Assembly (NCBI GenBank): GCA_038045265.1
Contig: JBBSYL010000015.1
Coordinates: forward strand, 21,780-53,779
Length of the DNA: 32,000 nt
Direction of reading: 5' to 3'
From: Nanobdellota archaeon
GTDB taxonomy: Archaea; Nanobdellota; Nanobdellia; Pacearchaeales; GW2011-AR1
Part shown: positions 1-32,000 of the stretch, piece by piece
Layout: every line of letters begins with the position of its first letter
Position numbering within the stretch: position 1 is the stretch's first letter
Position numbers and translations under genes: made by a program
The notes under the pieces: model-generated
Databases searched by the model: none
What the model was told of the DNA's origin: nothing
What the model saw: the letters and a program-made list of their open reading frames with translations, nothing else

Positions 1-10
1 AGAGAGTGAA

Positions 11-241
11 TTAGCTTTTCTTTATCTTCTTCTCAGCCCTTGCAATCATATTCTTCTTCAAACCAATAAATATTCCTCCGGATTTTGCTCCAACATATGT
101 GCTCTCCCCTGGCTTAAGAATATCATTCAATTCATCTAATTCAATATCTATATGCGTCACACTTGCATTGCTTTTTCCTTTGACGTGGATATATACATCT
201 GCCTTACCTAACTTTATTTTTCCTTCTCCCGGCCCACTCAT
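11..241 (-). CDS. hypothetical small protein (76 aa, MSGPGEGKIKLGK...)
   Basis: The ORF track extends to 346, but the internal ATG at 241 overlaps the stop of the upstream gene as ATGA (238-241), which suggests translational coupling. I recognise no family. Confidence 0.45.
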   Translation of the reverse strand: MSGPGEGKIKLGKADVYIHVKGKSNASVTHIDIELDELNDILKPGESTYVGAKSGGIFIGLKKNMIARAEKKIKKS

Positions 242-825
242 TTTTTCTCTCCCCCTTTGCCTTGAATATCTTTTATATAATAAATAGCGGATATCGTTCC
301 AGTAATTCCTATCGACCCCGCAATTGGCCAGGAGATATAATTCCAAAAAGGATACTGCAAACTCAATATTAAAGCAGGCAATGCGAATCCTTGAAGTAGT
401 GTTGTCAGCTTAGCAACATATCTTGCATTAGGTATTGGCTTTCCTGCAACTAATGCAATAAGTGCAAACGGGGCACTTATAATTTCCCTGCTCATCATCA
501 AAAGAAGCTGAAATCCTTCTTTTGCTCCAAGCTCCCCCCTAAGTCCAAAAGCTACAATAAAAGCAATTGCTGTTCCAGCCCACAAAAATCTATCAGCAAT
601 CATGTCTGCTTTTCTTCCGAACTCACTCTCCCACTTGCATCTTCTAGCCAATTGACCATCAAGAAAATCAGTAATTGCCGCTATGGCGAATATAATTACT
701 ATCTTTACCAAACTAGCCTTAATAAAAACTAAATATATAACAACAAAAGTGAGTATTATTCTGCTTATAGTAAGTGCATTAGGAATTTGGCCAACCCATG
801 AATTGTTGTTTTTCATTAAATACAA
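238..825 (-). CDS. CDP-alcohol phosphatidyltransferase family membrane protein (archaeal phospholipid headgroup synthase type)
   Basis: It carries the signature D-G-x2-A-R-x8-G-x3-D-x3-D in DFLDGQLARRCKWESEFGRKADMIADR. The protein has multiple hydrophobic helices. The start could be ATG 825 or 816. Confidence 0.85.
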   Translation of the reverse strand: MYLMKNNNSWVGQIPNALTISRIILTFVVIYLVFIKASLVKIVIIFAIAAITDFLDGQLARRCKWESEFGRKADMIADRFLWAGTAIAFIVAFGLRGELGAKEGFQLLLMMSREIISAPFALIALVAGKPIPNARYVAKLTTLLQGFALPALILSLQYPFWNYISWPIAGSIGITGTISAIYYIKDIQGKGGEKK

Positions 826-868
826 AAGAGGACAAACTTTAAAAGCCCTTTCCCTCCCCTATATCTAT

Positions 869-944
869 AGCGGAGTAGAGGAGCCTGGAGTCCTCGCGAG
901 GCCCATAACCTCGAGATCGCACGGTTCAAATCCTGCCTCCGCTA
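869..944 (+). tRNA. tRNA-Met (anticodon CAU); initiator-like A1:U72, though an elongator or agmatidine-modified Ile2 identity cannot be excluded
   Basis: Hand-folded cloverleaf. The acceptor stem is AGCGGAG/CTCCGCT and the D stem is GAGG/CCTC. The anticodon stem CGAGG/CCTCG carries the loop CCCAUAA. The T arm is GCA(C)GG-TTCAAAT-CCTGC, with a GTTCAAATC T-loop. No CCA is encoded. The T stem needs one bulged C. Confidence 0.7.
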
Positions 945-991
945 TTATTTATTAATGGGTGGGATTTGATTATTCAATTATTACAATAAAG

Positions 992-999
992 TTTATTAA
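992..999 (+). promoter_or_regulatory. TATA box (TTTATTAA) for the M16 peptidase gene
   Basis: It sits in the context AAAGTTTATTAAC, with 23 nt between the box and ATG 1023. Confidence 0.5.
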
Positions 1000-1022
1000 C
1001 AGAGTTTTATCGTTTTTTAAAC

Positions 1023-2315
1023 ATGGCTTTCAAAAAACTTCCTAAATATCAAGGAGGAACTTTACAAGAAGAGATTGAAAGAACAGGATTTCATAGAGAA
1101 GTTTTAGATTCAAGAGCAGTAGTTATGGGAGAATTTCGTCCAATTAGACAAATTTGTATGGGTATAAGAATTCCAAAGGGTTCAGCACATGACTCTCCAA
1201 AAAAACAAGGTTTACATCACCTAACAGAGCATATGTTATTTAAACCGCAGACAAGAGGAGACATGACTATATTAACCGAAAGAATTGAAGATTTTGGAGG
1301 AGTAGTAAGCGCAGCAACAACCCCAACATACACTGAAGGACTTATTCAGGTACCTTTAGACCGATATAAACGAGGTTTGCAATATCTTACTCTACTTATG
1401 GGAAGAATTCCAAAAGTTAGTAGGGCAGATTTCGAACATGAAAGAGATGTAATTAAAATAGAGATTGGAAAATACCATGATAATCCTGAATCATTCATTA
1501 TTGATTTGTTGCATGAAGAATCATTCGAATTGCCTTTTGGAAATTCAATAGTTGGAGATATAGATTCAGTATCAAGAATTACCAGAAGAGATGTTCATAA
1601 TATATGGGAAGCAAGTTATCTTCCTTCAACATTTATAGTATCTAGTATAGGAGGAATACCTCCAGAGCAAATCGCCAGAGATTTAGAAAAGATTCTAAGA
1701 AAACAAACAAAAACGCATCCAATAACAGATATTCCAGTAATAGTTCCTAAAAGAAAATTCTCCCATAGGAATATTCCTAGAAGAGGATTGATGGATGCAC
1801 ATCTTGGTTTTTCTTTTATAGGAACTCCAGTAGAGCACGAAGATGCATTTGCATGGGATGTCATAGATGCATTTCTATGTGAAGGTTTTTCTTCATGCTT
1901 GTATCGCTCAATTCGTGAGACTAGTGGGCTGATATATCATTTACAATCTGCGCCGTACCAAGTACAAAGAATGGGAGTATATGAATTAAGTCTCCAGACC
2001 GATCCTAATAAAATTCATTTAGTTGAAAAATTAATAAAAAGAGGTTTTGAAGCGGCTAAGAATATGAGCCAATCAGAATTTAGAAAAGCAAAGCAAAAAG
2101 CATTAGGTAGATATGATTCTAGAGAAAGGACATTAGATGAAAGAAGAGAAGAATTTGCAGAGGAAGAACAACAAAGAGGAAATGCAGAGTTATTATATAA
2201 CAACAGGAGAAATATCGCGAAAGTTAGACTAGAACAAGTTAGAAGAGTAATTCAAGTACCAAATTTCTCCACAGGAGAAAGAAATTTCAGCTCAGTTTAT
2301 ATTCTACCAGCATAA
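1023..2315 (+). CDS. M16 (pitrilysin/insulinase-like) zinc peptidase family protein
   Basis: The inverted zinc-binding motif HxxEH is present (GLHHLTEHMLF). At 430 aa the size matches a two-lobed M16 protein. Confidence 0.8.
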   Translation: MAFKKLPKYQGGTLQEEIERTGFHREVLDSRAVVMGEFRPIRQICMGIRIPKGSAHDSPKKQGLHHLTEHMLFKPQTRGDMTILTERIEDFGGVVSAATTPTYTEGLIQVPLDRYKRGLQYLTLLMGRIPKVSRADFEHERDVIKIEIGKYHDNPESFIIDLLHEESFELPFGNSIVGDIDSVSRITRRDVHNIWEASYLPSTFIVSSIGGIPPEQIARDLEKILRKQTKTHPITDIPVIVPKRKFSHRNIPRRGLMDAHLGFSFIGTPVEHEDAFAWDVIDAFLCEGFSSCLYRSIRETSGLIYHLQSAPYQVQRMGVYELSLQTDPNKIHLVEKLIKRGFEAAKNMSQSEFRKAKQKALGRYDSRERTLDERREEFAEEEQQRGNAELLYNNRRNIAKVRLEQVRRVIQVPNFSTGERNFSSVYILPA

Positions 2316-2324
2316 TCAATCACA

Positions 2325-2332
2325 TTTTTATA
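2325..2332 (+). promoter_or_regulatory. TATA box (TTTTTATA) for rnhB
   Basis: There are 21 nt between the box and ATG 2354. This supports 2354 rather than the TTG at 2345 as the start. Confidence 0.5.
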
Positions 2333-2353
2333 CAACCTTTTCTATTGGTGCAT

Positions 2354-3022
2354 ATGTACATTTTAGGAATAGATGACGCTGGTAGAGGACCATTAATCGG
2401 TTCAATGTTTCTAGCAGGAGTTCTAATAAAAAAGGAAGATGAAAAATATCTAAAAGCTGAAGGAGTTGCAGATTCCAAAACCCTTGCCCATGAAAAAAGA
2501 ATGAAATTAGATGGAATAATAAAAGATTTATCTAAAAACTTTAAAATCGTTGAATCCACAGCAGAGCAAATAGACCACGCAATCCATTCTGGAGTTAATC
2601 TTAATACATTAGAAGCAATAAAAACAGCAGAAATAATAAATTCTTTATTAGAAAATGTAAAAGAAAAAGTAAAGATAATTGTAGATTGTCCTTCAGTAAA
2701 TACAAATGCCTGGAAAGCAACCCTTATTCATTACATTAAAGACAACAAAGATTTTGAATTACATTGCGAGCATAAAGCAGACGCAAATCACATAAGCGTT
2801 TCAGCAGCCTCAATTCTTGCGAAATGCGCAAGAGAAGCATCACTCCCCAATCTAAGAAAAAAATTTGGAGATTTTGGTTCAGGTTATCCATCAGACCCAA
2901 CAACAAAGGATTTTCTAAAGAAACACGGAAATAAGCACAAAGATTCAGGCATATTTAGAAAATCTTGGGCAACTTGGAAAGCGTTATATCCTGAAAGTAA
3001 TAAGCAGAAGACTTTGTTTTGA
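2354..3022 (+). CDS. rnhB: ribonuclease HII
   Basis: The N-terminal catalytic motif ILGIDDAGRGPLIGSM matches the GIDEAGRGP type. ASILAK and GSGYPSD motifs lie downstream. Confidence 0.9.
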   Translation: MYILGIDDAGRGPLIGSMFLAGVLIKKEDEKYLKAEGVADSKTLAHEKRMKLDGIIKDLSKNFKIVESTAEQIDHAIHSGVNLNTLEAIKTAEIINSLLENVKEKVKIIVDCPSVNTNAWKATLIHYIKDNKDFELHCEHKADANHISVSAASILAKCAREASLPNLRKKFGDFGSGYPSDPTTKDFLKKHGNKHKDSGIFRKSWATWKALYPESNKQKTLF

Positions 3023-3148
3023 CATAATAGTATATAATCTATAAAAGTATGTTTTTATGTAAAAATTAAAAATAATAATATATTTTATCTTTTATTGTTA
3101 GTTAAGCCAAGTCTTGGTTTATCCATTACCCATTACATATTTACAGAC

Positions 3149-3769
3149 TTACCATCCATCATCTGTTTCTTTAAGCATTTTAGCAATATTTGCCTGAACT
3201 TCAGGAGTTATTCCAAGTCTTTTCTTTTCAAAATCAGAATCATATCCGTGTAAAACATCATAAACTTCTCTAACTATTCTAGTTCCTTCATCTGAACTTC
3301 CGAAATAAGCTATTCTTCCAATAAGTCCACATTTCACAGAATCATTTCTTCCAATAGGCATATTCATGTCAAATTTTCTTTCAAGTTTATGTTCTTTATA
3401 ATCTCTCAATTTAACATTAACCTTTCCATGAATAGTCAATACCCCATTCTCCCCTCCAGAGGAAGCATCAGCCACAAAATCATATCCTACAATTATTGCT
3501 TTATTTGCCTCAGGAAAAGAGGTATTAAGAGGTACTTTAACAGTCCTATCTGATTCAAATCTTCCTCTTGGTTCTTGTCCAGAAAGTCTATACTCTACTT
3601 TTTTCAAGCTTGCATCATCAATCAATCTAAGTTGTAATAACTGTAAATCCGCCCTAAATCTTGAAACATCTATATCATGAACCCTCATAACCTCTTCAAC
3701 AAAACTACTTCTATTGATACTTTTTGTAAAATCAAAATCAAGAGCAGTGGTTATTTGTCCATAATACAT
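3149..3769 (-). CDS. hypothetical protein (206 aa)
   Basis: A long ORF with non-repetitive composition. On the minus strand a TATA-like CTTTAAATA lies about 25 nt upstream of ATG 3769. I recognise no family. Confidence 0.6.
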   Translation of the reverse strand: MYYGQITTALDFDFTKSINRSSFVEEVMRVHDIDVSRFRADLQLLQLRLIDDASLKKVEYRLSGQEPRGRFESDRTVKVPLNTSFPEANKAIIVGYDFVADASSGGENGVLTIHGKVNVKLRDYKEHKLERKFDMNMPIGRNDSVKCGLIGRIAYFGSSDEGTRIVREVYDVLHGYDSDFEKKRLGITPEVQANIAKMLKETDDGW

Positions 3770-3815
3770 ATTTAATCAGATTAAAAATACTATTTAAAGA
3801 TTTATGTGATAAAAG

Positions 3816-3823
3816 TTTAAATA
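3816..3823 (+). promoter_or_regulatory. BRE/TATA element (AAAAGTTTAAATAC) for the chorismate mutase gene
   Basis: There are 20 nt between TTTAAATA and ATG 3844. The identical 14-mer AAAAGTTTAAATAC recurs at 27405-27418. Confidence 0.55.
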
Positions 3824-3843
3824 CGCACTATTTATACAATTGC

Positions 3844-4155
3844 ATGGAAATTGAAGAAGTAAGAAAGAAAATAAACGAAATAGACTATAAAATAATAGAA
3901 CTTATTGTGCAAAGATTCAAGCTTGTAAAAGAAGTTGCACTTCACAAGTTCACAAATAACCTTCCCTTAAAAGATCCAAGTAGAGAAAAAGCTCTTATAG
4001 AAGACAGAAATGCAAAGTTTGAAAAACTAGGATTTAAAGATAGCGGTTTTGTTAGCTCTCTCTACTCAACAATAATAAAAAAATCAATAAAATTACAGAA
4101 GAATTATATGAAAAAGCATAAGAAAGATAGAGAAGAAAAACTAACTGGGGTTTAA
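3844..4155 (+). CDS. chorismate mutase (AroQ / type II, all-helical)
   Basis: It shows the AroQ pattern EEVRKKINEIDYKIIELIVQRFKLVKEVALHK...PLKDPSREKALIED. The 103-aa size is typical of monofunctional AroQ. Confidence 0.75.
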   Translation: MEIEEVRKKINEIDYKIIELIVQRFKLVKEVALHKFTNNLPLKDPSREKALIEDRNAKFEKLGFKDSGFVSSLYSTIIKKSIKLQKNYMKKHKKDREEKLTGV

Positions 4156-7101
4156 ATCTTCTTTTTTGTTTTCAGTATTCTCTGTTGGAGATTGCAAGGC
4201 AACCTTTTCTATCTCCTTTTCAATATCTCTAGCTTGAGACAAATCAAGAGAAAGTATCTTTGAAACATTGTCATGCATACTTACTCCATAGAGAACTTGG
4301 GAATTCATAATTATAGCATCATTATGTGTTATAACAATATATTGTCCGGCCTTCATATATTTCTTAAGTAGTGCACCTAATCTTTCAGAATTTCTTTTAT
4401 CCAGAGCAGCATCAATTTCATCAAAGACGTAAAAATGATATGGTTTATACTCTTGTATCGCAAATAATAATGACAAAGCAACAAGCGTCTGTTCTCCTCC
4501 AGATAAGGAAGTAACATCAAAATACTTTCCTTTTGCAAGTCTTACCACTATGTTTACCCCGCCTGCAAAAATATCTTCTTTGTTTTCAAGTTCAAGATAA
4601 GCAACTCCTTTAGTATATAATTGTGCAAAATTCTGTGAAAAAAGTTCAGACATTGCGTTGAAAGTCTTCATGAAACTTCTCTTTTTCTTCTTGTCAATCT
4701 CTTCAATTATCTTCAATATCTCATTCTTTTCATTTTCTAATGTATTGACTTTTTCCTGCACAGAATCATATTCCTTCTTCATATCTTCATAAACTTCCAA
4801 TGCTCTTAAGTTAATACTCCCTATTTTCTGTAATGCTTCCTGCGTCTTTACAAGCCTTTCTTCGAAATAATTCATGCTTCCCTGCATTAATTCTATGCCT
4901 GCATAATCAGACAAGTCCATACCTATAGCCTCTTTTTCAGCATCCAATTTTGCTTTTCCAACTTTAAGATAATTTATTTGATCTTCAACTGCTCTTATTT
5001 CAGAATTTAATTCGCTTAACCTAAAATTAATTTCTTGTATTTCATGCTGGACTTTCTCTCTTTCTTCAAATAACTCTTTGAATTTCTTCTGGAATTCTTT
5101 TTCCTGCAAATCTTTTCTTGCGAGCTGTTCATTTTTTTCATCAAAACTTCTAGCAAGTTCGTTTATACTGTTTTCTAAATCCTTCAAGTCTCTCTTTCCA
5201 TTCTTTACTATGCTCAAAACCTTTTCAAGATCTCTTTGTTTATATAAAAGGCTAGTCTCAACATCTCCGCTGGTTCTGCTGGATATTTCTTCTATTTCAA
5301 GCATCTTTGCTTCGTATTTTTCTTCAAGCCCATACATTTCCTGTGTCTTCTCTTCAAGTTTTCTTCCACTTTCCTCAAGATTTCTTAATTCTTGTCTGAG
5401 TATGTTTTCATTTTCAACAAGTTTTCTCAATTGATCTTTTTTGTCTCTTATTGAGTCATGTCTCATCTTCTCAAGTTCAGAATTAGAAATATTTTCATCT
5501 ATTCCATCTATTCTTTTTTTCAAATTCTCGCATTCTCTCTTAAGCTTTTCAAGTTCCTTGTTTGAATTATCTATTACCTTTTCAGAATTACCTATTATCT
5601 TTTCCTGCTCAATATTAACATGAGATATATGTTCTGAGGTCATTTTACTCAGACACATAGGGCAGGTATCTATCTCATTTATTCTTGATTTTATTTTCTT
5701 TGCCTTTTCAAGCTCTGACTCAGCCACAGATGCAGACTTTTCATGATTCATTATAGAGCTCTGTCTTTGTTCTATTGTGTGCCTTGTATCTTCAAGCTCA
5801 TTTCTTAACTCTTTTATTATCTTGGAGCATTCTTCAGAGCTTTTGTGAGATAGGCCTTTTTCAAATGATTCAATCTGTCTCAACATATTTTCAGATTCTC
5901 CAGTATTTCTTGCGAGCTGTCTTTCCCTTTCTTTTATTACTTCCCTTACTCCAACTAGTTCATTCTTTAATGAATGTACTTTCTCTCTCTCTTCTTTTAT
6001 TCCATTTAATTCATCCTTCTTTTTTTTCAATTCTTCGGACTTCTCAGCCATCTTTGGAGACTCTTCCTTAAGTTCTTGAATTTCTTTTTCAAATTCAGGA
6101 ATAGATTTTTCCATTTCAGTCACTCTTCTATCTACCTCTCTTTTCCTATTTTCATAATTCTCTCTTCTTACTCTTAAACCTTCAAGCTCAGCTTTTAGAT
6201 TTGCAATATCATCGTTGAGTTTTTCCTGTTCAATACCACTTGACCTCTGTATGTGTTTCGTTATTTCATTTATTCTTTCATTTAATTTTTCTTGTTCATC
6301 GCTCGCATTTCTAGCTTCTTCCTTAAATTTTTCTTTTTGTTTATCTTTTTCCCCTATTGACTTTACAATGCTTTCTATCTCTTTATCTTTCTCATTAGCT
6401 TTTCTTGCAAGTATAGATGCATTTATCCTTTTCAGATTGTTCTCCAGTTCCTTGAATTTAAGCGCCTCCTGTCTTTCTCTATCTAAATTTCTCAAGTAAG
6501 CCGTTCTCTCTCTCAAAACTGTGCCTATTTCTTTCAACTTTCCTTCTGTCTTCTCCAATTCCTTCAAGCTTTTCTCTTTTCTTAACTCATAAATAGCGAT
6601 TCCGGCAACTTCCTCTATTATCTTTCTTCTATCTTCAGGATGCATTTTCACAATACTTTGTATCTGGCCTTGTAAAACAAGATTAAACCCATAGGGGTCT
6701 ATGCCTGCCTGTGCAAGAGTCTCTATAACTTCTATCCTCGTCTTAGTCTCTTCATTTATCCTATATACGCCTTGCCCATTATACTTGACAATTCTTTTTA
6801 AGCTTATTTCATCATTATCAATATTGAATCCCCTATCAGAATTATCAAATACAAGCTCAACCATCGCCTCCCTTGCAGGCTTAATATATTTACTTCCCAT
6901 AAAAAGCAAGTTCTTGGCTTTCGCAGCCCTCATACTTTTTATAGATAATCTTCCAAGAACAAAACATAATGCGTCAGATACATTGCTTTTTCCACTTCCA
7001 TTCGGTCCCAGAATTACATTAATTCCAGTATCAAAGACTATTTCAGTGCGCCTTGCAAAGCTCTTGAAGCCATGCATCACCATTCTTTTTATATGCACCA
7101 T
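4141..7101 (-). CDS. smc: SMC-family chromosome-segregation ATPase, with a CPxC zinc-hook motif at the coiled-coil apex instead of a recognisable hinge
   Basis: The N-terminal head is GFKSFARRTEIVFDTGINVILGPNGSGKSNVSDALCFVLG (Walker A), followed by QGQIQSIVKMHPEDRRKIIEEVAGI. The C-terminal head is LSGGEQTLVALSLLFAIQEYKPYHFYVFDEIDAALD (signature plus Walker B). Long Lys/Glu-rich coiled coils lie between the heads. ATG 7101 is preferred over the TTG at 7107 because the TATA box lies 23 nt upstream of 7101. Confidence 0.9.
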   Translation of the reverse strand: MVHIKRMVMHGFKSFARRTEIVFDTGINVILGPNGSGKSNVSDALCFVLGRLSIKSMRAAKAKNLLFMGSKYIKPAREAMVELVFDNSDRGFNIDNDEISLKRIVKYNGQGVYRINEETKTRIEVIETLAQAGIDPYGFNLVLQGQIQSIVKMHPEDRRKIIEEVAGIAIYELRKEKSLKELEKTEGKLKEIGTVLRERTAYLRNLDRERQEALKFKELENNLKRINASILARKANEKDKEIESIVKSIGEKDKQKEKFKEEARNASDEQEKLNERINEITKHIQRSSGIEQEKLNDDIANLKAELEGLRVRRENYENRKREVDRRVTEMEKSIPEFEKEIQELKEESPKMAEKSEELKKKKDELNGIKEEREKVHSLKNELVGVREVIKERERQLARNTGESENMLRQIESFEKGLSHKSSEECSKIIKELRNELEDTRHTIEQRQSSIMNHEKSASVAESELEKAKKIKSRINEIDTCPMCLSKMTSEHISHVNIEQEKIIGNSEKVIDNSNKELEKLKRECENLKKRIDGIDENISNSELEKMRHDSIRDKKDQLRKLVENENILRQELRNLEESGRKLEEKTQEMYGLEEKYEAKMLEIEEISSRTSGDVETSLLYKQRDLEKVLSIVKNGKRDLKDLENSINELARSFDEKNEQLARKDLQEKEFQKKFKELFEEREKVQHEIQEINFRLSELNSEIRAVEDQINYLKVGKAKLDAEKEAIGMDLSDYAGIELMQGSMNYFEERLVKTQEALQKIGSINLRALEVYEDMKKEYDSVQEKVNTLENEKNEILKIIEEIDKKKKRSFMKTFNAMSELFSQNFAQLYTKGVAYLELENKEDIFAGGVNIVVRLAKGKYFDVTSLSGGEQTLVALSLLFAIQEYKPYHFYVFDEIDAALDKRNSERLGALLKKYMKAGQYIVITHNDAIIMNSQVLYGVSMHDNVSKILSLDLSQARDIEKEIEKVALQSPTENTENKKEDLNPS

Positions 7102-7124
7102 TTGCAAATCAATAAACAGAGCGA

Positions 7125-7132
7125 TATTTAAA
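7125..7132 (-). promoter_or_regulatory. TATA box (TTTAAATA on the minus strand) for smc
   Basis: There are 23 nt between the box and ATG 7101. Confidence 0.5.
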
Positions 7133-7152
7133 TTTGCTCAATCTGCATTATC

Positions 7153-7383
7153 TTAAAGAACATCCCCAATTTTCTCAAGCATACATGGATGGACTTGTCC
7201 GCTTCTACATGTCTCAGGAGTAACTTCGAAGCTTACTCCCCTTTTAGAAAAAATAATCTCAATTCTATCGCTAGTTATTTCTAATCTGCCTGCTTCATCC
7301 TTAGGTATGTAAGGATTAGGGCATTTGTCCCAGACTTTATATTTGTCTTTTATATTTAATTGATACAATTTTCTCCATTTCAT
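7153..7383 (-). CDS. hypothetical small protein (76 aa)
   Basis: The ORF has its own TATA box (7406-7413, minus strand) 22 nt upstream of ATG 7383. It follows the poly-T terminator of the upstream gene. I recognise no family. Confidence 0.5.
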   Translation of the reverse strand: MKWRKLYQLNIKDKYKVWDKCPNPYIPKDEAGRLEITSDRIEIIFSKRGVSFEVTPETCRSGQVHPCMLEKIGDVL

Positions 7384-7405
7384 ATTGATTACATTAAAAT
7401 GATAG

Positions 7406-7413
7406 TATAAAAA
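7406..7413 (-). promoter_or_regulatory. TATA box (TTTTTATA on the minus strand) for ORF 7153-7383
   Basis: There are 22 nt between the box and ATG 7383. Confidence 0.45.
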
Positions 7414-7433
7414 GAAGAGGGAGAGATTTTGAT

Positions 7434-7456
7434 AAAAAAAAGAAAAAAAGAAAAAA
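7434..7456 (-). terminator. oligo-T intrinsic terminator after the surface-protein gene
   Basis: The minus strand reads TTTTTTCTTTTTTTCTTTTTTTT, starting 7 nt after the stop codon at 7463. Archaeal RNA polymerase terminates at oligo-T tracts. Confidence 0.6.
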
Positions 7457-7462
7457 TTCTAC

Positions 7463-8710
7463 TTAGTAGTAGCTCTCTCCGAACTCTTCAGACTTTTGCG
7501 GTTTTCTTGTTAGCAAAACTATCAAGACAACTAATAGAACTACGAAAATGATGGCCAGAATAACTGTCAATACGACAGTAGCATCTGCTCCAGCACCCTT
7601 GCTTGTTCCATTAATTTTTGCCTCGAAGCTTTCTTTCTTTACGAGTTCTCCGTTAGAGTTTACGTTTACAGCGAAACTGTATGTTCCAGCTTCATTTGCA
7701 GAAGCTTCTACAGTTACTGTCTTGCTTGTTCCAGCAGGAACAGCAAATACGCTTTCAGAAGCTCCAAGTGTTATTCCACTAGGACTTTCAAAGCTTATAT
7801 CGTAAACCATTGTATTAGATCCAGTGTTAACTACTGTAACAGCATATGCTCCCTTTTCACCAACAGCAATTGTCTTGCTTGTTGAAGTGGAAACAACTTT
7901 GCTATCAGCGCCAGGTCCAACAATTGCAACTTTTTTAGTTATAGTTGTTGAAGAATCGGAATTGAAGGCTTCAAATTGAACTGTATAGATTCCTGCAGGT
8001 GTACCCTGTGGAACTTTCAAACTCAATCTTCTAAAGCCAGCATCTTCCTTTTCAATTCTGTCGTTTCCAGTGCTAACAAATGGATCCTCGGAGAATGGCT
8101 GGTCTTCTGGTGACAAATCGCCAAAGTAGGCTCTTGTCTCAACACTAAGTGCAGGAATTGTCATCCTGACAAAAGTGTCTTCTGCGAATTCTCTTCCTCT
8201 GTTCTTCAATACAATGTCAGCAACAAGATTACTTCCTGCTGATACAGTATTGTCCATTGCAACGTCAAGAACCTCTACTAGGTAGGATTCTCTTTTTGCA
8301 ACCAAAGAAATTGTTGCACTGTCAGCAACTCCAGCATTTTTACTCTCAACTGTTACAGTCAGAGTTAAAGGTTCTCTTGAATCAATGTCAAAAGGCACAT
8401 TTACAGCAAGAAGTCTGCTATATGTGTCTCCGTCATCTACAATAAACCTGCTGGTTACTGCAGCAACAGAATCGCTTCCAGATATTTCAGCTTTCACTCG
8501 TACATCAGTCGCATCAGCAGTTCCTGTGAAGATTACTCTTACAGGTACAGTTTCGCCAGCAACAACGGTGATGTCTGGGCTACCGTTTAGGGCTTCAATC
8601 CCAGAAACTTCAACGCTGTCGATAGTTGCGAAAGCACTAGCACTGCTAACGAAAAGCACTGCAAATGCAACAAGTGCAACAAGAGAAACCAGTATCTTTT
8701 TGGATTCCAT
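7463..8710 (-). CDS. secreted, C-terminally membrane-anchored cell-surface protein with Ig-like/CARDB-type beta-rich repeats (S-layer-like)
   Basis: The N-terminal signal peptide is MESKKILVSLVALVAFAVLFVSSASA. The body is Thr/Ser/Val-rich and beta-strand-like. A C-terminal TM helix (VVLTVILAIIFVVLLVVLIVLL) is followed by a short charged tail. The gene looks more GC-rich than its neighbours. Confidence 0.75.
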   Translation of the reverse strand: MESKKILVSLVALVAFAVLFVSSASAFATIDSVEVSGIEALNGSPDITVVAGETVPVRVIFTGTADATDVRVKAEISGSDSVAAVTSRFIVDDGDTYSRLLAVNVPFDIDSREPLTLTVTVESKNAGVADSATISLVAKRESYLVEVLDVAMDNTVSAGSNLVADIVLKNRGREFAEDTFVRMTIPALSVETRAYFGDLSPEDQPFSEDPFVSTGNDRIEKEDAGFRRLSLKVPQGTPAGIYTVQFEAFNSDSSTTITKKVAIVGPGADSKVVSTSTSKTIAVGEKGAYAVTVVNTGSNTMVYDISFESPSGITLGASESVFAVPAGTSKTVTVEASANEAGTYSFAVNVNSNGELVKKESFEAKINGTSKGAGADATVVLTVILAIIFVVLLVVLIVLLTRKPQKSEEFGESYY

Positions 8711-8806
8711 GGTTTGTTTTTTAGTTTAGTTAAATATGCATTCTGAAAGCAGTATATAAACTTTATGGTAGCAACAGATAAAATGTAATTATATAGTGAC
8801 GAAAGA

Positions 8807-8842
8807 TTTAAATAAGTATACTTTAGTATTCAGAAGTATACT
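8807..8842 (+). promoter_or_regulatory. TATA box plus two copies of the palindromic box AAGTATACT (putative operator)
   Basis: TTTAAATA lies at 8807-8814. AAGTATACT occurs at 8814-8822 and 8834-8842, 20 bp apart centre to centre. The first copy abuts the TATA box and the second lies over the expected transcription start. Confidence 0.5.
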
Positions 8843-8845
8843 CAA

Positions 8846-9088
8846 ATGGACATAGGAATAACCAAAACAAGCATACAGCAGAAAGGAAAAATAACGACGA
8901 TAAAACTTTCAGATTCTACAAAGAAAAGGATAGACCATTTAAAGCTTTATCCAAGAGAAACCTATGAAGAGATACTTCAAAGATTTCTTAACATTCTCAA
9001 TATAACAATAAAGAATCCAGAAATAGCAAGAGCCAAATTACTCTCTTTAGACAAACAAAGAAAGAGAAATTTCAAGGAGATTAAGTAA
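8846..9088 (+). CDS. small ribbon-helix-helix-like DNA-binding protein (putative)
   Basis: KITTIKLSDSTKKRIDHLKLYPRETYEEILQRFL fits a beta-strand/helix/helix RHH pattern. It is the first gene of a tightly packed three-gene operon. Confidence 0.55.
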   Translation: MDIGITKTSIQQKGKITTIKLSDSTKKRIDHLKLYPRETYEEILQRFLNILNITIKNPEIARAKLLSLDKQRKRNFKEIK

Positions 9089-9090
9089 AA

Positions 9091-9654
9091 ATGACAGAAA
9101 ATTTAGAACAAGTAGCACAACCTTCTGTAAAAGATGAACTTAAAGACAGCATTAAAAATTATCCTAAAACTTGGAAAGCGTATGCTAAGCAATTAGCTCC
9201 CGCAATTGTAGTGTCTTCAATAGGTGCAGCCATAGGGCAGGAATTAGCAACAAGATTGGGATATGACAGTAAATTAGCAACAACCACTGCGTCTTATGTT
9301 TGTGGATATATACCTGGCTACACTACCTTCTTCGGATTAGAATATTGGAGAAACAAGAATAAATATCCAAAAGGAGTTTTTAGCAGAGAATTCGCAGAAT
9401 TTGCAGGAACTTTCCTTGCGGTAGATTATGTAGCAGATTTAACAACATTTACTCCTGCTTTTATTGCTTCAAATCTCTGGCTTACAGATAACACCAACTT
9501 ATCTCCTGCATTAAGAGGATTAACTGCTTGGAACGCTTCCGCTTTATTATATGTAACTGCAATGGCGGGTCTTCATCCATTATCAAGAAGAGCAACATCT
9601 GCAATAAATAAAGCAGTTAAATCTGTTGTTAGAAAATTAAAGGGAACAAAATAA
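9091..9654 (+). CDS. hypothetical integral membrane protein
   Basis: It starts 2 nt after the upstream stop and has several hydrophobic segments. I recognise no family. Confidence 0.6.
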   Translation: MTENLEQVAQPSVKDELKDSIKNYPKTWKAYAKQLAPAIVVSSIGAAIGQELATRLGYDSKLATTTASYVCGYIPGYTTFFGLEYWRNKNKYPKGVFSREFAEFAGTFLAVDYVADLTTFTPAFIASNLWLTDNTNLSPALRGLTAWNASALLYVTAMAGLHPLSRRATSAINKAVKSVVRKLKGTK

Positions 9655-9655
9655 A

Positions 9656-11080
9656 ATGGCTAAAAGAACCTACAACGATCCTGTCAAGCAATTATCCAGG
9701 CAGAAACTAAAGGAATTTATTCAAAGACATCTAACACACAAAAGACCAGAAGAAATAAAAGTGATCTGCTTTCCAGGAGCAGAAGCCGAAGGCGAAGAAG
9801 CCTTAGAAGTTAAGGAAGTTTACGATTTGTGTGGAATTCCGAGAGCAAATATTGTAGGTCTCGAAGTAGGCAAGGAGGAGGAAGCAAGATTAAGAAAAGC
9901 AAATTTAGGTTTAGAAGTAATTTTACAGGACGCTCATGATTTTTTTAAAGAGACAGATAGAAGATTTGACGTAATTTCCTTGGATTACAAGGGACAACGT
10001 ACTTGGAAAGAAAGAGATACAATAAGGTACATAGCAGGTAAAATGTTATTAACTAGCGGAGGAGTATTAATGACAAATCATGCTATAAAAAGAGAATCGA
10101 GCCCCACACAATTAGATTATTTATATCGCGGACCAGTATCAGAAGTTATTCGCAGTTTGTTTGGGTCTGCAAGAAGAGAAAAATTGGACAAAATAGCAGA
10201 ATTAGAATCTCAAGGGGCTGATGTAGAGGCAATATTAGAATTAACAGGAAACAACCTTGATACACTTAGAACCATGGGAATATCAAAAGAAACAATTGAT
10301 ATTATGATGGGAGGAAAAGCAGATTTAGATCCGAGGTCTAGCATCATGGTCAGGTTGTATAATCAACAATATGAAATGATAAATAAAATATTCTCTTCTG
10401 CCAGAACAGATACCAGAATTAATTCTCTAAAAGAAGCCATGGGATTAAAGAGAGAGAAGGGAATAGAAAAAAGTTATCTAGATTGGGGAAGTACAAAGAC
10501 ATTTTTATTTTATGCAATGCAACAATTAACAGAGAGCGCGCATAAACAAAATCCTCACATCAGAATAGAAGATTTGGCTTCTCTTTTAGGTCTATTTCAG
10601 ATGGTAGAAAACAAAGGTATGCTTTGTCACCAACTTGAAAGATACACGTATACATCAAATAAAAACATGAATATGTTAATGGATATTTTCCAATTTGTCG
10701 ATATGCCTAGAGGTTTAGTTACAAGAATAGGAGATTTAATCGAGGTAAGACCCTTGCAAAAATTTAATGGAGAAGAAGGAATTTTAATGAACCCCTTTAA
10801 GTATGAAAAACCCGAATTAAGGAGAAGGGTAGAGGCAACAGTCAGAAAATTCAAGGAAGTTTCAGTTTACCATAGTAAAGGTTTAGAAATAAAACCTACA
10901 TACTTAGGCTCATCTTATAATCCGCCTCAAAGAAATAGCAAAACAACAAAACAACAAGCCATAGAATTAATGTCTGTCGGCTACACTCCAGCAGAAATTG
11001 CCCAAGAATTTAGAGGTTTTACAAAAATGCAGTTAGCAGCTTTCAAGGCATGGGAAACTATGACAAAGAAGAGGTCTTAG
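9656..11080 (+). CDS. hypothetical protein, with a possible Rossmann/methyltransferase-like N-terminal region and a C-terminal HTH-like segment
   Basis: It starts 1 nt after the upstream stop. IKVICFPGAEAEGE...FDVISLDYKG resembles SAM-methyltransferase motif I and post-I spacing, but weakly. The C-terminal GYTPAEIAQEF segment is HTH-like. Confidence 0.6.
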   Translation: MAKRTYNDPVKQLSRQKLKEFIQRHLTHKRPEEIKVICFPGAEAEGEEALEVKEVYDLCGIPRANIVGLEVGKEEEARLRKANLGLEVILQDAHDFFKETDRRFDVISLDYKGQRTWKERDTIRYIAGKMLLTSGGVLMTNHAIKRESSPTQLDYLYRGPVSEVIRSLFGSARREKLDKIAELESQGADVEAILELTGNNLDTLRTMGISKETIDIMMGGKADLDPRSSIMVRLYNQQYEMINKIFSSARTDTRINSLKEAMGLKREKGIEKSYLDWGSTKTFLFYAMQQLTESAHKQNPHIRIEDLASLLGLFQMVENKGMLCHQLERYTYTSNKNMNMLMDIFQFVDMPRGLVTRIGDLIEVRPLQKFNGEEGILMNPFKYEKPELRRRVEATVRKFKEVSVYHSKGLEIKPTYLGSSYNPPQRNSKTTKQQAIELMSVGYTPAEIAQEFRGFTKMQLAAFKAWETMTKKRS

Positions 11081-11120
11081 CTAATTTTCTCAAATCTTAA
11101 TCCCTCTCAACCAAAAACTA

Positions 11121-11147
11121 TTTAAATAAGTAATCCTAGGAGATTAC
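11121..11147 (+). promoter_or_regulatory. TATA box plus inverted repeat GTAATC-N6-GATTAC (putative antitoxin operator)
   Basis: TTTAAATA lies at 11121-11128, with 20 nt to ATG 11149. The inverted repeat at 11130-11147 lies between the TATA box and the start codon. Confidence 0.4.
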
Positions 11148-11148
11148 T

Positions 11149-11376
11149 ATGAAAACAATAACGATAAAGCTCCCAGAAAATGAAGCGAGTGATTTAGATG
11201 AATATATTAAAAGAAAGAATTATTTGTCTAAATCTGAATTTGTAAGAAATTTAATTATGGAGAAACTAGAGACGACTAGAAAAGAAAAAGCTGGTTGGTT
11301 AATAGTTGCAGAGAAATCTATGAAAAATATTTGGGATAATAAAAAAGATGATGAAATATGGGGTAAATACTTATGA
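11149..11376 (+). CDS. CopG/RHH-family antitoxin (MazE-like partner of the downstream MazF)
   Basis: MKTITIKLPENEASDLDEYIKRKNYLSKSEFVRNLIMEKL is a typical RHH sequence. Its stop overlaps the start of the toxin gene (ATGA at 11373-11376). Confidence 0.75.
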   Translation: MKTITIKLPENEASDLDEYIKRKNYLSKSEFVRNLIMEKLETTRKEKAGWLIVAEKSMKNIWDNKKDDEIWGKYL

Positions 11377-11708
11377 TAGAACAAAGAGATTTACTTCTGA
11401 TACCATTTCCCTTTTCAGACCAATCTGGAAGAAAGGTTCGTCCAGTTATGGTAGTAAGTAACAATAACTTTAATGAGCATTCTGAAGATGCAATAGTTGT
11501 AGGTGTAACCTCAAATATTACAAAAGATAAATATACTGTAAGACTAGATAATAAAGACTTAGAAGATGGTAAATTAATAACAAATTGTGTAATAAAATCT
11601 GAAAATCTACTAAAGTTAGATAAACATTTAATAATAAAGAAGATAGGAAAAATTTCAGTAAACAAATTAAAAGAAACTATAAATGTAATTAATAGTATCA
11701 TCAATTAA
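11373..11708 (+). CDS. mazF: MazF/PemK-family endoribonuclease toxin
   Basis: RDLLLIPFPFSDQSGRKVRPVMVVS is the PemK N-terminal signature. The 111-aa size and the coupling to an RHH antitoxin both fit. Confidence 0.85.
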   Translation: MIEQRDLLLIPFPFSDQSGRKVRPVMVVSNNNFNEHSEDAIVVGVTSNITKDKYTVRLDNKDLEDGKLITNCVIKSENLLKLDKHLIIKKIGKISVNKLKETINVINSIIN

Positions 11709-12496
11709 TCATTCATCTTATCATAAATTTTCATCCCCTCAACGCTATCTTCAACCATCTCCGGACTTTCATTAATTATTCTTATCTCTTTATCTTTTGG
11801 TAAATGTGCAAGCAATTCTTTCCATCCTTCAACTGGCGTTTTAATATGATTCTTCTCCCCCTTATCTCCATATACAATTCCAGAAAAATGTACATGCCAT
11901 TCCCTCCCAGGAAATAATTTTATAACTTTATCATAATCGACTTTCTTCTCTCTTGCTAGAATATGCGCAAAGTCAATGCAAAATGCGCATCCAGTTTCCT
12001 TTACAAGTCGAGATATCTCTTCAACACTTCCAAACACATTTATCTTTCCCATTGTTTCAGGAGCAATTTTTATCTTCCATTTATTTTTCTTTATCTCTTC
12101 CATTATTTCCAATACCCCTTTTTTTATTGTCTGATAACTCTTCTCCTTGCTTTCTTCATCTTTAGCTTTATTCAGATAATATCCAGGATGAAATACAACT
12201 ACTTTAGCTCCTAGCTTTTCTCCAATTGCACAACAATCAAGAATTCTTTTCTTTGTCGCTTCTCTTTTTTCCTTCTCGGCAGAATTCAAATTCACCCAAT
12301 ATTGTGCGTGTATAGATAAATAAATTCCTAACTTTCGTGCAATTTCGCCAATCTTAACAGCCTCATCTGGCTTTATGTAAACACTATAAGTAAAAGCAAT
12401 TTCACATGCTCTCAATCCAAGTTTATGATATCCCTCTAAAACTGCCGAAGCAGTTTTGACAGGTCCAAGTCCAGCGGGACCAAATTTAATTGCCAT
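11705..12496 (-). CDS. nfo: endonuclease IV (AP endonuclease family 2, TIM barrel)
   Basis: Conserved blocks align with Nfo: SIHAQYWVNLNS, VVFHPGYY, APETMGK, CIDFAHILA, HVHFSG, NH and IINESP. The start could be ATG 12496 (MAIKFGPAGLG) or 12511. Confidence 0.8.
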   Translation of the reverse strand: MAIKFGPAGLGPVKTASAVLEGYHKLGLRACEIAFTYSVYIKPDEAVKIGEIARKLGIYLSIHAQYWVNLNSAEKEKREATKKRILDCCAIGEKLGAKVVVFHPGYYLNKAKDEESKEKSYQTIKKGVLEIMEEIKKNKWKIKIAPETMGKINVFGSVEEISRLVKETGCAFCIDFAHILAREKKVDYDKVIKLFPGREWHVHFSGIVYGDKGEKNHIKTPVEGWKELLAHLPKDKEIRIINESPEMVEDSVEGMKIYDKMND

Positions 12497-12944
12497 TTGC
12501 TTTATCAGCACTTCCTTTCATCGCTTTCTCAATAAAGTCTAGAAATTTATTTATGTCATTATTCAACTCTTCAGATACGGCAGAATATATCTTTTTATCA
12601 TCTATCTCTCCGTATCTATGTGCTAAGTAATTTCTCATCGCTTTTGCTTCAATAAGTTTTTTAGCCATTTCTTTGCTTATAATATTTTTATCGGCTAAAA
12701 TTTCAAATACTTCAGAATCATCTTCAGGTATTCTAACATTTTTATCTTTTTCAACTATCCTCTCTTTAAACACAAGAAAAGCAATATCAACTACACATTC
12801 TATTATTTTCTCACAATATCTCTCACAAGCGGCTTTTTTCTCAATGTTAGTTTCATATTCTTCAAAATTGTCTGGCTTTATCTCTGAAAGTTCATCTAAA
12901 AATTTAGAAATTTGCTCAATCTTATCATTAATTCTTTCGTTCAT
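12486..12944 (-). CDS. hepT: HepT-like HEPN (DUF86) toxin
   Basis: The Rx4-6H HEPN motif appears in AKAMRNYLAHRYGEID. The gene overlaps the 3' end of the upstream MNT gene. The start could be 12944 (MNERIND) or 12965. Confidence 0.8.
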   Translation of the reverse strand: MNERINDKIEQISKFLDELSEIKPDNFEEYETNIEKKAACERYCEKIIECVVDIAFLVFKERIVEKDKNVRIPEDDSEVFEILADKNIISKEMAKKLIEAKAMRNYLAHRYGEIDDKKIYSAVSEELNNDINKFLDFIEKAMKGSADKANGN

Positions 12945-13434
12945 AAAGCACACTCCCCTTTTCATCTATTTCTTTTTTTATTTTATCAGGAAGGAAATTA
13001 TAAACCTCAACTTGTGTTTTGCTTTCTGCAAATTCTATGCTGAATTGAAATGCTTCTTTTTTGTTTATTTTATCAAATTCAACTGCAATATCAATGTCCG
13101 AGCGGAATGTTCTTATCCCATATGCACTTGAACCATACAAAATTATTCTTTTTATTTTAGGAAAATATTTGCTCTGCATAATACCTTCTTTTATAATATT
13201 AATCTTATTTTTCAGTTCGTATCCTTTTTTCAGGACATCTAATGAATAAGAGGAAAGCATCTGAATCGCTAAAAATTTCTTCTTTATATCTCTTGATAAC
13301 CTTGTTCTTTCAGATGGCGTTAATCTTATGCCCATTAATTGTTTTTCTATAATTTCTAGCTCTCGCTCTCCAAATATCCTTCTCATTTCAGGTTTTTTTA
13401 TGACATTTATTAATTCCATTTTCATCAACAACAT
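12928..13434 (-). CDS. mntA: MNT-type minimal nucleotidyltransferase antitoxin with an extra N-terminal helical segment
   Basis: ILYGSSAYGIRTFRSDIDIAVEF matches the GSxxxG...DxD polymerase-beta nucleotidyltransferase motif. The start is uncertain (13470, 13434, 13425 or 13419). A TATA box at 13481-13488 (minus strand) is too close to 13470 and so favours a later ATG. Confidence 0.75.
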   Translation of the reverse strand: MLLMKMELINVIKKPEMRRIFGERELEIIEKQLMGIRLTPSERTRLSRDIKKKFLAIQMLSSYSLDVLKKGYELKNKINIIKEGIMQSKYFPKIKRIILYGSSAYGIRTFRSDIDIAVEFDKINKKEAFQFSIEFAESKTQVEVYNFLPDKIKKEIDEKGSVLYERKN

Positions 13435-13509
13435 AATATTTATTATCACTATGCTGATAATAGTTATCATAATGATGATATATTTAAATCTTTCTCTTCG
13501 CGTAAATCT

Positions 13510-14346
13510 TTAGAAATTAACTCTCACTTGAGTCATAACTCCATATCCCTTAGACATATTTTTTGCAGATGAGTCATAATCTCCGATAACTTCCAAATGT
13601 CCCCATTTCTTTCCGCTCTTAAACTTAGGAGTAAATCTTATAACTCCTCTAGGTCCGTATGAATAATTTCCAAGAGTATTCATACTTCCATTAATTCCCC
13701 CAGCTAATCTAATTTCTAACATCTTGTTATCAAATACCCTTCCTCCAGCAATTAATCCTCCAGAAATACTATCTTGCCCTTTTACTCCTAAACTATTTTC
13801 ACCAGCAAAAGTATATTGTGCAGTTAAGTCAATTTCCATTTTCTTTTTAGCATCTGGAAACCAAGTAAGAAACATTCCAGCAAAAGTATCTGTTCTATCT
13901 CCAGTAAGAGAAGGTTTTCCTTTCTCCATATCTCCAGTAGGCAAAATTGCTCCTCCCTGTGTTAAAACATGTAATGAGCCATTTCCAATATTGAATGAAC
14001 CTCTAGGTCCAGCACCAAACATTAAATCCCCGAATCCAGAATCTTGAGACTTTCCATTATCAACAGATTTATATGCCGGCACATTACAAAAAGCCCAAAC
14101 TCCTGCTTCTCCCATATCACCTTTAATCATAGTATTCCAATATTTAAGCACATCATTCTGTGTCACAGTTCTAGTCACATTTCCCTTTGCATCTTCTTTC
14201 TCATTATATCCTGCTTTTATATCCATCTGCCATTCCGTAGGTCCTCTTGTTCCAATTACAATATCATTTGCCTTAGCAATTTGAGAGGTTGTTAAAGCAC
14301 CAGCTAACATTCCTGCCAGTGTAAGTTTCCCAATTTTGTTTTTCAT
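13510..14346 (-). CDS. secreted beta-barrel, outer-membrane-protein-like protein (MetA/phenol-degradation-type OMP resemblance)
   Basis: The signal peptide MKNKIGKLTLAGMLAGALTTSQIAKA has an AxA cleavage site. The body is Gly/aromatic-rich with alternating hydrophobic and polar residues. The C-terminus ...GVMTQVRVNF ends in Phe, like a bacterial OMP beta-signal. Confidence 0.65.
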   Translation of the reverse strand: MKNKIGKLTLAGMLAGALTTSQIAKANDIVIGTRGPTEWQMDIKAGYNEKEDAKGNVTRTVTQNDVLKYWNTMIKGDMGEAGVWAFCNVPAYKSVDNGKSQDSGFGDLMFGAGPRGSFNIGNGSLHVLTQGGAILPTGDMEKGKPSLTGDRTDTFAGMFLTWFPDAKKKMEIDLTAQYTFAGENSLGVKGQDSISGGLIAGGRVFDNKMLEIRLAGGINGSMNTLGNYSYGPRGVIRFTPKFKSGKKWGHLEVIGDYDSSAKNMSKGYGVMTQVRVNF

Positions 14347-14412
14347 TAAAGTGCCCGTCAAGGTCAGTTCTTAAACATTTATGGTAATGTAATACTACCA
14401 TCAAACACAATG

Positions 14413-14420
14413 CTTATAAG
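14413..14420 (+). promoter_or_regulatory. TATA box (palindromic CTTATAAG) for the TrmB-family gene
   Basis: There are 21 nt between the box and ATG 14442. Confidence 0.45.
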
Positions 14421-14441
14421 AGCAGGTAACTTGGATATATT

Positions 14442-15179
14442 ATGGATTTAGAAGTTCTTAGGAAGATAGGTTTATCAGACGGAGAAGTAAAAGTGTACAA
14501 AGCATTGTTAGAATTAGGAGCAACTTCAATTAATCATATACATGAAAAAGTAGGGATAGACCGAAGAAACATATATGATATATTAAACAAATTAATAGAA
14601 CGTGGTTTAGCTTCCTATTTTGACGAAAACAAAAAGAGGATATTTAGAGTTTCTAACCCTGACAAATTAATAAGTTATATAGAAGAAAAAAAGTCTGGCT
14701 TAGATGAAGTAAAAAAAGATATCAATAAAATTCTTCCTGATGTTAAGCAGGCATTTAATTCAAAGAAAGAAGAATTAAAAGCAGAAGTTTTCAGAGGGAT
14801 AGAAGGAATAAAAGCAGTTTGGGAAGATTCATTAAATTACAAAGAAACCTTCTGGATTGGTTCCGGGAGATATATTCCAAAAGGTTATCCAAACTTCTTT
14901 ATTCCTTGGAACAAAAGAAGAATAGAAAAAAAAGTCAAATGGTATAATCTAATGAGATATGAATTAAGAAAAGAAACAAAGCAGGATACATTAGAAGAAC
15001 TAAAATTTCTCCCTCCCGAGTTTTCAGGAACTCCTACAGTCATATGCATATTTGGAAATAAGGTAGTTAACTTCATTTTAGGTGGAGAATTATTCGCCTT
15101 CGTTATAGAATCCAAAGAACTAGCGGAAAACTACAAAGCATATCACAAATATCTCTGGAATAATGTTGCTAGGAAGTAA
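14442..15179 (+). CDS. TrmB-family transcriptional regulator
   Basis: The N-terminal winged HTH LGLSDGEVKVYKALLELGATSINHIHEKVGIDRRNIYDILNKLIERGL is typical of TrmB. A C-terminal effector-like domain follows. Confidence 0.85.
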   Translation: MDLEVLRKIGLSDGEVKVYKALLELGATSINHIHEKVGIDRRNIYDILNKLIERGLASYFDENKKRIFRVSNPDKLISYIEEKKSGLDEVKKDINKILPDVKQAFNSKKEELKAEVFRGIEGIKAVWEDSLNYKETFWIGSGRYIPKGYPNFFIPWNKRRIEKKVKWYNLMRYELRKETKQDTLEELKFLPPEFSGTPTVICIFGNKVVNFILGGELFAFVIESKELAENYKAYHKYLWNNVARK

Positions 15180-15181
15180 AC

Positions 15182-16528
15182 TTATTTTCTTCTTCTAGGC
15201 TTGCTTTTTCCTTGTGCAATAGCTTCAGCATAAGAGTCTCTAACGCTTGAAGAGACAGCATACTTCATGCTTCTTGTTGAATTAGATTCAGGTAACTTTA
15301 TTTCAAGACCATTTTTAAATTCAGTAAGAGTTTCCATTCTTGTTCTATCATCAATTCTCCACTGTGATGCATTCACTTGTTGGAATGGTTTTTGTGGGCC
15401 ATAATCTCCACGAAATACCTCTTTTTGTCTTCCGCCTTTGATATTTCTAACTGCATAGAAAGGCAAACCAGTTTCATGGTCTATAACAATATTAACTGCA
15501 TAAATTCCATTTTCAAATCTTCTTGCAGGTTGTCCTAATTCTAAGCAAGAGCCATTCCATTGATATCCATTCTGCCATAATTCTCTTACAAGTGCATCAG
15601 TTATTTTATGTTGTGCGTCAAGTAATTCTTTATCTATTTTTCTTGTTATGTTTCTTTTTTGAGTTAGAATTTCAAATCCTGCTCTTCCGCTTGTAACATC
15701 GCCTTGCAAGGAAAGAGGCATTATTGCCGAACCTATAGGAGAAGTAAGTAACTTTCTATCTATCTCATATAGACTTTCCCCCAAAACTTCATGAGCTATA
15801 AGAATATCTATAATGAGGTTTTGTAAAAATGGATCCGAAACAAAGTTCCATGTTAATGACCTATGAGCATCATGAGGATCTTTAACTCTCATAGGTTTTT
15901 TAGCAGGATGCAAAGTTCTTACATCTTCCTGTAATCTGCTTTCAGTTTCTGCAGCTTTAATATGCAAACAGTTTCTTCTTATGATTATATTTTTCCCCCC
16001 CTTTGTCTCCATCCATCTACTGTCTGGACAGCCACAATGAGAATCTGCATATCTATTCCCTCCTTGAGAGCCAAGAACTGCACCCTTCAAATTAACAGAA
16101 TGGCTTCCTTCTTTCTGACTTTTAACCTCGGCAGTTAATAATTCTCCTCTTAATACTAAACTATCTACTGCTTCTTTTCCTGAGCAATCAAATAAGTTAT
16201 AACTTCCATGATTTGCTTTTATTCTTTCTCTCAGGGTTTCAACCAATCCTTCAGGAGATGATTCTAAAAGCTTTTTTCTTGCTCGGAGGGGAATCTGAAA
16301 CAAAGGAGCATATCCAAATTTGCCTTCTAATTCTGCAGGTTTTCTTTTTTGCCATCTTTCAAGCATATCTCTCAAACCACCTTTTCTATCAGGAGAAGTA
16401 ACCATAAAATAAGCAATAGCAGCTACACTAGGATTATCAAATATTCTTACTCCATCCCTTTGAAAAGAAAGCCCATAATATCTAGGCATCATTTCTTCAG
16501 TTTCTGCTACGGTTGTTTCTCTACTCAT
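15182..16528 (-). CDS. SWIM zinc-finger domain protein (hypothetical function)
   Basis: The CxCx(19)CxH SWIM motif HCGCPDSRWMETKGGKNIIIRRNCLH is encoded at 15962-16036. The ORF track starts at 16549, but the TATA box at 16550-16557 lies only 0-3 nt from that ATG and 21 nt from ATG 16528 (MSRETTV), so I prefer 16528. Confidence 0.7.
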   Translation of the reverse strand: MSRETTVAETEEMMPRYYGLSFQRDGVRIFDNPSVAAIAYFMVTSPDRKGGLRDMLERWQKRKPAELEGKFGYAPLFQIPLRARKKLLESSPEGLVETLRERIKANHGSYNLFDCSGKEAVDSLVLRGELLTAEVKSQKEGSHSVNLKGAVLGSQGGNRYADSHCGCPDSRWMETKGGKNIIIRRNCLHIKAAETESRLQEDVRTLHPAKKPMRVKDPHDAHRSLTWNFVSDPFLQNLIIDILIAHEVLGESLYEIDRKLLTSPIGSAIMPLSLQGDVTSGRAGFEILTQKRNITRKIDKELLDAQHKITDALVRELWQNGYQWNGSCLELGQPARRFENGIYAVNIVIDHETGLPFYAVRNIKGGRQKEVFRGDYGPQKPFQQVNASQWRIDDRTRMETLTEFKNGLEIKLPESNSTRSMKYAVSSSVRDSYAEAIAQGKSKPRRRK

Positions 16529-16549
16529 ATTTTCCTTCATATTCATCAT

Positions 16550-16557
16550 TATTTAAA
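16550..16557 (-). promoter_or_regulatory. TATA box (AAAGATTTAAATA context on the minus strand) for the SWIM gene
   Basis: There are 21 nt between the box and ATG 16528. Confidence 0.5.
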
Positions 16558-16631
16558 TCTTTCCAAAGAGACGTTCCTTTAAAGTAGTTACATATAGAAA
16601 GGTTTTTAATGTGTAATAAAGGAGATATTTC

Positions 16632-16760
16632 ATGGATATTAAGCAAGAAATTAGAAATTTAACAAGAGAAGAAGCTCTGCAGTTGCTTCCTCAAGCCAAG
16701 CAGATATTAAAAGGAAAATTAGAAGCAATTTATCGAAAAGCAGTTGAAGAGATAAAATAA
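16632..16760 (+). CDS. possible 42-aa helical micro-ORF (MDIKQEIRNLTREEALQLLPQAKQILKGKLEAIYRKAVEEIK)
   Basis: It is below the ORF-track cutoff. A GGAG lies 9 nt upstream of the ATG. A perfect hairpin at 16767-16788 follows the stop codon. There is no homology evidence. Confidence 0.3.
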   Translation: MDIKQEIRNLTREEALQLLPQAKQILKGKLEAIYRKAVEEIK

Positions 16761-16766
16761 AGCTCG

Positions 16767-16788
16767 AAGTTTTCGCAAGCGAAAACTT
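16767..16788 (+). other. perfect hairpin AAGTTTTCGC-AA-GCGAAAACTT
   Basis: A 10-nt inverted repeat separated by 2 nt. It lies directly after micro-ORF 16632-16760, and its 3' arm runs into the hsp20 TATA box. Confidence 0.5.
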
Positions 16789-16832
16789 TATAAATCCAGT
16801 ATATACATATCAGTATATACATAAAGTATACT
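16787..16832 (+). promoter_or_regulatory. hsp20-cdc48 promoter: TATA box followed by three tandem AGTATA(TA)C boxes
   Basis: TTTATAAA lies at 16787-16794. CAGTATATACATA occurs at 16797-16809 and 16811-16823, then AAGTATACT at 16824-16832. ATG 16844 lies 49 nt from the TATA box, so this mRNA has a leader, unlike most genes here. Confidence 0.5.
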
Positions 16833-16843
16833 AATTAATTAAC

Positions 16844-17233
16844 ATGGATGAAGACGACTTTTTCAGCAACAACGACCAATTTGAAGACATAGTTGCATCT
16901 TTCTTTAACCGTTCAGGAACAAGAAAGAAAGGCAGAAGTCAAAGGCAAGAGGAAGATGAGTCAGAACTTGGGTTCATAGAAGCTCCAGATAAAGTGTTTA
17001 TAATACTTGAAATTCCAGGATATACTCAAAAAGAAATAGCCCTTGCAGTAAAAAGCAACGAACTTTACATAAAAGCCAAAAAATCAACTCTTTCAAATAT
17101 AAAAGAATATCTTGCACCCAAATTTGAGCAGGAATTAAATATAATAAGAACAATTCCAAATTCGGCAAACACAAAAAAGATGAATTATACTTATAAAAAC
17201 GGTATTTTGGAGGTCGCATTCGAGAAAAAATGA
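16844..17233 (+). CDS. hsp20: small heat-shock protein, Hsp20/alpha-crystallin family
   Basis: The alpha-crystallin domain pattern is present: FIEAPDKVFIILEIPGYTQKEIALAVKSNELYIKAKK ... [13 protein letters not shown]. Confidence 0.85.
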   Translation: MDEDDFFSNNDQFEDIVASFFNRSGTRKKGRSQRQEEDESELGFIEAPDKVFIILEIPGYTQKEIALAVKSNELYIKAKKSTLSNIKEYLAPKFEQELNIIRTIPNSANTKKMNYTYKNGILEVAFEKK

Positions 17234-19380
17234 ATGAAATAAAATTAGAAGTTGCAGAAGCACTACAAGAAGATATTGATAAGGGCTTAGCAAGAGTTTC
17301 AAGCAAATTAATGAAAGAGTTAAAGCTCTCTTCAGGAGACTTAGTTCAATTAAAAGCAAAATCAAATTTAATGGTAAGATTAATACGTGGTCTTCCAAGT
17401 GATGAGCATAGAGAGATAATAAGACTTGATGGAACAACAAGAGCAAATCTTTCAACATCAATAGGAGAGACAATAGAATTATTTTCAGTAAAAGTAGAAC
17501 CTTTAGACTCTCTAACTCTTTTTCCAGTTCAAGAAGTAAGGTTTTCAAATGACCCTACAGAATACTTCCACACAAGATTGCTTGACAAACCAATGTCTCA
17601 TGGTCAGAAAGTAGTTATAGACGTTTTTGGAACAAGGCTTGTATACGTAGCTTCTAAAATGTCCCCAAAGAATGGAGGCATAGTAAACACAAATACTAAA
17701 ATAACAGTTTCAGATGACGTTCATGCAGTCGACAGCAGAGCAACAAATGTTTCTTATGAAGATATTGGGGGTTTGAAGAATGAAGTAGAATTGATAAGGG
17801 AAATGGTAGAACTTCCAATGAAACACCCAGAGGTTTTTCAAAAGTTGGGAGTAGGTGCTCCAAAAGGGGTTCTTCTTACAGGCCCCCCAGGAACAGGAAA
17901 AACATTATTAGCAAAAGCAGTAGCAAATGAAACAGAAGCAAATTTCTATTCAATAGCGGGTCCAGAAATAATGAGCAAATATTATGGAGAATCAGAAAAA
18001 CATATAAGAGAAGTATTTGAAAAGGCAGAGAAAAATGCTCCAAGTATAATTTTCATAGATGAAATAGATTCAATAGCGCCAAAGAGAGGAGAAAGTACAG
18101 ACAATACAGAAAAAAGAATTGTTGCACAACTTCTTACTATAATGGATGGATTAAAATCTCGAGGGCAGGTGGTAGTTATGGCTGCAACAAATCGCCCAGA
18201 TGACATTGATGAAGCGTTAAGAAGACCAGGCAGATTTGATAGAGAATTAAAGATAAATGCACCAGATGAATCTGGAAGAAAAGAGATTCTTAAGATACAC
18301 ACAAGAGGAATGCCTTTAGACAAAGATGTTAATTTTGATGAAATAGCATACAAGACAATAGGTTTTACAGGAGCAGACATAGAAGTTTTAACCAAGGAGG
18401 CAGCACTTAAAGCATTAAGACCACATTTAGCAGAACTAAGAAATACTAAAGGAAAAATGCCCCTCGATAAATTAAATAAAATTTATATCACAGGTTTGCA
18501 TTTCAATGAAGCTTTGAAAGCAGTTGAACCTTCCGCAATGAGAGAAGTTTTGATAAACAGACCCCATACAAAGTGGGCAGATGTTGGAGGATTAGATTTT
18601 GCAAAAGAAAAGCTAAGAGAATTAATAGAATTGCCTTTGATAAAACCAGAATTATTTGTAGAAGCAGGAATAACTCCCAGCAAAGGAATAATATTATCAG
18701 GCCCCCCAGGAACAGGAAAAACATTATTAGCTAAAGCCATTGCAAACGAAGCGAATGCAAACTTTATATCAATAAAGGGCCCTGAATTAGTAAGCAAATG
18801 GGTGGGAGAGTCAGAAAAACATCTAAGGGAAATATTCAAAAAAGCAAGACAAGTAGCGCCTTGTATAATTTTCTTTGATGAATTTGACAGCATTGCAAAA
18901 GTTCGTGGCTCTGGTTTTAATGATTCAACAGAAAAAATGGTAAATCAATTATTAACGGAAATGGATGGAGTAGAAGACTTAGAAAAGGTAATGATTGTAG
19001 CTGCAACAAACAGAATAGATTTAATAGACCCTGCACTTCTAAGACCAGGGAGATTCGATGCAATAGTAGAATTATCGGTTCCAGATAAAGAGACAAGAAA
19101 AAAGATTTTTGAAGTGCATACAAAGGCAATGCCCTTGGAGAAAGATATTAATCTTGAAGATTATGCAGAAAAAACAAATAATTTTACGGGAGCAGACATA
19201 TCGGCAATAGCAAGAGAAGCCGGCTTAATTGCTATAAAGAAAGTTTATAGGGAAAAAGGAAAAGTGGTAAAGATAACCAAAGAAGATTTTGATAAAGCAT
19301 TAGAAAACGTATCAAAATCAACTGGAAAGAAATTATCTGTTAAAGACGATAAGAAACACGAATTAAAGAAGGAAAAATAA
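17230..19380 (+). CDS. cdc48: CDC48/VCP-like AAA+ ATPase (double AAA domain)
   Basis: Two Walker A motifs ([17 protein letters not shown] and [17 protein letters not shown]) and two Walker B motifs (IIFIDEIDS and IIFFDEFDS) are present. An N-terminal CDC48-type domain precedes them. The start overlaps the hsp20 stop (ATGA at 17230-17233). Confidence 0.95.
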
Positions 19381-19430
19381 AAATTATTTTCAAATTTATC
19401 AATTATTCATAAATGGCTATTTACAGAAAA

Positions 19431-20624
19431 TTACAAACTTACTAACTGCACTTTCTCGTCACCCTTCACAGCACCGAAACTTGTTGCTCCACAATACTTT
19501 ACACCTGCTTCATCACATGCTTTTATTGTAGCGCCTGTCGCCTGCCCATCAATTATAACTGCAAAAGCGGGCTTTCTTGAGCTTAAAATATTTTTAGTTA
19601 CTTCCCTATTAGAAACCTTCTTTATTACATCAAAATTATTATCTACTAAAACTGCGTTCTTGCTATCTTTTATTTTTTCATATGCTTCTTTTACAGCTTT
19701 TTTTGCATCTCCGCTGTAGTCTCCAGAATCTGTCCTGCTGGATACTTCTTCTCTAACTTCTCTTCTTTCATAATTATTATATCTGTCATTTCCGTTTCCA
19801 TTTCTTAAATTCCATTTTACATATTCTTCAGTTATTACTTTTCTTCTCAATGCAATCAATATTTCCTTTCCAACAAGTTCTTCAACTTCTTTCCCATCTG
19901 GAGCAACTGCAACATATTTAATTTTAGCATTATTTATCACATTTTGCGCTATGAGTTTTCCCCCCCTATCGCCATCAATAAACAATGTCAATTCTTTTAT
20001 CTCTCCAAGTTTTGTAATTTCTCTTGGTAATTTAGTTCCATTCATCCCTATAACATTATTTACTCTGTTTTTCAATAAATTGACAACATCTGCTCTTCCC
20101 TCAACAACAATTATTTCATTGCCAGACAAATCTCCTGCAGGAAGCTTTTCTTCACCATATTCTTGTATTCTAGCAGCTCTTGATTCTTCTGTTATTGATC
20201 TGCTCAATTCTCCAAATTGTGAACCTGAATCAATGCCTTCAAGAAGCTTTCTAGCCCTATCAACAATAAAATCTCTCTTGCTTCCCCTCACATCTTCTAT
20301 TTTATTTATCTCAATTCTTGCTTCTGTAGGCCCTATTCTATCTATTGTTTCTAATGCCGCGGCAACCATGGCTGTCTCTGACTTATCTAATGCGCTTGGT
20401 AACTTAATTTCTCCAACACTTTTTCCATCCACTATCTCCAACTCTACTTCTATTCTCCCTATCTTCCCTTCTTTCTGTAATTCCCTCATTTCCATATCAT
20501 TGCCAAGTAATCCTTCTGTCTGTCCGAATATAGCTCCGATTACATCAGGCTTTTCTAAAGGTCCTTCCGCTCTAAATGAGGCATGAACCATATACTTTAT
20601 TGATACTGGGCTTACTTTTGCCAT
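19431..20624 (-). CDS. dnaG: archaeal DnaG-type Toprim protein (primase homologue / exosome-associated)
   Basis: The N-terminus is IKYMVHASFRAEGPLEKPDVIGAIFGQTEGLLG. The Toprim block is IIVVEGRADVVNL...FIDGDRGG. I prefer ATG 20624, because the ORF-track start at 20678 is a GTG that adds a hydrophobic extension. Confidence 0.9.
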   Translation of the reverse strand: MAKVSPVSIKYMVHASFRAEGPLEKPDVIGAIFGQTEGLLGNDMEMRELQKEGKIGRIEVELEIVDGKSVGEIKLPSALDKSETAMVAAALETIDRIGPTEARIEINKIEDVRGSKRDFIVDRARKLLEGIDSGSQFGELSRSITEESRAARIQEYGEEKLPAGDLSGNEIIVVEGRADVVNLLKNRVNNVIGMNGTKLPREITKLGEIKELTLFIDGDRGGKLIAQNVINNAKIKYVAVAPDGKEVEELVGKEILIALRRKVITEEYVKWNLRNGNGNDRYNNYERREVREEVSSRTDSGDYSGDAKKAVKEAYEKIKDSKNAVLVDNNFDVIKKVSNREVTKNILSSRKPAFAVIIDGQATGATIKACDEAGVKYCGATSFGAVKGDEKVQLVSL

Positions 20625-20885
20625 TTTTATTTTTTCTATAGAAAGAAATAGTCCAATCCAACCTGCAATGCCCAACACGGGCGCGAGTATGAAAGTGAAA
20701 TAATCTTATGAATATCTCTTCCTATAGTGAGCAGAACGATTGTAGCTTTTTAAACCTTTTTATCAGAAAAACCTTTAGAATGAGACACCGAAAACAAGGC
20801 TTTTCAGGATATATAAATCTTATTGCTATTTTTTTACCGACGGAAATCTTTATAAACTCTTTATAGTTCCCAAGAAAAAGATACC

Positions 20886-20999
20886 ATGGCGCAAAAAGAG
20901 GTGCTGAAAGAGGAGTCTTTCAAGGAAAATGAAGAGCTACAAGACCAGTTAGAAGATGCAGATGCTCTCTTCGACGGCTTAGAGTCAATGTCAGAATAA
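20886..20999 (+). CDS. possible 37-aa acidic micro-protein (MAQKEVLKEESFKENEELQDQLEDADALFDGLESMSE)
   Basis: It is below the ORF-track cutoff. It is framed by a TATA box (TTTATAAA, 20849-20856) 29 nt upstream and by a strong oligo-T terminator directly after the stop codon. The overlapping 63-aa minus-strand ORF looks spurious. Confidence 0.4.
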   Translation: MAQKEVLKEESFKENEELQDQLEDADALFDGLESMSE

Positions 21000-21000
21000 C

Positions 21001-21025
21001 TTTTTCTTTTATTTTTTATTTTTTT
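21001..21025 (+). terminator. oligo-T terminator (TTTTTCTTTTATTTTTTATTTTTTT)
   Basis: It starts 2 nt after the stop codon of micro-ORF 20886-20999. Confidence 0.5.
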
Positions 21026-21060
21026 AAAATAGAATAGTCTTAGAAAGTGCAATTAAAGAT

Positions 21061-21621
21061 TTACATTCCCCTCTTCAAATTATAGAACTCCCTTATCTTT
21101 CCAAGCTTTTCATAAAGGCCTATAAGCTTTTTCTTAATATCCTCTTTTTCTCCTGCATCTAAATCAATAGAGAGAAGTCTTTCATAAGCCTCGACTGCTT
21201 GTCTTCTTTTATCCCTAGTAAGGCATTCATCAGCATATTTTTTGTACATATTTTTTCTTGATAAATCTAAGTTTCTCTTTTCGCTCACTCCAGCAATAAT
21301 CAATGCTTTCTTAAATGAAGTATCTGCTTCATCAAAATTATTTCCCTTAACGAAAAGCTCAGCAGACTTTACTAACTCCTGCTTCTTTCCCATTTCTGTA
21401 GGGTTTATATCAGAAGCATGCCTCAATAATTTACCAGCTTCAAGAAACATTCCTCTCTTTTCATATATCCCAGATAAAGTTAGTAGGACAAATCTTCTTG
21501 TATCAAAATCAAGAGTTTGCCTTAAGCACTGTTGCAGATAATCCATTTTTACATAATCTCCAACAGTCTTCAATTTCTCTTCAACATCTCTCCTGTTCGG
21601 TCCCTCTTTTTTATAATCCAT
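21061..21621 (-). CDS. hypothetical helical-repeat (TPR-like) protein
   Basis: Repeated about-34-aa helical pairs with an A/G/Y/L pattern are visible (e.g. AVEAYERLLSIDLDAGE, LSGIYEKRGMFLEAGKLL). The family assignment is weak. Confidence 0.6.
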   Translation of the reverse strand: MDYKKEGPNRRDVEEKLKTVGDYVKMDYLQQCLRQTLDFDTRRFVLLTLSGIYEKRGMFLEAGKLLRHASDINPTEMGKKQELVKSAELFVKGNNFDEADTSFKKALIIAGVSEKRNLDLSRKNMYKKYADECLTRDKRRQAVEAYERLLSIDLDAGEKEDIKKKLIGLYEKLGKIREFYNLKRGM

Positions 21622-21668
21622 CCCCTAATTCATTGCATTGAGTTTATAAGGATTATTATAGTGAAATG

Positions 21669-22712
21669 TTAATTATTATTTATTAATTCAACATATTTTG
21701 CAGGGTTTTCCATATACGCATGATAAACTGCTCGGGCACCATTTTTTTGAGCCCATTTTATTGCTAAGTGCAAATCTTTGTAATTTCCTTTGCCCACATT
21801 TTTACTCCCGTAATATATCCTATTTATAACTTCTTTTGCTTTTTCAGGCGAAAATCCATATCTTTTTTTCAAAATATCTATTCCAAGTAAATAGGACATT
21901 GACTCGGAAAAAGACTCCCTAGCAACAGATGCATTTTCTTCACCTGCTTTTTCAGCATGTTCAATACTTTTTGCAACAGCATTGATAGGGATAATTTCAG
22001 AGAAGGGGGTCGTAACCAGAGATTCTCCTGCACAAACTACTATAAACCTTCTTCCGTATGTGCTCCCCACACCCATTCCGCCAGATAGGTGTACTGTTCT
22101 ACCCATCATAATATATCTTGAAGGATTGTTTTCTCCGTTTACCTTCATTCTTTGAACTCTAAAATAACTTTCAGCAATGAAACCTCGGTTTGCATACGCT
22201 TCTTCAAAATTATCTCCCTTTTTTACGGGAGTCCAGTTTATATTTACTGGCTCAAATTCAGGAACTTCTTCTAAAAGAAATTCTTCAGCAGATTTGCAGT
22301 GATTAAGACATACAGATATTAATCTTTTTTCTAATGGAATCCCATAAATCTGCAAACTTGGAACAACTTTATATTTATCTCTTGCATCAAATTTCCACTT
22401 TCTAAGAGCTTGCTGTATTGCTGACTTAGAATCCTTTTCTAATCCTGCCCATTCTTCCATGCCTGGCAAGATGTCTTTTCTTTCACCAAGAGGAACATAT
22501 AACCTTACAACATCATCATATCCAACTTTTTCCAGGCTTTCTTTTATATTAACAAAGCTTAAGGGTTGTTCCGCCCTATTTTGATAAATTTCTAATCCTG
22601 CCCATGAAAGTGCACACAAACCACCAGCCAAACCAAAACCTCTTCTCAAAAATTTTCTTCTAGTTACATTGGTGCCTTGCTTAACTTTCTGAGCTCTTCT
22701 GTGTTTATTCAT
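21669..22712 (-). CDS. hypothetical exported protein with a twin-arginine (Tat) signal
   Basis: The N-terminus TRRKFLRRGFGLAGGLCALSWAG matches the S/T-R-R-x-F-L-K type. I do not recognise the mature domain. Confidence 0.65.
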   Translation of the reverse strand: MNKHRRAQKVKQGTNVTRRKFLRRGFGLAGGLCALSWAGLEIYQNRAEQPLSFVNIKESLEKVGYDDVVRLYVPLGERKDILPGMEEWAGLEKDSKSAIQQALRKWKFDARDKYKVVPSLQIYGIPLEKRLISVCLNHCKSAEEFLLEEVPEFEPVNINWTPVKKGDNFEEAYANRGFIAESYFRVQRMKVNGENNPSRYIMMGRTVHLSGGMGVGSTYGRRFIVVCAGESLVTTPFSEIIPINAVAKSIEHAEKAGEENASVARESFSESMSYLLGIDILKKRYGFSPEKAKEVINRIYYGSKNVGKGNYKDLHLAIKWAQKNGARAVYHAYMENPAKYVELINNN

Positions 22713-22733
22713 AAAAAATCTGGAAGTTGTGCT

Positions 22734-22741
22734 TATTTAAG
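22734..22741 (-). promoter_or_regulatory. TATA box (CTTAAATA on the minus strand) for the Tat-signal protein gene
   Basis: There are 21 nt between the box and ATG 22712. Confidence 0.45.
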
Positions 22742-22898
22742 CTTATCTCAAATTCAAAACAGGGTCGAATATAGAACTCAAAGTATTAGCAATCATATCA
22801 AAGAAAAGCTTCAAATAAGTTATGTGATTAAATATGTTATTCATTTCAGAGAAAATCTCCCTTGAATTTGTTTTATTTTAAGTTTAGAATATCAGAAA

Positions 22899-24179
22899 TT
22901 AAACTGTTTTGGCTTTCAATTCTATGCAAACGCCTGCAGCAACTGTTGCTCCAGCATCTCTGATTGCAAATCTTGCCATGTGTGGATTTGTAGCTTGTGT
23001 TTCAAGTACAAGGTTTCCAATTGGCTTGATTCTTACTCTCGCAACATCTCCGTTCTTCAAGAAATCCGGATTTTTTGTAGTTACTCCAGAAGGCTCTGTC
23101 TTTTCTATTAGTTCTATGAATTGGCATGGAACTTGTGCAGTATGAACATGGAATACTGGCGTATAGCCTTTAGCAATGACTGTAGGATGTGATATGACTG
23201 CAATCTGTGCTACGAATTCTTCAGCGATTGTCGCAGGTTTGGTAGCATCGCATACAACATCTCCTCTCGCAACATCTTTCTTTCCAACTCCCCTTATGTT
23301 TATTCCAACATTGTCTCCAGCTTCTGCTTGAGGTAACTGTTCATGGTGCATTTCTATTGTTCTTACTTCTCCGGCAATTCCTTTTCCAGACCTTCCAGGA
23401 AGAATTATAACTTTGTGCCCAATCTTCATTATTCCAGTTTCAATTTTTCCTACCGGAACTGTTCCTATTCCTGTAATCTCATAAACATCCTGTAATGGCA
23501 TTCTTAATGGTAAGTTTGTTGGCTTGTCTGGATCTTTGAATAAATCAAGTTGTTCAAATATAGTAGGTCCTTTATACCAAGGCATATTTGAAGATTTCTT
23601 GAAAACGTTATCCCCCTTGAATCCAGATATCGCAAGGAATGTCATTGTATCTGTTTTGTATCCTGCTTGTTTCAAAACTGCAGAAACTTCAGCTTTGATT
23701 TTATTAAAAACATCTTCTTTGTAATCAACAGCATCCATTTTATTAATAGCAACAGCAACCTCTCCAACACCCATAGTTCTCAAAAGCCATACATGCTCCT
23801 TTGTCTGTGGCTGGACTCCATCTTTAGCAGATAATGTCAAGAATGCGGCGTCTGCTTGTGATGCTCCAGTAATCATGTTTTTAACGAAGTCTTTGTGCCC
23901 AGGTGCATCAATTATGGTAACTTCTCTCTTGTTTGTTACAATCTTCTGATAAGATAAGTCAATAGTAACTCCCCTTTCTCTCTCTTCTTTAAATCTATCC
24001 ATAACGAAAGCGAATTCAAAACCTGCCTTTCCATGCTTTTGAGCTTCAGCTTTCAATTTATCCAGTTCAGTTTCAGGAACTGCTCCAGAATCATACATCA
24101 ATCTACCTATTGTAGTTGATTTTCCATGGTCAACATGCCCTACAAACACTACATTGATTACTGGTTTTTGTTTTACCAT
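22899..24179 (-). CDS. tuf: translation elongation factor 1-alpha (aEF-1A)
   Basis: The G1-G4 motifs are VGHVDHGKSTTIGRL, DAPGH and NKMD. Similarity to archaeal/eukaryotic EF-1alpha runs across all three domains. Confidence 0.97.
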   Translation of the reverse strand: MVKQKPVINVVFVGHVDHGKSTTIGRLMYDSGAVPETELDKLKAEAQKHGKAGFEFAFVMDRFKEERERGVTIDLSYQKIVTNKREVTIIDAPGHKDFVKNMITGASQADAAFLTLSAKDGVQPQTKEHVWLLRTMGVGEVAVAINKMDAVDYKEDVFNKIKAEVSAVLKQAGYKTDTMTFLAISGFKGDNVFKKSSNMPWYKGPTIFEQLDLFKDPDKPTNLPLRMPLQDVYEITGIGTVPVGKIETGIMKIGHKVIILPGRSGKGIAGEVRTIEMHHEQLPQAEAGDNVGINIRGVGKKDVARGDVVCDATKPATIAEEFVAQIAVISHPTVIAKGYTPVFHVHTAQVPCQFIELIEKTEPSGVTTKNPDFLKNGDVARVRIKPIGNLVLETQATNPHMARFAIRDAGATVAAGVCIELKAKTV

Positions 24180-24463
24180 TATATTTCTACCAAGTATTAT
24201 TTTCTAATTTTGTGGGTATTTAAATCTTTTGTTCATTTGAACAAAATGATTTTGGAAATTTTAAATTTACAATACTTTTTGCTTTACTTTGTAAAGAAAC
24301 CTTGCTTTGTTAAACCCTCAAGATTTTTTCAAATCTTGATGGCCATCAAGAACTTTGTTCTTGAGGTTTACCAAAGTTTATTTAAAACTTTCGTTCAAAT
24401 AAAAAATAATTCATTGTGTTTCAATCAAACAATGTTTAAAAACACACAATTCCGATAAAACTA

Positions 24464-26092
24464 ATGAACGATTCAACGCCTATTTATGAATTAGCCAATA
24501 GAGGGGGAGTTGATTTCGAATCTGTTCTAGAATTAAGTATTGCTACGCAGGAAGCAGGAGTATCAGATTTGCAATCTTTAAGATCATCTGCTTCAGAATT
24601 AAAACAAAAACTTCTTTTATCTTCTGGTGCCTCAAAGTTGTTCGATGAAATAGTCGCAGGAAAATATTCTGCAACAGAGACTCGCGCCTCTTTAAAAAAA
24701 GAAACCTCTCCAGAAGTAAATAATCAAGAGCAAACAAAAACAATCGAAGATAAACTCCAAGCTAAAAACTCTCCAACAACTTCCACAGCTCAATCTCAGC
24801 CACCTGAGCAAGAGCCAAAGAAATCTGAACTCTCTGTGACAGAGAAGAAACTTGCGCTTGGATGGAAAAAGATGAATTTAGCAAAATTACCTGCAGTCGC
24901 AGTTTTAGGACATATAGAAAATATGGGCAAAAAAATGCAAATTCATGCTTATATTGTCAGAAACAATGTTAAAACTCTGCAAGATTTAGAAAACACGCCT
25001 TATCATAATTTCACCTCATTCAGATTAGAAAGAGATAGATGTGTAAGTACTTTTGCGGTGGCTTCAATGAGAGAAGCAATAGCAGATAATTTTTGGGTAG
25101 ATCCTAAAAAAGAAAATATGTTAAGAAATCAAGCAGACGCAATTCCAAATAATTCATATCCAGTTTCAGACTTAATAGCCCATATTGCAGAAGAAAGTGA
25201 AGGAGTCGCAGCATATGTTAGAAGTTATGTAGGAGAAAGAAAAATAAGGACAGTAGATGGGTTGTCCTCTTTATCAGATTCTGTTTTACGAGGGGGAGGT
25301 TTTAAAGAAAAATCTCTTAGTCTTGTAAGAGATATTATCGCAGAAAGATATCCCTCTCTGATAAATAGAGAATCTCAAAGCGTTCCAGATGAGAGATCAG
25401 AAAAAAAAGAGGATACTTCTCCAAAAGTTGTAAGAGGTTATTCATGCGAGGTAGATGGATGTAGATTAACTGTAAATGGTCAAAGAATAATTGCACAGCC
25501 AAATTATAGAATAGGGGTTTTAACTGTAACAGAAATGACAAAAAAATTAGAGAGAATGTTTAGCCTCCATTCTCAAGGAAAGGATCCAGAAGAAATAAAA
25601 AGAGATCCTAGTATAGGATTTAGCGTAGAAACTATAAATGATTATTTAGCTAAAGCAAGAGTTATTCCAGAACAGAAAATTCCTGTTCAAGTCTTAAAAG
25701 AGCCACTAAGAAATTATCAATTTAGGAGAGATGGATGTAGATTAACTGTAAATGGTCAAGAGATAAAATTAGTGCGTGGGAAAGGAGGTAATAAAGATAC
25801 TTTGGCTAAAAATCTAGAGAGAATTTTTCATATGCATTCCATTGAAGGAAAGAATCCTGATGAAATTTACAGAGACCCAGGAGTTAAGCTAGTTTTACCA
25901 ACAATTATGAAATATTTAAGAATAGCCAAAGTTATACCGCAAGCAGTTACAGATAAAGAGAAGCTACTCCCAAGTGAAGTTTATTTAGAATCAAGAGTAG
26001 TGTATGATGCGGATTTGAATGCAACTGTCCATCCTGCACCTCCAAGAAACCCTTTAGAATTTCAGCCTACATTGGAAAATTTATTAAAATAA
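24464..26092 (+). CDS. hypothetical protein with a low-complexity linker, HhH-like segments and a tandem about-92-aa duplicated C-terminal domain (HTH-like)
   Basis: The two repeat units start at YSCEVDGCRLTVNGQ and YQFRRDGCRLTVNGQ. Each ends in G-K-(D/N)-P-(E/D)-EI-x-RDP...YL..A(K/R)VIP. I recognise no family. Confidence 0.7.
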   Translation: MNDSTPIYELANRGGVDFESVLELSIATQEAGVSDLQSLRSSASELKQKLLLSSGASKLFDEIVAGKYSATETRASLKKETSPEVNNQEQTKTIEDKLQAKNSPTTSTAQSQPPEQEPKKSELSVTEKKLALGWKKMNLAKLPAVAVLGHIENMGKKMQIHAYIVRNNVKTLQDLENTPYHNFTSFRLERDRCVSTFAVASMREAIADNFWVDPKKENMLRNQADAIPNNSYPVSDLIAHIAEESEGVAAYVRSYVGERKIRTVDGLSSLSDSVLRGGGFKEKSLSLVRDIIAERYPSLINRESQSVPDERSEKKEDTSPKVVRGYSCEVDGCRLTVNGQRIIAQPNYRIGVLTVTEMTKKLERMFSLHSQGKDPEEIKRDPSIGFSVETINDYLAKARVIPEQKIPVQVLKEPLRNYQFRRDGCRLTVNGQEIKLVRGKGGNKDTLAKNLERIFHMHSIEGKNPDEIYRDPGVKLVLPTIMKYLRIAKVIPQAVTDKEKLLPSEVYLESRVVYDADLNATVHPAPPRNPLEFQPTLENLLK

Positions 26093-26093
26093 A

Positions 26094-27389
26094 ATGCAAA
26101 AATCAAGATTTAATATTTTAAACTATATTCCAGAAGATGGAGCAGAGTTTGTATTAAATAAAGCAGAAGAAATAAAAAGATATGCAAGGGGCGTAGAGGA
26201 CAGATTAAAATTAGTTTCAAAATTATTTTTAAGAAGAAGGTTTGGGTGTGCGGAGGCAATTGTTCAAGGAGAGTTTCCCAGACTGCCTAAAAGAGTATTT
26301 CATGGACAGCAAAGATTCTGCGAAGAAGAAGCCGTCAAGGATTTTCTTCTTCTTTCTGCATTGGGAATTCCAAGACTTTATGCATCATGCGAAAATTTCA
26401 AAAATCTTGGTTTAGGTCATGCATTAGTTTTGGTTCCTTCAAAAAGCCATTTCATCATGCCATATTATGGAGATTTAATGAATGTTAAAATGGAAGGAGA
26501 TAGATTATATGATTTGGATACTAGAACATGTGTAGCATCTGGCTTAGATATAAAACCTGATGAACAAGTTTTGGCATTATTAAGACAAAACAAAAGAAAA
26601 GTTTTAGGCAGAGCCACAAGCCCTCAATTGCTTGATAGAGTAAGAACAAATAGGGGAAACATAGAAGCAAGAATGTTTTACTCTCCAGATGAACTGAGAA
26701 TTGAATATATAGTAACTGATGTAACCACAAATTCTCCTTTTTATTATGACCAAAGATTAAAAAAATCGGGCAATACTTTCTTAGCTTTAGAAGAATGCGG
26801 ACTTGCACTAAACAGGGCAGGATTTTCGTGTAACAAGATACCTTTGTTTACTTCTCCTCCATTAAAGAGCTTAACAAAACAAGCAACTCAATCAATTAAA
26901 GATTCAGAGACAAGAAACTTAACTCTTGGAGTTATGTATAACATAATGCTTGAAAGTTGTGGAGATGACTTTTTATCCACCGCAAGTGAGCGCTGGGAAC
27001 TTGTTGCAGATTTAGAGAGTAAATCAAAAAGCCAAGATAAAGCAACAGCAGATGAAGCAAGAGCAACACTAGATTATAATACTCTGCTTAGAAGAGTAAA
27101 CGGACCTGTTGCTTCAGCAACTTATCTTGACTCTCTAATAGTAAGAATGGAAACTTTCAGAAGAGATGGCTTAAATCTTGGACAGGCATTCAGAAGAATT
27201 TCCGCACTTCCATTTCCAGCAGGATTGTTTTCAGAATTTTGTAGAATAAATATTAAGAGTTTAAAAGATAATTATTTTAACAATTATCTTAACGCAGAAT
27301 TAAAGCTTACAGAGGAATTCACTTCTTCAAATCCAAGAAAACTGCCTAAATTAATGTTAGATTTAGTCTTAATTTGTTACTCAAGTTAA
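26094..27389 (+). CDS. hypothetical protein with a possible N-terminal transglutaminase-like (papain-fold) Cys-His-Asp core
   Basis: It starts 1 nt after the upstream stop. GQQRFC(76)EEEAVKDFLLLSALGIPRLYAS ... GH(109)ALVLV ... YYGD(127) matches the spacing of the TGase-core pattern G.C..FA......LRALGIPAR ... HAW.EV ... D. This is a motif-level match only. Confidence 0.65.
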   Translation: MQKSRFNILNYIPEDGAEFVLNKAEEIKRYARGVEDRLKLVSKLFLRRRFGCAEAIVQGEFPRLPKRVFHGQQRFCEEEAVKDFLLLSALGIPRLYASCENFKNLGLGHALVLVPSKSHFIMPYYGDLMNVKMEGDRLYDLDTRTCVASGLDIKPDEQVLALLRQNKRKVLGRATSPQLLDRVRTNRGNIEARMFYSPDELRIEYIVTDVTTNSPFYYDQRLKKSGNTFLALEECGLALNRAGFSCNKIPLFTSPPLKSLTKQATQSIKDSETRNLTLGVMYNIMLESCGDDFLSTASERWELVADLESKSKSQDKATADEARATLDYNTLLRRVNGPVASATYLDSLIVRMETFRRDGLNLGQAFRRISALPFPAGLFSEFCRINIKSLKDNYFNNYLNAELKLTEEFTSSNPRKLPKLMLDLVLICYSS

Positions 27390-27409
27390 ACACAATTTCG
27401 CGAAAAAAG

Positions 27410-27417
27410 TTTAAATA
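27410..27417 (+). promoter_or_regulatory. BRE/TATA element (AAAAGTTTAAATAC) for the GHKL ATPase gene
   Basis: There are 21 nt between TTTAAATA and ATG 27439. The 14-mer is the same as at 3811-3824. Confidence 0.55.
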
Positions 27418-27438
27418 CATCCCATGCTAAAAATTTAA

Positions 27439-29409
27439 ATGTCCCAGCAACCTTTAGAAGTTTTGGTAGTAAATAGAACAGTCGGAGAGGATCTCCTAGA
27501 AACAGTAAGCAATAATGTTTGTGACGGTCCATTGCATGCAGTAGCAGAACTTGTTGCTAATTCTTGGGATGCCGATGCACATTTAGTTGAGATAGAAATA
27601 GACAAGCCGGGAAATAGAATTTTGATAAAAGATGATGGTTCAGGAATGGACAGAGCAGGGATTGATGCATTTTACAGAACTGGAGATAGCCCAAAGAAAG
27701 TTGAAAAAACTTCCCCCAGTGGAAGACCAAGATTGGGCAGATATGGAATTGCCGCCTTTGCAACAAAAGCTCTAGCTAACGTCTGTGAATTAACTACAAT
27801 AAGAGATAGAAGTAGATTCCATTGCAGAGAAGAATTTGGAGAATCACAATTAATAGGAAAGTCATTAGAAGTTTCCGTTTTCAAAGCTCCAGAAAGAGAA
27901 CACGGAACGGAGATTTTACTTACTAATTTAAAAGTTGCAGATTATGCAGAATTTAATCAATTTGAATTAAGAAGTTATCTTGCTTCCCATTTTCATCAGA
28001 TAAGAGCAGAAAATAATTTTGTTGTTATTGTAAACGGAGAGTCGGTAAAATCAAGAGTAATAGAAGGAGCAGTCAGATTTTCAGTTGATACAGCGGGCGA
28101 ACACACTGGACCAATTAAAGGCACGATATATTTGACAGGAAGAAGAACAAAGGATGCAGGAGTGCATATTAGGGTAGATGGTAGAGAAATAGGAGACTCA
28201 AAGAGGCTTATTAATTTAGAATATATAAAGCGTTCAACCGCAGGAAGAGTCATTGTAGAAGTTCAAGCAGACGATATGCGCCAGTACATTACCTCAAGAA
28301 GAGACGGGTTTATTCCTGGAAAAGCGCTGGACGAATTAAAAAGATTAATCAGAAAAGAATTAATAGAAGTCAATAGGTATGCTGTCCAAGGTGCGACAGC
28401 GACTAAATCAAGGCACTTGAGAGGAAAGAGAGATAAGGTTCTTACAAATGTAAAAGCTCACTTTAAGTCTAGGCAAGTCCCAGAAATTGCAGAAGTGTCT
28501 TTAATATTTGAATCAGAAAATAAACAAGAAGTTCCATCGCATCTTCCAGCACTTTATGATGAAAAGTCAAGAAGAGTAGTATTAAATCCAAATTATGCAA
28601 CCTTAGATACTGATAAAGCTCAAAATGAACTTTCTTTAAAGCTTGGAGTAGTTGATGCTGTTGCAACCGCCATTGCAGAATTTAGAACAAGGGGTTCAGG
28701 TTTAGGGCAATTAGAAAGATTCCTAAAACATAAAGCTTTGCTATTAGCACAAGTCGCACCAAGACATAAAAAAGAAGAAAAAGGAAGCGAAATATTTTCA
28801 AATGCACATTACGAACTTAAGACTCTTGCCAGTTTATCAGGCCACTCAATCCCCCATCTTAGACACGCTGTAAGCGGAGGATTGCTTTCAGTTACCCAAA
28901 GCGGAGAAGTTATGGGCATAGCCTTTAAGGAAATGATCAGAAGGGTTGGTGGTTTAATCACTCTTTATCAATTAATAGAAGAAAACGTACCCATGAAAGA
29001 TCAAGCAGAGCAATTAAGACACGGGCAAAGATTCACAAAAGTATTATCTTTAATGGGTGATGAAACAGTTACTCCATTCTTTCATAATCTTACTACTAAT
29101 GGTAGTCCCTGCTATTTTGCAGAACCATCATGCGCTAAAGAATTAGCAGATTTAATGGCAGGCACAGACCTTAGAAAAATAAGAGATTCAGAATTGCCAG
29201 GTATAATGAAGGCCCATAAAGAGCAGTATTTTAGTCTTGGAGATATGGCAGAAAGACTTAAGATGCTTAAAGGAGACGTTGCGGGCGTATTAAATTATGT
29301 AGAATCAAAAGGCCTAAAAATTGATCAGAGAGAAAGAGGAAGAGGAATTCAGATAAATTACGCAGATTTCATATCTGCTTTACAGCATAAAAGAAAAGCA
29401 GAGTTTTAA
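27439..29409 (+). CDS. GHKL-superfamily ATPase (HATPase_c_3 / MORC-Hsp90-like Bergerat fold) with a long C-terminal extension
   Basis: The N box is ELVANSWDA (27547-27573). The G1 box is IKDDGSGM (27631-27648). The G2-like box is GRYGIAAFA. A GTEILL motif follows. The C-terminal about 400 aa are helical or wHTH-like and I cannot assign them. Confidence 0.8.
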   Translation: MSQQPLEVLVVNRTVGEDLLETVSNNVCDGPLHAVAELVANSWDADAHLVEIEIDKPGNRILIKDDGSGMDRAGIDAFYRTGDSPKKVEKTSPSGRPRLGRYGIAAFATKALANVCELTTIRDRSRFHCREEFGESQLIGKSLEVSVFKAPEREHGTEILLTNLKVADYAEFNQFELRSYLASHFHQIRAENNFVVIVNGESVKSRVIEGAVRFSVDTAGEHTGPIKGTIYLTGRRTKDAGVHIRVDGREIGDSKRLINLEYIKRSTAGRVIVEVQADDMRQYITSRRDGFIPGKALDELKRLIRKELIEVNRYAVQGATATKSRHLRGKRDKVLTNVKAHFKSRQVPEIAEVSLIFESENKQEVPSHLPALYDEKSRRVVLNPNYATLDTDKAQNELSLKLGVVDAVATAIAEFRTRGSGLGQLERFLKHKALLLAQVAPRHKKEEKGSEIFSNAHYELKTLASLSGHSIPHLRHAVSGGLLSVTQSGEVMGIAFKEMIRRVGGLITLYQLIEENVPMKDQAEQLRHGQRFTKVLSLMGDETVTPFFHNLTTNGSPCYFAEPSCAKELADLMAGTDLRKIRDSELPGIMKAHKEQYFSLGDMAERLKMLKGDVAGVLNYVESKGLKIDQRERGRGIQINYADFISALQHKRKAEF

Positions 29410-29426
29410 TCTTTACAACAATAATT

Positions 29427-29434
29427 CTTATAAA
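29427..29434 (+). promoter_or_regulatory. TATA box (CTTATAAA) for ORF 29456-29737
   Basis: There are 21 nt between the box and ATG 29456. Confidence 0.45.
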
Positions 29435-29455
29435 CGCATTTAATACAGGTTTTTT

Positions 29456-29737
29456 ATGAATAGAGAATTAAAGTTACCCTTTGATACTTATGATTTGCCT
29501 CCCGCAATAGTAGAAGAACAAGCGACTTATTTAGATTATTTAAGCGAAGCAGAACAATCCCGTTTGCGAGAAGAAGTAGATAAATATGCAGATGAACACG
29601 CACACGAACATAATTGTGATGCAGATTTAATTGATTTACCTTGGGAAGGAAATAGATTGGAATATTTATCTCTCGCAAGAGTTTATTCTGAACCAGATGC
29701 GGAAGGAAGAAAACAATTTAAATCAGGTATTGGATAA
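29456..29737 (+). CDS. hypothetical acidic protein (93 aa)
   Basis: The ORF has a correctly spaced TATA box. Its last 55 nt overlap the convergent ORF 29683-29892. Confidence 0.45.
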   Translation: MNRELKLPFDTYDLPPAIVEEQATYLDYLSEAEQSRLREEVDKYADEHAHEHNCDADLIDLPWEGNRLEYLSLARVYSEPDAEGRKQFKSGIG

Positions 29738-29892
29738 GTGCATATTCCAATTCTCTCAGCATTTTCGATTTCTTCATCTTGAGCAAGCCATTCAACTTCA
29801 AGACGATGTGTTTTATGAATATGTTCTGCAAAAAGAGTAGAATGTCTATTGTCTATTAAATCATATCTTAATATTTGCATCTCTTTTGTCAT
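29683..29892 (-). CDS. hypothetical small protein (69 aa), possibly 3'-degenerate
   Basis: A minus-strand TATA-like GATTTAAAAG lies about 25 nt upstream of ATG 29892. The N-terminal 50 aa look protein-like. The C-terminal tail lies inside the convergent ORF and looks low-quality. Confidence 0.35.
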   Translation of the reverse strand: MTKEMQILRYDLIDNRHSTLFAEHIHKTHRLEVEWLAQDEEIENAERIGICTYPIPDLNCFLPSASGSE

Positions 29893-30016
29893 GTGGAACT
29901 ATGTCCATTAAATTGTGCTTTTAAATCTTATGCAGTTAAAAATTAGAATTTTTATTATATTTTGATTTTTTTGAATATTGTTTTTAAATCTTTGTCTAAA
30001 TTCAGGAATGAAGAAG

Positions 30017-30024
30017 ATTTATAT
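30017..30024 (+). promoter_or_regulatory. TATA box (TTTATATA) for hicBA
   Basis: There are 22 nt between the box and ATG 30047. Confidence 0.45.
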
Positions 30025-30046
30025 ATAATAAAATATAAAATACTAT

Positions 30047-30250
30047 ATGGCTGAATACAATTTAATAATAGAAAAAGACGAAGAAGGATGGTTTGTAGGT
30101 AGCATACCTGAATTGCCGGGTTGTTATACGCAAGCAAAAACAATACCTCAATTATTGGAAAGAATAAAGGAAGCAATAGAAGTTTATTTAGAAGGAGAGA
30201 AAAATATTCCCTTGATAAAGTTCATAGGTATTAGAAAAATAGAGGCGTAA
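30047..30250 (+). CDS. hicB: HicB-family antitoxin (UPF0150-type, N-terminal domain only)
   Basis: YNLIIEKDEEGWFVGSIPELPGCYTQAKTIPQLLERIKEAIEVYLEG is the canonical HicB/UPF0150 fold signature. Its stop overlaps the hicA start (TAATG). Confidence 0.85.
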   Translation: MAEYNLIIEKDEEGWFVGSIPELPGCYTQAKTIPQLLERIKEAIEVYLEGEKNIPLIKFIGIRKIEA

Positions 30251-30474
30251 TGGCGAAATTACCAAAAGTTTCTGGTAAAGAATTGTGTAGCATTTTAGAA
30301 AAGATTGGTTTTATAAAAATCTACGGAAAGGGAAGTCATGTAAAATTTAAGCATCCAGATGGAAGAAGGACAGTAGTACCTATACATGGAAATGAAGACA
30401 TTGGTCCAGGACTTCTTCTGGCTATATTAAGGCAAATTGGATTATCAAGAGAAGAATTTGAGAAGTTGTTATGA
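30250..30474 (+). CDS. hicA: HicA-family mRNA interferase toxin
   Basis: VSGKELCSILEKIGFIKIYGKGSHVKFKHPDGRRTVVPIHGNEDIGPGLLLAILRQIGLS is the canonical HicA (YcfA) sequence, including the catalytic His. Confidence 0.9.
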   Translation: MAKLPKVSGKELCSILEKIGFIKIYGKGSHVKFKHPDGRRTVVPIHGNEDIGPGLLLAILRQIGLSREEFEKLL

Positions 30475-30711
30475 TTTAAATCAAATAGAAAGATACGTAA
30501 ATGTCCATAAATTAGGATTTAAGTCTGTAAAATGGGACAGAATATCTCAAATGTCTTTCTTTAGAAACATGTTAGATTATTATGGAGAGAGCATACCTAT
30601 TGATTTCTACAACAAAAACAAAGATGACTTTGAAAGGATAATTGATATTCTGATAAAACTGACAAAGTAGTGATATTATATTAACTATACAATAGTAACA
30701 CAATAGAAAGA

Positions 30712-30719
30712 TTTATAAA
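30712..30719 (+). promoter_or_regulatory. TATA box (GAAAGATTTATAAAC context) for the DGR target gene
   Basis: There are 21 nt between the box and ATG 30741. Confidence 0.5.
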
Positions 30720-30740
30720 CGCACATAAATAATAAAGACT

Positions 30741-31577
30741 ATGCAAAATAAAGTAGAAAACCAAAGAATTGAAGGAACAAGTCTGTATATTTTTAACAAG
30801 GACGTTAAAACTGGAGATTTTACCTATTCAAGACCTATTAGTATGGATGAAGCAAAAGCAGTTGCAAGTAAAGTAGATGGATTAAACGTTGCAGATAATG
30901 GTTCATTGATTTATATGAATACATTAAGGGGAATAAGAGCAAACAGAGAATTAATGGCTCAAACTCAAGGAAATGTTTGGCTTCCAACAATTCAAGAAGG
31001 ATTTGTATTACATGATGCAAAACTTTTGCCCTCAAACGAATTAATGGATTTTGGAATAGCTCTTTACAACGTAGAAAATCCAGATAAGCAAATTGCAGGA
31101 AAATTAATAGAATGTGCAAGACAAAAAGGTTATGCAGTTCCAATATTGGCTTCATTTAAATCATTAGATTTAGAGCAAGGTGGAGAAAGATACGGAGTTA
31201 CACCTGTTTTTGTTTCTAAAGAAGGATTAATAACAGGACAAGATGCAGTAAAACTTTTAGAGAGATTTAATTTTAGAGGAAATTCAGGCGTTTGCAGGTT
31301 GGGCCGCAGCTACGGGGTTTGGGTTGCGGACTGGGACGTTAGCCTTGACGCGGACGGTGTCTGTCGGGTGGGGCGAGTTTCTGCCGTAGGCACCGCGAAA
31401 AATTTAATTGAGCTTGCTGAAAACGAAGTAAGAACAAAATATGATTCTAACAATGCAGTCACAAGAAAAGATATTGTTTCTTTGGAAAGCAAGATTGCAA
31501 CATTACAAAGCCAATTAACACAATCAGAAGCTGACAGACAAAAAAGTGTTGAATCTATAAAACAATTTCTTGCATAA
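30741..31577 (+). CDS. DGR target (variable) protein, 278 aa, with no signal peptide and the VR about 65 aa before the C-terminus
   Basis: The ORF contains the VR (residues about 183-211, ...GVCRLGRSYGVWVADWDVSLDADGVCRVG...). A predicted helical/coiled tail follows (NLIELAENEVRTKY...LQSQLTQSEADRQKSVESIKQFLA). Confidence 0.8.
   Translation: MQNKVENQRIEGTSLYIFNKDVKTGDFTYSRPISMDEAKAVASKVDGLNVADNGSLIYMNTLRGIRANRELMAQTQGNVWLPTIQEGFVLHDAKLLPSNELMDFGIALYNVENPDKQIAGKLIECARQKGYAVPILASFKSLDLEQGGERYGVTPVFVSKEGLITGQDAVKLLERFNFRGNSGVCRLGRSYGVWVADWDVSLDADGVCRVGRVSAVGTAKNLIELAENEVRTKYDSNNAVTRKDIVSLESKIATLQSQLTQSEADRQKSVESIKQFLA
31288..31371 (+). repeat. DGR variable region (VR)
   Basis: VR codons: GTT TGC AGG TTG GGC CGC AGC TAC GGG GTT TGG GTT GCG GAC TGG GAC GTT AGC CTT --- GAC GCG GAC GGT GTC TGT CGG GTG G. 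The patch is strikingly GC-rich in an AT-rich genome. Weaker similarity to the TR flank continues to about 31390 (CTGCCGTAGG versus CTGCTAGG). Confidence 0.85.
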
Positions 31578-31772
31578 TTTTAAAAGCAATTACTTTCTTA
31601 TAAGAGTCCTAGCCACATAAACAATGGCTGGGCCACACGTCAATTAATAGTGCTTTCTCTTACGAGAAAGCCATAAAATACAGTTGCAAAATATAGTAAG
31701 CTATGAAATACCTTTATGGATTGAGCTGAATTATTAAGCTACAGTGGAACTTTGATTAATTGGCTAATTTTA

Positions 31773-31859
31773 GCGTTTGCAGGTTGAACCGCAACAACGG
31801 CAATTGGAATGCGAACTGGAACGATAACCTTGATAACGCGAACGATAACTGTCGAATGG
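31773..31859 (+). repeat. DGR template region (TR)
   Basis: TR codons in the VR frame: GTT TGC AGG TTG AAC CGC AAC AAC GGC AAT TGG AAT GCG AAC TGG AAC GAT AAC CTT GAT AAC GCG AAC GAT AAC TGT CGA ATG G. That is 9 AAC and 2 AAT codons. The TR is non-coding and lies between the target gene and the RT. Confidence 0.85.
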
Positions 31860-31881
31860 CTCAGCCTGCTAGGAATTTACT

Positions 31882-32000
31882 ATGAAATCATACAACCATC
31901 TTTACAATCATATAATTTCATTTGAAAACTTAATTCTTGCTTGGAAAAAAGCAAGAAAGAATAAAACAAAAAAGAATTATGTAATTGAGTTTGAAAAATA
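31882..32000 (+). CDS. DGR-type reverse transcriptase, N-terminal 39 codons only (partial, runs off the window)
   Basis: MKSYNHLYNHIISFENLILAWKKARKNKTKKNYVIEFEK matches the conserved N-terminus of DGR and group-II-like RTs (L..I.S.ENL..A...A.KGK......EF). The catalytic motifs lie outside the window. Confidence 0.75.
   Translation, partial: MKSYNHLYNHIISFENLILAWKKARKNKTKKNYVIEFEK

Follow-up and report, generated by a model that had tools for sequence, protein, structure and literature searches.

The gene on the minus strand at 4141..7101 of the window (the whole 32,000-nucleotide stretch of DNA analysed) raises the question of which type of coiled-coil ABC ATPase its 986-aa product belongs to, and by what means two such chains would be joined at the apex of their arms. 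Reviews define SMC proteins by a hinge and a kleisin, and Rad50 by a zinc hook and Mre11 (PMC10586767). The initial annotation had described the protein as SMC heads with a Rad50-type hook in place of the hinge. This overall observation was confirmed by the head scores, the absence of a hinge and the match of the hook. The features referred to are:

4141..7101, minus strand: coding sequence of the hook-type SMC, 986 aa plus stop (SMC_N 5e-49; TIGR02169 5.8e-158)
6607..7101, minus strand: N-terminal half of the ABC ATPase head, residues 1-165, with the Q-loop QGQI at 144-147
6985..7008, minus strand: Walker A / P-loop GPNGSGKS, residues 32-39
5674..6606, minus strand: ascending coiled-coil arm, residues 166-476 (AF2 helices 155-331, 334-345, 352-414, 422-476)
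5617..5673, minus strand: Rad50-type zinc hook segment IDTCPMCLSKMTSEHISHV, residues 477-495, at the arm apex
5653..5664, minus strand: C480-P-M-C483, proposed zinc ligands, placed here by the initial annotation as well
4627..5616, minus strand: descending coiled-coil arm, residues 496-825 (AF2 helices 489-586, 589-607, 613-731, 743-760, 766-825)
4144..4626, minus strand: C-terminal half of the ABC ATPase head, residues 826-986, and variable acidic tail
4489..4506, minus strand: ABC signature LSGGEQ, residues 866-871
4411..4437, minus strand: Walker B and D-loop region HFYVFDEID, residues 889-897

The open reading frame was called mechanically at 4141..7107 on the minus strand (988 aa when read from a TTG at 7107). 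Since the homologues begin with MV(H/Y)IK at their N-terminus, the ATG at 7101 was taken as the real start, which gives 986 aa.

For head assignment, the protein was searched for motifs and compared with PDB sequences and NCBIfam models. All motifs that had been quoted in favour of SMC-type heads were found (GPNGSGKS, QGQI, LSGGEQ, HFYVFDEID). The head carries Walker A, Q-loop, signature, Walker B/D-loop and H-loop in a sequence of SMC type. Almost every position of Walker A was invariant in 48 homologues, and FDEID retains the catalytic glutamate of Walker B. The N-terminal half of the head matched residues 2-250 of the Pyrococcus Smc head with an E-value of 1.5e-100, against 8.7e-13 for Rad50 with the same query protein. 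TIGR02169 (SMC_prok_A) scored 527.7 bits, under its equivalog cutoff of 729.4, and TIGR02168 (SMC_prok_B) 509.5 bits, under its cutoff of 567.35. In the profile comparison, these sub-cutoff scores are consistent with an unmatched hinge part of the profile. The alignment to SMC_prok_A included the N-terminal arm (query 5-476 on profile 1-468). The best Rad50 model reached 108.2 bits, compared with Rad50 equivalog cutoffs of 700-1087, and the head did not qualify as a Rad50 head. The ASRP model NF045487 reached 129.8 bits against a cutoff of 300 and matched the C-terminal head alone. Judged from its sequence, the head is clearly of the SMC type, neither Rad50 nor ASRP. For annotation, it follows from the NCBIfam cutoffs that hook-type SMCs, which score under them, could be mislabelled.

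The hinge was searched for with profiles and in structural models. With Pfam, no match to SMC_hinge (PF06470) was obtained in the 986-aa protein even at E<=1; the nearest hinge-type relative (P0151) carries PF06470 in the identical annotation pipeline. A globular hinge was found neither by Pfam or NCBIfam profiles nor in the AlphaFold models, as the initial annotation had it. The models instead contain a helix, a 12-residue turn at 477-488 and a second helix. Both arms align with those of hinge-type SMCs, and in this alignment about 180 hinge residues are swapped for about 20. The arms comprise approximately 310 residues, similar to SMC arms, and the predicted antiparallel coiled-coil arm has the length of about 45-50 nm expected of an SMC (AF2 helices 155-476 and 489-825; alignments). 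The full-length AF2 model, in which the head was poorly predicted (pLDDT <50 in many head segments; pTM 0.31), was used for the helix/turn pattern only and was excluded from the fold search. The distance from Walker A to CPxC was 448 aa in 111 of 134 sequences, and that from CPxC to LSGGE was 386 aa in 112 of the 134.

At the apex, minus-strand 5653..5664 translates to C-P-M-C, which had been correctly assigned to residues 480-483 and is the sole CxxC of the protein. It had been considered that this CxxC might not be conserved. When this was checked, C-P-x-C was invariant both in close homologues (120/120, 56-64% identity) and in distant representatives (20/20, identity down to ~37%). The CPMC can be taken as no chance CxxC. 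An apex profile built from diverse representatives matched the PfRad50 hook (1L8D and 6ZFF) with an E-value of 7e-8, the next unrelated match being at 0.013. Significance for 1L8D was reached only with this profile of diverse representatives; a profile from close homologues only gave a weak match (E 0.12). Pfam Rad50_zn_hook (PF04423) matched 29 of 30 close members at E<=0.1 and 16 of 20 distant members at E<=1e-3, and the window protein itself stayed under the gathering threshold of this family (19.6 vs 24.3 bits). For fold comparison, an apex model with a pLDDT of 95.6 was used. The top Foldseek match was 1L8D (TM 0.88, rmsd 2.0 Å), with a weak E-value (0.017) and with generic coiled-coil hairpins, e.g. 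prefoldin, scoring nearly as high. The likeness to the Rad50 hook that had been noticed by eye is statistically supported by the profile match to 1L8D and by the Rad50_zn_hook matches among distant members. Both in sequence and in the model, the apex carries the CxxC hook typical of Rad50.

Over 130 distinct proteins share the hook-type architecture; they come from assemblies that are independent of each other (NCBI, JGI, ENA and Logan), including contigs of 575 and 760 kb. The relatives belong to Pacearchaeota/Nanoarchaeota, which agrees with an earlier guess of DPANN as the source. In a neighbour-joining tree built without Rad50 or ASRP outgroups, hook-type proteins and derived short forms made up one clade (bootstrap 60/60), sister to hinge-bearing Woesearchaeota SMCs. 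The 986-aa protein nests within the DPANN SMCs of this tree, and by this placement it falls in the SMC clade. The zinc-hook SMC design is seen throughout an entire lineage of very small DPANN archaea.

The hook clade also contains members with neither hinge nor hook (P0141-P0143 and P0148). Forms without the hook, such as P0141 and L041, are ~800 aa long. Since such members exist, apex dimerisation may be dispensable in the lineage.

For analysis of partners, the window and related loci were inspected. ScpA and ScpB are absent from the 32-kb window, and the earlier statement that neither lies adjacent therefore holds for the window. By ORF clustering of 47 loci, no ScpA, ScpB or Mre11 was found adjoining the hook-SMC gene, and none of the three adjoins the Woesearchaeota hinge-type SMC. 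An Mre11-like gene was seen neither in the window nor in 46 related loci, and a further SMC-like or Rad50-like ORF with a Walker A motif did not turn up in a regex scan of the related loci. Conserved neighbour families in the 46 related loci were AP endonuclease, surface protein, RNase HII and similar. This housekeeping synteny is kept across 46 genomes, and RNase HII also adjoins the Woesearchaeota hinge-type SMC. ScpA homologues are abundant in the hook-SMC lineage. In one related locus (L021), ScpA (PF02616, E 6e-10; located by a DPW motif regex and then confirmed by Pfam) is on a contig shared with a hook-SMC. Another ScpA (P0350) is on JAIFVX010000001.1, a contig also bearing the hook-SMC of L029. 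Because related genomes with a hook-SMC encode ScpA, the protein is best seen as a kleisin-associated SMC, which would bind ScpA.

The 986-aa protein is probably, by orthology, the chromosomal SMC of a DPANN archaeon of the Pacearchaeota type, with a Rad50-type hook that took the place of the hinge in the lineage ancestor; dimerisation through zinc, binding of ScpA and a cellular role as chromosomal SMC would be expected of it. The best reading of its mode of action is that of an orthologous Smc-ScpA condensin, which would bind zinc and dimerise via an intermolecular Cys4 site. Each of two protomers would form an antiparallel coiled coil of ~46 nm. The two would share one Zn2+, each contributing its Cys480 and Cys483 to a Cys4 site of the kind found in the Rad50 hook, and would so make up a constitutive apex dimer. 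The SMC-type heads would engage and disengage with ATP, and ScpA as kleisin, its gene presumably lying at another place in the genome, would bridge the heads and close the ring. The complex would organise the chromosome like Smc-ScpA(B), but without a hinge-dependent step. With less assurance, we lean towards the wider view that the whole order-level lineage (Pacearchaeota/Pacearchaeales) runs its essential Smc-ScpA motor on a Rad50-captured zinc hook, and that sub-lineages deleted the distal arm together with the hook.

The same cysteines could act within one chain. The CxxC together with His491 and His494 would then form an intramolecular zinc knuckle (C-x2-C-x7-H-x2-H) that merely stiffens the hairpin, and nothing but arm-arm contacts, the heads and the kleisin would join the two chains. 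Such a C2H2 site within one chain is conceivable because both histidines are conserved in close relatives (H491 invariant, H494 at least 90% conserved in homologues at 56-64% identity), and the apex-less clade members likewise suit a lineage that may do without an apex dimer. Clade-wide, however, only C, P and C are invariant; distant hook-type members have Y, E or A at H491, and H494 varies. PfRad50 also has a His at the equivalent +11 position (CPVCGRELTDEH), and yet the zinc in 1L8D is held by four Cys of two chains. A knuckle is therefore considered unlikely. Still less probable is a specialised SMC-like paralogue rather than a housekeeping SMC, be it ASRP/ClsN/Sph-like or a Lamassu LmuB-like defence ATPase. 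Zinc-hook motifs do occur in ASRPs (PMC9389158) and in many LmuB proteins (PMC10586767), and the ASRP model matches at 1e-37, but its 130 bits are far under both the 300-bit cutoff and the SMC score. Arms of ~310 residues stand against a total of only ~600-650 aa in ASRP and LmuB (ASRP model 593 positions; LmuB ~650 aa). Housekeeping synteny in 46 genomes, including the RNase HII gene that is also found beside the Woesearchaeota hinge-type SMC, the intact Walker B glutamate (FDEID) and the lack of a second SMC-like ORF in the related loci examined likewise speak for a housekeeping SMC.

An ordinary Rad50 (or SbcC) repair ATPase, mislabelled by an SMC-biased reading, would account for the apex zinc hook motif, the missing hinge and the weak matches to Rad50 models (1e-31). 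The possibility that the heads might cluster with Rad50 had been raised from the start. On checking, they grouped with SMC in model scores (528 vs 108 bits), in PDB comparison (1e-100 vs 1e-12) and in the tree. The SMC models score 5x higher, with an alignment also spanning the N-terminal arm, and the protein nests among hinge-bearing DPANN SMCs. With the absence of Mre11 from the window and the 46 related loci and the co-occurrence of ScpA with the hook-SMC, the Rad50 reading is effectively refuted and is held to be highly improbable. An assembly or gene-calling artefact, e.g. a hinge deletion in one metagenome bin, would suit a source that is evidently a metagenome-assembled genome. It is refuted because the architecture recurs in over 130 distinct proteins whose assemblies are independent, with contigs of 575 and 760 kb among them, and its probability is negligible.

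As an SMC with a zinc hook, the protein resembles several known systems in part. With prokaryotic Smc (Smc-ScpAB / archaeal Smc-ScpA) it shares the motifs and the sequence of the head and a similar arm length of ~310 residues; housekeeping gene context and placement among DPANN SMCs are further common points, and the ScpA encoded in related genomes may be another. Where prokaryotic Smc has a ~180-aa PF06470 hinge, the 986-aa protein has a ~20-residue CPxC hook. The Rad50/SbcC hook (PF04423; 1L8D, 6ZFF, 5GOX) shares with it the apex motif CP(L/M)C...(I/L)T.EH in a coiled-coil hairpin, but head and arms are those of SMC, related genomes encode a kleisin and no Mre11 was seen. ASRPs (ClsN, Sph1/2; NF045487), too, are coiled-coil ABC ATPases of archaea and carry a zinc-hook motif (PMC9389158). 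They are a separate family of ~600 aa with short arms, from which the 986-aa protein is set apart by score and size. 'Hinge-less' SMCs of marine Actinomycetes are bacterial and explicitly without a CXXC hook (Sussfeld et al. 2025, PMC12153180). Like the 986-aa protein they belong to the SMC clade and lack the hinge, but they are closer to the short hook-less forms of the hook clade.

B. subtilis with an Smc engineered to bear the PfRad50 hook grew normally on nutrient-rich medium (Burmann et al. 2017, PMC5344682). Function of this Smc(Zh) chimera depended on particular arm lengths (PMC5344682), and hook and hinge are interchangeable in Rad50 too (PMC6969161). Smc(Zh) has an identical domain plan, in which a Rad50 hook links arms and heads of SMC type; there it is man-made, here natural, lineage-wide and kept by selection over a long time. 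The arm-length dependence of the chimera matches the fixed arm lengths of the hook-type SMCs.

No published description of a hook-type SMC family was found in the literature on zinc-hook and hinge-less SMCs and on archaeal and DPANN lineages. To our knowledge, an SMC with a Rad50 hook was known before only in the form of laboratory-made chimeras. The role of the hinge beyond dimerisation is debated and includes DNA binding, a DNA entry gate and a partner for the heads in loop extrusion. The hook-type SMC family would be the natural counterpart of the construct of Burmann et al. 2017, and if the lineage runs Smc-ScpA on a hook, the experiment of replacing the hinge has already been carried out in nature. 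Core SMC function would then not depend on the hinge, for which roles in DNA binding, as gate and in loader contact have been proposed, and the split of coiled-coil ABC ATPases into 'hinge + kleisin' and 'hook + Mre11' would not be absolute. Hook-type SMCs would document that the two great branches of these ATPases have exchanged parts at the level of domains. They offer ready material for asking which SMC activities really depend on a hinge, and in what way the geometry of the arms is adjusted to the dimerisation module.

For the remaining genes of the window, nine ORFs were submitted to PADLOC (eight Pfam-unannotated ORFs and a 656-aa GHKL ATPase-like protein). No matches were returned for 8/9 of these; the 656-aa GHKL ATPase-like protein gave a weak restriction-enzyme-like match.

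In the ORF list, the SMC frame is a TTG-initiated 988-aa frame at 4141..7107 (-). The start was placed at the ATG at 7101 because homologues open with MV(H/Y)IK, giving a 986-aa protein (hook-SMC). Every head motif quoted in the initial annotation was found in this protein. Head motifs were located as follows:

Residues 32-39: GPNGSGKS
Residues 144-147: QGQI
Residues 866-871: LSGGEQ
Residues 889-897: HFYVFDEID

Minus-strand translation reproduced the annotated position of C-P-M-C (residues 480-483, bases 5653..5664 (-)), which is the sole CxxC of the protein. Pfam SMC_N matched residues 5-948 (5e-49), and SMC_hinge gave no Pfam match even at E<=1. The top NCBIfam models were SMC_prok_A (5.8e-158, 527.7 bits) and SMC_prok_B, compared with 129.8 bits for ASRP and 108.2 bits for the best Rad50 model. 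The first SMC_prok_A stretch aligned profile positions 1-468 with residues 5-476; thus the N-terminal arm, besides the head, is SMC-like. The SMC_prok_A score falls short of the 729 equivalog cutoff, as would fit a profile whose hinge part finds no match. Among solved structures, Smc heads (Pyrococcus and others) matched at 1.5e-100 to 1e-47 and the best Rad50 head at 8.7e-13, so that the earlier assignment to SMC-type heads, as opposed to an ordinary Rad50, was upheld.

The full-length model (AlphaFold2, alignment of 48 sequences, mean pLDDT 71) contained helices at 155-476 and 489-825, linked by non-helical residues 477-488, and no globular apex domain. Together with the missing Pfam SMC_hinge match, this agrees with the initial annotation, which had reported no hinge. 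Residues 435-534 modelled alone gave a confident hairpin (pLDDT 95.6; helix 2-42, a 12-residue turn with CPMC, and helix 55-99 in fragment numbering). The best Foldseek match of this fragment in the PDB was the P. furiosus Rad50 zinc hook 1L8D (TM 0.88/0.86, rmsd 2.0 A over 100 columns), at an E value of only 0.017 and with generic hairpins (e.g. prefoldin) close behind. Sequence evidence for the likeness is stronger. Rad50_zn_hook was the best Pfam match of the apex fragment, at a sub-threshold level (E 8e-4, 19.6 vs 24.3 bits). Of 30 close homologues, 29 also gave a match to this domain at E<=0.1 (best 4.5e-7), as did, at E<=1e-3, 16 of 20 representatives with <50% identity (best 3.9e-8). 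A profile built from the diverse apex segments of these 20 matched 1L8D and 6ZFF with E 7e-8 over 73 positions, which bears out the noted resemblance; the alignment was centred on CP.C..(I/L)T.EH, and the next unrelated match was at 0.013.

A word-indexed search returned >5000 matches. The best 120 of these share 56-64% identity, are 946-1082 aa long except for intein-bearing forms, and come from Nanoarchaeota or Pacearchaeota where the organism is named. None of the 120 has a hinge Pfam domain, and all retain C-P-[LMI]-C in the context ID.CPLCQSKIT.EH..HV, the conservation on which the hook reading had been made to depend. Close relatives turned up at 46 DPANN loci when GTDB species genomes were scanned, and the hook was present in every complete gene copy except the short form at locus L041. 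Representatives at 50% identity were searched exhaustively and revealed three architectures among the nearest relatives: a hook type of about 946-1023 aa with identity down to 37% (e.g. P0145, Pacearchaeota), a hinge type of about 1100-1200 aa with 33-38% identity, whose named members are Woesearchaeota with PF06470, and short forms of about 780-805 aa with neither hinge nor apex cysteines. Within the hook type, invariance is limited to C, P and C; distant members have other residues in place of the +11 and +14 histidines.

In a MAFFT alignment of the three architectures, about 180 hinge residues (GIHG...FLPLN...LDGD...GG) are swapped for about 20, and the arms align on both sides. A neighbour-joining tree (109 full-length sequences, 657 well-occupied columns, bacterial SMC root) grouped all hook-type proteins with four short forms in a single clade, recovered in 60/60 bootstrap replicates and sister to the Woesearchaeota-type hinge SMCs. 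The scattering of short forms among hook forms suggests repeated loss. In 111 of 134 sequences Walker A and CPxC are 448 residues apart, and in 112 of 134 CPxC and LSGGE are 386 apart. These fixed lengths fit the known dependence of Smc function, hook chimera included, on arm geometry (PMC5344682).

Most related loci share the gene order AP endonuclease, small ORF, putative surface protein, SMC, RNase HII, and RNase HII also adjoins the Woesearchaeota hinge-type SMC. Both features fit an orthologous, in-place replacement. Neither ScpA, ScpB nor Mre11 was found in the window or beside the SMC gene in related loci, as had been annotated for ScpA and ScpB. ScpA was located on the hook-SMC contig in two related genomes: 6 kb upstream of the SMC gene on Pacearchaeota contig L021 (bona fide; PF02616 E 6e-10, profile 1-229/232), and on JAIFVX010000001.1 (575 kb; P0350), which also carries the hook-SMC of L029. 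Many ScpA homologues with 61-76% identity occur in the lineage.

The best-supported reading is an Smc-ScpA complex in which a single zinc ion links the two SMC chains at the apex. This ion would be held, Rad50-like, by Cys480 and Cys483 from both chains. For hook-SMC we infer the binding of zinc and of ScpA, the geometry of the dimer and the cellular function. The main rival is an intramolecular C2H2 knuckle at the apex. Against it, its histidines are not conserved across the hook clade, the +11 histidine is also present in P. furiosus Rad50, and the zinc ligands in 1L8D are four cysteines from two chains. Readings as Rad50, ASRP, LmuB or an artefact are contradicted by head scores, phylogeny, arm length, genomic context and many independent assemblies.

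By head, arms, phylogeny and probable partner, hook-SMC is a true SMC that lacks the defining hinge and appears to carry the Rad50 dimerisation module in its place. The idea has known parallels: an engineered chimera, Smc(Zh) (PMC5344682), a Rad50-MukB-hinge chimera (PMC6969161), ASRPs (PMC9389158) and LmuB (PMC10586767) with zinc hooks, and marine Actinomycetes SMCs that are hinge-less and CXXC-less (PMC12153180). An archaeal SMC survey lists DPANN among 'canonical aSMC' carriers and leaves a zinc hook unmentioned (PMC8665677). Full-text searches of open-access papers and bioRxiv turned up no account of an SMC that naturally bears a zinc hook.

Coiled-coil discontinuities are conserved at residues 345-352 and 607-613 (window about 6046-6069 and 5263-5283), with invariant P349 in the N-arm and S607/R609 in the C-arm. 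In the AlphaFold2 model they pair ~60% up the arm and may be elbow- or joint-like. Short forms of ~780-812 aa inside the clade (P0141, from Pacearchaeota MAG PIU75690.1; P0142, P0143, P0148; L041:9908-12346) are truncated near these sites and lack roughly residues 372-590, the distal arm past the conserved break. A third cysteine, Cys425 (EECSK; window 5827-5829), shows at least 90% conservation in close homologues; it lies directly past a predicted break in the arm (residues 414-422) and precedes the hook by 55 residues. Some hinge-bearing relatives are only ~810-850 aa long (P0214, P0215, P0216, P0222, P0232, P0237, P0257), with strongly shortened arms, and others are ~960 aa (P0198, P0205); this group of relatives thus shows unusual plasticity in SMC arm length. 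Orthologues of ~1480-1575 aa (P0007, P0008, P0022, P0027, P0064, P0066, P0070, P0127; L027:998-5449; L032:4705-9246) carry a ~525-aa intein (PF14890 Intein_splicing, PF14528 LAGLIDADG_3). In the two with a reported alignment it is inserted in or close to the Walker A P-loop, the query match restarting at residue 32 (P0022) or 38 (P0127).

The window is AT-rich (GC 31-37%) and contains housekeeping genes, among them tRNA-Met, RNase HII, EF-1alpha, Cdc48, a Toprim-domain protein and AP endonuclease. Further features were recorded in the window and on related contigs:

Window 7463-8710 (-): 415-aa protein encoded directly upstream of, and on the same strand as, the SMC gene, with N- and C-terminal hydrophobic segments and Ig-like repeats; its family (F2) holds this position in 36 related loci, and it may be a cell-surface protein without obvious SMC link
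Window 3149-3769 (-): 206-aa ORF flanked by the SMC/chorismate-mutase pair and RNase HII; Pfam and PADLOC gave no match and the 47 loci L001-L047 no homologue, but a second contig of this organism (L052) has a gene call for it as well
L051:6930-7292: 120-aa ORF without family match, directly after ScpA on the 575-kb Pacearchaeota contig
Window 11149-11376 (+) with 11373-11708 (+), and 12486-12965 (-) with 12928-13470 (-): two toxin-antitoxin pairs, one RHH antitoxin and PemK toxin (by Pfam marks on matching contig L052), the other HepT-like RNase and MNT/Pol-beta nucleotidyltransferase
Window 24464-29409 (+): three co-directional genes (542, 431 and 656 aa), the first two without family match, the third with a HATPase_c_3 (GHKL ATPase) domain and, in PADLOC, a weak match to 'Type II restriction enzyme' (4.7e-13); the trio may be a defence or restriction island

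Follow-up and report, generated by a model that had tools for sequence, protein, structure and literature searches.

No targeted mutators stronger than diversity-generating retroelements (DGRs) are known, and there is so far little to explain how they are kept in check. The closest described systems are those of Nanoarchaeota and other DPANN archaea (Paul et al. 2015, PMC4372165; the CPR/DPANN set of Wu et al. 2018, PMC5758913). In these, a target gene, a template repeat (TR) and a reverse transcriptase (RT) gene follow one another in that order, several DGRs occur per genome, the targets are orphans, and the variable repeat (VR) lies close to, not at, the C-terminus. The published DPANN accounts that we consulted make no mention of repeats or frameshifts in the RT. 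One variable protein of a Nanoarchaeota DGR, AvpA, has a C-type lectin fold, with a globular domain of ~210 aa, a VR at 181–203 and then a helical extension (Handa et al. 2016, PMC5006420). Among the RNA motifs RT-1 to RT-19, only RT-10 was given a function, being tied to the DGR of Bordetella phage BPP-1 (Weinberg et al. 2017, PMC5737381).

The window, by which we mean the whole 32,000-nt stretch of DNA that was analysed, ends inside a cassette that shares the gene order, the orphan target, the VR placement and the occurrence of several DGRs per genome with these DPANN systems (Table 1). We found that the element is a genuine DGR and ordinary in its VR/TR design. In addition, the RT gene is split at an (AG)n tract, and we consider it likely that in this chromosomal Nanoarchaeota cassette the tract acts as a slippage-prone gate on the RT, which would make hypermutation phase-variable.

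Table 1. Features of the DGR cassette (window positions unless L001 is named)
Feature	Position	Strand	Description
Repeated segment upstream of target	30641..30727	+	87 bp, also upstream of second target gene
TATA-like box TTTATAAA	30712..30719	+	~26 nt upstream of target ATG; read from sequence
DGR target gene	30741..31577	+	278 aa, orphan family; NCBI MEK6889031.1, Nanoarchaeota
VR (variable repeat)	31288..31371	+	84 nt, codons 183-211 of 278 in target ORF
IMH-like region (putative)	31361..31397	+	invariant VR 3' end and G+C-rich continuation encoding CRVGRVSAVGTA
TATA-like box TTTTAAAA	31578..31585	+	~27 nt upstream of RT-16 5' end
RT-16 RNA motif (Rfam RF03019)	31608..31772	+	structured non-coding RNA, 3' end exactly at TR start
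TR (template repeat)	31773..31859	+	87 nt, 28 A, 11 AAY codons in VR frame
RT1, first 39 codons	31882..32000	+	gene runs past window end to L001 12268 (= window 33008)
(AG)10 frameshift tract in RT1	L001 11719-11738	+	beyond window end

The cassette and its variable repeat

Differences between the VR and the TR were concentrated on adenines of the TR. The original prediction had paired the two repeats and counted 20 substitutions, 19 of them on a TR adenine. We recovered the same pair by ungapped comparison at offset 485 and by gapped local alignment, with 19 or 20 mismatches depending on gap placement, 18 or 19 of which were at TR adenines (13–14 A>G and 5 A>T). Tabulated by TR base, the mismatches gathered on A and were not spread over the four bases (hypergeometric P = 2.8e-11 for at least 18 of 19 mismatches on 26 A among 84 aligned positions). 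The sole mismatch at another base is a C>G (TR 31801 / VR 31316), and the alignment contains one 3-nt indel, an extra ATA/TAA in the TR at about 31833–31836. Position 31287/31772 is a further A>G mismatch, so the TR possibly starts one base earlier than tabulated. The neighbouring second cassette showed the same pattern, with all 22 VR/TR mismatches at a TR adenine (P = 5e-14). Two further parts of the prediction also held, namely the Asn codons of the TR, which translates in the VR frame as SVCRLNRNNGNWNANWNDNLDNANDNCRM, and the G+C-rich patch formed by the VR (65% G+C versus 33% in the remainder of the target gene). The TR is intergenic and is overlapped only by a 41-codon chance ORF.

Homology between VR and TR stops within the putative IMH-like region, the residues of which are almost invariant across the target family; positions 31369–31397 are 69% G+C. 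The DNA 3' of this VR folded no better than shuffled sequences (z = 0.07), and the DNA after the VR of the second cassette folded better than shuffles (z = -2.2). No Avd gene was found, and the interval between target and RT held no ORF of at least 40 aa except the one overlapping the TR; Avd is not universal among DGRs. The 3-nt deletion and one non-adenine change of the VR relative to the TR, the lack of a significant hairpin after the first VR, and the lack of an Avd gene count against our reading of the cassette.

The cassette is ordered as target gene with VR, RT-16 RNA, TR and RT. The RT-16 covariance model matched over positions 1–158 of 158 and scored 92.5 bits (gathering score 50). 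Like the motif as published (Rfam RF03019; PMC5737381), the match is full-length, exceeds the gathering score and lies beside an RT gene; what differs here is that RT-16 adjoins the 5' end of a TR in DGR cassettes. The motif was also present in the second cassette and in L084, a second allele of the locus described below. In three cassettes it directly precedes a verified TR, and in 19 of 20 related DPANN loci it lies upstream of the RT. From this we conclude that RT-16 belongs to a DGR, which gives this orphan Rfam motif a role as the RNA element that adjoins the TR on its 5' side in this clade of DGRs. The TATA-like box upstream of RT-16 is presumably the promoter of an RT-16/TR/RT transcript, and the second cassette has a comparable A/T box at the same distance.

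The target is a member of a small orphan family of variable proteins that has no confident fold match. Its family comprises 22 homologue clusters at 90% identity. Scans of the target and all 21 family members against Pfam, NCBIfam and PADLOC gave no match, nor did a profile search of the target against PDB sequences. Foldseek searches with the full model (PDB and BFVD) and with a helix-less model (PDB) returned nothing with E < 0.2, and among the weak, non-significant matches C-type lectin-like domains recurred (langerin, CLEC4D, Ly49, NKR-P1A and EBV gp42). These results are consistent with the earlier suggestion that the target family may be undescribed. In the AF2 model of the target, which like the other AF2 model is confident (pLDDT 91.6 and 89.7), the N-terminal part forms a globular alpha/beta domain, the VR occupies beta-strands at 184–217, and a helix spans 219–277 at the C-terminus.

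The two target genes showed no homology to each other by hhalign and are preceded by a shared sequence. The repeated segment upstream of the target is 97.7% identical to L001 13494–13579, compared with 83.7% for the remainder of the duplicated unit, and is likely to contain the promoter region as well as a recombination junction. The second target is preceded by the same TATA-like box at equal spacing. Given the ~26 nt between this box and the target ATG, the mRNA is predicted to be leaderless.

Natural variation followed the pattern set by the TR. In the target family alignment, the hypervariable sites coincided exactly with the TR-Asn positions. L084, a second allele of the target gene, comes from another well and is represented by one low-coverage contig; its coding flanks are identical to those of the window and its VR is different. 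The two VRs differ at 14 positions (12 A sites, one C and one T), and the L084 VR has 20 of 21 mismatches with the TR at A. Because the flanks are identical and the VR is changed at adenine sites, homing appears to have been recent. L084 also carries a 198-nt insertion, for which we found no Rfam match and no copy among the other loci.

Repeat tracts in the reverse transcriptase genes

The cassette lies on a 108-kb contig from Hainich groundwater, annotated as Nanoarchaeota (DPANN) and covered ~19x. Genes for archaeal EF-1alpha, EF-2 and CDC48 surround it, and the two DGR cassettes stand in tandem, each beside an EF-2 sequence. Together with the annotation, these neighbours agree with the archaeal, DPANN-like context that had been proposed from the DNA.

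RT1, the RT gene of this cassette, is of DGR type and is not intact as assembled, because a frameshift of 2 nt in (AG)10 splits it. The original prediction had placed an ORF with a DGR-RT-type N-terminus 9 nt after the TR homology. The assignment to the DGR type stood, with LGNLTSQ in motif 4 and YVDD; the spacing did not, as the ATG at 31882 lies 22 nt after 31859. Likewise, the RT motifs expected in the ORF from 31882 were only partly there. This ORF ends after 199 codons inside the tract, with a stop codon directly after it, and motifs 4–7, including the DGR-typical motif 4 and YVDD, are encoded by the following ORF, which lies in the -1 frame. Removing one AG restores an intact RT of 374 aa containing GMPLGNLTSQFFANIY, and RT1 carries no lesion besides this single extra repeat unit. 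The fused protein matched Pfam RVT_1 and the structure of Brt from Bordetella phage BPP-1 (8ub7, E = 5.6e-41), its best solved relative. We collected 7275 RT homologues, the best of which (Nanoarchaeota, Pacearchaeota and Woesearchaeota) are 60–76% identical and intact. The dN/dS ratios of the two halves of the RT were 0.085 and 0.14–0.25, from which we infer long purifying selection on both sides of the tract.

The other RT genes of this genome were out of frame as well. RT2, in the second cassette, is frameshifted at (AG)10 and has a second frameshift in an A-run. We note that the (AG)10 shared by RT1 and RT2 is not independent evidence and we rejected counting it as two cases, because the 240 nt around the tract are 99–100% identical between the genes, which indicates gene conversion. 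In other assemblies the proteins imply an (AG)11 tract, the lengths being read from protein tails (P0124, P0126, P0127 and P0284). The third RT, RT3, has (AG)9 or (AG)10 depending on the assembly, both out of frame. No in-frame allele of RT1, RT2 or RT3 was present among 5.8 billion clusters, and all six observed tract states were out of frame.

In related loci, tract length separated intact from split RTs. L165 and L166 show 0 mismatches over 1568 nt and are distinguished by the tract alone, the one with (AG)9 having an intact RT and the one with (AG)8 a split RT. In the pair L167 and L168, which have 1 mismatch over 3504 nt, the RT is intact with G12 and split with G11, poly-G runs of at least 11 being open to length errors in short-read assemblies. 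L103 and L135 show a change in the tract that is compensated by the loss of 1 nt, so that the frame is kept.

These repeats were largely confined to particular places. In many related DPANN DGRs, (AG)n or poly-G occurs at two fixed sites of the RT, one in the motif 3–4 loop and the other in the stretch that follows YVDD. Within 900 kb, 14 of 15 dinucleotide tracts of at least 6 units lay in this RT loop, with none in the 32-kb window, and G/C runs of at least 8 numbered 20 inside RTs and 3 outside. All five inter-motif frameshifts were at a tract, compared with none in 251 tract-free segments (Fisher P = 8e-5). GAG makes up 20% of Glu codons here and GGG 10% of Gly codons, so codon usage does not account for pure tracts. 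Close relatives included ~97 split RT clusters, a number that we do not convert into a frequency because the RT loci were chosen by tools favouring intact RTs and the fragment search was length-biased. A frequency from the N-terminal search was rejected for the same kind of reason, since its candidate list favours short proteins (P0001 is absent although its N-terminus is that of P0282).

A repeat as a possible gate on hypermutation

Judging by characterised DGRs, the RT-16/TR/RT transcript would be copied by the RT into cDNA, with wrong bases incorporated opposite the adenines of the TR, and this cDNA would replace the VR. In this way ~15 positions on the surface of an orphan binding protein would be recoded, for which we calculate more than 10^15 variants. 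The (AG)n tract would then be a slippage-prone simple-sequence repeat controlling RT production, with mutagenic homing off in most cells and restored where one repeat unit is gained or lost. Extended to DPANN DGRs generally, we offer only tentatively the idea that RT repeats at the two fixed positions make the hypermutation machinery phase-variable, such that a stochastic minority of cells with an in-frame RT may diversify the VR and most cells may keep a frozen one. The six out-of-frame tract states of RT1, RT2 and RT3 count against this reading, in that they fit decay of the DGR as well as a switch that is mostly off.

Decay is the alternative to which we give most weight, although we regard it as unlikely. 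It holds that the DGR worked until recently, that the RTs are now pseudogenes, and that the tracts are neutral mutational hot spots, the loop being one that tolerates change and is struck first by frameshifts. The three RTs of the genome are indeed out of frame in every assembly seen, RT2 has its second lesion, at least five contigs or samples share one consensus VR, and the in-frame version is absent from the clusters searched. However, the dN/dS values on both sides of the tract reflect long purifying selection, RT1 is otherwise without lesion, and the second VR allele with its identical flanks points to recent homing. Neutral hot spots also fit poorly with the repeated appearance of tracts at these two sites in many lineages, with their purity despite contrary codon usage, or with the frame kept in L103 and L135. 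Recoding at the RNA level has a poor chance in our estimation. Here, polymerase slippage on the tract or ribosomal frameshifting would yield a low level of full-length RT, as in transposases of IS elements, which obtain a low-level product via recoding; this would be compatible with slippage in DNA. Because (AG)10 and (AG)11 each miss the frame by a single unit, slippage by plus or minus one unit would rescue both; the RTs of the genome are all conserved despite being out of frame, and the (AG)10 allele has its stop codon immediately after the tract. Close relatives nevertheless have tracts of similar length in frame, which argues that the shift is not a conserved requirement and led us to reject a conserved programmed frameshift. 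The canonical slippery site X XXY YYZ is absent, and to our knowledge dinucleotide-repeat slippage during elongation is poorly documented.

Less favourable still, and in our judgement very improbable, is an error of assembly or sequencing that makes an intact RT look frameshifted. Repeats are error-prone and tract length does vary among assemblies of one population, but the contig has its ~19x coverage, (AG)8–11 is short for Illumina error, both paralogues and the third RT are out of frame in independent assemblies with none in frame, and the same pattern appears in dozens of independent data sets (ENA, JGI, NCBI and Logan). That the element is no DGR, and its repeats an ordinary duplication or gene-conversion tract, has a negligible chance. 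Nothing beyond the 3-nt indel and the one non-adenine mismatch favours it, and it is refuted by the adenine specificity of both cassettes, the adjacent DGR-clade RT, the presence of RT-16 and the L084 population allele varying at A sites. We retain the phase-variable gate as the likely reading of the locus.

If this reading is true, an RT frame made or broken by a repeat would be a simple, heritable and reversible control of a DGR. It would amount to a bet-hedging switch atop a targeted mutator and stand among very few contingency loci described in archaea. It would also account for many DGRs that look inactive in metagenomes, and apparently fragmentary DPANN RT genes could be read as off states rather than junk. 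A repeat-based gate on a DGR RT is probably unreported; among the papers that we consulted, none connected DGR RTs with repeats, phase variation or frameshifts.

Comparison with known systems

The RT belongs to the same clade as those of the described Nanoarchaeota and DPANN DGRs (PMC4372165, PMC5758913) and is 63% identical to the RT of SCGC AAA011-D5. Unlike those systems, the present locus has a target family unmatched to described ones, tandem cassettes each by an EF-2 sequence, and an RT out of frame at (AG)n.

Compared with the BPP-1 DGR (mtd-VR / avd / TR / brt), the cassette shows the same adenine-specific flow from an AAY-rich TR to the VR, and its RT shares [I/L]GxxxSQ and YxDD with Brt. 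In contrast to BPP-1, there is no avd, a 165-nt RT-16 lies 5' of the TR where BPP-1 has an Sp/RT-10 element 3' of it, the RT starts 22 nt after the TR, and the host is archaeal and the element chromosomal, not phage-borne. The loop between motifs 3 and 4, which holds the repeat, is ~29 aa here and ~8 in Brt.

The target resembles AvpA (PMC5006420) in its layout, with the VR at 183–211 followed by the helix at 219–277, and in a last invariant beta-strand encoded by the 3' end of the VR. It differs from AvpA in having none of the motifs GXXVVVYAH, HPXXXPFXG and RFXGV, and no sequence match to any PDB chain.

The tract itself resembles the simple-sequence-repeat contingency loci behind phase variation in Neisseria, Haemophilus, Campylobacter and Helicobacter, in which, as here, a pure repeat lies in coding sequence, differences of one unit toggle the frame, and repeats are scarce elsewhere. 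There is also a conceptual likeness to the coding homopolymers of mismatch-repair genes that toggle mutation rate (PMC11250277). Unlike in the contingency loci, the gene that would be switched here, in an archaeon and as read from sequence, is the enzyme of targeted hypermutation.

The DGR cassette and its setting

The window comes from ENA contig Hain_H51_01um_R3_40 (108,056 bp, ~19x coverage), assembled from Hainich groundwater (0.1-um filter). The original prediction claimed an adenine-specific pair of variable repeat (VR) and template repeat (TR), and alignment confirmed it. The repeats align at an offset of 485 with one 3-nt indel, an extra ATA/TAA in the TR near 31833-31836. TR adenines account for 18-19 of the 19-20 mismatches (hypergeometric P = 2.8e-11), and the sole mismatch off adenine is a C>G change (TR 31801, VR 31316). 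The TR translates in the VR frame as SVCRLNRNNGNWNANWNDNLDNANDNCRM, with the predicted 11 Asn codons (AAY), and the VR is indeed a GC-rich patch (65% G+C, compared with 33% in the remainder of the target gene). The only correction needed concerned the start of the reverse transcriptase (RT), which lies 22 nt after the TR (ATG at 31882), not 9 nt. The cassette is a bona fide DPANN diversity-generating retroelement (DGR).

The neighborhood includes genes for archaeal-type EF-1alpha, CDC48, SMC, a Toprim protein and a HicAB pair, with aEF-2 and ribosomal protein S7 downstream. The same proteins in NCBI are labelled 'MAG: Nanoarchaeota archaeon' (locus tags AABW80_), and the setting is a DPANN chromosome, not a virus. 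The HicB-like antitoxin and HicA toxin genes lie directly upstream of the DGR (window 30047-30474), and a PemK/RHH pair lies downstream (L001 19177-19741). Three large genes at window 24464-29409 (542, 431, and 656 aa) are without family assignment, apart from the last, which has a GHKL ATPase domain and weakly matches REase_II of PADLOC; this region may be a defence island adjoining the DGR. The sole tRNA of the window is a tRNA-Met (CAT) at 868-945.

Features of the DGR locus and related cassettes. L001 is the locus that covers the window from 20741 onward and a further 8.8 kb past the window end; its coordinates are window coordinates minus 20740.
Feature	Position	Details
Target 1 ORF	window 30741-31577	278 aa; contains VR
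VR	window 31288-31371	inside target ORF
RT-16 RNA (Rfam RF03019)	window 31608-31772	165 nt, between target stop codon and TR; 92.5 bits vs gathering score 50, whole model
TR	window 31773-31859	intergenic
aEF-2 3' fragment	L001 12284-13375	minus strand; 363 codons; directly after RT1
Cassette 2	L001 13494-15815 (window 34234-36555, beyond window end)	target 2, RT-16, TR2, RT2 in order
Complete aEF-2	L001 15809-17998	minus strand; after cassette 2
Third DGR	L169 1371-3654, contig Hain_H51_01um_R3_211	same genome and sample; 287-aa target, RT3

The 3' end of the RT-16 match abuts exactly the first TR base. RT-16 also occurs 5' of TR2 and in a second allele of the locus (L084), and in 19 of 20 related DPANN loci it precedes the RT at a distance of 105-130 nt. 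Weinberg et al. 2017 (PMC5737381) described RT-1 to RT-19 without function, except for RT-10, which was tied to the BPP-1 DGR. In the DGR clade of RT1, the RT of this cassette, the position directly 5' of the TR is occupied by RT-16. A/T-rich TATA-like boxes precede both target ATGs and both RT-16 5' ends by ~26-27 nt, from which we infer that the target mRNA is leaderless and that RT-16, TR, and RT share a transcript of their own. One Nanoarchaeota locus (L010) has two RT-16 copies 3 kb apart (671-888 and 3671-3896), so tandem cassettes may be common.

The target family had been suspected to be undescribed, and consistent with this, no member has a Pfam, NCBIfam, or PADLOC match. At 90% identity the family forms 22 clusters, and at 50% identity it has 132 representatives; almost all members measure 250-290 aa, and those with a named source are Nanoarchaeota. 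Its alignment shows a constant scaffold, SGVxRLxRxxxGxWxAxWxxxLDxxxxxCRVGRVSA, with variation exactly at the TR-Asn positions. The AlphaFold2 model is confident (pLDDT 91.6, pTM 0.82): it shows an alpha/beta globular domain, places the VR at strands 184-217, and ends in a C-terminal helix of 59 residues. Foldseek searches with the helix in or out returned nothing significant from PDB or BFVD; C-type lectin-like domains recur among the weak matches (langerin, CLEC4D, Ly49A/C, NKR-P1A, and EBV gp42).

A second VR allele and further cassettes

Well H43 yielded the same target gene in another version (protein P0142 on contig L084; ERZ1292635, coverage ~1), with coding flanks identical to those of the window and a different VR. 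This VR is 87 nt long, lacks the 3-nt deletion of the window, and has 20 of its 21 mismatches with the TR at A. The two VRs differ at 14 positions, of which 12 are A sites, one is a C, and one is a T, and the C>G change and the 3-nt deletion are private to the window allele; TR/VR indels in multiples of 3 are already known from the literature. With two independent homing products in one aquifer, one of them read from a single low-coverage contig, the element is shown to have been at work recently. L084 also carries a 198-nt insertion (937-1134) with strong hairpins and stops in all frames inside RT codon 18; this insertion matched nothing in Rfam and recurs in none of the other loci. Relative to the window, the L084 spacer and TR also show ~20 differences, at a contig coverage of ~1.

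In cassette 2, all 22 VR2/TR2 mismatches fall at TR adenines (P = 5e-14), and the 244-aa target is unrelated to target 1 (hhalign). Target 1 and the target of the third DGR have related VR scaffolds. Repeated units at L001 10891-13467 and 14430-16997 share 83.7% identity, compared with 97.7% for the 87 bp upstream of both targets (window 30641-30727, including the TATA-like box), a segment that may be a recombination site. The EF-2 fragment is still an open frame, and its dN/dS of 0.063 relative to full aEF-2 (dS 1.1) means that it diverged while functional. This suggests that cassette 1 and the EF-2 piece were imported from a related lineage, probably by integration at the 87-bp segment, rather than duplicated in place.

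Repeat tracts in RT genes

The ORF downstream of the TR was predicted to be a DGR RT. The gene is an RT, but its frame is broken: the ORF ends after 199 codons in MQRERERE-stop, and the remainder (GMPLGNLTSQFFANIYL ... YVDD ... FVGFRNF ...) continues in the -1 frame. The break point is a pure (AG)10 tract (L001 11719-11738), and deleting one AG yields an uninterrupted 374-aa protein. This fused RT1 matches Pfam RVT_1, and NCBIfam has no DGR-specific model. Its top solved-structure match is 8ub7_A (E = 5.6e-41), a chain we verified to be Brt of Bordetella phage BPP-1, with group II intron and retron RTs ranking lower. An ORF survey found no Avd ORF in the cassette. The best 120 of 7275 homologues in the protein database are intact, with 58-76% identity, and belong to Nanoarchaeota, Pacearchaeota, or "archaeon" where named.

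RT2 shares the (AG)10 tract and the frame error, and also bears a 1-nt frameshift in an A-run. RT3 is split at (AG)9 in ENA, and the NCBI MAG implies (AG)10. In other assemblies of the same population, N-terminal RT pieces end ...QRERERESNFCIG and C-terminal pieces begin MRTLECRERERERVTFALGE, both of which require (AG)11, for RT1 and RT2 alike. All six tract states known for the three RTs are out of frame, and the protein collection searched contains no in-frame version of any of them. RT1 and RT2 are 99-100% identical over the 240 nt that separate the tract from YVDD, compared with 82-92% elsewhere. This points to gene conversion, in which case their common tract length is not independent evidence.

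We surveyed ~900 kb in 161 DPANN loci for such tracts. Dinucleotide tracts of at least 6 units number 15, of which 14 map to the RT loop that separates motif 3 (ADIKHYF) from motif 4; the 32-kb window has none. Poly-G runs (G6-G13) occur in the same loop (context GGGG-ER) and at a second site after YVDD (..SW-GGG..), and G/C runs of at least 8 number 20 inside RTs versus 3 outside. Site 1 carries a tract in 36 of 154 RT copies; the frame is lost there in four of the 36 (L001 twice, L079, and L083) and in none of the 118 tract-free copies. At site 2, one of 11 tract-bearing copies is out of frame (L078, SCGC AAA011-D5, G10), compared with 0 of 133 tract-free copies (both sites combined, Fisher P = 8e-5). 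The site-2 hot spot lies ~40 codons past YVDD, with G9-G10 runs in L019, L026, L048, L078, L123, L131, and L154.

Two allele pairs are decisive for tract instability. L165 and L166 have no mismatch over 1568 nt, yet (AG)9 gives an intact 370-aa RT and (AG)8 a split one (198 + 183 aa); L167 and L168 have one mismatch over 3504 nt, with the RT intact at G12 and split at G11. The latter are one DGR in ENA and JGI assemblies, with a target in the target-1 family and an identical VR. L103, with (AG)9, and L135, with (AG)11, are both in frame via a compensating 1-nt deletion. Searching with the N-terminal half gave ~97 clusters of 190-270-aa RT fragments that end shortly past an (RE)n or GGG tract, and in 38 clusters an out-of-frame read-through of motif 4 is recognizable (..KECLLAI or ..RNASWQ..); the list is biased to short proteins, so these are numbers, not frequencies.

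Proposed phase variation, the rival of decay, and known DGRs

This DGR was recently active, and a single repeat unit puts its RT out of frame, at a tract that is length-polymorphic in natural populations and site-specific across the clade. We infer that the tract gates RT production by phase variation. Slipped-strand mispairing would turn the RT reading frame on or off, leaving the VR stable in the majority of cells and diversifying in a minority, and slippage during transcription may add to or replace slippage at the DNA level.

The principal alternative is simple decay, with the tract as a mutational hot spot, which would fit three RTs never seen in frame and the second lesion in RT2. Decay alone accords poorly with RT1 having just one lesion, with the recent VR allele, and with the purity and conserved position of the tract. 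Codon preference does not explain this purity, since only 20% of the Glu codons in the window's genome are GAG and 10% of its Gly codons are GGG. Selection also speaks against decay alone: dN/dS between RT1 and RT2 is 0.085 in the N-terminal half and 0.25 and 0.14 in C-terminal parts, so both halves were under purifying selection. That the frameshift is an assembly artefact is unlikely, given the 19x coverage, the ease of sequencing short AG tracts, and the recurrence of the pattern across ENA, JGI, NCBI, and Logan data.

The cassette is a member of a known archaeal kind of DGR. RT1 relatives in GTDB genomes come from Woesearchaeota, Pacearchaeota, and Nanoarchaeota and include SCGC AAA011-D5, which resembles the single-cell genomes of the first archaeal DGR descriptions. 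We found nothing in the accessible literature linking DGR RT genes to simple-sequence repeats, frameshifts, or phase variation; the novelty would lie in the repeat tract in the RT gene. The target has no sequence match to AvpA, a solved Nanoarchaeota variable protein, and lacks its sequence motifs, but the layout is parallel: in AvpA a helical extension follows the VR, which spans residues 181-203 of 256.
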